64,000 nucleotides of DNA, from positions 8,952 to 72,951 of the forward strand of contig JAEOTC010000154.1 of assembly GCA_016840035.1 (NCBI GenBank), given 5' to 3'. The translations under genes were made by a program, and so were the position numbers. The notes beneath the pieces are model-generated. The model was not told the origin of the DNA. It did not search any database and worked only from the letters and a program-made list of their open reading frames with translations. Positions 1 through 64,000 of the stretch are shown here, piece by piece. This DNA is from Candidatus Hodarchaeota archaeon (GTDB lineage: Archaea > Asgardarchaeota > Heimdallarchaeia > Hodarchaeales > Hodarchaeaceae). Numbering within the stretch: position 1 is the stretch's first letter; each line of letters begins with the position of its first letter.

Positions 1-38
1 CATAAAAAAGTCCCAATTTTCATTGCTTTTGCCACCTT

Positions 39-1499
39 TTAGTCCTCCTTCCAATTTCTAAGGGTATGCGTTGTATTCCCTTTGTGGTCAACAATTTGTA
101 CTTCTGTAGCCACAGCACCCGATTTCAAGACGTGAGTTGCACAGCTGAAACATGGATCATACGCTCGTACAATCATTTCTAGTCTATTGAGCAACCCTTC
201 GGCTGGTTCAGCATCAACAATTAGTTCCTTAGCGGAAACATTTACTGAACGATTTATTGCTTCATTATTACTTACAGTTGCAACAATTAAATTGACATCA
301 GTTGTGATCCCTTTTCTATCTGTTACATAATGATGGAAAAGAGTTCCTCTGTGTGCTTCAAGAATACCAATACCTTCTTCTTCACGAGCTTCGACAGGTG
401 TACGGAGTTTAGTTCCGAGTATATCTGGATCTTCTAGAAGTTCTAGCGTTGCCTCAACTCCATGGGCTAATTCAATAATCCGGGAATAATTATATAGTAA
501 CGATTGTGGTGCTGGACGACCGAATTTATTTCTAAATTCCGTGAGAAGTTCTTGTGCTATAGGGGTATCGATTTTATCGGCAGCATTCACTCTAGCTAAA
601 GGACCCACACGATAACAACCTTCTTCAAAGGATTTCTTTTTGTAATAGGGGAATTTTAGATAGGAATAATCCTTAACACGTTCAGAAATCACATCTCTAT
701 ATGACGGATCTGAACTTGAGAATTCCTCTAGAACTTCTGAATTATGACCAAGTAACCTGACTTTTCCATTATAAAATCTCAGTTCTCCTTGATTTCCAAC
801 CATACCCATATGCATGGTAGGTAAAACACCTAAAGATCCAATTGCATCTGCATATTGATCAAAAAGGGCCATTGCAGTATCTTTAGCTTCGGGTAGGAAA
901 TTTGTTGCAATATCCTTTACATCTCTCACGATAGAATCCCGATCTTCTTGAGAAAGCCCTTGGGCTTGTCCTCCAGGAACTGCAGTTACAGGATGAACAG
1001 TTCTTCCTCCAAGAATCTTTGTTATTTTCTGACCAACTTTTCTAGCAGCAATTACTTTCTTTACTAAATCAGGATTTGCTTCAAGAACTCCGAACACGTT
1101 CCTCTTTGCTGGATCCGAGTCGGGTCCCAAAACTAAATCTGGTGCAGCAAGATAGAAGAAGTGCAAAACGTGGGAATGGATAAAAGACCCCATGAGCATA
1201 AGTCTTCTTAATTTAAACGCTGTAGGGGGAAGATCCAAGGGATCTAATCCAAAAGCTCTGTCAACCGCTTTACCAGAACATAAATGATGAGGAGAATGAC
1301 AGATTCCACACATTCGGGGTGTGAGTAGAGGCATTTCCTCAACAGGTCTACCAATGAGGAATTTCTCAAAGCCACGAAATTCCACTACTTTCACTTGAGA
1401 GTCTATTAAATGATTATTTTCATCTAAAAAAAGCTTAATCTCTGCATGGCCTTCGATCCGAGTGACAGGATCTACTTTAATAATTTTTGATGCTTCCAT
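39..1499 (-). CDS. mvhA: [NiFe]-hydrogenase large subunit, F420-non-reducing (group 3c) type
   Basis: N-terminal PVTRIEGH; L1 motif PRMCGICHSPH; L2 motif AYDPCFSCATH followed by a cleavable C-terminal extension; clustered with mvhG/mvhD/hdrABC. Confidence 0.93.
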   Translation of the reverse strand: MEASKIIKVDPVTRIEGHAEIKLFLDENNHLIDSQVKVVEFRGFEKFLIGRPVEEMPLLTPRMCGICHSPHHLCSGKAVDRAFGLDPLDLPPTAFKLRRLMLMGSFIHSHVLHFFYLAAPDLVLGPDSDPAKRNVFGVLEANPDLVKKVIAARKVGQKITKILGGRTVHPVTAVPGGQAQGLSQEDRDSIVRDVKDIATNFLPEAKDTAMALFDQYADAIGSLGVLPTMHMGMVGNQGELRFYNGKVRLLGHNSEVLEEFSSSDPSYRDVISERVKDYSYLKFPYYKKKSFEEGCYRVGPLARVNAADKIDTPIAQELLTEFRNKFGRPAPQSLLYNYSRIIELAHGVEATLELLEDPDILGTKLRTPVEAREEEGIGILEAHRGTLFHHYVTDRKGITTDVNLIVATVSNNEAINRSVNVSAKELIVDAEPAEGLLNRLEMIVRAYDPCFSCATHVLKSGAVATEVQIVDHKGNTTHTLRNWKED

Positions 1500-1501
1500 G
1501 A

Positions 1502-2419
1502 TTATTTCTTCTCCTTTAATTTTCCTAGCTTTGAGTAAGCAAACTGATGTTGATACATTATCGAAACCGGGTCATTTCCCATAGCTTCCATTACCTGTTC
1601 AACTCCTACTTGACTAGCTAACGTCCCCAAGAAGGATGTTGTATCTAAACCTGGATCTGTACCTTCTACAGGATCAGGATTCAAAGGTCCATGACAACCT
1701 CTACACGGTACACCAACTTTTGTGCATCGCGCATCACACAAACCCCAAGTGACAGGTCCTACACAAACATAACCCTGTTCTAGGAAACACTTGTCAGGAT
1801 CTATTTCTTCACCAGCAGATTTATACCAGCGTTTAAGTTCAGTAATTTTTTCATGACTTTTCTCTCTAGGACATGGTTCACATACAGATTGATTTGGTAA
1901 GTTCAATGGTTCTCCGTTTAATAATGCCATAACTCCTGTAGCAATTAATTCAGGTACAGGAGGACAGCCAGGAACTACTACATCGACATCAATAACTGAT
2001 GAAAGGGGAAGTACCTTTTCTGTTAACGGAGGTACATCATCCCTTGGTTCTCGTCCTAACGGATTGTCTACTCCCATACAATTTCCAGGATAGTAAACTT
2101 TATCGAAAATTTCTTCTCGAGTATACAGGTTACCAAGTCCTGGGGTCCCGCCAAAACAGGCGCAAGACCCAAGAGAGACGATTATCTTACAGTTTTTACG
2201 CATTTCCTTAGCTACGTGGATATTGTGCTCATTCCTTATTCCTCCTGTGATAATTCCCACATCTGCAGGAACAAATTCCTTTACATCAGCAAGAACAGGA
2301 GATCGTACAATATCTGCTTTAGCTAGTACATCGAGAATAGCTTCATGAATATCCAGTAGCGATATGTGACACCCACTGCATACCATCAACCATTCAGTCG
2401 CGATTCTTGCTTTTGACAT
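1502..2419 (-). CDS. mvhG: [NiFe]-hydrogenase small subunit
   Basis: CSGCH, GSCACFGG, PGCPP and distal Cys motifs (CEPCP, CFLEQG.VC, CRGCHGP); adjacent to the large subunit. Confidence 0.92.
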   Translation of the reverse strand: MSKARIATEWLMVCSGCHISLLDIHEAILDVLAKADIVRSPVLADVKEFVPADVGIITGGIRNEHNIHVAKEMRKNCKIIVSLGSCACFGGTPGLGNLYTREEIFDKVYYPGNCMGVDNPLGREPRDDVPPLTEKVLPLSSVIDVDVVVPGCPPVPELIATGVMALLNGEPLNLPNQSVCEPCPREKSHEKITELKRWYKSAGEEIDPDKCFLEQGYVCVGPVTWGLCDARCTKVGVPCRGCHGPLNPDPVEGTDPGLDTTSFLGTLASQVGVEQVMEAMGNDPVSIMYQHQFAYSKLGKLKEKK

Positions 2420-2666
2420 TGTTTCATATCCTCTTACTAGTTAATATTGATAAACGATCGATCTAAGATTAAAAATAGTATTAAGATCTAAATAGATGGC
2501 CAATCTATGGAATTTTTACATCAGAAAATTTTTTTTAAGCATATCCTATACTATTGTGAAAACCAAAAATCAATCAGATTGTAATTATATTGTCAAGGCC
2601 AACTCTAACGACTTATTTCCGATTCTTAGGAAAAGTAAAAGTCTATCTTTGTACCATTCTGGTGTC

Positions 2667-3158
2667 CTAAAAGAGGCTTAAAATGTGTGATTTTAACTTC
2701 GGAACTAACTTTTCTACTCCCTTTGTCACTTCAGGTGTCAACTCCTCTCCTATAAATCCGATTTCTTTAATCTGAACGCCATAAACTTCAATGGGATTAG
2801 GTACTTCATATCCTCCCATTTTTGCATACTTTAGGACAGGTAACACCCCAACCCCATGAGAAGAGATCCCCCCAGAGTCTTTAACATCAATTTCATTCAA
2901 ATTTTCTAAATAGAAGATTTCTCCAGGTTTTAAGCCCTGATGAGCCATAGATGCTGCATCCACTATGATTGCATGGTCGAATCCGTCTATTGCATCTAGG
3001 ATATCTAATCCTCCAGTATTAAGATATTGAAAAGAGATTCCAAGTTGTATTAAATCTTCATCCTTCTCTAATTGCTCGACTGCACGAATTCCAGCTCCAT
3101 CATCCATTCTAATAGAGTTACCAACTCCTAGAACAACTAATTTCTTCGATCCAATCAT
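2667..3158 (-). CDS. Hydrogenase maturation protease (HycI/HyaD family)
   Basis: VLGVGNSIRMDDGAG, IVDA and SSHG motifs; next to mvhGA. Confidence 0.92.
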   Translation of the reverse strand: MIGSKKLVVLGVGNSIRMDDGAGIRAVEQLEKDEDLIQLGISFQYLNTGGLDILDAIDGFDHAIIVDAASMAHQGLKPGEIFYLENLNEIDVKDSGGISSHGVGVLPVLKYAKMGGYEVPNPIEVYGVQIKEIGFIGEELTPEVTKGVEKLVPKLKSHILSLF

Positions 3159-3291
3159 ATTATCTTAACTCTTCATATATGTGTAATTATCACGTGAAAA
3201 TCGAGAGAAAGTATACTAACTTCTACTAATAGTACCACATTCAAAGGTTTAATATCCTATTGGATAATGAAACGTTTCGAGTGGATTTAGT

Positions 3292-4188
3292 ATGGTCAGT
3301 TCTGTTCATTTGTTATTCACATATACTTGTCTTTTTGAATGTGATCACTGCTTTTTATATTGCAGTCCTTCATCCAAGGGAACGTTTACTTACCAACAAA
3401 TGGTAAAAGTATTTAACGATCTTAAAAAAATAGATACTCTATCCTTTGTATATTTTGAGGGAGGAGAACCCTTCTTGTACTATGCTCAGATGGTTGAAGG
3501 GTTGAAAATGGTACAAAAACTAGGTGTTAAGACAGGAATTGTAACAAATGGATATTGGGCAACTTCTGTGGCAGATGCGGAACTATGGCTTCAACCTCTA
3601 ATAGAACTAGGTATTTCGGATATAAGTATAAGTGATGATTTGTTTCATTATGGAGAAGAACAGGAGAATCTTGCAAAGAATGCTTATCAAGCAGCAAAGA
3701 ATCTTAGTCTCCCAGGAGACACGATTTGTATTAATAAACCAACAATTACAGATAAGAAAGAGCAAGAAAAAGGTGCCCCCGTAATTGGAGGAGGAGTGAT
3801 GTTTAGAGGAAGAGCTACAGAGACATTAACAGAGGGATTGCCAACAAAACATTGGAGTGAATTTTTAGAATGTCCCTATGAGGATCTGAAAAATCCGAAG
3901 CGAGTACACCTAGATGCATATGGACATGTCCATATTTGTCAAGGATTAAGCATGGGCAATATTGGGAAGACACCTCTTTCAATTCTTGCAAAAGAATATG
4001 ATGGAACTTCTCATCCCATCTGTGGACCTTTGTTAAAAGGTGGTCCAGCCCAACTTGCACGAGAAAATAACTTATTTACTGATGAAGAGTTTATCGATCA
4101 TTGTCACGCGTGTTTTATAGCGCGGAAGGCCCTTCTTGATAAATTTCCAGAGGTTTTAGCACCAAGACAAGTTTATGGTCTTAAGTAA
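3292..4188 (+). CDS. Radical SAM protein of unknown function with a C-terminal Cys-rich domain
   Basis: CxxxCxxC (CLFECDHC), FEGGEP, VTNGYW; extra C-terminal Cys including DHCHAC. Confidence 0.85.
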   Translation: MVSSVHLLFTYTCLFECDHCFLYCSPSSKGTFTYQQMVKVFNDLKKIDTLSFVYFEGGEPFLYYAQMVEGLKMVQKLGVKTGIVTNGYWATSVADAELWLQPLIELGISDISISDDLFHYGEEQENLAKNAYQAAKNLSLPGDTICINKPTITDKKEQEKGAPVIGGGVMFRGRATETLTEGLPTKHWSEFLECPYEDLKNPKRVHLDAYGHVHICQGLSMGNIGKTPLSILAKEYDGTSHPICGPLLKGGPAQLARENNLFTDEEFIDHCHACFIARKALLDKFPEVLAPRQVYGLK

Positions 4189-4442
4189 TATTCAGATTAA
4201 TCGTCTGTTGTTTATGAAATCCTGCTTTTTATAAAAGTGAAAAACCTTAAGTACAAGTAATAATTGTAATTACAGGTTTCAATGAAATTCGAATGAGTTG
4301 ATTTGAAACAGATTTTCTTGAGACTGGAGATTCTAAAAGTAAAGGAATATCCTTTATTCTAGCCTATCTAGCCTCGGGATAAAAAAAATTAAGAGGGGCG
4401 AATTAGATCGTCTTTCTAACATAAAAAGGAGGAAATATACGA

Positions 4443-4970
4443 ATGCGAAAGAAGCTACTTGTTTTTGTATTAATGTTTTCAGTGCTAACATTGGTTCCAA
4501 TAGTTTCAGTATCAGCTGAGAAACCTCATTTGATAGGTTCAATGACATTATCATTATTACCTGAGTTTGATTTACCCCCTTCATATCCTGAAGGTTCGTT
4601 TGTTACTTGGCAAGGAACAATATATTTCGAAGGAATTGATGAATATGAAATGCGGTTCATCTTGATTGGAGCAGGGATTCCACGAGAAGGACCAACAGGA
4701 AAAGCTGGTCACTTTGGAGAAATCTGGGAAATATACGATGGAAGTCTTTGCAATATGATCCTATGGGGTTATGACAAAGGTGTAACTAACCAGAAAAAGG
4801 ATTGGACTCATTGGCCGTATCGAATGAACGGACATGTGGAAGGTGCTGCTGATACAGCTGGTTGGACAGAATACCTTGGTAGAAATGTTCACATGAGTGG
4901 AATAATTACGTGGCTTGGCCAACCATATTCCCCTCCAGCCATTGCACCAGGAGAATTCCGAATAAACTAG
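4443..4970 (+). CDS. Secreted hypothetical beta-rich protein
   Basis: Signal peptide MRKK + hydrophobic stretch + VSA; GGAGG Shine-Dalgarno just upstream; hairpin terminator downstream. Confidence 0.75.
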   Translation: MRKKLLVFVLMFSVLTLVPIVSVSAEKPHLIGSMTLSLLPEFDLPPSYPEGSFVTWQGTIYFEGIDEYEMRFILIGAGIPREGPTGKAGHFGEIWEIYDGSLCNMILWGYDKGVTNQKKDWTHWPYRMNGHVEGAADTAGWTEYLGRNVHMSGIITWLGQPYSPPAIAPGEFRIN

Positions 4971-4979
4971 TTATAAAAA

Positions 4980-5018
4980 GGGGTTTTCTTGGACACCCCA
5001 AGAAAATCCCGTTTTTTT
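4980..5018 (+). terminator. Hairpin plus T-tract terminator between convergent genes
   Basis: GGGGTTTTCTTGG (4980-4992) pairs with CCAAGAAAATCCC (4998-5010): 13 bp, one G-U, 5-nt loop; followed by T7 and preceded by an A run. Confidence 0.75.
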
Positions 5019-5035
5019 CTATATCCTTACCATAT

Positions 5036-5476
5036 TTAGGGTTTTAAGGGCCCTAAGCTCCTGATTTTTTCTGTAAATTCAGTCATAATTTGAGCAAAGC
5101 GTTTTCCCTCACTCGCAGAAATCCATTCAAGTCGGAACCGTTCAACTTTAAATCCAAGAACTTGCATAGCTTCTACCATTTTATCTATGCGTTCTTTTGC
5201 TCTTAGATTTCCTTCTAAATAGTGACAATCCCCAGGATGGCATCCGGCAACCATGACACCATCAGCACCTTTCAAGAAGGCTTTCATAACGAAAGCTGGA
5301 TCTACTCTACCAGAACACATCACACGCACTATTCGTACATTACTCGGATATTTTAATCGTGAAACACCGGCTAAATCCGCACCTGCGTATGAACACCAAT
5401 TACAGGCAAACACTAAAATTGTTGGTTCAAAATTTTCTATTTGAGGTTTAGTTTCTACTTGTGTCACTTTTGTCAT
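5036..5476 (-). CDS. mvhD: Hydrogenase iron-sulfur subunit D
   Basis: FACNWCSYAGAD, RVMCSGRVD, GCHPGDCHY, WISASEG. Confidence 0.95.
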   Translation of the reverse strand: MTKVTQVETKPQIENFEPTILVFACNWCSYAGADLAGVSRLKYPSNVRIVRVMCSGRVDPAFVMKAFLKGADGVMVAGCHPGDCHYLEGNLRAKERIDKMVEAMQVLGFKVERFRLEWISASEGKRFAQIMTEFTEKIRSLGPLKP

Positions 5477-5486
5477 CCTCCTTAAA

Positions 5487-8400
5487 TTAAGGTGCCTCCA
5501 CTGAGGGTGTATCAGCTTCCACTTTTTCTGTTAGTTCTGGTCTAGTCAGGATAGATTCGAATTGAGATTCGATGAGTTTGTCTGGGAAGTGTTTAATTGT
5601 GATTGCAGATACTGGACATGTTACCACACAGGTACCACACCCTTTACAGACCCCTTCATTAACCACAGCTTTAACCATTTTTAGGTCTTGAGTTTCCATT
5701 CTAATAGTCTTTGTCTCAAGTTCTATTGCCTTGAAAGGACATACTTGTTCACAACGTCCGCATCCACGGCAAATGTCTTGATTAACATTTGCAATTGCTC
5801 CTTCTGATAGAATGAATCCTTTTGCAAGGAGAGCCATAACTCTGACTGCTGCTCCGCTACCCTGGTATATTGCTTCAGTGCTGAATTTTGGAAATTGACT
5901 TGTTCCTGCTAAGAAGATTCCATCTGTGGCAAAATCTATTGGACGAAGTTTTACGTGTGCTTCTAAGAAAAAGTTATCAGCACCTCGTGCACATTTGAAC
6001 ATCTGCCCCAATTCCTCATTTGGTTTAGGTACTAGGGGAACACTTAGGACTACTAAATCAGGAGTGACTTGTAGATTGACACCTAGCATTTCATCAAAAA
6101 CAGTTACGGTTCCATTTGAATCGACACTTGGTTCATTATCATCTGTATAACGGATGAAAACTGTCCCAAGCTCTCTTGCTTTTAGATATAATTCCTCTAA
6201 GTCTCCATATGTTCTAATATCCTTATACAGAACAAACACATTAGCGTTGGGATTGCGTTCTTTAATACGAATGCTGTTCTTTATGGCTGCAGTACAACAA
6301 ATCCTTGAACAATACGTACGTGGTGCTTCTTCCTCTCGAGAACCCACACATTGAATCATGACCACGTTTTGAGGGTCTAGTTCATCGAATCGCTCTTCTA
6401 ACTCTCTTTGAGTAACCACATTCGAAGCGTTTCCATAATTATAATATCCGTTCGGTGTGAAGGGTTCTGCTCCTGTGGCAAGAATCACGGCTCCAAACTG
6501 TATTTCTTCTCCTTGTACTACACCTTTAAATTTTCCAACAGCCCCACTGAGCTCTTCCAGTTCGGAATTAGTGTAAACTGTGATTTCAGGCTCATTTTCG
6601 ATCTCTTTTCGCATTTGAGCCACAACTTCAGGGCCCTTTAGTCCGTTATGTAATTCGGGAATCTTGAGAAGTTCGCCCCCTAGTTGATCTTCTTTTTCTA
6701 TCAAGTAGACAGGATAGCCTGCTCTTGCCAGATCAAGGGCGCTTGTCATTCCAGCAACTCCACCACCAATTACAAGAGCTTTTTTGATAATGGGGATCTT
6801 TTCTTTGAATAAAGGTTCAAGACCACAGGCACGGGTTATTGCACCACGAATTAGATCTTTAGCTTTCTCGTTTGCTTCATCCTCCTGATGAGGGTGAACC
6901 CATGAAACCTGTTCTCGGAAATTCACTAGATCAAACAAAAATTCGTTTAACCCCGCTTCCTGGAGTGTACTTCTAAACAGAGGTTCGTGAGTACGAGGAG
7001 TACATGAGGCAACTATTACTCGATTTAATTTATGCTCTTTGATTGCATCCTTAATCACAACTTGGGAATCCGCTGCGCATGCATACATTGGATCACTGGC
7101 GTACACAACATTATCGAACTGTTTAGAGTATTCTGCAACTTCAGCACAATCTACAACAGAACCGATATTATGACCACAGTGACATACGAGCACTCCAATA
7201 CGAGGTTCATCAGCAGGACTGACCTTGATTTCACGAGGCAGTTTTTTCTCCTCGATTTCTGTTCCTCTAACATCTTTCAGTAAAATAGATGCTTTTGCTG
7301 CCGCTCCACTTGCCTCAGCAACAGTATCAGGAATATCCTTTGGACTTGAGGCAACTCCACATACATAAACTCCTTCTTGATTGGTCTCCAAAGGTTTCAG
7401 AGGATCTGTGACAACAAAACCTGTGTCCGATAACTCTAGTTTAAGATCTCTCTTTAAAAATTCTGCATGTGAAGAAGGATCCAATCCTGTGGATAAAACC
7501 ACCATATCCATTTCCTCGGTAGAAATTCCTGGTGTACCTTTGAAGTCTTCGTATTTGACAATTAAATTCCTGTTTTCAGGATTTTCTCTAATTTCACTAA
7601 TTCTTGATTTAATAAAATGGATGTTAAATTCATTAATAGCCCGTTGGTAGAACTCTTCAAATCCTTTACCGAATGCACGGATGTCCATGTAATAAATATA
7701 TGCTTCTACATCGGGATCATGTTCTTTAGCCATTATCGCCTCCTTTATGGCATACATACAACAGGCAGCAGAGCAATAATTTCTATTTAATTGGGGATTT
7801 CGTGAACCCACACACTGCAAAAACGCAATCTTTTTGGGATGTTTTTGGTCAGAAGGACGAATAACCTCACCTCCGGTTGGACCAGAGGCATTAAGTAACC
7901 GTTCAAATTGTAATGTTGTTACTACATTTGGGAACTGACCATAATGAAGACTTGAAATTTCCTTAGCATCAAAAGGATCAAAACCAGTGGTTACAATGAC
8001 CGCACCGACATTAATCTCCTTGACTTCATCCTTTTGTTCATAATTTATAGCTCCAGGACCGCATTTTTTCTTACAGATTCCACATTTCCCCTTCTTGAGG
8101 TATGCACAATTATGAGCTTGAATATATGCGACTTTTGGTACTGCTTGAGGAAACGGAATAGAAACTGTTTTTCTCCCTGGTTTATCTCGACCTTTTTTGT
8201 CCTTTCTCATTAAATGCTCATTGAATTCGTCATCCACCCAGTAAGGGCAGTTCTCCTCACACTCTCCGCATCCTGTACACTTATCCTCGTCAACATAGCG
8301 AGCTTTCTTAAGATATTTTAGAGTAAAGTTTCCAGGAGATCCTGAAAGGTCCTGTGGGTCACAGTAGGTTAATAACCGAATATTCGGGTGTCGTTGTACA

Positions 8401-8603
8401 TCGACCAATTTTGGTCCAAGGATACACATGGCACAGTCTAAAGTCGGAAAGGTCTTATCAAGCTGGACCATTCTTCCCCCAATTGAAGGATTGCTCTCAA
8501 TAAGATGAACAAGAAATCCTTGATCAGCCATATCTAAACTCGCTTGTATTCCGGCAATTCCTCCTCCGATTACAGCTACAGATCCTAACATTGTTTCAGC
8601 CAT
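5487..8603 (-). CDS. hdrA: Heterodisulfide reductase subunit A, long form with two FAD modules (start moved to ATG at 8603; ORF track uses 8645)
   Basis: GGGIAG + QLDKTFPTLDCAMC; two CVGSR/CS..CC motifs; internal VLVCHCGHNI; second GGGVAG; EAHVKLRP; C-terminal 2x[4Fe-4S]. Confidence 0.92.
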   Translation of the reverse strand: MAETMLGSVAVIGGGIAGIQASLDMADQGFLVHLIESNPSIGGRMVQLDKTFPTLDCAMCILGPKLVDVQRHPNIRLLTYCDPQDLSGSPGNFTLKYLKKARYVDEDKCTGCGECEENCPYWVDDEFNEHLMRKDKKGRDKPGRKTVSIPFPQAVPKVAYIQAHNCAYLKKGKCGICKKKCGPGAINYEQKDEVKEINVGAVIVTTGFDPFDAKEISSLHYGQFPNVVTTLQFERLLNASGPTGGEVIRPSDQKHPKKIAFLQCVGSRNPQLNRNYCSAACCMYAIKEAIMAKEHDPDVEAYIYYMDIRAFGKGFEEFYQRAINEFNIHFIKSRISEIRENPENRNLIVKYEDFKGTPGISTEEMDMVVLSTGLDPSSHAEFLKRDLKLELSDTGFVVTDPLKPLETNQEGVYVCGVASSPKDIPDTVAEASGAAAKASILLKDVRGTEIEEKKLPREIKVSPADEPRIGVLVCHCGHNIGSVVDCAEVAEYSKQFDNVVYASDPMYACAADSQVVIKDAIKEHKLNRVIVASCTPRTHEPLFRSTLQEAGLNEFLFDLVNFREQVSWVHPHQEDEANEKAKDLIRGAITRACGLEPLFKEKIPIIKKALVIGGGVAGMTSALDLARAGYPVYLIEKEDQLGGELLKIPELHNGLKGPEVVAQMRKEIENEPEITVYTNSELEELSGAVGKFKGVVQGEEIQFGAVILATGAEPFTPNGYYNYGNASNVVTQRELEERFDELDPQNVVMIQCVGSREEEAPRTYCSRICCTAAIKNSIRIKERNPNANVFVLYKDIRTYGDLEELYLKARELGTVFIRYTDDNEPSVDSNGTVTVFDEMLGVNLQVTPDLVVLSVPLVPKPNEELGQMFKCARGADNFFLEAHVKLRPIDFATDGIFLAGTSQFPKFSTEAIYQGSGAAVRVMALLAKGFILSEGAIANVNQDICRGCGRCEQVCPFKAIELETKTIRMETQDLKMVKAVVNEGVCKGCGTCVVTCPVSAITIKHFPDKLIESQFESILTRPELTEKVEADTPSVEAP

Positions 8604-8622
8604 TGTTTCTTCCTCGCATTCA

Positions 8623-9756
8623 CTACTTTGGACTCGACCTCTCATCTACAATCATACCAAGCTCTTTCACTTTTATTTTAAAGTCGTGCTGAGGTTTTTT
8701 ATCCTCTAAAACACAGTTTAAGTGGGCATAGCATTTTGAACATGCCACAGTAAGCGTTCCTTCTTCCCCAACGGCTCGTGTTGCATCCTCTAGCTTCCGT
8801 AACATAATTGATCTAGAGACATCATCACACTTTAACCATGCAGACACTCCACAACACTTTGAAAATTGTTTATTCAATGAAATTTCTTTAATTGATGCAC
8901 CTGTTGCCTCTAGGACCTTTCTTGGACTTTCATACTCATTCATGAATCGTCCTAATCTGCATGGATCGTGATAAGTAAGAGTTGTAGCTTCTGCATTGAA
9001 ATCCAACTTGTCTTTATTTTCCTCTACAAAATGAGAAATGTGTTGAATGTCAACACCCTCTAAATTATATAAGTCCATAAAGGAGTAATAGCATTCAGCA
9101 CATGAAACCACAAGTGTTGAAATACCAGAATCCTTGATTACTTGTGTATTAAATTCTCTAACCTGTTCATAGGCATCCATATCACCTGTCCAGTAAGCAT
9201 CATGGCCACAGCACTTTAGAGATAATAGATTGGGATTAACACCTATTTTATTCATTACATTAATTGCACTCTGACCTATTTCGTGAAAACTCGTTTCCTT
9301 TAAATCTAGGAATTTATCATATAGATCAATGCATCCTGGGAAATAAGCAACAGAGGATTCGGGATTTAACTTTCCTTCATACTCAAATTTCATCCCAGAA
9401 TCAGTTATTTCATTCATGAACACTTGCATAATATTGAAGATATTGTGATGTGCAAAGAGATCTTCATTGACACCTTGTTGTTCCCGTTTTAGTCGTATAA
9501 ATTCCGGAAAATCGATTTGATGTGGACATACTTCTAAGCAGAGGCCACAGGTTAAACATGAAGTTAAATCATCTTCAGATACTCCATAATCGTATAAATA
9601 TTTGTGGATGATTTTCCTTGGATTAAATTTAGAATACCTACGGACTGGACATACACTGGTACAGGAGGAGCATTGATAACATGCCTGTAACATAGTCTTT
9701 AGGTCATCAGTTTTAATTTCTACATCGTATTGAATGGGACTTTCAGACATTACCAT
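8623..9756 (-). CDS. HdrD-like Fe-S oxidoreductase (4Fe-4S dicluster plus two CCG domains)
   Basis: CYQCSSCTSVCP, CLTCGLCLEVCP, YFPGC..KCCG..SCAEC, YHDPCRLGR..KCCG..ACSKC. Confidence 0.85.
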   Translation of the reverse strand: MVMSESPIQYDVEIKTDDLKTMLQACYQCSSCTSVCPVRRYSKFNPRKIIHKYLYDYGVSEDDLTSCLTCGLCLEVCPHQIDFPEFIRLKREQQGVNEDLFAHHNIFNIMQVFMNEITDSGMKFEYEGKLNPESSVAYFPGCIDLYDKFLDLKETSFHEIGQSAINVMNKIGVNPNLLSLKCCGHDAYWTGDMDAYEQVREFNTQVIKDSGISTLVVSCAECYYSFMDLYNLEGVDIQHISHFVEENKDKLDFNAEATTLTYHDPCRLGRFMNEYESPRKVLEATGASIKEISLNKQFSKCCGVSAWLKCDDVSRSIMLRKLEDATRAVGEEGTLTVACSKCYAHLNCVLEDKKPQHDFKIKVKELGMIVDERSSPK

Positions 9757-9768
9757 TTTCTCATCTCC

Positions 9769-10653
9769 TCATGTTTTGACAGGTTTCATCAACTTTTTCG
9801 GTGAAACATAATTTGAGCCGAGTCCTAATGACTTATAACTCAGACCCATTCCTATTCCAAGTAATTGGCTGAAATAAAGAACAGGAATTTTAAAATCTCC
9901 TCCTCCCACCCTATCTATCGCCTGTTTCTGTTGTCCATCTAAAGCTAAGGCGCACATTTGACAAGCTACAACAATGAATTCGGCTCCGACTTCTTTAGCA
10001 TTAACAACAATATTTCCAGTTAGGGTTTCTACTGTTGGTTTTGCCACTAATAGCTGAGTTGCACCACAGCACTTAGTTTTCATAGGAAAATGTGGAGTTT
10101 CAGCCCCAACAAGGTTAATTAGCTCATCCATAAATGTAGGATTATCTGGATCCTCAAATTGTACAATATCTCCAGGACGAACACATAAACAGCCATAATA
10201 AGAGACACCTTTCCGTCCTGCGAGAGGATTATCTGGAAGAATGTGCTCCTTAATTTTATTTAATCCAATATTATCCCGTAATAATTGAAGAAAATGAACA
10301 GGTTTCACACTTCCAGGTGTGTAATCATGTTTATCCATCAGAGAATTGAGGATATCTGCTTGTTCTTTGTCTTCTTCCATTATACGATTTACATGAATCA
10401 ATTGATATGCACATGCAGGACATACGGCTGTTAACAAATCAAAATCCTGTTCTTCTGCTAGAGCCAAATTCCTTGCAACAATACCTTTTGCTGCAAGGGG
10501 ATTTACAGCTTCGACTTCTAACGCTCCACAACAATTCCAATCCTTTATCTCCTTCATATCCACTCCTAATTTCTCTGCAATCTTATAGGTGGATTTATTG
10601 TATTCTTTAGCTACTTTATGGAGTGAGCATCCTGGATAATAACCGACTTTCAT
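9769..10653 (-). CDS. hdrB: Heterodisulfide reductase subunit B
   Basis: YYPGCS, WNCCGA, CPAC, YYGC, KTKCCGA, ACQMC, IPVLYFSQL. Confidence 0.92.
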   Translation of the reverse strand: MKVGYYPGCSLHKVAKEYNKSTYKIAEKLGVDMKEIKDWNCCGALEVEAVNPLAAKGIVARNLALAEEQDFDLLTAVCPACAYQLIHVNRIMEEDKEQADILNSLMDKHDYTPGSVKPVHFLQLLRDNIGLNKIKEHILPDNPLAGRKGVSYYGCLCVRPGDIVQFEDPDNPTFMDELINLVGAETPHFPMKTKCCGATQLLVAKPTVETLTGNIVVNAKEVGAEFIVVACQMCALALDGQQKQAIDRVGGGDFKIPVLYFSQLLGIGMGLSYKSLGLGSNYVSPKKLMKPVKT

Positions 10654-11294
10654 GCTTTGGCCTCCTTTTCATATTTCTTTGCGTTTTTGAAAATCCCTCG
10701 GACTTCCTTTCTGGCTTTAGAATTCCAAGGAGGGAAAAATTCGATTTTGAATTTCCTCAGCATCCCCAAAATCATTGAGATGTATTTAAAACCGATTAAT
10801 GCTCCAAAAGGAAAACCTCTCCCATACATCATATACCGACCAATCATCTCAGGTTCCCAAGAACGACCCCAAAGCCAGACACTTTCTTTGAATCTCTTAT
10901 CAAATGAATGTTTTAATTTTCCTTCCTTAGACAATGAAATACGTCTTGATTTGTCTTTACTTTTTGTATCACGAACAGCTATTGTACGTAAAGCTTCGAT
11001 AACTTCTGTAAATCTGACATTTTGCGGGCATCTATCTGTACACTCAAAACATCCAACACATTGCCAGATAGCCTTTGATTCCAACACTTCCTTACGCATA
11101 CCAACTAACACTTGTCGGATTACTTTTCTTGGATTTAGATCCAAGCCTACATCGGTGATAGGACATGTTAAGGTACACGAAGAACATTGAAAACACTTTT
11201 TTAGATGTTCACCACCCTCCTCGGCAACGACTTCATTTTTAAAATTCAAATCGGCAGTATTTAGATTAAAGGTCTGTATGGCCATGAAAATCAC
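10650..11294 (-). CDS. hdrC: Heterodisulfide reductase subunit C
   Basis: CFQCSSCTLTCP and WQCVGCFECTDRCP; 4-nt overlap with hdrB. Confidence 0.9.
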   Translation of the reverse strand: MIFMAIQTFNLNTADLNFKNEVVAEEGGEHLKKCFQCSSCTLTCPITDVGLDLNPRKVIRQVLVGMRKEVLESKAIWQCVGCFECTDRCPQNVRFTEVIEALRTIAVRDTKSKDKSRRISLSKEGKLKHSFDKRFKESVWLWGRSWEPEMIGRYMMYGRGFPFGALIGFKYISMILGMLRKFKIEFFPPWNSKARKEVRGIFKNAKKYEKEAKA

Positions 11295-11498
11295 ATTTAC
11301 TAGCCCTAATGCTAACTAAAGGGAACTCTACGACAAATTTGACATTAATATATATATATTCTTTGATAAGTGATCGTTTTGTAGCCTCTACACAATTAAA
11401 GATAACAATAGAAAAGAATTTAGGAATGAAAAAATGTTTTAAGCACTTATTCTCTCCCCCTTTCATATACATCAGTTTTTGAAATGAAGTGAAAGATT

Positions 11499-11885
11499 AT
11501 GTCCCCCAAAGTTGATGACTCCTGCAAATACTACAAAGAACATCAATGGGTTAGAGTGGAAGATGATCGTACATGTTTGATCGGAATCTCTGACTTTGCC
11601 CAAGATTCACTAAAAGATATAGTAATGGTAGAGCTACCAGAAGTAGGTGATACTGTTACTCAAGGTGAAGTGTTTACTTCCATCGAAAGTGTAAAAGCTG
11701 TTAGTGATGTTTTTAGTCCTGTTTCTGGTGAAATAGTTGAAGTTAATGAAGAGTTGGAAGATACACCTGAAAATTGTAATGAAGATCCATTTGGATCTTG
11801 GCTTGTAAAAGTCAAGCCGTCTAATCTTGATGGTGATCTTGCTAATCTTATGAGCCCTGCGGAATATGAAGAATTCTGCGGATAA
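11499..11885 (+). CDS. gcvH: Glycine cleavage H protein / lipoyl carrier protein
   Basis: EHQW, IGISDFAQ, lipoyl-Lys motif IESVKAVSD, SPVSGEIVEVN. Confidence 0.9.
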   Translation: MSPKVDDSCKYYKEHQWVRVEDDRTCLIGISDFAQDSLKDIVMVELPEVGDTVTQGEVFTSIESVKAVSDVFSPVSGEIVEVNEELEDTPENCNEDPFGSWLVKVKPSNLDGDLANLMSPAEYEEFCG

Positions 11886-11961
11886 ATAGGACTCAATAGA
11901 GATCAATAAGCATCTAAGGAGAAATATCTCCTTAGAAACATTTTTCTTTTCAGATCTCTTT

Positions 11962-12644
11962 CTATTCGGAGATCAAATCTTCTACTGCAAGAAGTGTGAT
12001 TACTGAAAACATGATTGCGTGAAGTAAGAGTATTACACCACTTATAAGTGCTGCAGAAGGATCGTAATAAAAAGTAAGATTCTTTGTGGCATCTGCTGCT
12101 ATAATTATTGAGGGGATGATCAAGGGGAAGAAAAGAATTGGGATTGCTAGAGTTTTTGATTTGGCATAAATGGTCAAAAGTGAGACGATACATCCTGCTA
12201 CAGCCAGATCTATGGTTCCACATATCAATACAATCATAAAAACTATAATACTCCCTTGAATTGAGATATTTAGAAATATAATTGCCACTAGAAACGCGAA
12301 AATTTCAACCACACCCACAATCACTAATAAATACAATAATTTTGCTAAAAAAATAGCCTGAGGCTTTACAGGTAAAGAGAGAAGCGAGTATATTGAATTT
12401 TTCTGGGTTTCCCGAGAAAAAACTGATTAACCCCGATTATAATTGTAAAGGCAGTAATAAACTACATGGCAACCGTCGAAATAGTATACTGGGCTTCTAG
12501 AGTGATATCATCAATCAAAATGATCAGGGATGAGAAAATCAGCACTGCTGCTAAAGAAAAAATTCCCATAGATAATTATATCTCTTTTGTACGAAATTCT
12601 AAAGTCAGATCCTATCTCATCATAAAATAAGTATCTGCAAGCAT
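11962..12644 (-). pseudogene. ccmB: Heme exporter CcmB pseudogene
   Basis: Manual translation from ATG 12644: MLADTYFMMR*DLTLEFRTKEI*LSMGIF...VAM*FIT...NQF, frameshift, then SRETQKNSIYSLLSLPVKPQAIFLAK joining the 124-aa ORF (PILFFPLIIP). Stops at 12612-14, 12576-78 and 12462-64; frameshift in the A6 run at 12417-12422. Confidence 0.8.
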
Positions 12645-12870
12645 ATTCTTTCATTCTGTCTAATCTTTTTCTTTTCTTAAACTTAGGAATTGGTCATCTT
12701 CCTTATTGTAGAGACCTTACATATTGTGTATATGAAATAAATTAAAAACTTAAAAACAATAAATAGTTTTTAATACATAGTAGACTTTGAAGAGAGTCAA
12801 TCGTTTCAACCTCTGTATCGAGTGTGTTTCAAGATTCATTTCATGAATTAAGTATAAGGTCCTATTTAAC

Positions 12871-13554
12871 TTGGTTTCAGAAGTAGCTACATCATCAAAA
12901 GATAAAATATTGCAGTACTTACTACTCAGTGGTTCAACGGCTGAGGATTCATGTACTGTGAAAGAAATTGCTGATCATCTTAAAATCAGTATTAATGCCA
13001 CTCGCCAGTACCTTATCGTATTGGAGAAAGAAGGATTAGTGATCCGTACAACTCAAAAAAGCACGACTGGTAGACCTGCAATTCTCTACTCATTACATCC
13101 CGATGCCATCGAGGAATTTCCTAAACAATATCGTGACTTTTCCATTAAATTGCTAGCAGAGGTTCAAGAAAAGCTAGGGGTTCGAGCTACGATTGAAGTT
13201 CTAAGAAAAGTAGGTAAACAAATTGCTGATGAATTACAACCCTACGTCAAAACAAATATTGAACCTGGTGGTTCTTATAATTCTTTAAGGGATAGACTGC
13301 ATGCTGTTGTAAAAGTTTATCACCAGTACGGCAAATTCCCGGAATTATTAGAAGATGATGTTTCTTTTGCTCTCAAAAACTATAATTGTCTTATATTTGG
13401 AGTGGCAAAAGAAAATAGCCTTGCTTGTACAGTTGATGAGTCTATAGTAAGTGAACTAGTGAACACCCCAGCTGTAAAGGAAAAATGCATTCGTAAAGGA
13501 GATGAATGCTGTTTATATCGGATAAAGAAATCTGAATTCCAGGATACTAGTTGA
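12871..13554 (+). CDS. HTH transcriptional regulator, SufR-like with Cys-containing C-terminal domain
   Basis: TVKEIADHL..SINATRQYL..LEKEGLV..GRPAILYSL; FPKQY; C-terminal NC..C..CI..GDECC. Confidence 0.8.
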   Translation: MVSEVATSSKDKILQYLLLSGSTAEDSCTVKEIADHLKISINATRQYLIVLEKEGLVIRTTQKSTTGRPAILYSLHPDAIEEFPKQYRDFSIKLLAEVQEKLGVRATIEVLRKVGKQIADELQPYVKTNIEPGGSYNSLRDRLHAVVKVYHQYGKFPELLEDDVSFALKNYNCLIFGVAKENSLACTVDESIVSELVNTPAVKEKCIRKGDECCLYRIKKSEFQDTS

Positions 13555-14079
13555 TTAGAGCGATTTCTTGGCAGCATTATGACTAATTAAGAACTCTCTT
13601 TATTTTTTCTACATTAAAGATAGTTTATTTCTGTTTTTTCTCCTATATTCCGAAAAAACCCAAGTTTGTCCCCCGAATCTGATATATTAAACGAAATGCT
13701 ATTTTTTCATGGATTAGTAGGATTTCCAAAGAGTTTTTTGTTAATTTTCCAATTTTTAAACGATTAATTATGTTTAAAAAGAAATTCATAATCTTAATCA
13801 TTTTTATTCTCCCTATTCTCTAGGTAGATTCTTATTTGATGTTCTAATTCATCCTATGAGGAAACTGCAAAAACTTTCCACCCCTACTACTTCCATCTAG
13901 TGTTCTAAAGCAATGAACACTTTTCGGAAAAGAATATTTTTCAGCTTATAGGAGAATTCAATCTATTGAGCTAGCTTCCCTCATTTTAGAACCTAGATCA
14001 ACAAAACTGGTCTATTTTCTGAAGGAACTCCAATCTCTTAACAAATATGATAATTCAGACACCAAATTGGGGATAAACC

Positions 14080-14556
14080 ATGACTCAAGAAGATTATATT
14101 ATATCTATGTTCCGCAAAGATGATTGTAAACGTCTTATTCGTTCTGAACTGAATGCTTTACCTGAAACGGCAACTATTAGAGAAGCAATTGATGCTCTAA
14201 GATCCAAATGGTCTAGCTATGTATGTATCTTAGGGGAGGGGAAGCAATTACGCGGTATTATTACCGAGCGAGATATCTTGCGAAATATAGCAGCTGGAAG
14301 TCTCGATGAAAATGCTGCTGCTGTCTCAATTATGAATACTGAATTTCATACCATTGAATGCCGAGAATCAATAGCCCAGATTGCATTAACTTTGTATAAG
14401 AATACGTTCATGCATTTACCAATTCTCGATGAAGGTAAACTAGTTGGAATAGTTTCTGCCAGAGATTTCATTCACTATTTAGTAGAATATTTTGCTGAGA
14501 GTGTCCATACGTTAAAACCCGTACAACCGACACAAGACAGGAGAGAGGGTGCATAA
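14080..14556 (+). CDS. CBS domain-pair protein
   Basis: GIITERDIL and HLPILDEGKLVGIVSARD. Confidence 0.88.
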   Translation: MTQEDYIISMFRKDDCKRLIRSELNALPETATIREAIDALRSKWSSYVCILGEGKQLRGIITERDILRNIAAGSLDENAAAVSIMNTEFHTIECRESIAQIALTLYKNTFMHLPILDEGKLVGIVSARDFIHYLVEYFAESVHTLKPVQPTQDRREGA

Positions 14557-14593
14557 ATCCTAGGAAAACCCTAACATTATCCGAGGTAAACTA

Positions 14594-16495
14594 ATGGAAA
14601 ATCCTCAACAGATCAAGAATGATGATGAAAATATCGTCCGGAAACCTATAGAAGAGCTAGAACGTGTAGTAATTCGTTTAGCGGGTGATAGTGGGGATGG
14701 AATGCAACTTGCTGGATTGAAATTTACTTCTTCATCAGTAATACTCGGGAACGATGTCTCAACATTTCCTGATTATCCTGCAGAAATCCGTGCTCCCCAA
14801 GGAACGCTCGCAGGAGTCTCTGGATTTCAAATTCATTTTTCTTCAACTGAAATTTACACCCCTGGAGATCAACTGGACGCACTTGTGGCAATGAATCCAG
14901 CGGCTTTAAAGGTAAACATTTCTGATTTAAAACCGAACGGAATTCTAATAGTAAACGAGGATTCTTTTACCTCTCGAACTCTTTCAAAAGCTGGTTACTC
15001 TTCTAACCCATTAGAAGACAATTCATTAGCCAAATATCGACTAATCCCAGTTAAAATTACAAAATTAAACCGAGAAGCAGTTAGCTCTATTGAGGGTATG
15101 TCAAGTAAACAGGTCAATCTTACTCGTAACTTTTTCGCTTTGGGATTGATCTCATGGTTATATGATAGGCACCTAAAATCTACAATATCTTGGATTAAAC
15201 AAAAATTCAAGAACCGTCCGATGATTGTTAAGGCTAATACTAAAACCCTCAAAGCAGGATATTATTACGGTGAAACTAATGAACTATTATCTATCCAATA
15301 TTCTGTACCTAAAGCAGAAATGGATCCGGGAAAATATCGTTATATTTCTGGTACTCAAGCTTTAGCCTTAGGCTTAGCCACGTCTTCCCAACTCGCAAAA
15401 AAAGAGCTATTTTTTGGTGCATATCCAATAACACCTGCAAGTGATTTATTACATGAACTTGTAAAACTCCGTGGTTATGGAGTGAAGACTTTTCAAGCTG
15501 AAGATGAGATAGCAGCAATTGGTTCAATCATTGGAGCTTCTTTTGGTGGTTCAATTGCTGTAACCGGTACATCTGGACCTGGATTAGCCTTAATGAGTGA
15601 AGCTTTAGGTCTTGCGGTTATTACCGAACTTCCATTGTTGGTAGTCAATGTCCAACGTGCTGGTCCTAGTACCGGCATGCCTACTAAACCTGAGCAGAGT
15701 GATTTGTTACAGGTACTCTTTGGTAGGAATGGAGAATCACCTTTACCAATATTAGCTCCTCAAAGTCCAGGTGATTGTTTTGACCTAGCTATTGAGGCTC
15801 TTCGCATTGCTTTGAAATATATGACTCCAGTAGTACTAATTTCTGACGCATTCTTGGCAAACAATATCGATCCGTGGAAAATCCCTTTACTAGAGGAATT
15901 AAAAACGATGGAAGTCGTACACCCCACAACTGCACCAATGAGTTCTGATGGCAGATACAATCCGTACTCCCGTAATGAAAATCTGGTAAGACCATATGTC
16001 ATACCAGGAACAAAAGGACTCGAACATAGAGTTGGAGGATTGGAGAAAGAAAGAGTTACCGGAAATGTGAGTTATGATCCTCTCAATCATGAAGAAATGG
16101 TGAATATAAGAGAAAAGAAGATATCTGGTATCGTGAAAGATATTCCACTACAACGCGTTCATGGACCATCAGAAGGGGATGTACTTGTATTATCGTGGGG
16201 GTCCACTTTTGGTGCTGCTCATACCGCTTGTAAGAATTTACGGAAAGAAGGACTCTCAGTTGCTGATACTAATTTGCGGTACTTGAATCCTTTACCCGCT
16301 AATCTCAAAGATATCCTTAATTCTTACAAATATGTTCTAATTCCTGAAATGAATAAAGGACAGCTCCATTTTATCATTCAAGCTCAATTTGCAATCAAGA
16401 CTCAGAGTCTTACAAAGATTCAAGGGAGACCGTTCCATGTCATTGAAATCGAGGAGGAAGTCAGACAGATTATTGGAGGTTTATTTGATGAGTGA
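14594..16495 (+). CDS. korA: 2-oxoacid:ferredoxin oxidoreductase alpha subunit (gamma-alpha fusion)
   Basis: AGDSGDGMQL, YPAEIRAP, YPITPAS, QAEDEIAA, TSGPG, QRAGPSTGMPTK. Confidence 0.92.
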   Translation: MENPQQIKNDDENIVRKPIEELERVVIRLAGDSGDGMQLAGLKFTSSSVILGNDVSTFPDYPAEIRAPQGTLAGVSGFQIHFSSTEIYTPGDQLDALVAMNPAALKVNISDLKPNGILIVNEDSFTSRTLSKAGYSSNPLEDNSLAKYRLIPVKITKLNREAVSSIEGMSSKQVNLTRNFFALGLISWLYDRHLKSTISWIKQKFKNRPMIVKANTKTLKAGYYYGETNELLSIQYSVPKAEMDPGKYRYISGTQALALGLATSSQLAKKELFFGAYPITPASDLLHELVKLRGYGVKTFQAEDEIAAIGSIIGASFGGSIAVTGTSGPGLALMSEALGLAVITELPLLVVNVQRAGPSTGMPTKPEQSDLLQVLFGRNGESPLPILAPQSPGDCFDLAIEALRIALKYMTPVVLISDAFLANNIDPWKIPLLEELKTMEVVHPTTAPMSSDGRYNPYSRNENLVRPYVIPGTKGLEHRVGGLEKERVTGNVSYDPLNHEEMVNIREKKISGIVKDIPLQRVHGPSEGDVLVLSWGSTFGAAHTACKNLRKEGLSVADTNLRYLNPLPANLKDILNSYKYVLIPEMNKGQLHFIIQAQFAIKTQSLTKIQGRPFHVIEIEEEVRQIIGGLFDE

Positions 16496-17519
16496 AAAGG
16501 ACAATTCAATATCCACACCAGTTTTAACACCAAAAGATTTTGATTCAGGATTTGATGTACGGTGGTGTCCCGGATGTGGTGACTATGCTATCTTAGCGAA
16601 TTTGAAACGCGTGTTACCTACGTTAGGCATTCCAAAAGAGAATTTCGTGGTCGTTAGTGGTATCGGCTGTAGTAGTCGATTTCCATATTATATGGATACT
16701 TATGGAATGCACACTATTCATGGTAGAGCTCCTACAATCGCCACTGGTCTGAAATGCAGTCGTCCTGATCTGTCTATCTGGGTCGTTACAGGTGATGGCG
16801 ATGGACTTTCTATCGGGGGAAATCATTTAATGCATGCCATTCGGAGAAATGTCGATATCAAGATATTGCTCTTCAACAATCAAATTTATGGTCTTACAAA
16901 AGGGCAATATTCCCCTACGACAAAGCAATCCAAAAGAACAAAATCTTCACCTACAGGATCCATAGATTATCCAGTTAATCCTATTTCTTGGGCGTTAGGA
17001 GCTGAAGCTACTTTCATTGCCCGGACAATTTTCCAATACCCTGACCACATGCAAACTGTCCTCCGTCGCGCTGCAGAACATCGAGGAGTAAGCTTTGTTG
17101 AAATCTATCAGAATTGTGTTATTTTTAATGACGGAGCTTATCGTTATGCTACTGATAAAGAGATGCGATATGATAATATTTTTGAGCTAGAACATGGAAA
17201 ACCGATGAAATTTGGTCGAGACCAAGAAAAAGGGATATTCCTTCATGGTCTCACTCCAAAAGTGATAAATTATAAACAGGCTGGATTTGAGGAATCCGAT
17301 TTATTGCATCATGATGAAAATGCTCAAGAATCAACACTTGCATTCTTCTTATCACGAATGCGTTATCCTGAGTTCCCTGAACCAATAGGAATATTCAGAG
17401 CTATTCAAAAACCCACTTATAACGATATGCTTGATCAACAAATGGAAGAAGCCAAAAGAAACGTCACAAAACCACTACAAGAAATAGTAAATGGAGAAGA
17501 GAATTGGATAGTAACTTGA
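16488..17519 (+). CDS. korB: 2-oxoacid:ferredoxin oxidoreductase beta subunit (start moved to ATG 16488, after GGAGGT)
   Basis: RWCPGCGDY, SGIGCSSR, HGRA, TPP motif GDGD...NNQIYGLTKGQ. Confidence 0.92.
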   Translation: MSEKDNSISTPVLTPKDFDSGFDVRWCPGCGDYAILANLKRVLPTLGIPKENFVVVSGIGCSSRFPYYMDTYGMHTIHGRAPTIATGLKCSRPDLSIWVVTGDGDGLSIGGNHLMHAIRRNVDIKILLFNNQIYGLTKGQYSPTTKQSKRTKSSPTGSIDYPVNPISWALGAEATFIARTIFQYPDHMQTVLRRAAEHRGVSFVEIYQNCVIFNDGAYRYATDKEMRYDNIFELEHGKPMKFGRDQEKGIFLHGLTPKVINYKQAGFEESDLLHHDENAQESTLAFFLSRMRYPEFPEPIGIFRAIQKPTYNDMLDQQMEEAKRNVTKPLQEIVNGEENWIVT

Positions 17520-17533
17520 ATGAGGAGATAATT

Positions 17534-18046
17534 ATGAATTGCCCAGCGTGCGGATCTGAAAATATACCTGGAGTCTCAGTATGCGATAATTGTGGTACAG
17601 ATTTGACATTCTTTGAAGAACCAAAACCAGTAACTGAATCCAAAATTGAAAAAGCAATTATGAAGGATAAACTCAGTGAAATTTGTGGAGAAAAGACAAT
17701 TGCCATCAAAGTTCCTCCTTCCATGCATATTCGTGAAGTGATCACTATTATGATTAAGAATCAAAAATGTTCAGTAGTTATTATGGAGGATGATCAAATC
17801 AAAGGCATTTTTACTGAAAGATCGTTACTTAAACGTGTTTGTGGTGACTCTCCAATCAATGTTGATAGGCCTGTTGCTGAAGCAATGCTGTGGGATCCAG
17901 AGATTCTGGCATCTTCTAACAGTGTAGCAGACGCACTTCATATGATGGAGGCTGGAGGTTATACTTATGCAATAATAGAGGGAGATCCTTTACGTGTTCT
18001 GAATATTAAAAATATTCTGGAGTACATTATTGAACTCGAGTTGTAA
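17534..18046 (+). CDS. Zinc-ribbon plus CBS-pair protein (start likely ATG 17534, after GAGGAG)
   Basis: MNCPACGSEN..CDNCGTDL; GIFTERSLL CBS motif. Confidence 0.85.
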   Translation: MNCPACGSENIPGVSVCDNCGTDLTFFEEPKPVTESKIEKAIMKDKLSEICGEKTIAIKVPPSMHIREVITIMIKNQKCSVVIMEDDQIKGIFTERSLLKRVCGDSPINVDRPVAEAMLWDPEILASSNSVADALHMMEAGGYTYAIIEGDPLRVLNIKNILEYIIELEL

Positions 18047-18061
18047 TTATTTAGGAGATCT

Positions 18062-18469
18062 TTGATGACGGACAAAGTAACATTATCTAAAGAGGAGTGG
18101 AAAAAGAAGCTCTCTCTAGAGCAATTTCGTATCTTAAGGGAAAAAGGAACAGAGCGAGCGTTTACTGGGGAGTACTGGAATCATTTTGAAACTGGTAAAT
18201 ACAAGTGTTCAGGTTGTGGGGAAGTATTGTTCACCTCGAAAGATAAATTTACCTCTGACTGTGGTTGGCCGAGTTTTTCAGCTCCTGCTGATGATATAAT
18301 CGAAGAGAAGCAGGATCTCAGTTATGGAATGATCCGTACTGAAGTTCTTTGTAAGAAATGTGGAGGACATCTGGGACATGTGTTTAATGATGGTCCTAGA
18401 GACAAGGGAGGATTACGCTATTGCATTAATTCCCTTTCACTTAAGTTTGAAAAAAAGAGTGACCTATAA
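18062..18469 (+). CDS. msrB: Peptide-methionine (R)-S-oxide reductase
   Basis: GTERAFTG, SDCGWPSF, GHLGHVFNDGP, RYCINS. Confidence 0.96.
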   Translation: MMTDKVTLSKEEWKKKLSLEQFRILREKGTERAFTGEYWNHFETGKYKCSGCGEVLFTSKDKFTSDCGWPSFSAPADDIIEEKQDLSYGMIRTEVLCKKCGGHLGHVFNDGPRDKGGLRYCINSLSLKFEKKSDL

Positions 18470-18529
18470 GTTTCTAAAATCAAACATCCTTAAATTCGGG
18501 ATAGAGAGAAGATAAGAACACTAGTGATC

Positions 18530-19888
18530 TTACTTTCCTATTCGCTTTCGTTTTTCTAGGTAACTAATTACCATAACAAGGAAAATACTAGGAAATAAAA
18601 ATCCTTGAGTTAATAACGCTGTAGTATCGGTATTGTTCGATTCAGTTAATGAATCAGAGTCTGTATCTCTGGGTGTTAAACCATAAGTAGAACTGAAGGG
18701 ATAAGCTAAAGGAAATGGATCAAAGTTACCTGATTCTCCATCAATTGCATAGGGAAAATCAATAAAAAGATCTCCATCGTCATTAGGTGAAGTCCAATCA
18801 CTCCAAAAATTATGACTGAAGTTATTCAAGAATCCCGAATCAAATGATTGAGAGGAAGAGGGTAATGAATTGTCAACAAAATTATTGAAAACTAGAGTGT
18901 TGTTTATAGCAGATCCACTAAGGATTAAACCATAACCTCCACTAAGCGAGATGTTATTCCCCTGGATTGTCAGATTATGACAATCCTCACCAAGAAAAAT
19001 ACCATTTTGTTGATGATTCTCTATTGAATTGTTTATAATTTGAAAATTACTGGCTAGGAAGACCTCTAATCCATTAAAGCCATTATCAAAGATATAATTC
19101 CAATTTATCAAAGACCCTCCAAATGCGAACTCATATTGGATGCCATTCAGAGTATTTTGATAGATTCGATTATAAGTAATATTTACAAGGAAATTATCCC
19201 CTAAGAAAATACCATTAAGAGTATTATCATAGATTTCATTATCAAAAACAAGTGTACCCCGTGTATACATTAGAAATTCTAATCCCTCTCCATTCTCATG
19301 AATTTTATTTCTAACAATCTTTACTTGGTCAAAATCTTCGATACCAATTCCCTTCCATTGATTTTTGAAGATATCATTTTCAAAAATGTATGCATTTGCA
19401 CGCCCAAACAGATTGATACCATATTCATTCTCTGAAATGAAGTTATGAGAAATTGTGCTATTGTAACCTTGTAGATCAATTCCAACTGAATTATGTAAAA
19501 TATGATTCCCAGATATTATTACATTATAGGTGTTCCATAGAGAAATCCCTGTTGTCCCACCAATCAATGTACAGTTCTCAATTGATAAATATAATGAAGT
19601 TTCTTCTATCCAAATGAGTCTATCACTTGTATTTGTTATCAAAAGATTTGAAATCAGAAAAGGTTTATTGGGTGATCCATCACGAGTACCATTTAAGTCC
19701 CAGTTTTCAATTCGAGATTGATTTCTAAGATCTTCGTCAGTAAAAATACGTATCGATCCATACTCCTGCAATTCAGTCAGATTAGACTGAGATTGACCTT
19801 TAATGTCGAAAGCTCTGATCGAAGGATTCGAACTGAATATTATTAAAACAATTATCCCAATAATTCCGAATATAATCCCCTTTCTCAT
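18530..19888 (-). CDS. Secreted parallel beta-helix (NosD/CASH-like) surface protein with C-terminal anchor
   Basis: Signal peptide; repeated N.I..N..GI units; NFWSDW..PYAIDG..DPFPL; S/T linker, TM helix, KRKR tail. Confidence 0.82.
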   Translation of the reverse strand: MRKGIIFGIIGIIVLIIFSSNPSIRAFDIKGQSQSNLTELQEYGSIRIFTDEDLRNQSRIENWDLNGTRDGSPNKPFLISNLLITNTSDRLIWIEETSLYLSIENCTLIGGTTGISLWNTYNVIISGNHILHNSVGIDLQGYNSTISHNFISENEYGINLFGRANAYIFENDIFKNQWKGIGIEDFDQVKIVRNKIHENGEGLEFLMYTRGTLVFDNEIYDNTLNGIFLGDNFLVNITYNRIYQNTLNGIQYEFAFGGSLINWNYIFDNGFNGLEVFLASNFQIINNSIENHQQNGIFLGEDCHNLTIQGNNISLSGGYGLILSGSAINNTLVFNNFVDNSLPSSSQSFDSGFLNNFSHNFWSDWTSPNDDGDLFIDFPYAIDGESGNFDPFPLAYPFSSTYGLTPRDTDSDSLTESNNTDTTALLTQGFLFPSIFLVMVISYLEKRKRIGK

Positions 19889-20030
19889 TTCATTATCTCC
19901 TGAATAACTTAAATTGTTATTCTGTTTTAAATTTATAAGAATTTTATTGACGGAAAATCTTCTGTTCCTTCCTGGGTGATTTTTGATTTTTTTTTTAAGA
20001 AAAATTGAGTAAGCAAAGAAACTCGATCAT

Positions 20031-20843
20031 CTAAACAGGTTTTCGAGCTTTTAAAGTAAACATCATAGGAATTTGTTGATATTCCTTAGGAAGATACCAC
20101 CAGCCATCTTTTTCCTGGAGAAAAGGAAACATTTCCCAAGAGATGAAAGGATATTCATGAATAAACTCTATCTGCAAACCAGCAGCAATTAAATTATTCA
20201 CAATGTAACCAAGATCATGTACCCATCCATATTCTCGTGTATTTTTGATTTTCACATCTCCACTCGCATATGATGAGTCATAATCAAACGCAAGAGGTTC
20301 GTCTTGATGGAAGTAGGGGAATCGCACTCGTAACTCAGATTCATGTTCATCATCAAAAATTAACGCAAAAGGATGGCCTTCCGCGATATAGAAAAACCCA
20401 CCTGGTTTTAAATAATAAGCAATCATTTCAGCCCATTTTTTCAATTCTGGAAGCCAAAAAATTGCTCCATGGCTAGTAAAAACTATGTCAAATGACTTTT
20501 CTGCAAGATTTGTTTGATCTAATTTACCTATTTCTGTTTGAATGAAAGTAGCATCTAATCCAATTTCTTCACTTAATTGAGAGGCGAGTTTTATTGCTTG
20601 GGATGAAAAATCAACACCTGTTACTTTAGCACCAAGTCTTGCCCATGATAAGGTATCTTTTCCAAAATGACATTGTAAATGAAGTAATGTTTTACCTGTA
20701 ACGTCTCCAACTTCTTTAACTTCAAGATCACTTATGGATATTCCTCCTTCTCGAAATTTTTTGACATCATAAAATTCACTTCCAAAATGAACCTTGGCTA
20801 GCTCGTCCCAGCGATTCTTATTCTTTTCTATATAGTCTTTCAT
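20031..20843 (-). CDS. Class I SAM-dependent methyltransferase
   Basis: LLHLQCHFGKDT, VTGVDFS, FDIVFTS, LKPGG. Confidence 0.88.
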   Translation of the reverse strand: MKDYIEKNKNRWDELAKVHFGSEFYDVKKFREGGISISDLEVKEVGDVTGKTLLHLQCHFGKDTLSWARLGAKVTGVDFSSQAIKLASQLSEEIGLDATFIQTEIGKLDQTNLAEKSFDIVFTSHGAIFWLPELKKWAEMIAYYLKPGGFFYIAEGHPFALIFDDEHESELRVRFPYFHQDEPLAFDYDSSYASGDVKIKNTREYGWVHDLGYIVNNLIAAGLQIEFIHEYPFISWEMFPFLQEKDGWWYLPKEYQQIPMMFTLKARKPV

Positions 20844-20876
20844 GCTGATTCATCCATCATTTCTTCTAAGCTGGAA

Positions 20877-21440
20877 TTAAAGGATAGGCTTCAATTTGTG
20901 ACTGAAATTCTGATGAACCTTTGATATTTTGGGTGAGATTACAAATGAGCAATATGATTGAGTGGGATTCTTCTCATAATAATTCTGATGATACTCTTCA
21001 GCAATATAATATTCTTCAAATGGAGAAATTTCAGTTACAATTGGATTCTTCCATATCTTCTCTTGTTCTAAGCGTTTAATTGCATAAAGGGCACTTTCTT
21101 CTTGTTCTTCAGAATGACAGAAAATGACTGATCGATACTGCGAACCGACATCTGCCCCCTGCCTATTCAATTGTGTAGGATCATGAATAGCAAAGAAGAT
21201 TTCTAAAAGCTCATCAAAAGAGATTACACTAGGGTCAAATGTGATTTGCACAACTTCAGCATGGCCGGTGATTCCTGAGCAAACTTGTTCGTATGAAGGG
21301 TTTTTAATCTTTCCACCAGAATAACCAGATGTGACCTTTGAAATACCTTCAATATAATTAAATACTGCGTCTAAACACCAGAAACAACCTCCTCCTAAAG
21401 TAGCAATAGAATGAGTCTTACTTTTTGTCATAAATATCAA
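20877..21440 (-). CDS. msrA: Peptide-methionine (S)-S-oxide reductase
   Basis: GGGCFWC, GYSGG, HDPT, QYRS, AEEYHQNY. Confidence 0.96.
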   Translation of the reverse strand: MIFMTKSKTHSIATLGGGCFWCLDAVFNYIEGISKVTSGYSGGKIKNPSYEQVCSGITGHAEVVQITFDPSVISFDELLEIFFAIHDPTQLNRQGADVGSQYRSVIFCHSEEQEESALYAIKRLEQEKIWKNPIVTEISPFEEYYIAEEYHQNYYEKNPTQSYCSFVISPKISKVHQNFSHKLKPIL

Positions 21441-21598
21441 TTCCTCTTTGATCCTTTATCTAAGAAGTCTATTGATGTCGATTAAGGTTTTCTATATTTG
21501 AAATCGTAATTTCTTCTAAGGGAGCTCAGGAGGAAATTCACAATTTTCTCTAAAAATGTATTTAGAGTGGACTAAGTATAAGTAGGAGTCAATAGAGG

Positions 21599-22648
21599 AT
21601 GACTCTTATGCGAGAAAAGACAATCCTAGAACTTTATGAAGCCATGTACACAAGTCGATACTTAGAAAAAATAGTCACACAGCTTTGGGAGAAGGGAAAT
21701 ATTTATGGAGAAATGCATCTAGGAATTGGAGAAGAAGCAATTATTGCAGGAGTTCTATCTCACCTAATTCCTGGTGATGCAATTTCTACTGATCATAGGA
21801 GCACACCACCATTTGTGATGAGAGGGGTTGACATTGAGTCACTATTATTGGAATTCCTAGGTCATCCAAAGGGATTATGTTCGGGATTGGGAGGGCATAT
21901 GCACTTATTCTGTAAAGAACTATTACTTACCTCCTCAGGAATTGTTGGTTCTTCAGGTCCTTCGGCTGTTGGTTTTGCGCTAGCTACAAAATATCAAAAA
22001 ACGAAAAATATTGCGGTAGCTTTCTTTGGTGAGGGGAGTATGAATCAAGGAATGCTCCTTGAATCTCTAAATCTCGCTTCATCACTCAACTTACCAGTCT
22101 TATTTATCTGTAAAGATAATAACTGGGCGATTACTACCCGATCCAACGAGGTTACTGGAGGGGTCTTATTAGATCGAGTGAGAGGATTTGGAATCGAAGC
22201 TCGTGAAGTCGATGGATCGGATTGTATGGCCGTATGGCAAGCTGTTGAAACTGCCATTCCGAGATTAAGAAAAAGAAATCCAGCTCCCTATTTTATACAA
22301 GCTAGTTGTACGCATAACGAAGGACATTTTTTGGGAGACCCATTATTACGGTTCCACCGATCCCCCAAGAAGGAATTGGGTGCAGTAACAGGTCCTTTAA
22401 CTAAATCAGTACTCCATTACAAAGGGGGTCGATTAGATAAGAGAATCAGTAGTGTGTCCAATGTACTCGCTCTGATTGCTAAGGCAAGAGCACAATTAAG
22501 TTTTTCCAATGATCCAATCAGACGTTTAGAGAAGACTCAAACCCACCTCAAGGACCAATTCGCGCAGATTAAGCTTAAAGTGGAAAAGAAGATTAATTCT
22601 ATTTCAGAACGGGTTCTAAACCTTGTTCAGGAGGAGGCTTCATTATGA
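21599..22648 (+). CDS. TPP-dependent dehydrogenase E1 alpha (acetoin/pyruvate dehydrogenase family)
   Basis: HLGIGEEA, GLGGHMH, GIVG, FFGEG..N TPP motif, VDGSD. Confidence 0.88.
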   Translation: MTLMREKTILELYEAMYTSRYLEKIVTQLWEKGNIYGEMHLGIGEEAIIAGVLSHLIPGDAISTDHRSTPPFVMRGVDIESLLLEFLGHPKGLCSGLGGHMHLFCKELLLTSSGIVGSSGPSAVGFALATKYQKTKNIAVAFFGEGSMNQGMLLESLNLASSLNLPVLFICKDNNWAITTRSNEVTGGVLLDRVRGFGIEAREVDGSDCMAVWQAVETAIPRLRKRNPAPYFIQASCTHNEGHFLGDPLLRFHRSPKKELGAVTGPLTKSVLHYKGGRLDKRISSVSNVLALIAKARAQLSFSNDPIRRLEKTQTHLKDQFAQIKLKVEKKINSISERVLNLVQEEASL

Positions 22649-23658
22649 GAAAGATGGAATTTGCCGAAGCGATTGAAAGTGCTTTGAAGCATGCCATGAC
22701 CAACGATCCAGACATCTTTCTAATGGGAGAGGATGTCCATACATTACGAATAAATCTCTTAGCTCAGTTTGGAAAAGAAAGAGTAATTTCTACCTCTATC
22801 AGCGAAAGTGCATTTCTTGGAGCAGGGGTCACAGCCGCAATGGCAGGTCTTCGACCGATTATTGAAATTATGCTGATCGATTTTATTGGCGTAGCAATAG
22901 ATGCATTACTTAATCACGCTTCTAAAATTCTTACTTTTTCAGGTGGCAAGTGGAATGTCCCATTAGTCGTAAGAACAAGCTGTGGAGGAGGGTATGGCGA
23001 TGGAGGACAGCATGAACAGTCTTTATGGGGATGGCTAGCCCATATTCCAGGATTACATGTTGTGGTTCCTTCAAATCCTAGCGATGCAGGCCAGTTATTG
23101 CTTTCTGCAATTGAATCAGACCATCCCGTAATTTATCTTGAACACAAATTACTAGCTGACTATTGGTTAGATTATATGGGAACTGGCGGTCGAGAAAATG
23201 TTTCTTTTGATGTACCCGAAAAAGGAGCCATTGGAGAAGTCCCTGAGAAATGGGAATCATTACCAATAGGCAAAGCTAACATTCTTCGTGAGGGGGATGA
23301 TATTACCTTAATTAGTCTTGGGGTTTCTGTCCATAGATGTCTTGAAGCTGCAAATATTTTATCTGAGGATGAAATTTCGGTTGAAGTTCTTGATCTACGC
23401 TGGGTTTCTCCGCTTGATAAGGAAGCGATAATTACCTCCGTATCAAAAACCAAACGAGTAATCGTAGTTGACGAAGATTACATGCGATTTGGACTATCAG
23501 GAGAAATTGCTGCCATTCTTGCAGAAGAAAATATCTCACCTATCCAGTTTGGTAGGGTTTGCACAGAACACACAATTCCATTTAACCGGCATTTGGAGGA
23601 CAATGTTCTCCCAAATGTAAATCGTATCCTTGCCCTTGCGAGAAAATTTAAAAGTTAG
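22645..23658 (+). CDS. TPP-dependent dehydrogenase E1 beta
   Basis: MGEDV, ISESAFLG, GLRPIIEI, GGQHEQS, EHKLL, DLRWVSPLD; 4-nt overlap with alpha. Confidence 0.9.
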   Translation: MRKMEFAEAIESALKHAMTNDPDIFLMGEDVHTLRINLLAQFGKERVISTSISESAFLGAGVTAAMAGLRPIIEIMLIDFIGVAIDALLNHASKILTFSGGKWNVPLVVRTSCGGGYGDGGQHEQSLWGWLAHIPGLHVVVPSNPSDAGQLLLSAIESDHPVIYLEHKLLADYWLDYMGTGGRENVSFDVPEKGAIGEVPEKWESLPIGKANILREGDDITLISLGVSVHRCLEAANILSEDEISVEVLDLRWVSPLDKEAIITSVSKTKRVIVVDEDYMRFGLSGEIAAILAEENISPIQFGRVCTEHTIPFNRHLEDNVLPNVNRILALARKFKS

Positions 23659-23695
23659 AAAACAGACCTCCTAGGCATAAATGTCATGAATAGTA

Positions 23696-24346
23696 GTGAT
23701 TCCAATGGAAAATACTTCATACTCAATCTATAATCCAATTAAATGGCCTTTAATATGTATAGCAGGAGTATTAGCAATTATCCAATACCTTATCTTTAGC
23801 TATCTCGCGTTTCTTGCTTTTCCAGAGAGTTTTGATCCGTTTAATAATTACTTGAGTCAATTAGGAAATAGTGTAAGAAATCCCGAGGGGGCAATTTTTT
23901 ATTTTCTTGCGATAATCTTCTCAGGAATCCTTACTGTATTTTTCTATAGTGGATTCTACTATTATTACTCAAAGAAAAAAATGAATCGAACGTTACAAGT
24001 AATCCTGATCTTGGGAATATTGAACGGTATTGCTATTTTTTTAAGTGGAGTATTTTCAGAATCAGTAAATAACGATCTACACTATATATCCTCCTTTCTG
24101 ATATTTGTAACCCTCCTTCCATTAGTAATACTGATGAATATTTACATTTGGAGTGTACAGAATGAACCGAAGATCACAATAGGATTAGGTTTGTTAATCA
24201 TCATTATAGATTTAATTTTCATAGCAATAGTGATTATAGGAGGAGATTTATTTGAAAACGGAGCGATTTGGGAATGGTTATCTTTAGGTAGCTACTTTAT
24301 CTGGATGTTATCCCTAATTTCCAATATCCTACGAGAGATTGAATAG
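23696..24346 (+). CDS. Membrane protein, DUF998-like
   Basis: About five TM helices; NYLSQLG, GVFSE..LH, WEW motifs. Confidence 0.65.
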   Translation: MIPMENTSYSIYNPIKWPLICIAGVLAIIQYLIFSYLAFLAFPESFDPFNNYLSQLGNSVRNPEGAIFYFLAIIFSGILTVFFYSGFYYYYSKKKMNRTLQVILILGILNGIAIFLSGVFSESVNNDLHYISSFLIFVTLLPLVILMNIYIWSVQNEPKITIGLGLLIIIIDLIFIAIVIIGGDLFENGAIWEWLSLGSYFIWMLSLISNILREIE

Positions 24347-24447
24347 AGTCATTTAGACTTTCTAAATCTCGAAAACTGATTCCAAAGTAAATCCATTTTT
24401 TTAAATAGGAAGAAGATATCGGATTATTTAATAAAACATAGAAGTGA

Positions 24448-24663
24448 TTGAACATGGAACCTATCGATTACGAAGCAGAATATGAAGAGATTAAGCGTGT
24501 TCTAAAAGAGCATGGAGGGGAATTGGATTATCGAACCTTAAATGAAATCTTGGCTGATAAATTTGAAGGAATTCGGCTACGACTCAAAACCATGAAGGAA
24601 AAAGGATTAGTAGAGTTTGAGGGTGTGGTCCCTTCATTTGATTCTCAAATACGATTAATCTAG
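24448..24663 (+). CDS. Small hypothetical protein, possible winged helix
   Basis: 71-aa ORF with helix-helix-helix-wing pattern (LKTMKEKGLVEF). Confidence 0.6.
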   Translation: MNMEPIDYEAEYEEIKRVLKEHGGELDYRTLNEILADKFEGIRLRLKTMKEKGLVEFEGVVPSFDSQIRLI

Positions 24664-24671
24664 TGTTCAAT

Positions 24672-25700
24672 TTAGATTTCTGGTTCTTCAGATATTTTCA
24701 CAATAAGTTTTCCTTTGTTTGATCCGTCAAATAACTTATTAAGAGATTTCGGTGCGTTTTCCAATCCTTTTACGATTTCTTCTCGGTAAATTAGTTTCTT
24801 GGATGTATACCAGAGATGTAAATCCTTGAATGCTTCGTCCATTCTCTTAAAGTAATCAGTTACAATGAATCCCGAAACGGTAGCTCGTTTGACTAAAATA
24901 TTAGCAAAATTGTAAGGACCCGCAATTCTTTCTGTTGCATTATATTGAGAAATTAATCCACAGATTACCACACGAGAATGAAGATTCAAATTTCCAAGAG
25001 CTGCATCCAATATTTTTCCTCCCACATTCGCAAAATAAATGTCTATACCATCAGGTGCTAGTTCCTTTAAACGATTGAAAACAGATTCTGTCTTATAATT
25101 GATAGCTGCATCAAATCCTAATTCCTGTGTTAACCAATCACATTTATCATTAGTACCTGCAATTCCGATCACCCGACAGCCTTTGATTTTTCCAATTTGA
25201 CCAACCAAGGAACCCACTGCCCCTGCAGCTGCCGATACGACAAGAGTGTCATCTTCTTTAGGCTTACCAATATCTAATAGACCAAAATAAGCAGTTAATC
25301 CAATCATTCCAAATAAATTAAGAAAATTAGGTAGAGGAACACCAGGAAATGAAGGAAGAATATTCATCCAACCTGAACCATCACTAATGAAATAGTCTTG
25401 CCAACCAAGCAACCCTGTAACCATAATCCCTTCCTTAAACCGTGGATTCTTGCTTTTTATAACTACCCCAATTCCAATCCCTCTCATCACACCTCCTATC
25501 TTTACTGGTGGTACATAAGTTTCAACAGGATTCATCCAACCTCTATTGGTTGGATCAAGAGATAAATAGATATTCTTAACAAGAAATTCTCCTGATTGTA
25601 ACTCAGGAATGTCGGTTTCAGCCAGTTCAAAATCGGATTCCTTCGTTAAACCTATTGGCCGTTGCTTCAAAAGCCACTGACGATTGATTTTAGCGGTCAT
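24672..25700 (-). CDS. NADP-dependent oxidoreductase (MDR, prostaglandin reductase/CurA family)
   Basis: YLSLDPTNR, GLTAYFGL, VSAAAGAVGS, CGLISQYN, GKLIVK. Confidence 0.92.
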   Translation of the reverse strand: MTAKINRQWLLKQRPIGLTKESDFELAETDIPELQSGEFLVKNIYLSLDPTNRGWMNPVETYVPPVKIGGVMRGIGIGVVIKSKNPRFKEGIMVTGLLGWQDYFISDGSGWMNILPSFPGVPLPNFLNLFGMIGLTAYFGLLDIGKPKEDDTLVVSAAAGAVGSLVGQIGKIKGCRVIGIAGTNDKCDWLTQELGFDAAINYKTESVFNRLKELAPDGIDIYFANVGGKILDAALGNLNLHSRVVICGLISQYNATERIAGPYNFANILVKRATVSGFIVTDYFKRMDEAFKDLHLWYTSKKLIYREEIVKGLENAPKSLNKLFDGSNKGKLIVKISEEPEI

Positions 25701-25845
25701 CTTTATTACTTCAATTAGATAGATATGAAGAGATTTCGAAGAATTATCTATATCTATTCCTGAGATTTTCCCCTGAAAACCCCAGGGCTAGTATTGCCGT
25801 ATAATTTGCTAGAATGTGGTGTGTGGGGTTCCTTTTCCCAGAAGT

Positions 25846-25898
25846 AAAGATTAATAAATATACAAAATCTGTATTTAATTACGTAGTATTGGAGTGAT
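25846..25898 (+). promoter_or_regulatory. BRE/TATA-like element and Shine-Dalgarno of the small ORF heading the conjugation operon
   Basis: Purine-rich AAAGA followed by TTAATAAATA (25851-25860); GGAGTGAT at 25891-25898, 5 nt before ATG 25904. Confidence 0.55.
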
Positions 25899-25903
25899 AT
25901 ACA

Positions 25904-26008
25904 ATGCCTCGACCAGTTAAAAGAGTAGACACAGAATCAAAAGAAAAAGCAACGGAAGATGCAGAAAAGAATAAAGACACAGTTCCCATTTCGAAACATT
26001 ATTCTTAA
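25904..26008 (+). CDS. Unannotated 34-aa charged peptide MPRPVKRVDTESKEKATEDAEKNKDTVPISKHYS; candidate modifier/substrate of the downstream JAB-E1-E2-E2 operon
   Basis: Translated by hand (below the ORF-track cutoff); ATG..TAA in frame; strong Shine-Dalgarno; 41 nt upstream of the JAB gene on the same strand. Confidence 0.7.
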   Translation: MPRPVKRVDTESKEKATEDAEKNKDTVPISKHYS

Positions 26009-26049
26009 CTTAGACTTTTATCTATTTTTAATCCACATAGGGGATTTAT

Positions 26050-26991
26050 TTGTTGTATTCGCATCAAGAGGAGTCCATTTTCATCCAAATTGATCAGAAT
26101 ACATATGATGAGATGATTAATGAAGGCCTTCTTTGGCCACAAATTGAAACAGGTGGAATGCTATTCGGGAATATCATCGAAGAGGAACAGAATCTTGTCA
26201 TCAAGATTCAAAGAACTTATATCCCTTCAAGTGAAGATTGCATACGTGAAGCTGCGTATTTTGAAATAGAACCTGAATTTGCAAAAATGATTCTCTCTCA
26301 GGAGAGTCTTAAGTATTTGGGCAACTGGCACAAACATCCTGGATATGGGGGGCCTTCTCAAGGTGATCGAAGGCAAATTCAAGATTTTTTTGGGAATAAT
26401 CCCCATCTAGATTTTGTTTTAACATTTATCCTTAACTTCCATTCCGATGCTTTTATTGAACCTATAATTGAGACATATTTTCGGACAGATGAGAATCTAA
26501 ACTCGGGCCATTCATTTCTAACTCGCTATATCCCTCAAAGCAATCTCATATTCATTCCTTCACAATTAGATGAGCCTAAACCAATAATCCAAACCAGTGG
26601 TATTCCAAATGCATTAATATCTCGAATAAAACAAGAACTTGTAAATCTTTTTGATCATCTTTCTTCCATTGAAGAAATCCAAGAATTTCCTGGGCAAACT
26701 CCCGATGAGAAAGTTATTTCCTTTCCCTATACGGTTTTAATTCAGCAAGAAAAAGTAAACATTTTAATACTGATCTCATTTCCTCCTGAATTTCCTAAAG
26801 GAAAAATATATTTTGATATCTCCTCAGAGGATATGTCTAAAGACATTACATTTAAGACTCATCCAGCAGAGACGTTAACCGATCTAGAACTTGTGAGTCC
26901 ATTCTTAGAAGTGCTTAAATCTGATATCGAGCATGATATCCCAGTGCTATTGGAAAAACCTCTCTGGAGAGTTATGCGAGAGAAACTGTGA
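26050..26991 (+). CDS. JAB/MPN+ (JAMM) metalloprotease fused to a C-terminal RWD/UBC-like domain
   Basis: ETGGMLFG...YLGNWHKHPGYGGPSQGD (E..HxH..S..D intact); C-terminal ILISFPPEFPKG resembles the UBC FPxxYP motif, with no Cys in that domain. Confidence 0.88.
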   Translation: MLYSHQEESIFIQIDQNTYDEMINEGLLWPQIETGGMLFGNIIEEEQNLVIKIQRTYIPSSEDCIREAAYFEIEPEFAKMILSQESLKYLGNWHKHPGYGGPSQGDRRQIQDFFGNNPHLDFVLTFILNFHSDAFIEPIIETYFRTDENLNSGHSFLTRYIPQSNLIFIPSQLDEPKPIIQTSGIPNALISRIKQELVNLFDHLSSIEEIQEFPGQTPDEKVISFPYTVLIQQEKVNILILISFPPEFPKGKIYFDISSEDMSKDITFKTHPAETLTDLELVSPFLEVLKSDIEHDIPVLLEKPLWRVMREKL

Positions 26992-28238
26992 ATAAAATGA
27001 AATTCTTACTTTACCCAGAACTGGAGACTGAATTAGCTAATCTTCCGCTCAAGGAAAAGATTTTTCCATTATTTGGAAGAGTTTTTGATGATTTTACCGT
27101 ATTTCACTTTGTTAGTATAACATCTGATATGAAATCTCTTCGACAAATTGGATATATCTCGAATAGGGAAACTATTACTGATTTTACACTTGATTTTCCA
27201 TTCATTCACCTGATAGTTGATACAAAACGTCTTGAAGTTACGAAGATTGCCATCCATAAGAGTCAAGATGATATTGAAATTATAAGAGAATTTGATATTG
27301 AAAAAGTAGATTTAAACAGATTATTTGTTCGAGTTGATAAAGCAGAAACTCCATTAAATTTACTTCAAACAAAAACTGTAGCTATTATCGGTATGGGGTC
27401 GGGTGGTTCTTTACTCGCTTTATATCTTGCGAAAACGGGAGTTAAGAAATTTATCCTCATCGATGATGATCGTCTTGAGGTTCACAATATCATTCGCCAT
27501 ATCTCTGACCTTTCACACCTCGGGAGATTTAAGACTAAGGTAGTGGAAGAATATATTGGTGCAAGAATACCAGATATTGAAATTCAAACCCTAGAACAAA
27601 AATTCGTGATACATACTCGAAAAGATGCAGAGTTTTTTTTGAATTTACTCTCCGATGTGAATCTGCTAATTGCGGTTTCAGGAGAACACGATGTTAATTT
27701 TGCTATAAATGATTTTGTACACATTAATAACTTAACCTTACCAGTTATTTATGCTGGTACATTTGATGGGGTGAAAGGGGGCTTAATGTTTAAAGTGGAT
27801 CCACGGAAAGATGATATCTGCTATCATTGTGTATATGCCGATTCTTTTGCTTATCCCTTGACAGACAAAGAGTTAAAAAGCGATATTCCGACAACTACTG
27901 AGTTAGAAAAGAAAATTGTTTACGACCGAACCATGCAGGAACAATTAGCACAACCAGGATTGGGATTAGATATTGATAATTTGACGATTTTTCTTTCGAA
28001 ATTCTGCATAGCTACTCTATTAGACGGACAAGAACACGGTTTATACCGTTTTCCTTTTAATTTTTATCTCTGGTATAATAGAAACGTATTCCAACCGGAT
28101 TCAGATGAAATTAAGTTTGAAGGCCTTGAACTTCTCTATTATGAGGACTTAGAGAAAAATGCTGAATGCCCCTTCCATGGAGAGCAGGTTAAAGCAACTT
28201 TGAAGGACAGTGATGAAGGGAACTCCCCCTCATTATAG
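26988..28238 (+). CDS. ThiF/MoeB/E1-family adenylyltransferase with an extra N-terminal domain
   Basis: VAIIGMGSGGS, IDDDRLEVHNIIRH, GRFKT, CYHC...CPFH Zn ligands; 4-nt overlap with the JAB gene. Confidence 0.9.
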   Translation: MNKMKFLLYPELETELANLPLKEKIFPLFGRVFDDFTVFHFVSITSDMKSLRQIGYISNRETITDFTLDFPFIHLIVDTKRLEVTKIAIHKSQDDIEIIREFDIEKVDLNRLFVRVDKAETPLNLLQTKTVAIIGMGSGGSLLALYLAKTGVKKFILIDDDRLEVHNIIRHISDLSHLGRFKTKVVEEYIGARIPDIEIQTLEQKFVIHTRKDAEFFLNLLSDVNLLIAVSGEHDVNFAINDFVHINNLTLPVIYAGTFDGVKGGLMFKVDPRKDDICYHCVYADSFAYPLTDKELKSDIPTTTELEKKIVYDRTMQEQLAQPGLGLDIDNLTIFLSKFCIATLLDGQEHGLYRFPFNFYLWYNRNVFQPDSDEIKFEGLELLYYEDLEKNAECPFHGEQVKATLKDSDEGNSPSL

Positions 28239-28261
28239 TTTATAATTAAGGAGAAAGTTTC

Positions 28262-28696
28262 ATGTCACTTCGTGGGAATTTAATCGATAGGGAAATAGAA
28301 AAATTAAGCAAAATCTTTCCCGACATTCAAAAAAGAGACTTTCTACAACTTAAGAATAAAAATAAGTGTGTTCAGGTTAGTTTTCTCACAACTGGGAAAT
28401 ATGCATGTGGGCATTTTGATGTTCTCATTGAGTTCCCATACAATTATCCAGTTGGTTCACCACTCGTCTGGGTTCAAAAACCCAAAATTCCTAAGAATAC
28501 TCCACATGTATACGGGTGGGATAAAGAGGGACACGCAAGTATTTGTTATCTCCGACCTAAGAAAGACTGGCGTTTAAACTATAGCTCATATGAAACGGCA
28601 CTGATGGTAGAAATTTGGCTTAAAACTTATTGTAGATGGACTAAAACTAATGTTTGGGATTGGCCAGAAGCAGGGGTACTTGATCATATATTTTGA
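28262..28696 (+). CDS. Ubiquitin-conjugating E2 (UBC-fold) protein, paralogue 1
   Basis: Y..G.F.VLIEFPYNYP..P.VW; PHVY in place of HPN; ICYL (Cys95); downstream Trp. Confidence 0.85.
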   Translation: MSLRGNLIDREIEKLSKIFPDIQKRDFLQLKNKNKCVQVSFLTTGKYACGHFDVLIEFPYNYPVGSPLVWVQKPKIPKNTPHVYGWDKEGHASICYLRPKKDWRLNYSSYETALMVEIWLKTYCRWTKTNVWDWPEAGVLDHIF

Positions 28697-28708
28697 GCTT
28701 AAAGATGG

Positions 28709-29122
28709 ATGAATTTAATGAGACGAACCGTCGAAAACGAATTACATGAATTAAAGGGTGTATTTCCAGGTTTAACACGTAAGGATTTCTATTATTTAGA
28801 CAATGGAAATATTGCGGTTCAAGTCAAGTATGCAACAACTGGACAGTACGCCCACGGTACATTCACCGTGCTCATTGAATTTCCCCATAATTATCCGAAC
28901 GCTCCTCCGCGAGCATGGATTATGGAACCAAATATTTCAAGTCGTACACACCACATATACGGTCGGGATGAATACGGACATACTGAAATCTGTTATCTTC
29001 GTCCTCAGAAAGACTGGCACTTCACATTTACCTCTTATGATGCTGCAATCATGATTCAGACTTGGATTTGGGCTTATTGTCGATGGCGTAAGGTTGGTAT
29101 TTGGGATTGGAAGGAAGCCTAG
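28709..29122 (+). CDS. Ubiquitin-conjugating E2 (UBC-fold) protein, paralogue 2
   Basis: VLIEFPHNYPNAPP, HHIY, ICYL (Cys95); gap-free alignment to paralogue 1. Confidence 0.85.
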   Translation: MNLMRRTVENELHELKGVFPGLTRKDFYYLDNGNIAVQVKYATTGQYAHGTFTVLIEFPHNYPNAPPRAWIMEPNISSRTHHIYGRDEYGHTEICYLRPQKDWHFTFTSYDAAIMIQTWIWAYCRWRKVGIWDWKEA

Positions 29123-29260
29123 CTTATCATATACTGAGATTAGTATTCTTGATAGATAAATGACCTTTTGGTTTCATCTACCAAATTATTCTGCTATTTA
29201 AGTAAAAATAGAATTAAGGAAGTTTAAAATAACTAAGGGCATATTTTTATTTCCTGAGGA

Positions 29261-30118
29261 TTGCTGATGAAGGAAAAACGTAAATTCGGAAAAATTATGA
29301 CTACTACGATATTTCTTTTCTTAATTTTCAATGTGATTTATTCTCATCAAGTTGGTGCTTTCGATGCTTCTCATTTTCAAATTGGAATTAATATTGGTGA
29401 CACCCATACTTTGGAAATTTACTATATGTACGCTCCAGACTCCCCATTAGAAAGCGGAGCAAAAATGTACTACAATGTCACTAATATTACTGTGGATACC
29501 TGTTATATTACAGAAACCATATTTTTTGCTAATGGTTCTTTATACCAGATACAAGACTATAATGATTCTCGAAGTGCTATTAATATGCCATTTTTCTATA
29601 CCACTATCAATGTTAGTCTTCTATATGAGAACTTTATGGCACCTGATTATTTTGTCTCAGTTGATTCAGAATTTATTTACATAGAACAATATACTAATTC
29701 ATCTGGACTCGTAACTGATGGAATTTATACTTTTCATGCAGCGACAGGATGGCTATATTCCTATGTAATGACAATGACCAACGATGGGACTCTCATGATG
29801 GAGATAGATATGAGAGATATCAACTATGATGAACCAGTAACCACAACTACAATACCGTTTACAACGACTACTGACCCAGAAACCTCAACTGAATATTCAA
29901 CATCAACAACTGAATATCCGACAACAACAGTCGAGGAAACAACCACTAGTGATGCTGAGACAACAGAAGAACCCACATCTGACGATTCAGATACAACCAG
30001 TGAGGAGAAAACCACATCTTTACCCACTACAATCCCAAGTATAAGTCCAAGTTCAGGAATTGTCAGCCTAGTAGTCATTGGAATCTTAGGTTTTGTTAAT
30101 AGAAGAAAGAGAGGATAA
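29261..30118 (+). CDS. Secreted surface protein with Thr/Ser/Glu-rich stalk and C-terminal anchor
   Basis: Signal peptide, TTT-rich linker, TM helix plus RRKR. Confidence 0.8.
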   Translation: MLMKEKRKFGKIMTTTIFLFLIFNVIYSHQVGAFDASHFQIGINIGDTHTLEIYYMYAPDSPLESGAKMYYNVTNITVDTCYITETIFFANGSLYQIQDYNDSRSAINMPFFYTTINVSLLYENFMAPDYFVSVDSEFIYIEQYTNSSGLVTDGIYTFHAATGWLYSYVMTMTNDGTLMMEIDMRDINYDEPVTTTTIPFTTTTDPETSTEYSTSTTEYPTTTVEETTTSDAETTEEPTSDDSDTTSEEKTTSLPTTIPSISPSSGIVSLVVIGILGFVNRRKRG

Positions 30119-30304
30119 ATAATTATCAAGTCTGCGTAGAAACCCAATCTATCCAGTCTTTTTTCTTATTTCTTTTTAAATCTAATTTTATTGAATATTG
30201 TATTTGAGAATTTCTCCCATTTTCTCCCTTTTTCATCAATGCATCGGCCGAAATCCTATAAATGTACTATCAGTAAACGCCTAATATAGGAGGATCCTAC
30301 GCTA

Positions 30305-31264
30305 ATGAATATCCAAGAAGCTGTTGAAGCTTGTGATTCAATTTTAACCGAGATTAAGAAATTTATTATCGGGAAAGATGATGTTTTAAAGCATGTTATG
30401 TTGTGTTTACTCGCAGATGGTCATATTCTATTTGAAGATTATCCAGGATTAGCTAAAACAATGATTTCTAGATCATTTGCTTCTGTTCTTGGATGTGACT
30501 TTAATAGAATCCAATTCACCCCAGATCTACTCCCTGCTGATCTTACTGGATCTGAAATTTACAATCAAAAATCAAACGACTTTGAATTTAAACCAGGTCC
30601 CTTGTTCGCTGATATTATATTAGCAGATGAAATTAATCGCGCTACTCCTAAGACTCAAAGTGCCCTATTAGAAGCAATGGGAGAATATCAAGTTTCTATT
30701 GGTGGTAAGACATATGAACTGATCAGCACGGAAAAACCATTTTTAGTAATCGCAACGCAAAATCCACTAGAGTTAGAGGGAACTTTTGCTCTTCCTGAGG
30801 CTCAAGTTGATCGATTTCTAGCTAAAGTCAGAGTAGGCTATCCTTCCAAATCAGACGAGGCAAAAATCCTTACTAATAGAATAAATCGGAAACAAAAGTT
30901 ATTTTCATTACCACAAATTATAACGAAGAAAACCTTTCGAGAAATGCAGAAAGCAGTTGAGATTATTTCCGTATCTGATGAATTGAAGGATTATATTGTT
31001 GATATCGTTAATTATACTCGACACGCTCCACAAGTTCGAGTAGGAGCTTCTCCAAGAGGATCTCTAGATCTAATGTCTTTAGCACGTGCAAACGCGTTAC
31101 TAGATGGTCGTGACTACGTTATACCGCAGGATGTTAAAGAGTTAGCTTCGCTCACATTATCTCATAGAATTATTTTGGATGTTGGATCTTATATCGCAGG
31201 TGCATCGTCTGAAGAGATAATTACAAGGATTTTAACGAAAGTTAAGGCTCCTAGGAAAGAATAA
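30305..31264 (+). CDS. moxR: MoxR-family AAA+ ATPase
   Basis: EDYPGLAKT, RIQFTPDLLPAD, ADEINRA, ATQNP, LPEAQVDRF, GASPR. Confidence 0.95.
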   Translation: MNIQEAVEACDSILTEIKKFIIGKDDVLKHVMLCLLADGHILFEDYPGLAKTMISRSFASVLGCDFNRIQFTPDLLPADLTGSEIYNQKSNDFEFKPGPLFADIILADEINRATPKTQSALLEAMGEYQVSIGGKTYELISTEKPFLVIATQNPLELEGTFALPEAQVDRFLAKVRVGYPSKSDEAKILTNRINRKQKLFSLPQIITKKTFREMQKAVEIISVSDELKDYIVDIVNYTRHAPQVRVGASPRGSLDLMSLARANALLDGRDYVIPQDVKELASLTLSHRIILDVGSYIAGASSEEIITRILTKVKAPRKE

Positions 31265-31266
31265 GG

Positions 31267-32151
31267 TTGATTTCGAAAAGGATTAACCCCCTAAAACGAA
31301 AAGAGATTATTCTCATCGTATTCTTACTCTTTAGTTTAGCGATATTTCAAATTACAATGGAATTAATTCATGGGAGAAGACAGGAAAGTCCAATCTTGAG
31401 GGTAAATTTTCCTTTTTTCGAATTATTTGCAATAGCGATTCCACTTTTCCTTTTGATTTGGATTCTCTTCAAGCTAGAGTTTCCTTTCCGTATATTTAAG
31501 CCCCTTTCAATTTGGGCTGTCTCGATGTTACTTATAATTGTTGTGACTTCATTTCTAACCAATGCTAATTATTCCCCAGGAAATTTTAATCCTGGTAACA
31601 CAACTACTATCGATACTACAATGATACCGCAGACCCTAACCAACCCCGAAACTGTCCTAACAGAATCCATTCCAGAACATATTGTACGGGATCCTCTTTT
31701 TAATTTGCCAGTTTTGCAGGATGTCCGGAATTTGTTACTTGTTTTTCTTATTCTAATATCTACTATCATAATTATTCGAACAGAAAGGAGAAAATCTATT
31801 AAGCAGTCTAAAGAGTCAGAGTCGGCCGAAAACGGTCAAAAGATACCCAAGGAGTTTGAAGGAGGACTAAAAAATATAATTGAATGCTATTATCAGACTT
31901 CGGATCACTTAGAAGGTCAGGGCGCGGATGATTCAGATCATTTAACTCCAAAAGAATTTCAGAACGATGTAAGTATTAGGCAATTAACTTCTGAAAATGA
32001 CTTCAATGATCTAACAAGCCTTTTTAATGAGGCTAAATTTTCAGAACATGATATTTCAGCGGATTCAGTCCAAAGAGCTAAATTTCTCTCCCAGAAAATC
32101 ATCTTTCAATCTTCTCACACAGAATTTGAACGAATGGAGGAAGAAGAATGA
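31267..32151 (+). CDS. Membrane protein with DUF4129-like C-terminal domain
   Basis: TM helices; TPKEF...LTSLFNEAKFS motif; in the MoxR operon. Confidence 0.75.
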   Translation: MISKRINPLKRKEIILIVFLLFSLAIFQITMELIHGRRQESPILRVNFPFFELFAIAIPLFLLIWILFKLEFPFRIFKPLSIWAVSMLLIIVVTSFLTNANYSPGNFNPGNTTTIDTTMIPQTLTNPETVLTESIPEHIVRDPLFNLPVLQDVRNLLLVFLILISTIIIIRTERRKSIKQSKESESAENGQKIPKEFEGGLKNIIECYYQTSDHLEGQGADDSDHLTPKEFQNDVSIRQLTSENDFNDLTSLFNEAKFSEHDISADSVQRAKFLSQKIIFQSSHTEFERMEEEE

Positions 32152-32747
32152 CTTTAGTAGATGAACTTCTTAAATATCTGTTCTCATTCAATTTTTATAT
32201 TTTTTTATGGATCCTATTAGTTATTCTGACCTTCTTTCTTCTAAGAAGGCTTCTTAGTGATTATAAACATAAAAAGATGGTTGAAAATTCAAGAAAACTT
32301 TTTGAATCTGAAAATCCCGATATGAGACTATCTGAAATCCAGTTTTATTTAGAGAGAGAAAACAATTTATTGGAAGAACGCTTTAAAAAGGGCAAAACAG
32401 AACTGAAAGATGATTCAGCAAAAAATAGTTTGTTGTTTCGAAGAATGTTTAGCCTCACAAACTCCCAAACTCCTAAGAGAGAGTTTGTTTTCCTATTAGC
32501 CTCTGAAATGAATAAAGTACGGAAAAGAAAAGAATTTTTGACTGATTCTCTAAGCTATGAGCTTAGTACATTTATTGATAATCCTGAAGACTGGGCTGAA
32601 CGTTTTATTATCTTTACGCCTGACAAAAACCAACAAATCGCACAAAACCTCAAAGTCAGGGAGCTATTGCATGAATATCTGCATGAATTCATTGAAGTTA
32701 TGCAAATCCCCGAATTAAAGTTCTTTTCACTATTAAAACAGTCGTGA
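32148..32747 (+). CDS. Hypothetical membrane-anchored protein (MoxR operon)
   Basis: N-terminal TM helix; overlaps the upstream gene by 4 nt. Confidence 0.65.
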   Translation: MTLVDELLKYLFSFNFYIFLWILLVILTFFLLRRLLSDYKHKKMVENSRKLFESENPDMRLSEIQFYLERENNLLEERFKKGKTELKDDSAKNSLLFRRMFSLTNSQTPKREFVFLLASEMNKVRKRKEFLTDSLSYELSTFIDNPEDWAERFIIFTPDKNQQIAQNLKVRELLHEYLHEFIEVMQIPELKFFSLLKQS

Positions 32748-32756
32748 GATCATTCC

Positions 32757-34043
32757 ATGAACAATTACAAACAGATTTTATTCTTAACAACATCGTTACT
32801 AATAATAATTCTGCTTTCTTTGTTAACAGGAGTATCTGCTTTGACGGGAATCGCTTTACCAGTTTTATGTTATATTTTCTTCTTTCTACTGACTGAAGAA
32901 GTGGATATTGAACCGATCAAAGTATCAAGAATAATTTCATCTGATCGGGGTACTATAGGAGAAGAGATTGAAGTAACTTTAGTTATCAATAATACCGGGT
33001 CTGCTATCCCTCTTCTTGAGATTGTAGATTTAATTGATGATAAATGCACCATTTCTGCCGGTAGTAATCATTTGCAGGTTCAAATAGAGAAGAACCAGAC
33101 TATTGAGCGGAAATATTCATTGAAACTCCACCATAGGGGGAGGTACAAGCTGGGCCCTATCTTTCTAAAGGGAAGTGATCTTTTCGACAAAAAAACCAGT
33201 TACAGAGGAATCGATTTGGTTCAAGAAGTCACGTGTGTTCCTACTTTTATAAAACTTCAAACCCTCCCCATCTCGCGTGAGAAATTAGTTCCTCTGGGTG
33301 GATCAATTCCTTCGCGGATCTATAAAGGAAGAGATTTTGAATTTCAAGGAATTCGTCCGTATCAACCCAGTGATGAATTACGTTCAATTAATTGGAGGGT
33401 CACTGCAAAATATAATACATTAGCCACAAATGAGTATGCTCTAAATCAACAATCCCATATCACCATATTACTTGATCACACCCTGTCAACAGAACATCTA
33501 CTAGAAGTTTCAATAAAAGCAACACTTTCTATCGCAGAGTGGGGAATTCGACAGAGATCAAAAGTTGAACTGATTGCAATTGGAGATTATGTTATGTATC
33601 TTAAACCATCTGCGGATAAACGACAACTTCTATTAATTACTGAACGTTTGATTGATCTAGAGGCAATTTCTCCCCAATCAAAAGAGATATTAGAAGCCCG
33701 GATCAAAAACCGTGTTTATCACCGTCTGAATCATCCAGGAATGCTCTTCATAATCTCTCCCCTTTTAGATAAGACAATCAATGCATCTTGTAAAAAGATT
33801 ATAGAGTCACGAAATCGGGTAGTATGGGTCAACCCAACTCTCGATCGTGAATATGAACATATAAATTTGAAGAAATTATCCAAAAACCTCTCAAAGGAAA
33901 GAATTGAGGGATTTACGAATGTTCTTACTACACTTGTGAAAGTTAATACGATCTTTGATTTTGAAAAAGTCCCTAGATTCAATTGGTATCCAGAAGGCCC
34001 TGATTATGCGTCCTTGGGATCTCTGAAAAAGGTGAGCGTTTAA
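32757..34043 (+). CDS. DUF58 family (vWA-like) protein
   Basis: RGRYKLGP, EFQGIRPYQPSDELRSINWRVTAK. Confidence 0.88.
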   Translation: MNNYKQILFLTTSLLIIILLSLLTGVSALTGIALPVLCYIFFFLLTEEVDIEPIKVSRIISSDRGTIGEEIEVTLVINNTGSAIPLLEIVDLIDDKCTISAGSNHLQVQIEKNQTIERKYSLKLHHRGRYKLGPIFLKGSDLFDKKTSYRGIDLVQEVTCVPTFIKLQTLPISREKLVPLGGSIPSRIYKGRDFEFQGIRPYQPSDELRSINWRVTAKYNTLATNEYALNQQSHITILLDHTLSTEHLLEVSIKATLSIAEWGIRQRSKVELIAIGDYVMYLKPSADKRQLLLITERLIDLEAISPQSKEILEARIKNRVYHRLNHPGMLFIISPLLDKTINASCKKIIESRNRVVWVNPTLDREYEHINLKKLSKNLSKERIEGFTNVLTTLVKVNTIFDFEKVPRFNWYPEGPDYASLGSLKKVSV

Positions 34044-34045
34044 CA

Positions 34046-34642
34046 ATGAAATTATCAACAAAATTAATGATGAGTAGGTTACTATTACTGACTACTTGGT
34101 TACCTTATGGATATTTCCCTCTCTTCATTGATCTAAGTAACTACATCTGGGTTCGTGGTTCTGGGCAACTCTCTGTACTGCTTGCTGAAGCATTTTTAAT
34201 TGCATTAGGAGTTATTGGAGTTTATGGTATTCTCTCATTCAATAAAAAGTATTATTCCAAAGAAATAGGACTCATAATCCTACTATTTGGAATTGTTACA
34301 AATCTACAAACTTCCATACTAGCAGCTTTGAATATTACATTGGTCTTCTTTTTCTGGAACATTTGGGCTTTAGGAGAAAAATATGACCAATTGAATCGTG
34401 AGTACAATTATCCAGTCGATAGTGTTGACAGGCGAGACATTAATGTGGCTTATCAAAGACAACTCCAAGGGTTTTTCATTATCGGATGGTTAATCTTTCT
34501 AGGATCTATCTTGATCATTTTTATCACAGAAAGATTAGTTATAGACTTTGGTACAACGATGACAATATCTGTATTCTTAGGTGCGATCATAATTCTACTA
34601 ATTCTACTTGCGGAACGTCTAGCTATTCTGCCAAAATTCTAG
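34046..34642 (+). CDS. Hypothetical multi-pass membrane protein
   Basis: Hydrophobic ORF, 2 nt after the DUF58 gene. Confidence 0.65.
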   Translation: MKLSTKLMMSRLLLLTTWLPYGYFPLFIDLSNYIWVRGSGQLSVLLAEAFLIALGVIGVYGILSFNKKYYSKEIGLIILLFGIVTNLQTSILAALNITLVFFFWNIWALGEKYDQLNREYNYPVDSVDRRDINVAYQRQLQGFFIIGWLIFLGSILIIFITERLVIDFGTTMTISVFLGAIIILLILLAERLAILPKF

Positions 34643-34734
34643 TTTTCTCTTCCTGAAGTTTAGTTATATTTTTATCAGAATAGCTTTGGGTTATAGGTAA
34701 TCTCATTGGGTGAATGACTTAGTAGGTTTTTAGA

Positions 34735-36108
34735 ATGTCTTGGTTATTAGAAAAAGTAAGTGAATTCCAAGTCCTTGCTTATGTGCAAACAGAAGAAGGG
34801 AAGTTAACTCTTTCACGGCATAAATTACTCATTTTAGTGATGTATATAGGAGCTTTTTTACTCACATTCCTTCATTTTGTCAACCTTTCCCCTCAAGTGG
34901 TTCAGGAGATTAAAACTGCATCCATCGAAGGTAATACCATCACCATTCCCTCTTCCTCTCGATTAGGATTAGCTATGCTCTTTTATATCTATATTTCACT
35001 TATTGCTTTTATTACTATGTTCAAAAGTGGATCTGTTCCGAACTTTTTCACCCGTCCTAGATTTCCTGAAATGAGAAGACGCTATAAAATTTTAACTGTA
35101 CTTTTAGTCTTTATTTTTATTAATACGATTTTATTTGTTATTATCGTTGCTCTTTTCTGGTCTTCGATAGTAATAATCTTTGCTGGTCCAGTCTTGTACG
35201 TCCTCTGGACAGTTTTAGAACCATTCTTCCTCTTAAGTGGACTGATGGCAATCATAAGAATTATTGAGGCGGATTACCCCCAATCTGGATTCTCTTCTAG
35301 GGGAAAGCGTTCTCTTCTTCTAGTTTTTATCCTAGGATATTTAACCCCTATTATTTTCACAATATTTCTCATTATAACTGCCACAGGTACAGAATTCAGT
35401 GAAATAAGTCTTTTTGGGCAGACCTTCTCCTTCTACATTCCTGCAGTTGACTCTTTTTCACGAACATTCACCTCTGTCCTTTCAATAACAATTCTCTTTC
35501 TCGTTGTTTGGTGGCTAAAAGATCGATTTAGAGGCCCTTCCTCTGTCCGTGAGAGGAAGAAAGGTATGTTACCTTGGTTTCTAGGATTAACGTTGGTTTT
35601 AATCATAATAACAGTCGTTCCACTAATTGCCTCAACTCGAGGTTCACTTCAAGATCTTACAAGTATCCTTGATTTACTTGGATTGTTTACTGCAGTAATT
35701 ATGGGAGTGTGGAATGCGGTAGGTGTGGAAAGAGTAGTTGAACCTTTACGAGGGATAAAACGATTAAATCCTCTTGAGTATATCAGCCGATTACATCCAT
35801 ACACAAAAGCTCTATTTCTTCTGATCATTTCTATGTTTGCTTTCTATTCTTCAATCGAAAGTAGTACAATCGCTTTTATAACAGACAATCCAGATGAATT
35901 GAAACTTCAGAAATTAAACTTACTCGCAGCTTTTGTGGGTACTGCTTATCTGATAATACTATGGAGATATAAAGGACAACCTCGTTCAACCACACCTGGA
36001 TTACTTAGAAGTACACAACATCAACTAGAAGGAGGAATATCAAGGATTCGTTCATATATAAGTGGAGAAACTCCGTCTCCTATTCATCAATCAATCGAAG
36101 AAGAGTAA
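34735..36108 (+). CDS. Hypothetical polytopic membrane protein (about 10 TM)
   Basis: 457-aa ORF with many hydrophobic segments; no recognised family. Confidence 0.7.
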   Translation: MSWLLEKVSEFQVLAYVQTEEGKLTLSRHKLLILVMYIGAFLLTFLHFVNLSPQVVQEIKTASIEGNTITIPSSSRLGLAMLFYIYISLIAFITMFKSGSVPNFFTRPRFPEMRRRYKILTVLLVFIFINTILFVIIVALFWSSIVIIFAGPVLYVLWTVLEPFFLLSGLMAIIRIIEADYPQSGFSSRGKRSLLLVFILGYLTPIIFTIFLIITATGTEFSEISLFGQTFSFYIPAVDSFSRTFTSVLSITILFLVVWWLKDRFRGPSSVRERKKGMLPWFLGLTLVLIIITVVPLIASTRGSLQDLTSILDLLGLFTAVIMGVWNAVGVERVVEPLRGIKRLNPLEYISRLHPYTKALFLLIISMFAFYSSIESSTIAFITDNPDELKLQKLNLLAAFVGTAYLIILWRYKGQPRSTTPGLLRSTQHQLEGGISRIRSYISGETPSPIHQSIEEE

Positions 36109-36135
36109 TTTTCAAACCGCTTGATATCTCTTGGA

Positions 36136-36726
36136 TCACTTTTTCTTAGAAATTGTAAGATATGTTCCATTATCGACGAAAGCTTGTCTAAGAATGTGCA
36201 AATTCGCTTTTCTATGTAATCTACGCATTTCTTTTGGTGTAAAAAACTTTGAACCCATCCAAAAGAATTTTTCCATGGATTTGATATAGTGGCCTAAAGC
36301 TCGTGATGGATCAAATTCAACTATCACAGAAAAGCCCTTCTTCGGTTCAAGAACTCTTTCAACTTCTCGTAATCCTTCTAATTGATTGTCCCAGTGATGG
36401 AGAGAGTCAATCGCAATTACTCGATCAAAATGTATGCCATCTTTAAATGGCAAATTTTCAGCATAACCCAGAACAGGTTTTGCTGTAGGAAATTTTTGTA
36501 TTGCTTGTTGAAGCATGGGTTGAGAGGGATCTAATAACCATACTCGTCGTGCTAATGCAATTATGGATGCAATACTTCTTCCAGTTCCTGCTCCAATTTC
36601 TAGGACACGTTCTTGTCCAGTTAAATTAAGGGATTCAACAATACTCTTTGTAGGGTCATCTCTTATGATGAAGTCGTAGAGTGGGCTAATTAAATCGAAA
36701 AAACGTTTAGGAATCCTTATTACCAT
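36136..36726 (-). CDS. Class I SAM-dependent methyltransferase (UbiE-like)
   Basis: VLEIGAGTG, AENLPF, FDRV..SLHHW, RVLEP. Confidence 0.85.
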   Translation of the reverse strand: MVIRIPKRFFDLISPLYDFIIRDDPTKSIVESLNLTGQERVLEIGAGTGRSIASIIALARRVWLLDPSQPMLQQAIQKFPTAKPVLGYAENLPFKDGIHFDRVIAIDSLHHWDNQLEGLREVERVLEPKKGFSVIVEFDPSRALGHYIKSMEKFFWMGSKFFTPKEMRRLHRKANLHILRQAFVDNGTYLTISKKK

Positions 36727-36764
36727 CCAAAAGAGGAGTGAATTCTGAATAAAACCTTAGATTT

Positions 36765-38081
36765 TTACTCAGATTTAGTAGTTTCTAGTAAGCGATCAGT
36801 AACTCTCTGAGCTTCATCTTTAATCTTTTCGATGTCTAATGTCATGAATTTACCCTCATGATAAACGATTGACCCATCGACAACAGTCATAACTACATTG
36901 TCACGACCAATTGCATAACAAAGATGACTTACAGGATCGATTACAGGTGTAGTTGCTGGAGAATCAAGATCTAGAACTATAAGGTCTGCTCGCGTGTTTT
37001 CAAGCAAGGTTCCCGAGTAACTATTCTGGGGAAAGAGAGCACTTGCATTGCTAGTAGTCATTTTCACCACATCTGTAGAAGTAACAACTGTCGAATCTTT
37101 ATGGAAAGCTTTCTGAATTAATGCTTCAAAGGACATCTCTTCAAACATATCTAGCTTATTGTTGCTAGCTTGACCATCTGTGGCTAAGCATATATTAATT
37201 CCTTCCTTAAGAAAACGAGGCGTATCAGCTACGCCAGTACCAATCTTTGCGTTGCTTTTGGGACAATGTAAGGCATTAACGTTGTATTTCTTGAGTATTT
37301 CATACTCTCCATCTGAAAGATGAACACAGTGAGCTGCACTGTTAATTGTATCAAGAACACCAATTTTTTCCATGTATTCAATAGGTCTAAGAGAATGAGT
37401 CTTTTGCGATTCATTGACTTCATATTCGGTCTCATTCAAATGAGTATGAATTGTTGTTCCTCTATCTCTTGCTTCGTCGGCAATAGTTTGTAACCAATCT
37501 TTCCCTACTGTATAGGGAGCATGAGGACCAAATGAAATCCACAAACGGTTATTATCACCATTCCATTTGTCATGAACCGATTTTGCATGGTTAAAGGCCT
37601 CTTCCATGGTATTTGATTCAGGATTTCCGGTGAAGAATATACTGGGTGCCAGAACAGCTTTAATTCCAGTTTCGTGAACTGCTTGTGCGATTTGATCTGA
37701 ATAGAAATATTGATCATTAAACCCAACAGTCCCACTGGCAAACATTTCAGCAATACCTAACATAGATCCCCAGTACGCATCTTTAGGCCGTAAATGGGGT
37801 TCAATGCTCCAAATATACTCCAACCATGTTTGAAGTGGTTTATTTTCAGATATTCCTCTCTGTAAAGTCATAGGAATGTGAGTATGTGCATTAACTAATC
37901 CTGGGATGATTAATCCTTTCTCGTAATTATAATACTCATGTCCTGATTGCTTCACACTTTCTGGACTTTTCCTTTGGCCAGAATAAACAATTCTATCTCC
38001 CTCGACAATTATCCGCCCATCAGTGATAAGCTTACCAGAATGAGGATAGTAAAGCCATTTACCATCTATTACTAAGTCCAT
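36765..38081 (-). CDS. Amidohydrolase, MTA/SAH deaminase-like
   Basis: PGLVNAHTH, GPHAPYT, HTHLNET, AAHCVHL, HCPKSN, ATDGQASNN. Confidence 0.88.
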   Translation of the reverse strand: MDLVIDGKWLYYPHSGKLITDGRIIVEGDRIVYSGQRKSPESVKQSGHEYYNYEKGLIIPGLVNAHTHIPMTLQRGISENKPLQTWLEYIWSIEPHLRPKDAYWGSMLGIAEMFASGTVGFNDQYFYSDQIAQAVHETGIKAVLAPSIFFTGNPESNTMEEAFNHAKSVHDKWNGDNNRLWISFGPHAPYTVGKDWLQTIADEARDRGTTIHTHLNETEYEVNESQKTHSLRPIEYMEKIGVLDTINSAAHCVHLSDGEYEILKKYNVNALHCPKSNAKIGTGVADTPRFLKEGINICLATDGQASNNKLDMFEEMSFEALIQKAFHKDSTVVTSTDVVKMTTSNASALFPQNSYSGTLLENTRADLIVLDLDSPATTPVIDPVSHLCYAIGRDNVVMTVVDGSIVYHEGKFMTLDIEKIKDEAQRVTDRLLETTKSE

Positions 38082-38193
38082 GATCGAGCTATGGACTCAG
38101 GATTATTTTCTCTTCATAAGATGTATGTGACATTTTTGCCTCTTTCTTCTTGTTTAAAAAAGCTTGAGAATTATGTGAACTAAATTTTATTGG

Positions 38194-39567
38194 GTGTACG
38201 CAATAATGAATAAAAAAAATTGTGCGATGGGTGTGCTAATTACCCTTCTAATGTTCTTAAGTGTTAGTTCAGTTGTGGGATATTCTGATAAAAATCTAGA
38301 AACTGATAGTTATCTTATATGGAAATATACAGATCCTACTTACCCCATATACCATGTAATCTCCGGTGATATTAATGGTGATGGAATAGATGATTGTTTT
38401 GCAAGAGATCATCAAACACATGTGTATGCGATTAATGGGAAAACAGGTGACGCACTCTGGACCTATTCAGCCCCTACTGATTTAGTGCGTTCGATATCCA
38501 TGGGTGACTTCAATAATGATGGAGTAGATGATGGACTAGTCGGGGAACTAGGAGGTAAAGTGTACGCCATTGATGGGATTACTGGAAATATCTTATGGAA
38601 TAATACTGATACAGATCAAAAAATTTTCTCGCTAGCGGCGGGAAACTTTAATAATGATGGATATGATGATGTTCTAGCCGGGACCTGGGAAAAATCAATG
38701 CTAGCAATCGATGGTCAGACTGGTGAAACCATCTGGAACTATACAAGTGCATCTGACTATATTTTACCTGTTACAACAGGAGATATTACTGGTGATGGTC
38801 TGGATGATGCTTTTGCTGGTTCTCTTGATGGAAAAATTTATGCCCTTAACGGAAGTAATGGTGACTCTTTATGGATTAATACTAATCAAACTGAATCTAA
38901 TGAGGTAATTACACTCGGTAATTTTAATAACGACTCAGTTTCAGACCTATTAGTTGGATGTTTAGGTGATTTAAAACTTTATACAGTGGATGGTGAGACA
39001 GGAACAATACTGTGGAGTAATTCAGAGATTGGATCGGTTCGTTCTGTTGCAGCAAAGGATATGAATAACGATGGAATTGATGATCCAATCGTAGGCTGTT
39101 CAGATTCAAATATTTACGTCTTTGACGGATTAGATGGGTCTCAATTATGGAATAATACAAATCCCCAAAATGAAGTACTTTCAGTTACAGTGGGAGATTT
39201 TGATAATGACGGGATGCAAGATGTTCTAGCGGGATCCTATGACACAAATCTTTATGTTTTTAGGGGAACAGATGGAGAGCTAATATGTGTAATAGACGAT
39301 CCTACTGATTGGGTAGTCTCAGTCGATGTTGGAGACTTTAATGGTGACCAAGTTGATGATATATTGGCAGGAGGGTACGATAAGACAATCTATGCTTTCA
39401 CACTAATAGAACCTGTGTTGACTACAGAAACCAGTTCATCAGCTATAGTTACAACAACAAGTGAGATTAGTTCCACTACTGAAGCATCCTCTACATCTAG
39501 TTGGTCTATTCTTATCCTTTGTACCAGCCTTGTAGTACTAAATGCTATAAAACGCAAGTATGTATAA
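38194..39567 (+). CDS. Secreted FG-GAP/PQQ-like beta-propeller with C-terminal anchor
   Basis: Eight GD(F/I)NxDGxDD Ca-binding repeats alternating with YAIDGxTGxxLW; S/T linker, TM helix, KRK. Confidence 0.85.
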   Translation: MYAIMNKKNCAMGVLITLLMFLSVSSVVGYSDKNLETDSYLIWKYTDPTYPIYHVISGDINGDGIDDCFARDHQTHVYAINGKTGDALWTYSAPTDLVRSISMGDFNNDGVDDGLVGELGGKVYAIDGITGNILWNNTDTDQKIFSLAAGNFNNDGYDDVLAGTWEKSMLAIDGQTGETIWNYTSASDYILPVTTGDITGDGLDDAFAGSLDGKIYALNGSNGDSLWINTNQTESNEVITLGNFNNDSVSDLLVGCLGDLKLYTVDGETGTILWSNSEIGSVRSVAAKDMNNDGIDDPIVGCSDSNIYVFDGLDGSQLWNNTNPQNEVLSVTVGDFDNDGMQDVLAGSYDTNLYVFRGTDGELICVIDDPTDWVVSVDVGDFNGDQVDDILAGGYDKTIYAFTLIEPVLTTETSSSAIVTTTSEISSTTEASSTSSWSILILCTSLVVLNAIKRKYV

Positions 39568-39700
39568 AATACTAATCAATCAGTTGCTCCAACATTCAGT
39601 TCGATCAAAGTTATAAGGTTATAACTAGAAATTAGAATTATATTTCATTGGGCGAAATTTATTCAGTCGCTGAATACATTCTAATATCTAGTCCTATTGT

Positions 39701-40267
39701 ATGTGGAATTATATTATGATCGGTCGACAAAAACTTGAATCAATGTCAGAATCTGAACTTGATGAGCTTTATCAAGAGAAGAAAGCTGAATATGACAATC
39801 GCCTTAACAAGTATAAGCGGATCCAAGATTTATTACGACGGAAGGTCACTACTCGACAAAAAAGTGTAGAAAAATACCAATCTGAGGTTGATGTGCTTCA
39901 GAAAAAGCATCCTGATGTTAAGGTCGTCAAACAAGACTTTGACGACGATCCCAAGTTCCTACGCGAGAATATTCAAAAACTCACAACAACCCTTCTAAAT
40001 CTTCAAACTCAGCAGATTCAACTTAAAAAAGAATTAAAAGAACTTGATATGGAATTTGTAAAGCTACAAGCTCAAGAAAAATTTGTACAACAAGAAGTAG
40101 ACGATTTAATTAAAGAAAGCAATGAACTGGAACAGAACACAGGCGACTCATCTGAAAAAATGCAATTGGCCGTTATAACTTCAGAATATCAAACAACGCA
40201 CGATCTATTAGACACAATTACCCTGGAGATAGAACATCTTCACAAGAAACTACATGATAGGAGCTGA
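39701..40267 (+). CDS. Coiled-coil hypothetical protein
   Basis: K/E/Q/L-rich heptad pattern over the whole length. Confidence 0.7.
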   Translation: MWNYIMIGRQKLESMSESELDELYQEKKAEYDNRLNKYKRIQDLLRRKVTTRQKSVEKYQSEVDVLQKKHPDVKVVKQDFDDDPKFLRENIQKLTTTLLNLQTQQIQLKKELKELDMEFVKLQAQEKFVQQEVDDLIKESNELEQNTGDSSEKMQLAVITSEYQTTHDLLDTITLEIEHLHKKLHDRS

Positions 40268-40273
40268 ATAAAC

Positions 40274-41254
40274 ATGGTTGGAAAAATTGATGACATTCTT
40301 TCGCTCCTTTCACGGATGGAGAAATTAACAACCAACCATCTTCAAACCAAGCATGACCTCTCACAGGAACTTAAGGAGACCTCAGAAAAGGAGAAAAAAT
40401 TTAAAATAGAGGTCACTGAATTAAAAAAGGCTGTAGATCAATCAACAGGTGAATCAAAACCAGAACGAAAGATGGAAGATATCACAAAACTTATTACGAC
40501 TATAAACGATCTGGAAAATGAAATCGCAAACAATGAATTACAGAATTCTGAAATAGAATCAGAACTAACTCTGAAAAAGACCGAACAGGGTATTTTGGCA
40601 AATAAAATTCAAATGCTCCAAAATGAGAAAGAACAACTTGAAATCACATGTACCCAGAAGAAAGCTGAACGTTCCCGTGCAAAGAAAGACAGTGCAAAAG
40701 TTCAAAGAGAACGAGGAAAACTAAATAGATTGAGAAAGCAAATAGAAGTTAAAGAAGAACAAAAAAAGAACTTAGAATCAGCTACACAAACGATAAACTT
40801 AATTGAGCAAGTAATAATCGCCTCTTCACCTATTTCAGGAGACAAATCAGGAGAATTCCCCCAAGAGGTTTCTCAGGAATTACAAGAACAGATAATCTCC
40901 TCAAGGCAGAAATTTGATGAGGCACAAACAAAATTTTCTTCTACAGATCTCACTCCCTATTTACTTGATGCAGATAAATCATTTAGAATAGCTGTAAAGG
41001 CATTTATATTGTTAGATAGTAGGTTGAGGGATGAAATCACTGAACAACCATTCAATGAGCAAGTTTTCGAACTAGTAAGTTTTGGGTTGGTTCTCAATAC
41101 CCGTCATTTGAATGCTGTCGAAGCGATGTTACAAAAATTAGAAAAAGGGGTGGAAATTGCTCCCCTTGCGAGTTTTGCAAATGAAGTAAGAGATTATTTC
41201 AACGAAAATCTATCTCTGATTGGGATTAGTGGAGTATTACTTGAATTTGAGTAA
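40274..41254 (+). CDS. Coiled-coil protein with helical C-terminal domain
   Basis: Heptad-rich N-terminal ~180 aa; 6 nt after the previous gene. Confidence 0.7.
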   Translation: MVGKIDDILSLLSRMEKLTTNHLQTKHDLSQELKETSEKEKKFKIEVTELKKAVDQSTGESKPERKMEDITKLITTINDLENEIANNELQNSEIESELTLKKTEQGILANKIQMLQNEKEQLEITCTQKKAERSRAKKDSAKVQRERGKLNRLRKQIEVKEEQKKNLESATQTINLIEQVIIASSPISGDKSGEFPQEVSQELQEQIISSRQKFDEAQTKFSSTDLTPYLLDADKSFRIAVKAFILLDSRLRDEITEQPFNEQVFELVSFGLVLNTRHLNAVEAMLQKLEKGVEIAPLASFANEVRDYFNENLSLIGISGVLLEFE

Positions 41255-41318
41255 AGAAAAAACAGTATTTTACTCATACTGCTTCTTCCTACACTTTATG
41301 TTTGTTATTATGTCGTCC

Positions 41319-44300
41319 TTACTCTTTTTTCGGTCGTTTTCGATAACCTAAGATTGTCACAAGTAATGCGAGAGTGATCAGTGTAAAACCAGGGAAATAT
41401 CCCCCTTTGGCCGTCGTAGTAGTTGTAGAGGTGTCAGAAGGCGTAGTGGTGGTAGTAGTTATAGTGGTGTCAACGGTAAAGACTATTGTCATCTGTCCAC
41501 TATTCCCTGCTGTATCCACAGCAACTATGGTGATATTATTTTCACCCTCAGGAAGGGATGTAAGAACATTTCCACTGGGTAGGGCTGTAGTATTCGCCAC
41601 ACCATTGAGAAATATTGTTGTTACACCTTCTGATATGGTATAGGTTAAGGTCACACTGTTGCTAGTATAGGTTATATCATTTGGACTGGAAATTTCAACG
41701 ACTGGATTTGTATCATCTGTTGTAAAGATTAAGTCCATAGATACTCCATTTCCTGCACTATCTATTGCTAGTAGATATAAGGTATGGATGCCGTCTCCTG
41801 CTGGTAAAGGTGTTTGATACGGTGGTTCTAATAGCTGATATGGACCTATATCCCAATAGTACCTTAAGACGTCTAAATGAATCTCTGTTACACTCAGGTC
41901 AATAAGAGTCCCACTGTTATGATTAGTATTATTCGCTGGATATTCTAATATGATTACTGGGTCAATATCGTCAGTGATAAAGCTGTATATTTGAGAGACC
42001 AGATGACCAGCCGTATCATTCGCATATACATGTAACCAGTGGGTTCCTTCCCCAGTCGGTAGGGGAGTCTGATATGGTTCATTCCATGTCTGGTTTGTGT
42101 TGTCATCCCAATTGTACCAGACAGTATCCAGATATTCATCGAATACAGCAATATTCACGAGGATTCCTGAAGGGTAGATAGAATTGTTTTGATGTGAAGC
42201 TAATGTGATACTAGGGAGAATTTCATCTATTGTAAATTTCGTAACAAAAACATCCGTATAGAATTCTGTTCCTCCATAAGTATCATTAGCTGCACGATAA
42301 GTTGGAAAATCGCTTGACTCGGTGAATCCAGCGATATAACTATTGTTGTACTCGTCTATTGTTATGGTTTTACCTTCATCATCTTCAGACCCGCCTAAGT
42401 AAGTACTAAATATTAATCCGTTGCCTGAGCTATTGAATTTCGTTATGAATGCATCTTCATCATTGAGTCCACCATTATTACTGCTATCATAAGCATTAAC
42501 CGTTGGTAAATCATAGGATCTCGTTGTTCCCACTATATACGTATTGTTGTATACATCTACTACAATATCATTTGGAATATCAGAGAAATTGCCTCCAAAG
42601 AGTGTACTGAATACAAAGCCTGTGCCTGTGCTATTTAATTTCGTAATAAATCCTTCAAGTCCATCAAAACTGCTGTCATAGGCATTAACTAATGGATAAT
42701 CTGCTGAATTCGTTGTTCCACATATATAACTATTATTATAGATATCGACAGCCAGCGCTGTTGGATTGTCGTAGTTATTACCTCCGAGATAGGTACTAAA
42801 CACTAATCCATTCCCAGCTGCATTGATTTTACTTACGAAATAGTCTTTTGGTCCTGAAAGAGTGTCATTGATGGCATTTACTAGTGGGAAATCTGTAGAG
42901 CTATAGGTGTCACCTGTCAAGTACGTATTGTTGTATGCATCAATTGCAATAGCCCTAAAGTAATCCTGCCCATCACCTCCTAAATAAGAGCTGAATATTA
43001 GTCCCGTTCCAGTAGCATTGAGTTTGGTAACAAAAGCCTCTGATCCCCCAGCAATAACGGTATCAAAAGCATTTACTTTAGGAAAATTAGCAGAAAATGT
43101 CGTACCCGCGACATAAATATTGTCATAGGAATCAACAGCTATTTTTACGGTATTTTCGTTTGATGAACCCCCTAAATAGGTGCTAAAAATGAGTCCATTC
43201 CCCGTACTATTCAACTTTGCAATGAATCCGTCATCCCCTCCATTACGACTGGCATTCAATCCTTTATAGGTTGGAAAGTTGTCTGAACCCGTGGTCCCTG
43301 AAAGATAGATATTATTATTCGAATCAATTGAGAGTCCATCCGCTGTGTCATAGCTACTTCCACCCAGAAATGAACTGAAAACAATTCCTGTCCCAGTAGT
43401 GTTTAGTTTTGTTATAAAAGCATCTTGAGAGCCATTATGAGTACTTTCAAAAGCGTTAACGCTTGGAAAATTTATCGAATATGTGTAACCACAAATATAG
43501 GCATTATTATCCTGATCGACTACCACTTCTGCTGGATATTCATTATCATTCCCTCCTAAGAACGTACTGTAAGATAATACCAGAGGATCGATAACTAATA
43601 CTTGAGATGAATCATAAGTATCAATGAGATATCCATAACTGTTTGAGGATTTCGCTAAGAATGTAGCAGGGATTTCTGTTCCATCAAATTGAAAAACACG
43701 TAGGTGTGTATCTTGAATAACAGGGAATATTTGTGAAAAAGTGTTGAAAGCAACTCTATCCGGTTTTACGTTAAGCTGAATCGAATTACTTGTTTGAAGA
43801 ATAATATTATTTAGATCAGCCCCTGGATGAACCAGAAACTCGTATTTTAATCCATTTACTGACATATAATAACGTAGATCAATGTTCTCGTAGAGATTAT
43901 AGTACCACACCTCTTTAAATGTAGGAACATTTGCTGCCTGGAAATCTGAATAAAAATAATTGACATAATTTTTTTGTCGATGTATTCCAACTGGGGTTAT
44001 TTTTTCGGCATGGGGAAATGTAATGGAAAACGTAGTTAAACTAGATCCTCCTCCTGAGTCTGTAACAAACTTTATCTCTGATGTACTAAAACCAATACTC
44101 ATTCCTTGGGTTGAAAAATAATATTTTATCGACCCATCACTTATCTGCCCTTGGTTCTGGATAAAACCACTAAATGGCATATCTATTGGTGTGCTTATCG
44201 CAGGTACATTGGTTATTGGAATAAGTTTGGAAAAATCTTCTTCTGTTGAGACTTGGTCTACTCTCTTTTCTATATAGTTAGTTTTGTTAATTATACCATG

Positions 44301-44360
44301 AATTGTGAATATAATCATGGAAATTATTATTATTGTTTGTAGTTTTCTCTGGTTCACCAT
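41319..44360 (-). CDS. SBBP-repeat beta-propeller surface protein with Ig-like repeats and PGF-type C-terminal anchor
   Basis: FIQNQGQ, LKYEFLVHPGAD, IDP; seven (F/Y)STxLGG repeats; three Ig-like repeats; T-rich linker, PGF, TM helix, RKR. Confidence 0.88.
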   Translation of the reverse strand: MVNQRKLQTIIIISMIIFTIHGIINKTNYIEKRVDQVSTEEDFSKLIPITNVPAISTPIDMPFSGFIQNQGQISDGSIKYYFSTQGMSIGFSTSEIKFVTDSGGGSSLTTFSITFPHAEKITPVGIHRQKNYVNYFYSDFQAANVPTFKEVWYYNLYENIDLRYYMSVNGLKYEFLVHPGADLNNIILQTSNSIQLNVKPDRVAFNTFSQIFPVIQDTHLRVFQFDGTEIPATFLAKSSNSYGYLIDTYDSSQVLVIDPLVLSYSTFLGGNDNEYPAEVVVDQDNNAYICGYTYSINFPSVNAFESTHNGSQDAFITKLNTTGTGIVFSSFLGGSSYDTADGLSIDSNNNIYLSGTTGSDNFPTYKGLNASRNGGDDGFIAKLNSTGNGLIFSTYLGGSSNENTVKIAVDSYDNIYVAGTTFSANFPKVNAFDTVIAGGSEAFVTKLNATGTGLIFSSYLGGDGQDYFRAIAIDAYNNTYLTGDTYSSTDFPLVNAINDTLSGPKDYFVSKINAAGNGLVFSTYLGGNNYDNPTALAVDIYNNSYICGTTNSADYPLVNAYDSSFDGLEGFITKLNSTGTGFVFSTLFGGNFSDIPNDIVVDVYNNTYIVGTTRSYDLPTVNAYDSSNNGGLNDEDAFITKFNSSGNGLIFSTYLGGSEDDEGKTITIDEYNNSYIAGFTESSDFPTYRAANDTYGGTEFYTDVFVTKFTIDEILPSITLASHQNNSIYPSGILVNIAVFDEYLDTVWYNWDDNTNQTWNEPYQTPLPTGEGTHWLHVYANDTAGHLVSQIYSFITDDIDPVIILEYPANNTNHNSGTLIDLSVTEIHLDVLRYYWDIGPYQLLEPPYQTPLPAGDGIHTLYLLAIDSAGNGVSMDLIFTTDDTNPVVEISSPNDITYTSNSVTLTYTISEGVTTIFLNGVANTTALPSGNVLTSLPEGENNITIVAVDTAGNSGQMTIVFTVDTTITTTTTTPSDTSTTTTTAKGGYFPGFTLITLALLVTILGYRKRPKKE

Positions 44361-44765
44361 TTTTTATCCTCAGCTTTCAGTTTTTATTCCAAGTAAAAAA
44401 TTCTTCATTATTCGTTTTAGAATTTAGAAATAACAAGTTTTATTGATTGTATTTTAGAATTAACATAAATTATCGATGTTGTCTGAAAGACACCTATTCC
44501 ACACTGTCAGTTAATAAACGTGCCTGTTGTAACTGAATCTAATCATAATAACTGTCTTTCCCTTCCTCTCTGGTTTCTTTTCAACCTGAAGATTGTGACA
44601 AAAACCGTGATTACTCCTCCTATAAACCTCTCTCCTGATTAATTTTCAGCAATAGACAATTCTAAGTTAACTATTTTTGGCATAGCTATCAGAAAAGGTA
44701 CTAGCTATTTCATTTACTTCCCCGCAATTCTAATCATAAGTGTATAAAAAAAAGGGGGAGGAAGG

Positions 44766-45857
44766 CTAGATAAGCGACTTTCTATCACTTCCCTTCCAAG
44801 CTCCAAACTTAAAGATATCATAGAGCGCTGAAAGAAATGAGATAACTGTCACAATTCCAAAGATCACTAATAAAAACAGATCTGCATTTTGAATAAACCA
44901 AAATACATCAGGATCTGCTAATACATCAGCTGGAGCATAAGCAGTTATTGCTTCTGTGAGAGTGAATGGGAAGTAAATTAATACAATTATCCCAGAAACT
45001 CCACTAGCAATATTTTTCACTGCTGAAGCTAACCGAGTAACCCTGATTCGTCCAAATAGCACGAGAAATGCATTGTATCCAATACTAATAATAAGTGAAA
45101 GATATATAGCAAGACCACTGATTAAATACCAGTTATCATTAAATATTGGAATGTCAGAAATCTCTAAATAAAGGAAAAAAGCAATAGCTAAGACGGTAAA
45201 TATACCTCCAAAGAATCCACCAAGGTGTTGTCCGAATGCTGACCAAAAGCTAACTTCAGGTTTTCGGGGATCTTCCCGTACATAATAAACATCTAAAGAT
45301 TTTTTTGGTACAGGTGTCGTCTTTTTATTAAATTCTGCCTTGATCTCTTCATACGACTTCTGGAATGAGACACGGAGTTTCAATATCTGTTCTTTAAAGG
45401 TTTTCTCATCAGAGATATATAAAGCCATCATAAAGAAGGCAATTCCAATCAATCCCATGACGAAGGATAGAAATGAGACAAAGGGATCATTTGTAGCCAT
45501 TTGAATGATCCATGCGATAGCCATAATCCCGATAAAACCAGCTAAAGCAAGTATTATGAATTGTTCATTCTGTATCTTAGATTCAGGTCTAGTTAATGGA
45601 GTTTTCCATTCATTAGCGATGTTAGATTCTTCTTCCAAAAATTTTGATGCGAGAGTTTTGGGATCTTCCATGATCATTAAAGCTTGTTCAAATGATTCAT
45701 GAATAGTTAAACCTTTTTGCTTTTCAGAGATATTGTGAGCAAGATCCCAGATGTGTGCTTGCAGTTCTTTTAAAATTTGGTCCTTATCTGCTAAAGGGTC
45801 AAGATATCTTCCAACTTCAGCAAGATAGTCATCAATTTCTTTATATGTCGTATTCAT
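44766..45857 (-). CDS. Membrane protein with N-terminal HAAS-like domain (PadR partner)
   Basis: IDDYLAEV..L..KDQILKELQAHI..MEDPKTLA; several TM helices; overlaps padR by 4 nt. Confidence 0.75.
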   Translation of the reverse strand: MNTTYKEIDDYLAEVGRYLDPLADKDQILKELQAHIWDLAHNISEKQKGLTIHESFEQALMIMEDPKTLASKFLEEESNIANEWKTPLTRPESKIQNEQFIILALAGFIGIMAIAWIIQMATNDPFVSFLSFVMGLIGIAFFMMALYISDEKTFKEQILKLRVSFQKSYEEIKAEFNKKTTPVPKKSLDVYYVREDPRKPEVSFWSAFGQHLGGFFGGIFTVLAIAFFLYLEISDIPIFNDNWYLISGLAIYLSLIISIGYNAFLVLFGRIRVTRLASAVKNIASGVSGIIVLIYFPFTLTEAITAYAPADVLADPDVFWFIQNADLFLLVIFGIVTVISFLSALYDIFKFGAWKGSDRKSLI

Positions 45858-46240
45858 AATATGTTCATCTCATTATTTTCAATTAAATTTTCAAGGATTT
45901 CATAATAATGAATCCAGTTCTGCCAAAGAGCTCGATAAGCCTGTTCTCCTTTGGAAGTTAAGTGATAATGCTTTCGTGCAGGACCCGATGTGGAAACTTT
46001 AAGTTTATGTTCAACCAATCCTTCTTTTTCGAATCTTCTTAGGATGGCATAGAAAGTTGCTTTTGAGGCATCGAGCTCTCCGTGCGTAGTTTCAACTAGT
46101 TTTTCTCCAATAAGGTAACCATAAATCCCTTCATCCTGGTACTGCTTGATGATAGCGAGTAATGCCAGACGATTAGCCGAGTTTATGAGACTAGTGATCT
46201 CCTTAGTCACCCATTGGGTAATTTCATCAGTTTGTGTCAA
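45854..46240 (-). CDS. PadR-family transcriptional regulator
   Basis: YGYLI, TFYAILRRFEKEGLV, GPARKHYHLTSKG, W..W. Confidence 0.92.
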   Translation of the reverse strand: MTQTDEITQWVTKEITSLINSANRLALLAIIKQYQDEGIYGYLIGEKLVETTHGELDASKATFYAILRRFEKEGLVEHKLKVSTSGPARKHYHLTSKGEQAYRALWQNWIHYYEILENLIENNEMNIL

Positions 46241-46255
46241 TTATAATACCTCAAA

Positions 46256-46273
46256 TAGTATTATCATCTACTA
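46256..46273. promoter_or_regulatory. Candidate PadR operator TAGTA-N8-TACTA
   Basis: 5-bp inverted repeat with 8-nt spacer 16 nt upstream of padR; the arms are short, so it may be chance. Confidence 0.3.
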
Positions 46274-46356
46274 ATAGCAGAAGTAGTATATGACTTAAGA
46301 ATACTTCGGTTGGGGTATTTCCCCGTACTTAAATACTCACACTCAATAATTAGTAT

Positions 46357-47673
46357 GTGAAGCTTCATTCGTTCGGTAAGTTCCATCAACCGACGTTCCT
46401 TCTAGTTGTGACTATTTTTTTATCCCAAAATAGTCTATATCTACTTTCTGCCCCCTCTGACATTGACAACACAATTTTTGACCTTTCCTTCAGAGGAGTT
46501 GATATTTCTTACCTACCAGAAATTGAAGATAATGGTGGGATATATTATTCAAATGGCCAAGCACAAAATCTCCTTCATATCTTAAAAAATAACGGTATTA
46601 ACTCAATTCGTCTTCGAATTTGGAATGATCCCTTAGATCAGTACTGTGGTAAGAATCAAACATTATCATTTGCAAAAAGGATTTCAAACCTTGATCTAAA
46701 ACTTCTTCTTGATTTTCATTATTCAGATACTTGGGCTGATCCTGGACATCAACTAAAACCCGAAGCTTGGAGTAATCTATCCTTCAATGACCTTAAAATT
46801 GCTATTTATGATTATACCTTTGAAATTATTTCTGATTTAGGTACCCAAGGGTCATTACCAAGCATAGTTCAGATAGGAAACGAAATTACTGGGGGTATGC
46901 TATGGGATGAGGGCAAGGTAGGAGGGGCATATAATACGGTTCCTCAATGGACTCAATTTACAGACCTTCTTAAAAGTGCTATTCAAGCGGTACATGACGC
47001 CGCAGAGGACGAAAGTATTCAGATTATGATTCATTCTGATCGAGGGGGGGACAATGCGGGATGTAGATGGTTTTATGATAATCTTCTCTTGTACAATGTT
47101 TCGTTTGATATCATTGGATTGTCCTACTACCCTTGGTGGCATGGTACCTTGCAAGATCTTAAGGAAAATTTGGTTAATCTATCAACAAGGTATGATCATA
47201 ATCTGTGCGTCGTAGAAACCGCGTATCCTTGGACTTTGGACTGGTATGATAATACTACCAATAGGATTGGTCTACAATCCCAACTCCATGAGGGGTATCC
47301 CGCAACCGTTCAAGGGCAATTAATGTTTCTAAAAGACTTATTTAAAATTGTAAAGAATTCAACATACTCGAAGGGAATCGGAGTTTATTATTGGGCACCA
47401 GAAGTCATTTCTACAGCTACTCGTGGGTCATCAAGAGAAAATCTTGGGTTTTTTGATTTTTCAGGAAATCTGCTTAACTCAATAAGTGCTTTTTCTCCGA
47501 CTCTGCCCGTAAGTTCTTCTCAAACGTTCACTGAAAGTCAAACTTCTATACAAAGTTATACAACCCAGTCCTCTGAAAATCTATCAACGAATGGAGAAGT
47601 TTCTTTTAGGGTTAGCTTAATCAGCTTGATTTTTGGGTTGTACATCATCTCTTATTATCGAAAACAAAATTAA
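46357..47673 (+). CDS. GH53 endo-beta-1,4-galactanase with C-terminal membrane anchor
   Basis: GVDISY, RLRIWNDP, DFHYSDTWADPGHQ, QIGNEI, GLSYYP, VETAYP, YYWAP. Confidence 0.92.
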   Translation: MKLHSFGKFHQPTFLLVVTIFLSQNSLYLLSAPSDIDNTIFDLSFRGVDISYLPEIEDNGGIYYSNGQAQNLLHILKNNGINSIRLRIWNDPLDQYCGKNQTLSFAKRISNLDLKLLLDFHYSDTWADPGHQLKPEAWSNLSFNDLKIAIYDYTFEIISDLGTQGSLPSIVQIGNEITGGMLWDEGKVGGAYNTVPQWTQFTDLLKSAIQAVHDAAEDESIQIMIHSDRGGDNAGCRWFYDNLLLYNVSFDIIGLSYYPWWHGTLQDLKENLVNLSTRYDHNLCVVETAYPWTLDWYDNTTNRIGLQSQLHEGYPATVQGQLMFLKDLFKIVKNSTYSKGIGVYYWAPEVISTATRGSSRENLGFFDFSGNLLNSISAFSPTLPVSSSQTFTESQTSIQSYTTQSSENLSTNGEVSFRVSLISLIFGLYIISYYRKQN

Positions 47674-47727
47674 ATCTAGGAAGAATTTACAGGATAGCTT
47701 TGATTTTAACATTTTAATGGGATTTAT

Positions 47728-48366
47728 ATGAACCTTTCTCCTCCTAAACTTGCCCCAAAAATCATTCTGGAAGGAACACGGCTGACACAAAAGACTGAGA
47801 TAGCATTTATGTTAAATGAACATCCACGTATTGTAGGCCCTCGTAAATATCGGTATCATTCTCCTATCATATCTGCGGAATGGTGTGGATTTACAAATTA
47901 TCCCTGGGGAAGAGGATTAATAAATTTTAATCCATCAGAGAAAAATTTAGCACTAGAAACATATCAAACCTGGATTAAAATGTTTGAACTTCAAAGATAT
48001 TATTCTTGGATAATTGATAGATTTCATATCAGCACAACGGTTTACCAGAAGCAACAGGGAAGAACGATAAATTTCGACTGGTTAGAAAAAAGACTAAAAC
48101 CTCTTGGTTTTTGTATAATCCTCTGTACTAGAAGTAAAAACAGCTTCTTTAACGCGAGAAAAGAACGATTAAAAATTTCTGGCAATCCTCAGCAATATGA
48201 TGATCTAACTGTCTTTATTGAAGAACAAGAGCTATTTAAGTACGTTATTTCTACGTCTACTCTTCCACATCTGGAAGTAGATGTATCTAACGATGATCTC
48301 GAAGCATCTTGTATCAAAGTTGCTGATTTCCTTGAAAGTAATAACCTCCTTGGACTTTATGATTAG
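47728..48366 (+). CDS. Hypothetical nucleoside-monophosphate-kinase-like P-loop protein
   Basis: IILEGTRLTQKT (degenerate Walker A); IIDRFHIS as in dTMP kinase-like proteins. Confidence 0.6.
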   Translation: MNLSPPKLAPKIILEGTRLTQKTEIAFMLNEHPRIVGPRKYRYHSPIISAEWCGFTNYPWGRGLINFNPSEKNLALETYQTWIKMFELQRYYSWIIDRFHISTTVYQKQQGRTINFDWLEKRLKPLGFCIILCTRSKNSFFNARKERLKISGNPQQYDDLTVFIEEQELFKYVISTSTLPHLEVDVSNDDLEASCIKVADFLESNNLLGLYD

Positions 48367-48438
48367 AATACACAAAGACGTACAAATGTGAAAACCAATG
48401 TTTATTATAAAGTGACAATCCTTTTTCAATGACCACCC

Positions 48439-50748
48439 GTGCGAGTTCGAAAACCTTCTCTAAACGTTGTTACTATCATTTTACTTGGTACAATTTTACC
48501 AATTGTTTTAGGAACATTATTTGGAGTTGTTGTTTATTCTGGAACAATTAATCGAGCAAATTCACTTGCCAGTGACTCTCTTTCTCAAACTGCTTACAAT
48601 GAGCTGAAAACAACATTAAATACCCAAACTCAAATTCTTGACGATTTCTTCCTTGATCATGAACTGGATATTATTCATGCTCAAAACTACCTAGAAAATC
48701 TCTTAGAGTTCACAAATACTAATTCTAATTGGAATTTCTCCCTTATTAGTCAAAATGAGGATGGAATTAAAGGTTTGGAAACAGACATCGGTTTCGGAGA
48801 TGTATTTGTTTTCCCTGATACTGAAATGAATAGTACGATAAATAATACCATTGAATATCTCTCATTAGGGGCACCATACTTTAATTCCATTGTTAATTCC
48901 ACCTCCATAGTACATGCATATTTCTCAACCCAAAATGGAGTGAATTGGGTTTATCCTTTCATAAATGCTTTAAGTTTTCTTGATCCTGAAACTGGAGCGC
49001 AACAACGACCATGGTATCAGGAAGCAATTCAAACAAACACTATTGGCTGGTCAATTTATACAGATGCTTTTACTGGAAATTTAATAGCGACAGTTTCTAT
49101 ACCATTCTATAATGGATCAGAGCTTTTCGGGGTGGTAGGTTTTGATATTTCTCTAGCATCAATAGAAATTGAACTTAGTGCATTTTCTTTTAGTGAAACA
49201 AGCTATGCTCTGCTAATTAATCGTACTCTTGCCATTATTGCCCGATCTGATGTTCTAATTACTGATCCAGGGTATGATGAGCTTACAAATGCAACCAAAG
49301 TTACAAATACTTCATTCTCAGCCCTCTACACCTCATTAATGCAGGCTTTTGATTATAAATATGGAATTATTGAGTTAGACTTACAAGCTGGGGTTGACTT
49401 TTCAGAAGTAGAATCAAAGCTTATTTTCTATAAGTCACTAGAATTTGTAGATCTATTATTTTGTATCGTGATAAGCGAGACTGATATTAATATTATGGCA
49501 GCTTCCATTTTAAATCTTTATAATTCATCAGCAGGCCAATTTGTATTGAGTCAAATACTAACGATTATAGTAATTTTCTTCTTAACCTTTCTAATAGCGT
49601 TTTTAGCCTATAGTTATGGAATTAGAGGGATTTTTAGATCACGGACGCGAATCACAGAAGCTAAACTTGAAAAATCCGAAAGAGATTATCAAGATTTATT
49701 CGAAGAAACTCCCATTGGATTGTATAGGTCAACTCCTGACGGTAAATTTATTGCAGCCAACGAGGCCTTTGTTAAGTTAATCGGAGCAAAATCCTTTGAC
49801 GAACTCCAAGATTGGAACATTAATGACTTGACAAAAGAGATTGAATATCCACGTGCCGATTTCACTCTGAAATTGGCAAGTAGTAGAGAAACGAAAACTT
49901 TTGAATACAGAATTAAGCGATTAGATGGATCTTACATTTTCATTCGCGAACACTCCAAAGTAGTCCGTGATGAGGATGGAAACATCTTATTTTACGAGGG
50001 GTCCATGGAGGATATTTCTAAACAACGAGCCGCGGAATTTGCAAAAACAGTATTAGAACAGAAACGATCAGATTTTATTTCCATGACGACTCATGAGCTG
50101 AGAACACCCTTAACTGCAATTAAGGGATTTACCGATATATTGGAAAGATCAAGTGATCAAGATATTGAAGTCGATAAAAGGGTGCAGATTTATTCCCTAA
50201 TTAAGAAAAATGTGTTACGCCTAGAAAGACTCGTGCAAGGAGTCAGTGATCTTACTAGAATGGAGCAAGGGATGTTCGATTTACGACTAGAAGAGTTTAA
50301 GTTATGCGATTATCTTAAAAATCTACTTCCTATGTTTGAAACATTACTAGGACATCCTATGCAAATCATCCAACATTCTCCTGAAAAAAGCTGTAGGGTC
50401 AATGCAGATAAAGTCAGAATTGAGCAAATTCTAACGAATTTAATTGATAATGCCATAAAACACACACCAGAAGATAATCGACAAATAACGCTCGAAACTG
50501 AGATCTTTGATGAGATAATTCAGCTAAGAATTATCGATAATGGTTGTGGTATTTCAACGGAAAATTTGGAAATTATCTTTAACCAATTTGTTTCCTTACC
50601 AACTCAATATTCAGTGGGGGGTACTGGCATTGGTTTGTATGTATCCAGATTACTAGCTGAAGCCCAAGGTGGTACGCTTCGAGCAGAAAGTGATGGATCT
50701 GGATTGGGATCAACTTTTATCTTAGAATTACCTCTTTTAAATTCATAA
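48439..50748 (+). CDS. Membrane sensor histidine kinase (dCache-PAS-HisKA-HATPase)
   Basis: RPWYQ..YTDA..GVVGFD; PAS domain; HELRTPL; NLIDNAIK, DNGCG, GTGIGL. Confidence 0.93.
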   Translation: MRVRKPSLNVVTIILLGTILPIVLGTLFGVVVYSGTINRANSLASDSLSQTAYNELKTTLNTQTQILDDFFLDHELDIIHAQNYLENLLEFTNTNSNWNFSLISQNEDGIKGLETDIGFGDVFVFPDTEMNSTINNTIEYLSLGAPYFNSIVNSTSIVHAYFSTQNGVNWVYPFINALSFLDPETGAQQRPWYQEAIQTNTIGWSIYTDAFTGNLIATVSIPFYNGSELFGVVGFDISLASIEIELSAFSFSETSYALLINRTLAIIARSDVLITDPGYDELTNATKVTNTSFSALYTSLMQAFDYKYGIIELDLQAGVDFSEVESKLIFYKSLEFVDLLFCIVISETDINIMAASILNLYNSSAGQFVLSQILTIIVIFFLTFLIAFLAYSYGIRGIFRSRTRITEAKLEKSERDYQDLFEETPIGLYRSTPDGKFIAANEAFVKLIGAKSFDELQDWNINDLTKEIEYPRADFTLKLASSRETKTFEYRIKRLDGSYIFIREHSKVVRDEDGNILFYEGSMEDISKQRAAEFAKTVLEQKRSDFISMTTHELRTPLTAIKGFTDILERSSDQDIEVDKRVQIYSLIKKNVLRLERLVQGVSDLTRMEQGMFDLRLEEFKLCDYLKNLLPMFETLLGHPMQIIQHSPEKSCRVNADKVRIEQILTNLIDNAIKHTPEDNRQITLETEIFDEIIQLRIIDNGCGISTENLEIIFNQFVSLPTQYSVGGTGIGLYVSRLLAEAQGGTLRAESDGSGLGSTFILELPLLNS

Positions 50749-50933
50749 ATCTCTTCTACCACTTAACCACTCAGATAGTGTTTCAGATTTAGATATTCAG
50801 TACGAATTATCACGCTACTGTTAAAAATCATTTTTATACATGTAGATCCTTTACCGACATCTTCATTTTTTTAAACTCAGCTTTGAATGTTTCTCTTATT
50901 GGAATATTATTCCACTTTTTCGGTGTAATAACG

Positions 50934-51863
50934 ATGAGCACAGAAATTATCACAACAAATCAGCTTTCAAAATTTTATGGGTCAATTCGCGGTATCCATG
51001 AGGTTTCTATTAAGGTTCCAGCTGGAGGCGTGGGGTTTCTCGGCCCTAACGGGGCAGGAAAAACAACTCTAATTCGTACATTGTTAGGGATCCTAAGGCC
51101 TACTAAAGGAACAGCCAATGTTCTGGGTTATGACATTAAATCCAGGATCAATGAAGTACGAGACCGTATCGGGTACATCCCCGAATTTAATACCTCCTTT
51201 ATTCCCGATATGACCGCAATGAAATTTGTGGCATTCTGTGGGCGTATGAATGGACTGGCGCATTCTGAATCTAAACAACGTGCTAGTGACTCTTTATATT
51301 ATGTGGGACTTGGAGAGGAAAGATATCGAAAACTAGGAACCTTTTCTTTAGGAATGAAGCAAAAAGTAAAATTAGCGTCTGCTTTGGTTCATGATCCCGA
51401 AATTATCATTGCTGATGAGCCAACAAATGGTTTAGACCCAACTGGTCGAAATCAAATGCTGGAACTCATTCGTAATTTGCAAACAGATCAAGGTAAACAT
51501 GTTATTTTAAGCTCTCATTTATTAAGAGATGTTGAACAAACTACAGATTATGCAATCGTCTTCTCTGAAGGAGAAATACTTGCTCAGGGTAATATCAAGC
51601 AACTAACTTCTGGCCGACGCAGTTCTATCAGTGTCAAGGTGAAATTTAATGAGGAACATTTCTTGAATAATTTGAAGGATAAAGGGTTCGAAGTATGGGA
51701 GGAAGGAGGGTTTATTGAGGTGAAGAGAGTAAATGATACTGAAAATGCCATTTTTAGAGCCGCAAATGAAACAAGTACGGAAATTAGGTATTTAGGAAGT
51801 AGATCCAGTACACTGGAAGATGTCTTTGTTGATCTTTTCCGCAATAAGGAGGGAATTCAATGA
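50934..51863 (+). CDS. ABC transporter ATP-binding protein (start likely ATG 50934)
   Basis: GPNGAGKTT, FSLGMKQ, ADEPTNGLDP, SSH. Confidence 0.92.
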   Translation: MSTEIITTNQLSKFYGSIRGIHEVSIKVPAGGVGFLGPNGAGKTTLIRTLLGILRPTKGTANVLGYDIKSRINEVRDRIGYIPEFNTSFIPDMTAMKFVAFCGRMNGLAHSESKQRASDSLYYVGLGEERYRKLGTFSLGMKQKVKLASALVHDPEIIIADEPTNGLDPTGRNQMLELIRNLQTDQGKHVILSSHLLRDVEQTTDYAIVFSEGEILAQGNIKQLTSGRRSSISVKVKFNEEHFLNNLKDKGFEVWEEGGFIEVKRVNDTENAIFRAANETSTEIRYLGSRSSTLEDVFVDLFRNKEGIQ

Positions 51864-52876
51864 CTATTGAATCAAATGAAAATGGAGCATACGTTAAGAA
51901 ATTTTCTTTTCGTCCATTTGCAGGTATACGCCGAGGAAGACTTTATCGAATTTGGTCCATTTCCTGGCAGTGGTGGACTCACGAATGGTCTCGATCTCGT
52001 GCTGTGAAGTTTCTCATTGGTTTCCAGCTATTCACCTTGTTAATAACCAATATATTTATTCTTACAACGAAAGATTTCCTCCTTTTGGGTGGTTTATATG
52101 AGTCAACCGAACAGATTCTTGAACAAACTTTGATTTCATTAGTGAGAGGGATTGTGAGCTTCCAAACTGAAATCAGAGGTGAATCTCATGGGAGTGGGGA
52201 TAATGGTTTTGATGGTTCTTTCACTATCGGAGGTACTAGTCTCTTTATCCTAATACTCGCAGTACTTGTCGGGTCAGGTCTGATTGCAGACGATATTTCT
52301 AATAAAACAAATGAAATTTATTACGCTAAATTAGAAAAATATGAATATATTCTTGGTAAATTTGGTGCATTCTTCATTTTTGGCAATGTGATTATCACCC
52401 TTCCCTATGTTATAGAATTCGGTTTGTTATTCGTAGGATTAGGAGATATTGACTTACTTGCTGTGTTACCCCTTCTTTTCCAAGTGATTCTCTTTACTGA
52501 ATTAGTCAATTTAACATATGCAGCTATCATATTGGCATTCTCTTCTTTGACTAGTAGAAAGTTATATGCTGGGCTTACAACATTTATGATTCTATTTCTA
52601 GCAAGTATGATCGTCCCAGCACTTGCGTTCAAAGATAACCTGGTCATTGGTTTAGAACTTTTGAGCGATGTCTTAACCCTTCTATTAATCAGCTCTTATA
52701 TAATAATGGGAGAAGTAGAATTCCAGTTAGTATCTATGGATGGGATTCCATATCCAGTACACCTTGCTGATGGTGTAGGAATTGAAGGTTGGATGGTATT
52801 GGGTGGAATCGGTGCTATAGTTCTCGTGGGGATACTAGTTGTAATTATACAAGTTTATCGGAGGCATAGTACATAA
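51860..52876 (+). CDS. ABC-2 type permease
   Basis: About six TM helices; GLIADD..YILGK; in operon with the ATPases. Confidence 0.8.
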   Translation: MTIESNENGAYVKKFSFRPFAGIRRGRLYRIWSISWQWWTHEWSRSRAVKFLIGFQLFTLLITNIFILTTKDFLLLGGLYESTEQILEQTLISLVRGIVSFQTEIRGESHGSGDNGFDGSFTIGGTSLFILILAVLVGSGLIADDISNKTNEIYYAKLEKYEYILGKFGAFFIFGNVIITLPYVIEFGLLFVGLGDIDLLAVLPLLFQVILFTELVNLTYAAIILAFSSLTSRKLYAGLTTFMILFLASMIVPALAFKDNLVIGLELLSDVLTLLLISSYIIMGEVEFQLVSMDGIPYPVHLADGVGIEGWMVLGGIGAIVLVGILVVIIQVYRRHST

Positions 52877-53796
52877 TGATCAATTTAGAAAACGTCTCAA
52901 AATCCTTTGGGGATGTAGTGGCTATATCTAACCTAAGCATGCATGTAAGAGCTGGCTCAATAACTGGATTTTTGGGCCCAAATGGAGCTGGAAAAAGTAC
53001 TACTTTAAAATTGGTTATTGGAGAACTTTTCCCAGATTTAGGAACAGTTTCCGTTATGGGAGAAAATCCGATTAACAATAGTCGTCTTAAACAAAAAACA
53101 GGATATGTTTCAGAACATGACGATTTGTATCCATGGATGAAAGGTAAACAATTCGTTACTTCTCTGGCGAAATTACTCTTACCACGTGAGGAAGCAGAAA
53201 GAGCGGCAAAAGAAGCTTTAGCGAAAGTCGGTCTTGCAGTCAAAGGGAAGAAAATTAAGGCTTATAGTAAGGGAATGAAACAGCGTTTAAAAGTAGCTGC
53301 TGCAATCGTCCATAATCCTGACTTGCTGATTCTTGATGAACCGTTTGGTGGACTAGATCCCCTTGGTCGTCGTGAGATGAAAAAATTAGTCTCAGATCTA
53401 AATCATGATGGAGTAACTGTTTTAATATCAAGTCATATCTTATATGAACTTGACCAAATGAGTAATCGAATGAATCTCATTCACAGAGGGCAGACACTAG
53501 CCGAAGGAGCACCATCAGAGATTTTAGAGTTAATAGATCAATTTCCTCATCAGATATTAATTCACGCACCAATCGATCAACTTCAAAGCTTATCAAAACT
53601 GATGATTGATGAATCAATTATTAGTTCGTTAAATTTTATGAAAAGAGACAAAACTACTAATCTCGTCGCAGTAACAAATAATCCTAAGGAGTTTTATCCT
53701 AAGGTAACTAAATTAGTTGCAGAAAATGAGATTTTTATCGAACATCTGGAGAGTACAACTGACAATATTGAGGCGATCTTTGAATATTTGACATAA
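52876..53796 (+). CDS. ABC transporter ATP-binding protein
   Basis: GPNGAGKST, YSKGMKQR, LDEPFGGLDP, SSH. Confidence 0.93.
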   Translation: MINLENVSKSFGDVVAISNLSMHVRAGSITGFLGPNGAGKSTTLKLVIGELFPDLGTVSVMGENPINNSRLKQKTGYVSEHDDLYPWMKGKQFVTSLAKLLLPREEAERAAKEALAKVGLAVKGKKIKAYSKGMKQRLKVAAAIVHNPDLLILDEPFGGLDPLGRREMKKLVSDLNHDGVTVLISSHILYELDQMSNRMNLIHRGQTLAEGAPSEILELIDQFPHQILIHAPIDQLQSLSKLMIDESIISSLNFMKRDKTTNLVAVTNNPKEFYPKVTKLVAENEIFIEHLESTTDNIEAIFEYLT

Positions 53797-53809
53797 AGGA
53801 GAATTAAAT

Positions 53810-54616
53810 ATGACCATGCAATATGAAAAACCAAAATCAGAGTTTTCCACAACATATGTTGAAAGAGCGATTATTCTAATACAGTTATTCCTCAACAAGT
53901 ATATCTACGATAAAAAGACATATATTCTGATTTTAATTAGTTTCCTCCCTCTATTAAGAGCTGTGAGCTTAGATAACGCTGGAATAGATGACTTTGTCGA
54001 TTTAATTGGTCCAATGTCGATAGTTAGTTTCATTATTATGCCATTAATTTCTTTAATCCTTGGAGTTTCCTCAATTTCAGATGAAAAAGAAAATAAGACG
54101 ATTAGTCAGTTATTGGCTCGTCCAGTAAAGCGGGAAGAAATAGTAGTGTCAAAATGGATAACAATCATGATAGTGGGCTTAATAATAATTGCTATTGATA
54201 GTTTAATATTATTTCTTGGATTTAATATCCTATTACCTGGATCCTTTGATGTATTTAGGAATTTGTCTGTTCTTCTTGGGACTTATTTCTATCTAAGTCT
54301 ATGGTATGTGGTATATGCAACAATCTTTCTATTTGTAGGAGTCTTTTTAGATAAAAACGCTTTAGGCCTAGGACTTGCTATCGCATACTTTGAAGCCTTT
54401 TTCGGACAATTCATCTTTGGGGGTTTTGGAGGAAATTCCCCTTTTTCCATTGCCAACCATGTTAACTATGTTGCCTCAGAATATTTTCTGAGTGATTTTA
54501 TGTCATATAGGGTGTCAAATTTTGACGAATTTTCCTCTTTGTTGGTTTGCGTTGGAATTGTAATCGGATTCTTAGCATTGGCAGCGGTCACAATGCGTAG
54601 AAAGAATTTCCCATGA
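53810..54616 (+). CDS. ABC-2 type permease
   Basis: SISDEKENKTI..LLARPVKR..SKW; six TM helices. Confidence 0.85.
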   Translation: MTMQYEKPKSEFSTTYVERAIILIQLFLNKYIYDKKTYILILISFLPLLRAVSLDNAGIDDFVDLIGPMSIVSFIIMPLISLILGVSSISDEKENKTISQLLARPVKREEIVVSKWITIMIVGLIIIAIDSLILFLGFNILLPGSFDVFRNLSVLLGTYFYLSLWYVVYATIFLFVGVFLDKNALGLGLAIAYFEAFFGQFIFGGFGGNSPFSIANHVNYVASEYFLSDFMSYRVSNFDEFSSLLVCVGIVIGFLALAAVTMRRKNFP

Positions 54617-54629
54617 CTCCTTTAATTTT

Positions 54630-55802
54630 CTATTTATTAATATAATCCCCTATGCGTTTAAAAGCTTCTCTGATCTCTTCTTCCGATCTAGAAAATGCAA
54701 CACGGAAGTATCCTTCAGCAGATTCTCCAAAGGCCGCTCCAGGAATTGTTGCTACATTTGCGTTATTTAAAATTTCCTCAGCAATATATTCAGAGGGTTT
54801 GTCTGAATAGGTGTATTTGATAAATCCGTAAAATGCACCATCCACACTTCCAAGAGAGAGTCCGTCAATTTTTGATACTTCATCCAATAAAAGTTGTCTA
54901 CGAACAGGAAAGACGTTATCAATTACCTCTTGTGCATCAAATCTATGTTCTAATGCGGTAATAGCACCATATTGACAGAAGGTTGTTGCACAACTAGTAC
55001 TTGCTTGTACAAATCTTAATATTCCTTGTGATAATGTTTTGTTTGCAATAGAATAGCCAAGTCTAAAACCAGTCATACTATACGTTTTAGAAAATCCATT
55101 TACTACAATGACATTCTCACGCCAATCTTTTAGTTCTGTGAGGAGAGTTTTATATGAACTGGGAATATACATGTAATCATTATAGATTTCATCAGCAATA
55201 ATCATAAGATTAGTGTCCTCGATCAGATCCTTAATAAAAGATAGCTCTTGAGGAGATATAATGTGTCCTGTGGGGTTGTTCGGTGAATTAATCAACATAG
55301 CTTTGATGTTGGACTTTTTGATACACTTCTGAATGTACTCTTGATTTAAAGAAAAATCATCCAGCATTGGCACAGGTAGGAAATTGCCTCCAGCAAGACG
55401 TGTCATATCAGGATAGGATACCCAATACGGTTCAGGAAGTAGAATTTTTTCCCCACGATCAAGAAGAGCATAAATTGAAGCTAAGATGCTTTGTTTTGCT
55501 CCTGAGGTAATTATAATTTCCTCATTCGGATTTAAATTTTCTCCATAATCCTCTGAATACGCAGAGGCAATTTTTTCTCTCAGCTCAGGAATACCAGAGC
55601 TAATTGCATAAGTGGTTTTTCCTTGCTTAATAGCTTCAATTGTAGCATCTACAATAGGAGCTAGAGGTTGAAAATCGGGTTGACCGATTTCCAGATGAAT
55701 TATATCATGTCCACTGGCTTCTCTTTCTTTCGCTAATCGAAAAAACTTTGCCGTAGGTGAACCTTGAAGTTGTTTAAGTTGATCTGATAACATTTGCTTC
55801 AC
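54630..55802 (-). CDS. PLP-dependent class I aminotransferase (aspartate aminotransferase-like)
   Basis: IGQPDF, NSPNNPTG, ADEIY, GFSKTYSMTGFRLG. Confidence 0.93.
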   Translation of the reverse strand: MKQMLSDQLKQLQGSPTAKFFRLAKEREASGHDIIHLEIGQPDFQPLAPIVDATIEAIKQGKTTYAISSGIPELREKIASAYSEDYGENLNPNEEIIITSGAKQSILASIYALLDRGEKILLPEPYWVSYPDMTRLAGGNFLPVPMLDDFSLNQEYIQKCIKKSNIKAMLINSPNNPTGHIISPQELSFIKDLIEDTNLMIIADEIYNDYMYIPSSYKTLLTELKDWRENVIVVNGFSKTYSMTGFRLGYSIANKTLSQGILRFVQASTSCATTFCQYGAITALEHRFDAQEVIDNVFPVRRQLLLDEVSKIDGLSLGSVDGAFYGFIKYTYSDKPSEYIAEEILNNANVATIPGAAFGESAEGYFRVAFSRSEEEIREAFKRIGDYINK

Positions 55803-55955
55803 AATTAACCCTGATAGATGTCATTAAACGTATTTATCCTAAATTGAACAAAGAATTTATTAATTCTAATCTTATGAAATTCTAAGAACTAGTGACTTTT
55901 TGAGATTATAGAATTATTTCGCTAATAGTATCAAATTAACACCCGTGATATTCTT

Positions 55956-56981
55956 ATGAAAGTTGACCCTAATTGGTTTCTCTTTGTAGAGGAAAAAGAG
56001 ATTAGATGGAGTTTTGGTAACCCTGATGAAGAATTTCAGAGTTTTGTAATCAATTTCCTGACTGGATTAGCTCAAATTGGAGAGGAGGTTTTTGGAGAAA
56101 ATGGTGTTGCTTCAATAGAGTTTGATTTACAGAAAAAATCACAAATCCTATCATCAGAAATATTTATAGTCAATCTATCCAACAAATTCTATGTAATTAT
56201 GTCAGATCCCAGCACTACCATGAAAATGATTAACCAACAAGGTGGTATTGTTTCTGAAGTCGAAGAAATTTTATCTGCTGTGTTAGTTGGTCAAGCTGCG
56301 ATACTATATGGAACCAGTATATCAGAAGTAACATCAGACGAGAGTTATAAAATTGAAAAGGTATGGCAGAACATCATACTAGATATATCATCAAAATATA
56401 CCGAGGAAATTGACCAGATCGTTTCTGCAAACTCCTCAAATTTCTCACGCTTAGCTTTTGAAGATCTCTTATTTCTTCATTATCACCTCAGAAAGCATCC
56501 AGAACTAGTGAAAATCGTTTCACCAAAGTGTTGGGGTCTGGTTGCTCATTATAGTGGAAGTGAAATTCCATTGGAATGTAATCTAGACTGGGATGGCGTG
56601 GTACTTGCAGGATATCTAGGGATCATCATTTCATTCATAATGGCATTATTTAATTCTAAGCCCAAAAGCTTAACGTTCGGAACGCAAACAGTCCAAACTC
56701 TTACTTTCATTAATGGTATTGATGAATACTTTATCGCTATTGATTCACCATTTACAAGGCTAATTCTAGACTCAGAATTTCAATCCAAATTTTATTCACT
56801 TCAAGAGGGTGTTATAAGTGATTTACAGAGCGCCTTACGCAAACGTATAATTGAGGAAATTTTAGCGGCAAATGCAGAGGAATTAGAAAAACAAGACTTA
56901 TCTTCCCTATTACAGGATAATGTATTAGCAAAGAAAGGCCGCTTTGAACGCTTATTTTCTAGAAAGAGACAATTGAAATAA
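55956..56981 (+). CDS. Hypothetical protein, possible tandem longin/roadblock-like domains
   Basis: Two segments with a helix of the G-(F/Y)-L-x-x-(L/I)-x-x-F type followed by beta strands (FLTGLAQIGEEVFG..VASIEF; LAGYLGIIISFIMALFNSKPKSLTF). Confidence 0.55.
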   Translation: MKVDPNWFLFVEEKEIRWSFGNPDEEFQSFVINFLTGLAQIGEEVFGENGVASIEFDLQKKSQILSSEIFIVNLSNKFYVIMSDPSTTMKMINQQGGIVSEVEEILSAVLVGQAAILYGTSISEVTSDESYKIEKVWQNIILDISSKYTEEIDQIVSANSSNFSRLAFEDLLFLHYHLRKHPELVKIVSPKCWGLVAHYSGSEIPLECNLDWDGVVLAGYLGIIISFIMALFNSKPKSLTFGTQTVQTLTFINGIDEYFIAIDSPFTRLILDSEFQSKFYSLQEGVISDLQSALRKRIIEEILAANAEELEKQDLSSLLQDNVLAKKGRFERLFSRKRQLK

Positions 56982-57074
56982 TGAATAGGATTACACAATT
57001 GTATCTAGAAATTCATAGGAAAAACTTTTGAATAACTAAATCAGTTATGTGCTGTCTTAAATTACTGATGGTAG

Positions 57075-57329
57075 ATGAAAATGACTGAAAAAATCGGTGA
57101 AATTGAGAACTTCTTCTCCAAGATAAGTGTTTGCGTTTTACATGTAACTAGTGGTGAATTGGCACTTCAAGACACGATTACCATTAAAGGGTCGACAACT
57201 GACTTTACTATGACCGTAGAATCAATGCAAATCGATCGTAAAGATGTGGAAAAAGTAAAAGCCGGAGAGAAGGTTGGATTAAAGGTTCCCGAACGGGTTC
57301 GACCTGGAGATGAAGTATTCAAAGAATAA
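57075..57329 (+). CDS. Stand-alone translation-factor domain II-like beta-barrel protein
   Basis: IG.I.NFFSKISV; VESMQID..V.K..AGEKVGLKV..RVRPGD. Confidence 0.8.
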   Translation: MKMTEKIGEIENFFSKISVCVLHVTSGELALQDTITIKGSTTDFTMTVESMQIDRKDVEKVKAGEKVGLKVPERVRPGDEVFKE

Positions 57330-57478
57330 ACTCAAGTTTCTTCAGAATGAATTTTATTTCATTCTCTTTATATATTCGAATTTCTTTAAATGCTATGTCC
57401 CCCACCAGAAACCCTCACTTTGGTTCTCTTAGAATCCGTAGGAAGGGTTGATTTTCTAATTGAATTACTTTCAAGGCA

Positions 57479-59866
57479 GTGAGAAAGATATCTCAACCGA
57501 CTACCATTGCAAAGGATGTAAGGCCTGCTGACATTCTCTGCCTTGACGACGATGAGTGGTTTTTAAGACTCTTAGTTAAAAAATTCCAAAATGTGGATTC
57601 TAATTTTAAAATAACAACAGCTATGAGTGTTGAAGAAGCGGTTGGCCACTTAAATACGCAATCCTTTGATTGTATCTTATGTGATCATAAACTTCCTGGT
57701 ACAATTACCATACATGGAAAAATTTTCCCATCCGACGGTATACATGTAATGCGGAAGTTTAAAGACGAATTAGAGATCGATTCTCCTTTCATTTTTGTTA
57801 CTGGTCAAGGTTCTGAAGAGATAGCTTCTCAGGCACTTCAACTCGGAGCTGCGGGGTACTTCATTAAACGTGTTCAACCTGGGTACTATAGCTTAATGGC
57901 GACTTCAATTCGTCAAATTATTGATCGTTACTGGTTACGACGGGAATTAAAAGAATCTGAATTCCGATATAAGGATTTATTTGAGAATTCGGCGGGAATA
58001 ATTCTTATTTTTGATACTAAAGGTAATTTGCAAGAATCGAATCAAAATTTCTATACAATGTTTGGCTATCAAGTAGGTGACGACCTTACTTATTCTCAAA
58101 TCGCTCATAAAGACGATTTTGATAAATGGCAAAATATGATTGAATCAATTGTCCAGGGGAATAACCAAATTCAATTACTACGAGCAGTAACTGCAAATGA
58201 AACAGTACTTCACCTTGATATCCATGCCAGGCCAATTTGGGATCGTCGGAAGAAAACGATTACAGGGATTCAAGCTATTGCACGTGATATCTCAGATCAG
58301 GTTAAGACACAACAAGCTCTAATTGATTCAGAGGAGAAGCATAGAAAGATTGTTGAAGGGTCAATAGACGGGATTATTTATCTTGATACTCAGGGACTAG
58401 TGGTCGATTGGAATCCAGCTGCCTCGGATATTACTGGTATTAAACAGGAAGAAGCTAGAGGACAAGGAATTGAGCATCTCCTTCAATCATTGAAACCATC
58501 ACAAGTTAATGACCCAGAGTCTATTGAGGTTGATCCGGTAGTTATCAGAAAAGAATATAAAAGACTTTTTGAGTCTGAATCCGCCTTAAAAACTCCCAAA
58601 ATGATCGAATTTAGTTTAGAAAATATAAACACCGGAAAAAGGCACATTATTGAGACTGTTGCATTTATAGTTGAACATTCTAAAGGAAATCGTGTCGCAA
58701 TAGTCATGCGTGATGTTACGGAAAGACGTATTGCTGAAGCAGAAAGTCGTTCTTTCGCTCAACGATTTCAAATGTTAATTGAACAAACAGCCATTGGTGT
58801 ATGGGTAACAGACCTTTCTGAGACAACTACTTATGTTAACGACAGTGTTACACAAATTCTTGGTTATAGTAAGCGAGAAATTATTGGTTCTTCTGTATTA
58901 GACTTTGCTACCCCGGAAAGTGCAGAGATTATACGAGAAAAAACTAAAAGTCGTTTTACACAGAAGATTGTAAATGATACATATGAACTGCAATTTTTCC
59001 ACAGGAATGGAAAAGTAATTACAACACTAGTAACCGCTGCAGCAATACATGATGAAAGTGGGGACCTATTGGAAACGTATGGGTTAATCCGTGATGTGAC
59101 AGCAGAGCGGGAAAGGGAACAAGAACTTAAACGGACTAAAGAATTTTTAGAGTCCGTTATTGCTTCTATGCCCTCAGGAGTTTACTCATATGATTTAGAT
59201 CAAAAAATTACCATGAGTAATCCTCGCATGGCTGAAATTCTTCAATATAAATCGAAAAATGAGTTGATTGGTCGTTCAATTTACGATTTATTTCCATCAA
59301 GAGAACATACTCGAGTTAAATCTTTGGTAAAAGAACGCATGACAGGCCAGAGATCAAAAGAGTATATTCCTCTCTATTACTTAACTAGAACGGGTAAAGA
59401 AGTAATTACATCTGTTTCCTCTATTCCACTGATTATTGACGGGAAGGTCGAAGGAGCCGTTGTAACTGTATCCGATTTAACCGAACAAAGACAAATAGAA
59501 GAATATGTTCATAAAATATCTCATGAATATCGAGTATTACTTGAAAAACTACCAGGGGGAGTAATAAAAATCAATAGTCTTGGTCACGTAATTACTTATA
59601 ATGAACAGGCTGTTGAGATATTAAAGTTTCTAGATATAGTCGATCTAGGTACATTAAACATATTAGAATTCCATCCATTTAAAGAAGCCGGAATTACTGA
59701 TAAATTCAGGAATTTATTATATCAGAAAAGTGAGGAGGAAGTAATTAAGGCTGAACTGAAAGATGAGGTGGGGACTCTCCATACACTTAGACTTCATATC
59801 TTTCCTGTAAAGGATCAGTATATGGAAAATCTCTCTTGGTTCGTAATAATCAATAAATCCAATTAA
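57479..59866 (+). CDS. Response-regulator receiver plus five PAS domains, no output domain
   Basis: LDDD, CDHKLPG (phospho-Asp), VTGQG, YFIK; repeated PAS ends RDIS/RDVT/SDLT. Confidence 0.88.
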   Translation: MRKISQPTTIAKDVRPADILCLDDDEWFLRLLVKKFQNVDSNFKITTAMSVEEAVGHLNTQSFDCILCDHKLPGTITIHGKIFPSDGIHVMRKFKDELEIDSPFIFVTGQGSEEIASQALQLGAAGYFIKRVQPGYYSLMATSIRQIIDRYWLRRELKESEFRYKDLFENSAGIILIFDTKGNLQESNQNFYTMFGYQVGDDLTYSQIAHKDDFDKWQNMIESIVQGNNQIQLLRAVTANETVLHLDIHARPIWDRRKKTITGIQAIARDISDQVKTQQALIDSEEKHRKIVEGSIDGIIYLDTQGLVVDWNPAASDITGIKQEEARGQGIEHLLQSLKPSQVNDPESIEVDPVVIRKEYKRLFESESALKTPKMIEFSLENINTGKRHIIETVAFIVEHSKGNRVAIVMRDVTERRIAEAESRSFAQRFQMLIEQTAIGVWVTDLSETTTYVNDSVTQILGYSKREIIGSSVLDFATPESAEIIREKTKSRFTQKIVNDTYELQFFHRNGKVITTLVTAAAIHDESGDLLETYGLIRDVTAEREREQELKRTKEFLESVIASMPSGVYSYDLDQKITMSNPRMAEILQYKSKNELIGRSIYDLFPSREHTRVKSLVKERMTGQRSKEYIPLYYLTRTGKEVITSVSSIPLIIDGKVEGAVVTVSDLTEQRQIEEYVHKISHEYRVLLEKLPGGVIKINSLGHVITYNEQAVEILKFLDIVDLGTLNILEFHPFKEAGITDKFRNLLYQKSEEEVIKAELKDEVGTLHTLRLHIFPVKDQYMENLSWFVIINKSN

Positions 59867-60873
59867 ACTTCTAATTCAATAACTTTTCCCGTTTCAATCC
59901 CTTTTCTAGCTGCCTCTACTAATTTAAGAGCATTAATACCATCATCGATTGTCACAAGTGGTTCTCCATCACCCCTAATGCAGTCTACTAAGTTCCACAT
60001 TTCAGAAAGTAAAGGTTCACCATAAACTTTTATCTGTTCACCATTAGAAAAGGGAATACGAATAGCTGAAGCGTCTTTTTCTCCTCTAGCGATCTCTAAA
60101 CTTCTTAATTCTAAGATCTGAGTAAGTAAGTTCGCACAGAGAGTTGCTTTCGTTCCTTCTATGTCAATTGTTCTTAATTTCCCTGCAAACTCGCGACTCA
60201 TCAAAAATGTAACAAAGAATTCTTCCTCTTCAGAAGAAAGTACAATAATACTAGAATTCCCAATGTGATTCAGTGTAAGTGCTGACGAAAATAACTTGAT
60301 TTTCCGCCCTTTAGGGAATAAACGCATTGCTACGTCGAAATCATGAACCCCAATATCCTCATAAACATCACCAATGGATCCTAGTCGTGCTTCAGCTACA
60401 GCACCTCGTCTTTGGAATAAAACTGATCGAGGCTTGCCAATAACACCACCCTCAAGGATTTCTATTATTCGCGAAATAACTGGATTATATACTTCCACGT
60501 GTCCTACGATCGTTTTTATCTTACTTCCTTGTAGTTTTTCTTTTAGTTCAAGAGCTTGAGCAACAGAAGTGGCTACAGGTTTTTCTATGAGTAAACCTTT
60601 TAAAGATGGTAAGGTAGACACAGCTTCCAAGGCAACCTTGGCATGGATGCTCGTAGGAACAGCAATAATGATTCCATTCGGTTGTCTTTCGCGTGCTAAG
60701 TCTTTTATTGTCGAAAAGCATGGTACTTGAAACTGTTCGCCGACTTTAGTTGCTGTATTGCTATCAGGTTCAACAATTGAATCTAAAAATCCTAATCTAT
60801 GTAATAATCGGGCATGAAAATATCCCATTCTTCCTGATCCAATAACTGATATTCGAATCGAATCAATTGACAT
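59863..60873 (-). CDS. Gfo/Idh/MocA family oxidoreductase
   Basis: VIGSGRMG, AVPT..H, IEKP, GHVE.YNP, DIGVHDFD. Confidence 0.9.
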   Translation of the reverse strand: MSIDSIRISVIGSGRMGYFHARLLHRLGFLDSIVEPDSNTATKVGEQFQVPCFSTIKDLARERQPNGIIIAVPTSIHAKVALEAVSTLPSLKGLLIEKPVATSVAQALELKEKLQGSKIKTIVGHVEVYNPVISRIIEILEGGVIGKPRSVLFQRRGAVAEARLGSIGDVYEDIGVHDFDVAMRLFPKGRKIKLFSSALTLNHIGNSSIIVLSSEEEEFFVTFLMSREFAGKLRTIDIEGTKATLCANLLTQILELRSLEIARGEKDASAIRIPFSNGEQIKVYGEPLLSEMWNLVDCIRGDGEPLVTIDDGINALKLVEAARKGIETGKVIELEV

Positions 60874-60909
60874 TTTTTCTTCACTAAATTCCTTTAAAAT
60901 AATTTTACT

Positions 60910-62301
60910 TTAAGCTCGGGCCGTAAGTTCCTCTAAAGCTCTTGGAACCTGCATAGAATATAAAAATATAACTAACACCATAATAACTATTATGAAATAA
61001 ATTACCATATTCCAGTCTTTTAATATTCGATCATAAATATCACCTAAGGGTAGGATCAGAATTAGGGATATCCATGTAGCTCCAAAGAAGAGCGTAAGAA
61101 GATGAGTTCTCAAGGAAAGTCCTTGAAACAAAAATCCAGAGAAATTGCCAACAATCCCCACAATCCCAACGCTTATAATTGCTAATATTGCAGTCATTGC
61201 AACTGTATAGATTGATCCCCAGCCAATACCTTTTATAAAAGACCGATTCTTTAGTGCTCGTTCTTCAGTCGACTTTAAATCTCCTAAACGAAGAATTATG
61301 GGGCCTCCTCCAAAAGAAATCCATAAAAAGTTGAAAATTGTAGTAATAAGAATTCTTGTAGAATCAAGACGATATTTTACTCGATATCCTGATTTCCGAT
61401 ATACTAAGAATGTACTCAACCATATTGGCATCATTAACAAGGATGTCAATAGGAAACCGAAAATGATAGCCAAAAACCCATCTACAACTGTATATGAATC
61501 TAAATTAATGGCTCCATGTGACGGTGAATTACTATATATGTTAAACCAGTATAGGTACATCATTGTAACCAGAAGGAAGACTCCTAGAGAATTCAGTAAA
61601 TTTTGACCTGTAAATCCCCCAAAATTCTTGTTTAGAGTGCTTAATGTTGAATGATTTTGATGGATAACACTGAAAGAACGAGTATGGGAAATAACACTCT
61701 TGTTTGGGAAATTCTTGGAGGCTCCTTGCCTGATAATTGTAAGAGGGATACTTGCTGGTTTTAATAGCTGAGATAATTCGAGTTGAAACCCCTCAAAAGG
61801 CTGATCCAGTAATATCGAACGTTTTTGTTTCCGTCCTAAATCCGTTGCTCCGCAATGTACACAATAACCAGTATTTGGAGGATTTGATTTCCAACAATGA
61901 TTACATATAACTGACTGTGGCCCTTCCTGAATGGAGGATTTAATTCTAGCCCCACATAAATGACAAAATGTATGTCCAGAAGGTACCTGCTGACGACATA
62001 AAGGACAAAGTTGTTCTTTATCAGTCATTGGGCTTTCAGGGCTCAAAGATTTACCACATTTTATACAAAATACCGTTTTAGGTACTGTTTCTTCACAATG
62101 AGGACATTTAATTTTCTCGAATGCAGGTTGGTCATCTTTTTCCTGGGGGGTACTCATTTTTTGTCCACAAGTAATGCAGAAATCAGTTTTAGGAACCCTT
62201 GCTTTACAATGTGGACAAGTAATAAAATTTAAATCTATATTATCCGAGTTCATTTTAGGAAAATGTCCTGTCTTAATAATAAGTCTATATCTTCTCTTCA
62301 T
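60910..62301 (-). CDS. Multi-zinc-ribbon (DZR) membrane protein (start may be 62253)
   Basis: Four CxxC..FCxxCG-type ribbons followed by about six TM helices. Confidence 0.8.
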   Translation of the reverse strand: MKRRYRLIIKTGHFPKMNSDNIDLNFITCPHCKARVPKTDFCITCGQKMSTPQEKDDQPAFEKIKCPHCEETVPKTVFCIKCGKSLSPESPMTDKEQLCPLCRQQVPSGHTFCHLCGARIKSSIQEGPQSVICNHCWKSNPPNTGYCVHCGATDLGRKQKRSILLDQPFEGFQLELSQLLKPASIPLTIIRQGASKNFPNKSVISHTRSFSVIHQNHSTLSTLNKNFGGFTGQNLLNSLGVFLLVTMMYLYWFNIYSNSPSHGAINLDSYTVVDGFLAIIFGFLLTSLLMMPIWLSTFLVYRKSGYRVKYRLDSTRILITTIFNFLWISFGGGPIILRLGDLKSTEERALKNRSFIKGIGWGSIYTVAMTAILAIISVGIVGIVGNFSGFLFQGLSLRTHLLTLFFGATWISLILILPLGDIYDRILKDWNMVIYFIIVIMVLVIFLYSMQVPRALEELTARA

Positions 62302-62384
62302 ATTCTTGTTTAAAAACAGTTTTCTGAAAAAACAGTAACTTATCTTGAATATTGCTTACTAATTCCAAATTCAAAAGAATTCTC

Positions 62385-62840
62385 TTACGTATTAATAAAA
62401 ATTAATATTCCTATCAGGATAATCAATAGTTCAGTGAAAACGATTTGTGGCTGCTTATAATAACCTAATAGGGAAGTTTTTGGACTTGATTCTTTTAGAA
62501 TGTCCTTAGGATTGAAATCAAATAGAGAGAATGAGAAATCAGAAAAAGGCGCAAAAATGTACACTTTCCAATCAATAACATCACTAAGAGTATGTAGAAC
62601 TCCGCCTAAAAAGAACCAAAAGATATCTAATTTTAGTAATAATGCTAAAAAAGACAAAAAAAACCAGATCAATGGATAGTGGGTGAAATAAGTACGATGA
62701 TTCTTTTTTTGAAATATTGCCGGTAGGATATCAAAATCAGGAAGGAAAGAACCACAAATTAATAGTAAACTAAAGAAAGAATTTAAATTGGCTGTATTTG
62801 CACAAATATATCCAATTAAGAGATGGATGTGAGGCATCAA
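62385..62840 (-). CDS. Membrane-bound metal-dependent hydrolase (YdjM/DUF457-like)
   Basis: H..GY, GSFLPDFD, HRTYFTHY, LHTLSD. Confidence 0.82.
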   Translation of the reverse strand: MMPHIHLLIGYICANTANLNSFFSLLLICGSFLPDFDILPAIFQKKNHRTYFTHYPLIWFFLSFLALLLKLDIFWFFLGGVLHTLSDVIDWKVYIFAPFSDFSFSLFDFNPKDILKESSPKTSLLGYYKQPQIVFTELLIILIGILIFINT

Positions 62841-62964
62841 TTGATAAACCAGTTTTATTAGTCTTTAAAATTCATTAAGATCGAAGTAACTAATTCACAT
62901 ATCATTTAAAAACAACTATCGATCCTTATTAAATCGGTCTTATACATTTTGGGATGAATTATTT

Positions 62965-63348
62965 TTGCCATATCGCCAGCCCTTACAGAAACTGATAGAG
63001 GATAAGATTATTTTGGGAGTTGTAATCTTCGATGCCTCTGGCAATGATTGGTGGCATACTGGATCCTTTCCACAAGCAAACGATAGACTTTTAGATGGCT
63101 ATTATCTTATCCACGAATGGGTAACATACCCTGCATCCGCTGAAATTGCTGGAGTAAAATATTTGACACTATTGAATGCCTACCCTGATTATTGGCTATT
63201 AACTAATATGCAAGGTCAAGGATCATTAATTCTCCAAAAAGCACCAAATGGTTTCTATTTTCTTTGCTACGTGGATGAATCCATCGACTCTCCTGATATC
63301 CAGAAAAAAATAAAGGTTATCGCAGATCTCTTTGCCCAAGGAGCTTAA
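62965..63348 (+). CDS. Profilin-like protein (Asgard type)
   Basis: 127 aa; N-terminal helix, GVVIFDASG..W.T, S..IAGVKY, TNMQGQG.LI, YV, C-terminal helix; matches the pattern of Asgard profilins (IxGxKY...TNxxGxG). Confidence 0.75.
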   Translation: MPYRQPLQKLIEDKIILGVVIFDASGNDWWHTGSFPQANDRLLDGYYLIHEWVTYPASAEIAGVKYLTLLNAYPDYWLLTNMQGQGSLILQKAPNGFYFLCYVDESIDSPDIQKKIKVIADLFAQGA

Positions 63349-63358
63349 GGGATTTAAT

Positions 63359-64000
63359 ATGTCAAATGGAAATGATTATTCAAAATTAGGCCATATTTTC
63401 CGAGCATATGACGTACGAGGAGTGTATAATAAGGAAATAACTGCAGCTGTTCATTATCGAATTGGCCAAGCGTTTGGAACCTTCCTTCAAGAAAAACAGG
63501 GAGTTAATCGACAAGATTTTGTTTTTGTTGCCTATGATGTTCGTCAAACGAGTTCTTTACTTGCACAGGCGTTTGCAGCCGGAGTAATGACTTCTGGAAT
63601 AAACATTGAATATTCTGGTGAACCTTTACAGTTTGGAGCCTGCATGTTCACTGCATGGAGAAGAAAGGCTTTTGCTACAGCTTTTGTTACCGCATCGCAT
63701 CTTCCTCCTGAATGGAATGGAGTGAAATTCTATTATGGTACTGGTGTGGGATTTTCTGAAGAAGATAATATGGAAATTCGAGATATATTCCTAAAAGGGG
63801 AATTTTTAGCGCCATCATGGGCCGATGTAGGGCAAATGACTCGTTTGAATCTCAAAGATGAATATAGAGAATATTTAGCTAAAAAATTCTCATTAAAACG
63901 ACAGTTAAAAGTCGTTATTGACTGTGGGAATGGATCCTCCTGTTTATCTGCACCAGAAGTGTTAAAAGCCATTGGTCTTGAGGTTATTCCTCTTTTCTGC
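63359..64000 (+). CDS. Phosphomannomutase/phosphoglucomutase, truncated by the window end (missing from the ORF track)
   Basis: Manual translation MSNGNDYSKLGHIFRAYDVRG...AYDVRQTS...VTASHLPPEWNGVKF...VVIDCGNG. Confidence 0.92.
   Translation, partial: MSNGNDYSKLGHIFRAYDVRGVYNKEITAAVHYRIGQAFGTFLQEKQGVNRQDFVFVAYDVRQTSSLLAQAFAAGVMTSGINIEYSGEPLQFGACMFTAWRRKAFATAFVTASHLPPEWNGVKFYYGTGVGFSEEDNMEIRDIFLKGEFLAPSWADVGQMTRLNLKDEYREYLAKKFSLKRQLKVVIDCGNGSSCLSAPEVLKAIGLEVIPLFC

Follow-up and report, generated by a model that had tools for sequence, protein, structure and literature searches.

Five co-oriented genes occupy positions 25904–29122 (+) of a 64,000-nt stretch of a Candidatus Hodarchaeota contig; this whole stretch is referred to here as the window. 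In order, they encode a 34-aa ORF, a JAB/JAMM metalloprotease, a ThiF-type E1 and two Cys-bearing E2 proteins, and are spaced by 41, −4, 23 and 12 nt, respectively (Table 1). The ORF coordinates confirm this layout and spacing as given in the initial annotation, and its gene assignments hold equally well: the JAMM residues E33, H94, H96, S103 and D106, described there as intact, show no variation across 13 orthologues of two phyla, the E1 matches Pfam ThiF, and the catalytic Cys95 is invariant in both E2 paralogues, which match the PADLOC E2 profiles. It had further reported an operon devoid of beta-grasp, RING and CD-NTase genes; consistently, no match to the ubiquitin, ThiS, RING or CD-NTase families was obtained for the operon genes (Pfam, PADLOC) or for the flanks (Pfam), E3 and cyclase genes are absent from the five-gene operon, and a DUF6527 gene has no Pfam match in either the operon or the flanks. 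The start that the annotation assigned to the locus, position 25846, falls at the beginning of a conserved TATA-like element and not at the start of a gene.

Table 1 Features of the peptide-headed cassette in the window
Feature	Position	Strand	Basis or remark
Putative TATA/BRE-like promoter element TAAAGATTAATAAAT	25845–25859	+	about 45 nt upstream of the peptide start codon
Ribosome-binding site GGAG	25891–25894	+	9 nt 5′ of the peptide ATG; invariant in 7/7 aligned loci
Peptide gene, 34 aa, candidate modifier	25904–26008	+	conservation and linkage to E1
Codons for Lys31-His32-Tyr33	25994–26002	+	C-terminus of the 33-aa peptide body
T-rich tract	26016–26029	+	right behind the peptide stop codon; T-rich in 7/7 aligned loci
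JAB/JAMM metalloprotease, 313 aa	26050–26991	+	Pfam Prok-JAB 2.6e-07; PADLOC JAB 2e-11
E1-like adenylating enzyme, 416 aa	26988–28238	+	Pfam ThiF 6.6e-23; PADLOC Cap2-type E1-E2 profiles 2.5e-26
E2a, predicted UBC-like conjugating enzyme, 144 aa	28262–28696	+	PADLOC E2 6.7e-08
E2b, predicted UBC-like paralogue without tail, 137 aa	28709–29122	+	PADLOC E2 3.8e-09

The TATA/BRE-like element is almost unchanged in the seven aligned Hodarchaeales loci, sequence farther upstream being unalignable, and we infer that it represents the promoter. The T-rich tract behind the peptide gene is a possible partial terminator. The flanking genes encode an oxidoreductase, 2-oxoacid dehydrogenase subunits, a DUF998 protein, a Thr-rich surface protein and MoxR/DUF4129/DUF58 proteins; the flanks vary between loci, and within the window they contain no defence genes.

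Conservation and distribution of the peptide gene

The peptide ORF is the best conserved gene of the operon, with 85–100% identity across loci versus 43–66% for the JAB. Its dN/dS is 0–0.11, with synonymous sites close to saturation, and substitutions in the seven aligned loci fall at third codon positions, a pattern that identifies the small ORF as a genuine gene subject to strong purifying selection. In this genome, the 33-aa body ending in Lys31-His32-Tyr33 is followed by a single Ser. The peptide is highly charged and conserved from end to end, including the N-terminal Met-Pro-Arg; with only 33–34 aa it is too short to be a beta-grasp protein, and it is probably unfolded or disordered. No match to the peptide gene was found in Pfam, NCBIfam or Rfam, and its homologues fall into 45 protein-database clusters, every one of which is unnamed.

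Among 83 Heimdallarchaeia genomes, the peptide is encoded, in single copy, in 12, all of which belong to the 14 E1-positive genomes, and in none of the 69 E1-negative ones. It is missing from the remaining two E1-positive genomes (G066 and G067) owing to contigs that break off within the cassette; in G064, an E1 fragment and the peptide are found on separate contigs, each at a contig end. Wherever both share a contig in these genomes, the peptide precedes the E1 by about 1 kb, and its position is always immediately upstream of the JAB.

The initial annotation had proposed that homologous loci be scanned for the small ORF and had named a beta-grasp gene at such loci as counter-evidence: the ORF recurs in two archaeal phyla as well as in additional metagenomic lineages, and no homologous cassette includes a beta-grasp gene. 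Homologous peptides of 52–54 aa head the same cassette in Nitrososphaeraceae, as do homologous peptides in more distant metagenomic relatives (L039–L042). In all of these, the peptide body has diverged and the Lys-His-Tyr/Phe motif is fixed, with a tail of 0–6 residues that varies behind it. Furthermore, three lysines, K6, K13 and K31, are invariant across both archaeal phyla. Fused or tandem forms of the peptide, which would mark a cleaved modifier, were looked for and not found. Across the loci, only the peptide, JAB, E1 and E2 families are conserved.

Cassette enzymes and their relatives

The JAB comprises an MPN+ domain (aa 1–178) that holds the catalytic residues and an extra, Cys-free C-terminal alpha/beta domain (aa 184–313). 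Its predicted structure (pLDDT 84.6) matches Cap3 (9ild_A; Z 14.9, rmsd 2.3, 135 aligned residues), PfJAMM1 and Rpn11 (both Z 14.4) and BilC (8tyy_B, Z 13.1) in VIA-align comparisons, as well as the Rpn11-like 6fju_B (Z 13.8) and BubCD (9ea5_A, Z 12.0). For the C-terminal domain, the matches are weak, the Tsg101 UEV domain with Z 6.3 and an E2 profile with an hhalign E of 0.012.

In the model of the E1, a beta-rich N-terminal domain (aa 1–110) precedes one adenylation domain (about aa 111–403) with a GMGSGG motif (135–140) and a zinc site formed by CYHC (278–281) and CPFH (394–397). The close homologues are all 386–437 aa in length, with ThiF as their sole domain. The only cysteines are at positions 278, 281, 340 and 394, so that the crossover loop (about 282–327), which is disordered at 285–327 in the model, is Cys-free; a loop Cys is likewise absent from 18 and 12 aligned relatives. 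The loop instead has a conserved tyrosine, Tyr312, which Hodarchaeales, Nitrososphaeraceae and bacterial relatives (Anaerolineales, Kiritimatiellae) share. In BubCD, an E1 that also lacks the Cys, the loop tyrosine Tyr370 is catalytic (PMC11601596); Tyr312 corresponds to it by position in the loop, not by residue-level alignment. By sequence, the E1 profile matches ThiF (2.1e-12), Cap2 (about 4e-12), MccB (about 8e-11) and PaaA (1e-10), and its closest structures in VIA-align include MoeB (Z 23.6), UBA5 (23.5), MccB (21.6), BubCD (9ea5_A, 20.3), Cap2 (20.0), PaaA (19.9) and BilD (8tyz_A, 17.4). By analogy with these structural relatives, the enzyme is predicted to be a homodimer.

Both E2s are predicted to adopt the UBC fold. 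Their Pfam UQ_con scores (24.7 and 17 bits; E 1.9e-05 for E2b) lie under the gathering cut-off of 27, and their best sequence matches in the PDB are eukaryotic Rad6/Ubc2 proteins, weakly so for E2b. His82 and Cys95 are invariant in E2a, E2b and the single E2 of Nitrososphaeraceae, and Cys95 is present in all 18 aligned E2s. In E2a, the invariant motifs are YP..P, His82, Cys95 and DW, and the C-terminal tail ends in Asp-His-Ile-Phe; orthologues of E2b are 72–97% identical.

The cassette shares features with several known systems and is identical to none. Its E1 and JAB are closest to the Cap2- and Cap3-type profiles of type II CBASS, which also occur in Pycsar and 6A-MBL systems. The NCBIfam 6A-MBL cap2_3 family is the top named match for the JAB and E2a and the second for the E1 after ThiF, all of these being far below the cut-off. 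As in CBASS, there is no E3 and the peptidase is of the Cap3 type, and Cap2 activates a disordered C-terminal tail, that of CD-NTases, with no beta-grasp modifier (bioRxiv 10.1101/2022.03.31.486616). However, Cap2 fuses E2 and E1, which are separate ORFs here, and has a crossover-loop Cys; the substrate in CBASS is a CD-NTase or another signalling enzyme, whereas here no cyclase or MBL is encoded and the “tail” is a free peptide. Unlike Cap3, the JAB carries an additional C-terminal domain, and the hosts are archaeal.

The Bub (6E) systems resemble the cassette in their minimal E1 with a conserved loop Tyr in place of the Cys, and in the link between JAB and E1, which are fused in BubCD and also truly fused in L039, with the JAB directly ahead of the E1 in the window; Bub differs in its beta-grasp modifiers (BubA), its DUF6527 serine protease (BubE) and its catalytic Ser-bearing, oxyester-forming E2, whereas both E2s here keep Cys95. 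Bil (BilABCD) is likewise made up of four components (modifier, Cys-E2, JAB and E1) and lacks an E3, its JAB pre-processing the modifier C-terminus and its E2 being thought to choose targets; BilA, however, is a beta-grasp protein ending in Gly, in contrast to the first gene here, a product of 33–34 aa ending in Lys-His-Tyr, and the Bil E1 combines inactive and active adenylation domains with a mobile Cys domain, as opposed to one adenylation domain and no catalytic Cys. The Pup-proteasome system of actinobacteria uses a short, intrinsically disordered tag, which the PafA ligase attaches through a side-chain carboxylate, with no E1 or E2. A short disordered tag instead of folded ubiquitin would be the shared trait, but Pup ends in Gly-Gly-Gln/Glu, not Lys-His-Tyr, and no glutamine-synthetase-like PafA ligase is seen among the cassette genes. 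Finally, the canonical archaeal ubiquitin operons (Caldiarchaeum, Asgard) share with the cassette the Rpn11-like JAB fold and E2s matching Rad6/Ubc2, but contain ubiquitin and a RING E3, neither of which is found here, where the E1 is of the minimal bacterial type. Ubiquitin-plus-E1 loci are also carried by the same genome.

The peptide as a candidate modifier

On balance, we lean towards the view that the cassette is an E1/E2/JAB system, akin to Cap2/Cap3, Bil and Bub, in which a disordered peptide is conjugated in place of a ubiquitin fold. A fixed Lys-His-Tyr/Phe with a tail of varying length behind it is the pattern of a modifier precursor that a protease trims, and it fits E1 activation; a peptidase precedent is BilC, which trims the Ubl precursor BilA (bioRxiv 10.1101/2023.09.26.559546). 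Moreover, this enzyme clade may accept a disordered tail, since Cap2 does so and the closest E1, JAB and E2 profiles are of the Cap2/Cap3 type. It should be noted that E1 pockets normally take Gly or Ala, so that a bulky aromatic C-terminal residue is unusual. The modifier role had been put forward in the initial annotation, and the conserved ORF, its Lys-His-Tyr/Phe end and the tail of 0–6 residues speak for it, whereas we infer that the E1 adenylates the peptide, that an E2 is charged with it and that it becomes attached to targets.

The annotation had also suggested co-folding the peptide with the enzymes. Two E1 chains with ATP, Mg and peptide residues 1–33 gave an ipSAE of 0.41, compared to 0.00 for the best of three controls, which is classed as weak support. 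Of 80 solved complexes, 58 attain this mark, as do 2 of 110 mismatched pairs; within it, values of 0.60 or less comprise 7 of the 80 solved complexes and both passing mismatches, and such a weak-class pass is rated as wrong in most cases, except where the guess had a high prior probability. The runs shared at least 54% of contacts, with a partner pLDDT of at least 40 and no contacts given.

Under the favoured reading, the leading gene of the operon would supply the peptide, perhaps at higher levels than the enzymes given the T-rich tract that trails its stop codon. The JAB would then cut the tail after Tyr33 (one Ser here, 2–6 residues elsewhere), exposing the Tyr carboxylate for adenylation by the predicted E1 homodimer. 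Either Tyr312 might hold the peptide as an oxyester, by analogy with BubCD, or the E2 cysteine might attack the adenylate directly; in both cases, Cys95 of E2a or E2b would take up the peptide as a thioester and pass it on to lysines of targets, which the E2s would recognise themselves, as no E3 is encoded. The JAB would also strip the tag from targets. The patchy distribution of the cassette suggests an accessory stress or antiviral module; antiviral defence and proteostasis, offered in the initial annotation, are candidate roles, the flanks being variable and free of defence genes in the window.

Among the alternatives, we judge it unlikely that the peptide acts non-covalently, serving the JAB, E1 or E2s as a cofactor, adaptor, inhibitor or specificity subunit. 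The conjugated moiety would then be a beta-grasp protein (SAMP, ThiS or ubiquitin-like) from another locus, or else the C-terminal tail of some other protein, as in the case of Cap2 and CD-NTases. A modifier acting in trans is possible because the genome holds five ThiS-family and four ubiquitin-like ORFs, and protein tails could be substrates because the His-hydrophobic-Phe tail of E2a resembles the peptide end; the weakly supported E1–peptide co-fold and the lack of fused or tandem peptides point the same way. However, the PF00240 matches of the genome are located on different contigs, next to E1s other than that of the window: of these four ThiF-type E1s, three adjoin their own ubiquitin-like ORF and one (C230) does not, and the peptide neighbours only the E1 of the window. 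Furthermore, no second conserved partner gene is found in any locus, the cassette is carried as a whole by two distantly related archaeal phyla with differing repertoires of other Ubls, and a non-covalent role hardly explains a fixed Lys-His-Tyr/Phe followed by a variable tail.

The affinity of the E1 to MccB and PaaA, which it matches about as well as ThiF and Cap2 by profile and closely in fold, raises the possibility that the peptide is a RiPP-type precursor, whose C-terminus the E1 would modify as MccB does in the case of microcin C, or as PaaA does, to yield a small product, with the JAB as maturation protease. The extra N-terminal domain of the E1 is placed where MccB has its peptide clamp, and the peptide is short with a conserved C-terminus. 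We regard this as improbable: one or two E2s with invariant Cys and His, which have no role in such chemistry, are always present, transporter, immunity or tailoring genes are conserved in no locus, and a peptide of this length, with its high charge and its conservation throughout, Met-Pro-Arg included, does not resemble a leader-plus-core layout. Still less credible is a role as acceptor or decoy, with K6, K13 and K31 being modified or the peptide acting as a regulator that competes with real substrates for the JAB or E1, since, for all that these lysines are invariant across both phyla and a small acidic-basic peptide could serve as a sink, the E1 needs a carboxylate donor, no other is encoded, and the fixed C-terminal end with its variable tail is left unexplained.

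Implications

The modifier reading can be extended to a wider clade in Asgard archaea, ammonia-oxidising archaea and some bacteria, in which minimal, Cys-less tyrosine-loop E1s, Cys-E2s and JABs would tag proteins with short, aromatic-ended peptides of non-ubiquitin fold, ending in Lys-His-Tyr/Phe in archaea and in Arg-Trp-Phe or Gly-Phe in bacteria; this generalization is tentative, its chances being a little short of even. If it holds, E1-E2 conjugation chemistry can do without the beta-grasp fold, and close relatives of eukaryotes possess, alongside true ubiquitin, a second, peptide-based “ubiquitin-like” code.

A peptide of this kind standing in for ubiquitin as an attached tag is not known to have been described before. 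To our knowledge, Pup aside, known E1-E2 tagging attaches folded beta-grasp proteins, or whole enzymes by their tails in the case of CBASS-type modules. If the modifier role is correct, the free 33-residue peptide would be the smallest E1/E2-borne tag known, and would indicate to what extent the machinery is separable from the ubiquitin fold. The mixed chemistry of a Bub-like tyrosine-loop E1 and a Bil/ubiquitin-like cysteine E2 would tie the bacterial families together mechanistically, and the cassette would provide a compact orthogonal tagging tool with a three-residue recognition end, leaving a His-Tyr remnant on lysine. Hodarchaeales are the archaea placed closest to eukaryotes and the host has true ubiquitin loci as well, which makes the cassette relevant to the number of conjugation systems that existed side by side before eukaryotes arose.

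Gene content of the cassette and coding nature of the small ORF

ORF calls and searches against Pfam and PADLOC upheld in every particular the initial annotation's description of a JAB-E1-E2-E2 cassette without ubiquitin, headed by a 34-aa ORF (see table). The five genes are separated by 41, -4, 23 and 12 nt, and the GC content of the window is ~35-40%. The JAB protein matches Prok-JAB (2.6e-07), and the E1 matches both ThiF (6.6e-23) and the PADLOC Cap2-type 'E1-E2' profiles (2.5e-26). The paralogous E2-like proteins fall slightly under the gathering score of Pfam UQ_con and are matched by PADLOC E2 profiles at 3.8e-09 and 6.7e-08; PF26395 (E2-CBASS) is a pre-computed match on the E2s of relatives. 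Ubiquitin, ThiS, RING and CD-NTase families were detected neither in the cassette (Pfam and PADLOC) nor in its flanks (Pfam), where the genes are ordinary ones for an oxidoreductase, 2-oxoacid dehydrogenase subunits, a DUF998 membrane protein, a Thr-rich surface protein and the MoxR/DUF4129/DUF58 set. Downstream, a 285-aa ORF probably encodes a surface glycoprotein that bears an archaeal sorting signal: a signal-like segment lies at its N terminus, followed by a long stretch rich in Thr, Glu and Ser and by a hydrophobic C-terminal anchor ending in basic residues. No Pfam family matches this ORF, and it is not conserved beside the cassette in other loci. MoxR, DUF4129 and the 199-aa ORF also follow the cassette in its two nearest relatives (L001, L002); for the DUF58 gene, no cluster spanning several loci emerged.

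Coordinates of features in the window, elsewhere in its genome (G000) and in relatives
Feature	Position	Strand	Content
Cassette	25904-29122	+	Five co-oriented ORFs
Peptide gene	25904-26008	+	34-aa ORF
T-rich tract	26016-26029		Follows peptide stop codon
JAB	26050-26991	+	313 aa
E1	26988-28238	+	416 aa, ThiF/E1
E2a	28262-28696	+	144 aa
E2a tail	28682-28693	+	Asp-His-Ile-Phe
E2b	28709-29122	+	137 aa
Probable surface glycoprotein	29261-30118		285 aa
MoxR set	30305-34043		Co-oriented MoxR-type AAA+ ATPase, DUF4129 protein, 199-aa ORF, DUF58 protein
Ubiquitin-like/E1 locus	C184:73863-75070
Ubiquitin-like/E1 locus	C3:2122-3922		Two ubiquitin-like ORFs in tandem
Ubiquitin-like/E1 locus	C112:99468-100516
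Soil metagenome locus	L039:132-2162		JAB and E1 fused (676 aa), Lys-His-Tyr peptide gene ahead
Anaerolineales small ORF	L019:3854-4033		Adjoins E2, E1; JAB also present
Metagenomic contig small ORF	L044:5446-5619		Adjoins E2, E1
Kiritimatiellae locus	L022:4333-9526		JAB, E2, 62-66-aa ORF, E1
Kiritimatiellae locus	L023:4256-9530		JAB, E2, 62-66-aa ORF, E1

The small ORF proved to be a genuine gene, the best conserved of the operon: in seven Hodarchaeales loci extracted from genomes, tblastn gave an identity of 85-100% for the peptide, as compared with 43-66% for JAB, 55-71% for E1, 64-89% for E2a and 72-97% for E2b. In the DNA alignment of these loci, the GGAG preceding the peptide ATG is invariant and a TATA-like element ~45 nt upstream of the gene is near-invariant, with the other intergenic DNA unalignable. 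Substitutions within the peptide gene lie mostly at third codon positions, a pattern that points to coding, and pairwise dN/dS is 0-0.11, with dS ranging from 0.44 to saturation. An Rfam scan of 25600-26200 (E <= 1) returned no RNA family, so that the conservation of this region is not attributable to a known RNA. A T-rich tract after the stop codon is common to the seven aligned loci and could act as a leaky archaeal terminator, yielding peptide transcript in excess over enzyme transcript.

Searched against a set of 5.8 billion proteins, the peptide profile retrieved 45 clusters, all 'hypothetical' and devoid of Pfam domains. A search for longer forms, fused or in tandem, gave only two matches above 91 aa: one of 92 aa, probably an over-long start call, and one of 118 aa, in which the common part is limited to the first ~20 residues. 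One cluster also contains, as an artefact of clustering, a 404-aa 'member' that is in fact GspF-like and unrelated.

Linkage of the peptide to the enzymes and its conserved C-terminal end

Almost all of the ~68 clusters of E1 homologues carry a Hodarchaeales/Heimdallarchaeota label. Within the class, 14 of 83 genomes encode the E1, all of them in the genus-level group of the window (13 of the 21 other members; 0/62 in other families). The peptide profile hit 12 genomes, with a single copy in each, all among the 14 with an E1; in the remaining two (G066, G067) a contig end falls inside the cassette. In G064, an E1 fragment and the peptide lie at the ends of two separate contigs. The same profile found no peptide in any of the 69 genomes lacking the E1. 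Because the genomes are mutually related, this co-occurrence is presented as a pattern, with no statistic attached. Clustering of all ORFs of 17 loci (100 aa or longer) showed JAB, E1 and E2 to be the only shared families, the flanks varying except in the nearest relatives. The expectation that homologous JAB-ThiF-E2 loci would carry a small ORF upstream held in Hodarchaeales, in Nitrososphaeraceae and in the distant metagenomic loci L039-L042. That the peptide is translated and belongs integrally to the system is, in our view, almost certain.

The E1 might instead activate a modifier encoded elsewhere in the genome, where five ThiS-family ORFs are found. The assembly (4.3 Mb, 87% complete) encodes four further ThiF-type E1s, three of which (on contigs C184, C3 and C112) have a PF00240 ubiquitin-like ORF within a few hundred bases; the fourth (C230) is probably MoeB-like, judging from its strong full-length ThiF match. 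No ubiquitin-like ORF adjoins C230; the E1 of the window is the only one with a peptide in place of a beta-grasp neighbour, and a trans-acting modifier is therefore less likely. The three separate ubiquitin-like/E1 loci indicate that several conjugation systems coexist in this archaeon.

Outside Asgard archaea, the E1 occurs in 14 of 151 sampled Nitrososphaeraceae genomes. In loci of this family, JAB, E1 and a single E2 are immediately preceded by a 52-54-aa ORF alignable with the Hodarchaeales peptide. Peptides of both groups start with Met-Pro-Arg and share three invariant lysines as well as the end Thr-[Val/Ile]-Pro-x-x-Lys-His-[Tyr/Phe]. A profile search against 1.84 billion representatives yielded a tight core of ~17 (E < 1e-79) followed by a broad cloud, and each of three further core members examined carries a small ORF ahead of JAB. 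These ORFs end in Gly-Lys-His-Tyr plus Ser-Ala (L040), Thr-Lys-His-Tyr plus Arg-Gln (L039) and Thr-Lys-His-Tyr plus a six-residue tail (L041/L042). The JAB-E1 fusion of L039 parallels the layout of bacterial BubCD.

With all clusters taken together, Tyr is the very last residue in 13 of 14 Hodarchaeales-type peptides, the exceptions bearing tails of Gly-Asn, Arg-Asn or, in the window, Ser; Nitrososphaeraceae peptides continue for 4-6 variable residues past Lys-His-Phe. By analogy, a fixed end with a disposable tail has the look of ubiquitin-like precursors. The E2a paralogues, for their part, always end His-hydrophobic-Phe/Leu, with Arg-Gly added to the same type of end in two relatives (L005, L008), and one E2 of L040 ends Gly-His-Phe-Thr. 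This tail resembles the Lys-His-Tyr/Phe end of the peptide; it might be a mimic docking in E1 or JAB, or might serve for self-conjugation.

Anatomy of the enzymes and relatives in bacteria

In the structural model of JAB (pLDDT 84.6), a standard MPN+ domain spans residues 2-178 and is most similar to Cap3 (Z 14.9), Pyrococcus JAMM1 (14.4), Rpn11 (14.4), BRCC36 (13.9), BilC (13.1) and BubCD (12.0), relatives that came from the fold search, the sequence search of PDB giving no match at E <= 1. Glu33, His94, His96, Ser103 and Asp106 are invariant. Residues 184-313 are modelled as a helix, four to five strands and a long helix; fold matches to this part are weak, none rising above the tool's noise band (Tsg101 UEV, Z 6.3; others, Z 6-7). 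Comparison with the E2 profile by hhalign (E 0.012) centred on a Phe-Pro-x-x-Phe-Pro flap motif, and pre-computed 'faint' RWD matches on JAB proteins of relatives point in the same direction, making a Cys-less E2/UEV-like domain plausible. The C-terminal domains of Hodarchaeales and Nitrososphaeraceae JAB showed no similarity to each other by hhalign (E 0.3).

The E1 (pLDDT 72.6) is modelled with a single adenylation domain at residues 115-402, matching MoeB (Z 23.6), UBA5 (23.5), UBA3 (23.4), MccB (21.6), Atg7 (21.3), BubCD (20.3) and Cap2 (20.0). Conserved features include the nucleotide loop, the Arg-Leu-Phe-x-Arg motif and a zinc site of the form Cys-x-x-Cys ... Cys-x-x-His. The crossover loop (~282-327), predicted to be disordered, lacks cysteine in all relatives, and its Tyr312 is shared by Hodarchaeales, Nitrososphaeraceae and the bacterial relatives, the last of these at 26-31% identity; in the homodimeric JAB-E1 fusion BubCD, Tyr370 is the sole invariant loop residue, and its mutation abolishes conjugation (PMC11601596). 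The beta-rich N-terminal domain of 110 residues gave no usable fold match in sequence and fold comparisons, and hhalign, applied to the idea of a 'dead MPN', found no similarity to the JAB domain (E 0.27) or the E2 profile (E 0.48), a result that weighs neither for nor against that idea. The only whole-length structural match of the E1, Atg7 (3vh2_A, residues 4-407), has an rmsd of 18.4 and is unusable. The Tyr-Pro-x-x-x-Pro flap, His82, Cys95 and Asp-Trp are common to E2a, E2b and the single Nitrososphaeraceae E2.

Engagement of the peptide by the E1, as envisaged in the initial annotation, was modelled by co-folding peptide residues 1-33 with two E1 chains, ATP and Mg. The ipSAE was 0.41 (runs 0.38, 0.41 and 0.47), compared with 0.00 for the best of three controls, and the verdict was 'weak support'; the mark is met by 58 of 80 solved complexes versus 2 of 110 mismatched pairs, and scores up to 0.60 among those over it come from seven of the solved complexes and both passing mismatches. 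Runs share at least 54% of contacts, with partner pLDDT of at least 40. Read from scores rather than contacts, the model is compatible with peptide-E1 binding and does not place the Tyr end in the active site.

Among bacterial relatives, the 57-59-aa hydrophilic ORFs of L019 and L044 both end exactly Arg-Trp-Phe and match no Pfam or NCBIfam family. Further on in L019 lie genes for an SPFH/Band-7 protein and a HerA-like ATPase; in the vicinity of L044 are a WD40 protein, a STAND-like NTPase and an HTH regulator. In the Kiritimatiellae loci L022 and L023, the small ORF has a conserved Glu-Gly-Phe-Ala end followed by a variable 2-3-residue tail, and an 867-aa ClpB/ClpA-type double AAA+ unfoldase directly follows E1, in what may be a tag-plus-unfoldase pairing.

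Proposed chemistry and relation to known conjugation systems

The initial annotation proposed the peptide as the modifier of a new architecture, a reading that the analysis supports in part: which genes are present, their catalytic residues and how strongly the peptide is conserved and linked to the enzymes are observed, and the chemistry is drawn by analogy from Cap2, Bil and Bub. Like BilC, which trims BilA and exposes its reactive end (bioRxiv 10.1101/2023.09.26.559546), JAB would remove the peptide tail. The E1 would then adenylate Tyr33, as Cap2 does with its substrate, the disordered tail of a CD-NTase (bioRxiv 10.1101/2022.03.31.486616). Tyr312 might form an oxyester with the peptide, in the manner of the tyrosine-loop E1 of Bub, or E2 might attack directly; the peptide would pass to E2 Cys95 as a thioester and from there to target lysines, and JAB would reverse the attachment. 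In Bil, too, JAB pre-processes the modifier, and E2 probably picks the targets. On balance, we lean slightly towards the peptide being the conjugated modifier.

Among prokaryotes, Type II CBASS/Pycsar/MBL, Bil I/II and Bub I/II are the kinds recognised. Although the cassette shares its enzyme folds with CBASS-type, Bil and Bub systems, it misses at least one defining feature of each kind: the E2-E1 fusion and cyclase of Type II CBASS, the beta-grasp and Cys domain of Bil, and the beta-grasp, Ser-E2 and DUF6527 of Bub. Our literature searches turned up no account of an E1/E2/JAB system of the peptide type.

No relative emerged when viral contigs were scanned with the profile of the E1, and the flanks in the window are housekeeping genes, which runs counter to a stress or antiviral module. 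Nevertheless, the cassette is self-contained and patchily distributed (13/21, 0/62 and 14/151) in two unrelated archaeal phyla, and thus fits an accessory, horizontally spread module, for example, a stress or antiviral system.

Follow-up and report, generated by a model that had tools for sequence, protein, structure and literature searches.

The window analysed here, a stretch of 64,000 nt in full, comes from an Asgard archaeon of the Hodarchaeales, a group sampled as metagenome-assembled genomes (MAGs), the one that carries the window being 4.3 Mb in size and 87%-complete. It holds a compact cassette of genes in the order peptide, JAB-RWD, E1, E2a and E2b, all on the same (+) strand and set apart by gaps of 41, -4, 23 and 12 nt, with a divergently oriented oxidoreductase gene upstream. 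The first gene (25904..26008) begins with an ATG at 25904 and runs for 34 codons to a TAA stop (26006-26008). The conserved core of its product comprises residues 1-33 and ends in K-H-Y, residue 34 (Ser) being a variable tail. Public gene callers do predict this gene, without a name or as a 'hypothetical protein', and a full-text literature search found no description of either the peptide or the cassette. On the 3' side of the cassette, window positions 29261-34043 encode a signal-anchored protein that has a Thr-rich linker as well as a membrane anchor at its C-terminus, followed by a MoxR AAA+ operon; since the flanking genes are common to the three closest relatives only, we place this region outside the cassette.

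The second gene (26050..26991) encodes a protein of 313 residues, in which a JAB/JAMM metalloprotease domain (~1-175; Pfam Prok-JAB, PADLOC JAB) is joined to a C-terminal RWD/UBC-like domain without the cysteine (~185-313). The JAMM residues E33, H94, H96, S103 and D106 are invariant. The top structural match of the predicted model (pLDDT 81) is Cap3 bound to a CD-NTase (9ild_A; Z 14.8, rmsd 2.4, 136 residues aligned), and the model also matches Rpn11 and the archaeal JAMM1 protein PfJAMM1, the top matches lying at Z 14-15. The C-terminal domain follows the alpha-beta4-alpha-alpha order of RWD/UBC-like folds and bears an F-P-P-E-F-P motif; in structure searches it resembles small alpha/beta folds, albeit weakly (Z 6-7). 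This Cys-less domain could act as a reader of the peptide.

The third gene (26988..28238; Pfam ThiF) encodes an E1-like adenylating enzyme of 416 residues, with a beta-rich N-terminal domain (~1-107) ahead of the ThiF/E1 domain. Its best HMM matches are 'E1-E2' models of CBASS Cap2 (up to 90.7 bits), and its fold matches SUMO E1, UBA5, MoeB, Atg7 and BubCD at Z 22-24, MccB structures being found as well. The GxGxxG motif, R170, K182 and the Zn ligands C278, C281, C394 and H397 are invariant. No catalytic cysteine is conserved in the crossover loop, the sole invariant or near-invariant cysteines among 64 E1s being the Zn ligands C278, C281 and C394. The last two genes encode UBC-fold E2 proteins: E2a (28262..28696, 144 residues; PADLOC E2, weak UQ_con/RWD matches), with a His and a catalytic Cys, and its paralogue E2b (28709..29122, 137 residues; recognised by PADLOC and by alignment), which is about 50% identical to E2a and has the same His and Cys. 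E2a orthologues carry the Pfam family PF26395 (E2-CBASS), and the His and the Cys of the 'ICY' motif are invariant in 31 of the 31 E2s aligned. Given that the JAMM site, the nucleotide-binding and Arg/Lys residues of the E1 and the His/Cys pair of the E2s are all conserved, the enzymes of the cassette look active by sequence. A hidden beta-grasp domain was seen neither in the JAB protein, whose C-terminus has the weak matches described above, nor in the E1, where the fold of the N-terminal domain is masked in structure searches by the adenylation domain.

Upstream of the peptide gene, a promoter-like, BRE/TATA-like box (25845..25860, +) lies about 45-60 nt before the ATG. Its 15-nt core TAAAGATTAATAAAT (25845-25859) is almost unchanged in 11 congeneric loci, where the intergenic DNA around it is unalignable, and it is found in most metagenome loci too; the element TTAATAAATA lies within it at 25851-25860. 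Near-invariance of the box was observed between species whose synonymous sites are saturated. A general genome motif was rejected as an explanation because the 4.3-Mb genome holds a single exact copy, and copies with one mismatch occur at control level. The box is best described as a putative promoter, BRE/TATA-like in sequence, and possibly doubles as a regulator site. A Shine-Dalgarno-like GGAG(TGAT) element, GGAGTGAT (25891..25898, +), ends 5 nt before the ATG (5-9 nt ahead of the start codon for the element with its GGAG), and this GGAG is invariant in 11 of 11 aligned loci and kept in 8 of 9 metagenome loci. The peptide stop is separated from the JAB start by a T-rich spacer of 41 nt (26009..26049, +) with a T4 tract at 26016-26019 and a T5 tract at 26025-29. 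An earlier note made from the DNA letters had described such elements (a short sequence 5 nt before the ATG, a TATA-like sequence upstream and T-tracts after the stop), and each is present where it had been placed. Its suggestion that, owing to the T-tracts, the peptide could outnumber the enzymes finds no support as a general feature: in relatives, the spacer is pyrimidine-rich and unalignable, and neither it nor its T-runs are conserved. A T-tract attenuator was therefore rejected as a family feature, as 3 of the 11 close loci contain no run of four or more T, and as the gap between peptide and JAB genes in distant cassettes, where the spacer is very short or missing, shrinks to 7-32 nt or gives way to an overlap.

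All 11 congeneric loci that include upstream DNA have the small frame unbroken, its product being 85-100% identical in amino-acid sequence, whereas the E1 encoded next to it retains merely 54-70% identity. Among the 33 codons aligned, variable columns number 8, 4 and 30 at codon positions 1, 2 and 3, and with a mean dN of 0.05 and a saturated dS, dN/dS comes to about 0.03 (pairwise 0-0.12). In two orthologues, TTG replaces ATG at the same start codon. As an antisense frame has its wobble positions in common with the sense frame, the other frames matter here: on both strands, none is open throughout the orthologues of the peptide locus, and an antisense or alternative-frame gene was rejected because most orthologues have stops in every other frame. 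The codon-position pattern likewise led us to reject a conserved RNA or DNA element at this place. Taken together, the intact frames, the third-position variation, the saturated dS and the conserved Shine-Dalgarno and start identify the ORF, as far as comparison of sequences reaches, as a protein-coding gene under very strong purifying selection. This is also the outcome of the check that the earlier note had proposed for its ORF, namely codon-level conservation in related genomes, the close loci containing neither stops nor frameshifts. By the same token, we regard it as hardly credible that the ORF is a translated leader (uORF) controlling the enzyme genes, or a conserved nucleic acid element: being the first cistron of the operon and, in the window, preceding a T-rich spacer would suit that role, but the codon-level pattern (third-position substitutions, saturated dS) already effectively refutes it, amino-acid motifs persist across cassettes with unrelated DNA, the spacer is unconserved and no other frame is open.

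The peptide gene is inherited together with its enzyme genes. E1 orthologues (54-71% identity) are present in 13 of 21 same-genus genomes and in none of 19 genomes from other genera of the class. Among the 14 same-genus genomes with an E1 orthologue, the peptide profile finds exactly one copy in 12, and in the remaining two (G015, G018) the contig stops short of the peptide position; it finds no copy in the eight congeners without the E1, nor in the 19 genomes of other genera. In every uncut locus, from genomes and metagenomes alike, peptide, JAB, E1, E2a and E2b are colinear, and the flanks differ. Across this set of loci, identity to the window amounts to 79-100% for the peptide, 70-97% for E2b, 62-89% for E2a, 53-70% for the E1 and 43-67% for the JAB protein, making the peptide the best-conserved of the five cassette products. 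The claim that the ORF is genuine, looks translated and belongs to a JAB-E1-E2-E2 operon is borne out. Like a ubiquitin-like modifier, the peptide is thus encoded and inherited together with an E1, E2s and a candidate deconjugating enzyme (DUB). The conserved cassette contains no genes for beta-grasp, CD-NTase or RING proteins, and it has no conserved transporter, immunity or other tailoring gene beside it.

Gene neighbourhood and conservation would suit a regulator of the enzymes, or a peptide that they modify, just as well as a tag. An obligate small subunit, in non-covalent contact with the E1, with an E2 or with the JAB-RWD protein and acting as an inhibitor, activator or specificity factor, would likewise account for the strict co-occurrence and the extreme conservation, with the true modifier or substrate being a protein encoded elsewhere, like the CD-NTase of CBASS. 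In favour of such a role, the aromatic C-terminus of the peptide is atypical for an E1 substrate and the E1 has no catalytic cysteine. We nevertheless consider it unlikely, as across clades the cassette comes without any further conserved gene and as the ubiquitin-fold genes of the genome adjoin other E1s. Two further E1-like genes in the same genome each lie directly beside a ubiquitin-family ORF (G000:C184:74250-75070 and G000:C112:100089-100516, with ubiquitin-family matches of 54.9 bits and of 19.6 bits, the latter below the family cut-off), and by their gene content these loci are separate, conventional Ub-type systems.

The family extends well beyond the genus. For more distant relatives of the E1 (34-47% identity), the contigs of origin were inspected, and each again has a small gene straight upstream of a JAB gene, followed by an E1 and one to five E2-CBASS genes. 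Peptide homologues directly before the JAB gene were found at L059, L060, L061, L062, L063, L064 and L065, the L061 gene being absent from existing gene calls, and the L063/L068 peptide ends in His-Trp. Soil Nitrososphaeraceae possess a 54-residue form (L066 2808-2972) that starts with M-P-R, has a longer helix-like middle and reaches T-I-P-N-I-K-H-F before six further residues, its stop overlapping the JAB start by 11 nt. This form is widespread, with one member of a 90%-identity cluster occurring on 73 contigs; a 404-residue 'member' of the Nitrososphaeraceae cluster was discarded as an unrelated membrane protein and a clustering artefact. Further distant cassettes belong to lineages of 46-55% GC. 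Overall, cassette contigs span 27% to 55% GC and their DNA is unrelated, yet the amino-acid motifs persist; with such a range in GC, the family likeness is one at the protein level. When the profile was run against 1.84 billion representative proteins, it retrieved three true small relatives, one of them apparently frameshifted or cut short, and yielded no fused or longer form and no further family, the other match being a spurious repeat protein. Searches of the peptide against Pfam, NCBIfam, PADLOC and the ESM Atlas gave no match.

In an alignment of 20 sequences (A4), M1, P2, P4, D9, D19, A20, P28, H32 and Y33 are invariant, and family-wide the peptide keeps an M-P-x-P N-terminus, two Asp, one Ala, a Pro and a C-terminal His followed by an aromatic residue (Y/W/F). 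The window peptide is composed chiefly of charged or polar residues and contains six Lys. This richness in Lys and the invariant N-terminal M-P-x-P motif would be in keeping with an acceptor, that is, a target or decoy modified at Lys or at the N-terminal Pro, or a bait for a viral protease or ligase. We think such a role improbable: no Lys is strictly conserved across the peptide family, the cassette encodes no donor, and the strongest conservation as well as the placement of the stop codon point to the C-terminus instead.

At this C-terminus, most copies end right at the aromatic residue, with all three stop codons in use, and in a minority the end is extended by 1-6 unrelated residues (S in the window, F, M, RN, GN, HFGE, and the six residues after K-H-F in Nitrososphaeraceae). 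Of the H-Y-S end highlighted in the earlier note, the H-Y part survives as the family-wide His plus aromatic residue, whereas the Ser turns out to be a variable tail of one residue. The remark that the peptide is too small to form a beta-grasp fold and does not end in Gly-Gly also holds: a beta-grasp takes ~70 or more residues and the peptide has 33-34 (54 in one clade), and no Gly is conserved in the family, which ends in H plus Y/W/F rather than in a C-terminal Gly or Gly-Gly. By analogy, a strict end with an optional, unconserved tail is the pattern of ubiquitin-like (Ubl) precursors trimmed by a DUB, and such tail trimming has been shown for BilA and BilC. Similarly, Cap3 cuts exactly after the last CD-NTase residue (bioRxiv 10.1101/2022.03.31.486616). 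For the regulatory subunit considered above, if it were a simple binder, an exact stop after the aromatic residue together with a minority of unrelated tails would be hard to explain. On the other hand, we know of only few exceptions to the rule that E1 substrates end in Gly, namely Ala in some CD-NTases and Asn in the case of MccA, and an aromatic C-terminal residue is to our knowledge unprecedented. Such a residue may be ill-fitting for the tail channel of an E1; if the aromatic residue were P1' (the first removed) and not P1 (the last kept), the activated residue would be His. A proteasome-docking tail of the HbYX type was rejected, as this motif needs a penultimate Tyr and most copies end on Tyr itself.

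Among known systems, the type II CBASS module comes closest with respect to the enzymes. There, Cap2 and Cap3 act on the disordered C-terminal tail of a CD-NTase, which is adenylated and conjugated (bioRxiv 10.1101/2022.03.31.486616). The module corresponds to operon class 6b of Iyer et al. (2006), with Cap2 being an E2-linker-E1 fusion and Cap3 a JAB protein; none of the bacterial E1/E2/JAB operons of classes 6a-6e in that survey has the make-up of the present cassette (PMC1779556). The E1, the JAB protein and the E2s of the cassette score best on Cap2, Cap3-type and CBASS E2/PF26395 models, and in both systems the candidate substrate element is disordered with a conserved extreme C-terminus, rather than a beta-grasp domain. 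The comparison with Cap2 that the earlier note drew is borne out as far as the enzymes go, their nearest relatives being of the Cap2/Cap3 type, which acts on a disordered tail. Several differences set the cassette apart. Its Cap2-type E1 and E2 are unfused, the putative substrate is encoded by a gene of its own and has 33 residues, the E2 comes as two paralogues, the JAB protein is fused to a Cys-less RWD-like domain, the hosts are archaea, the end is His-aromatic and not Gly, and the E1 lacks the catalytic cysteine of Cap2 (C548). Besides, the conserved cassette contains neither a CD-NTase or other nucleotidyltransferase nor an effector at any locus.

With the Bil (BilABCD), Bub and Caldiarchaeum/Asgard ubiquitin operons, the cassette shares the arrangement of a candidate modifier, an E1, an E2 and a deconjugating protease in one operon. 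Those operons encode a Ubl, an E1, an E2 and a JAB or other DUB, the DUB pre-processes a modifier that may bear a C-terminal extension, and in Bub an E1 without the catalytic cysteine still drives conjugation (PMC10557695, PMC11601596, PMC5654768, PMC6043591). The modifiers of those operons are, however, beta-grasp proteins ending in Gly, for which a 33-residue peptide is too small. A disordered tag need not have a fold at all, as illustrated by Pup of the Actinobacteria, which has 64 residues, a GGQ/GGE end and is ligated via the side chain of its Glu by the glutamine-synthetase-like PafA/Dop enzymes. The description of the peptide as 'Pup-like' is apt as an analogy, since both are small and intrinsically unfolded, and fails beyond that: the cassette consists of JAB, E1 and E2 without PafA/Dop, the peptide ends in H-Y and not in GGQ/GGE, and searches of Pfam and NCBIfam gave no sign of sequence similarity between the two.

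A last comparison concerns MccB-MccA and PaaA, in which an E1-fold enzyme recognises the C-terminus of a short encoded peptide that, likewise, does not end in Gly. MccB and PaaA systems are not known to have an E2 or a JAB and include genes for export and immunity; MccA consists of seven residues, the last being Asn. If the cassette worked in this manner, the peptide would be a RiPP-like precursor or signal, modified at its C-terminus by the E1, processed by the JAB protein and released as a small product. MccB does appear among the fold matches of the E1, the peptide is short with conserved ends, and the additional N-terminal domain of the E1 could hold it. Yet that domain, whose fold is masked in structure searches, is predicted to be beta-rich and not a winged-helix RRE, it is the entire peptide that is conserved and not a core alone, and the cassette departs from the MccB/PaaA type in having E2s and no conserved export, immunity or tailoring gene. 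E2s with catalytic His and Cys are always present, in one to five genes, and we know of no place for E2s in MccB- or PaaA-type pathways. The MccB-like alternative offered in the earlier note is weakened by the constant Cys-bearing E2s and the missing conserved export and immunity genes, and we rate it improbable.

This leads us back to a modifier role. We propose that the ~33-residue unfolded peptide is the modifier, or tag, of the adjacent E1/E2/JAB set, taking the place of ubiquitin, a reading that the comparative evidence leaves evenly poised. Several observations argue for it: the enzyme set comes without a modifier gene and the peptide is the sole other constant member of the cassette; the peptide is more conserved than the enzymes, with conservation and stop placement centred on the C-terminus; and the nearest enzyme family is known to activate a disordered tail. 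Ubiquitin, too, is better conserved than its enzymes. Against the tag stands that no classical E1 thioester step is to be expected from the sequence, cysteines outside the Zn site not being conserved, and that the peptide family has no strictly conserved Lys. A complex prediction for two copies of the E1 with ATP, Mg and peptide residues 1-33, based on our own alignments and run without controls, spoke neither for nor against binding (score 0.01, mark 0.32). The modifier role advanced in the earlier note is accordingly the best reading at hand, and one that we infer, given the unprecedented His-aromatic C-terminus for an E1, the missing thioester cysteine and a complex prediction without a verdict. 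As regards the earlier note as a whole, what it observed is confirmed, and its interpretation is supported in part.

In mechanistic terms, the peptide, encoded by the first gene of the cassette, would be expressed from its own conserved putative promoter and ribosome-binding site, and any residues past the His-aromatic end (Ser in the window) would be trimmed by the JAB protein. The E1 would then adenylate the exposed C-terminal carboxylate and the activated peptide would be handed to the catalytic cysteine of E2a or E2b. As the E1 has no conserved crossover-loop cysteine, direct transfer from the adenylate to the E2 is possible; alternatively, transfer might proceed via a Ser, Thr or Tyr of the E1, as in Bub systems. 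The peptide would finally be ligated to a target amine, a linkage that the JAB protein might also undo, and the N-terminal M-P-R-P motif and the JAB-fused Cys-less RWD-like domain may serve for recognition. Put in full, our proposal reads that archaea (Hodarchaeales and soil Nitrososphaeraceae) attach a fold-less peptide of ~33 residues, activated at its His-aromatic end, via an E1-E2-JAB cascade, and we rate this just short of an even chance.

If true, this would be ubiquitin-type conjugation without a beta-grasp modifier, a C-terminal Gly or an E1 thioester. In every characterised E1/E2 conjugation system that we know of, a beta-grasp protein serves as the modifier, except in CBASS, where the tail of a large enzyme does so. 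The E1/E2/JAB machinery would thus work without the ubiquitin fold, the substrate range of E1s would be widened to an aromatic or His C-terminus, and the cassette would represent a missing intermediate between peptide-activating E1s such as MccB, the tail-conjugating Cap2 of CBASS and true ubiquitination. The Hodarchaeales are reportedly the nearest relatives of eukaryotes known so far, and a cassette of this kind in an archaeal lineage placed next to eukaryotes bears on the origin of ubiquitin signalling. Moreover, an encoded tag of 33 residues with dedicated writer and eraser enzymes would make a compact tool.

As to the surroundings of the distant cassettes, three to five E2-CBASS paralogues on both strands are arranged around the peptide-JAB-E1 core at L060, L061, L064 and L065, whose neighbours include SIR2, integrase, IS240-type transposase, VWA and PP2C genes. 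A TIR-NACHT gene is found in the vicinity of L062, and HEPN/MNT and Hcp genes in that of L059. The patchy distribution within the genus, the changing flanks, such neighbours (SIR2, TIR-NACHT, HEPN/MNT, integrase, IS elements) and the CBASS-type enzyme families hint at the cassette being an accessory conflict or defence module. In a Chloroflexi MAG (L046, 66% GC), we found a looser, bacterial relative of the cassette but, ahead of its JAB gene, no ORF of the M-P-x-P...H-Y type. This locus encodes a JAB-RWD protein containing a TM segment, another RWD-like membrane protein, one E2 and an E1 of 30% identity, and is followed by a gene for a large P-loop protein.
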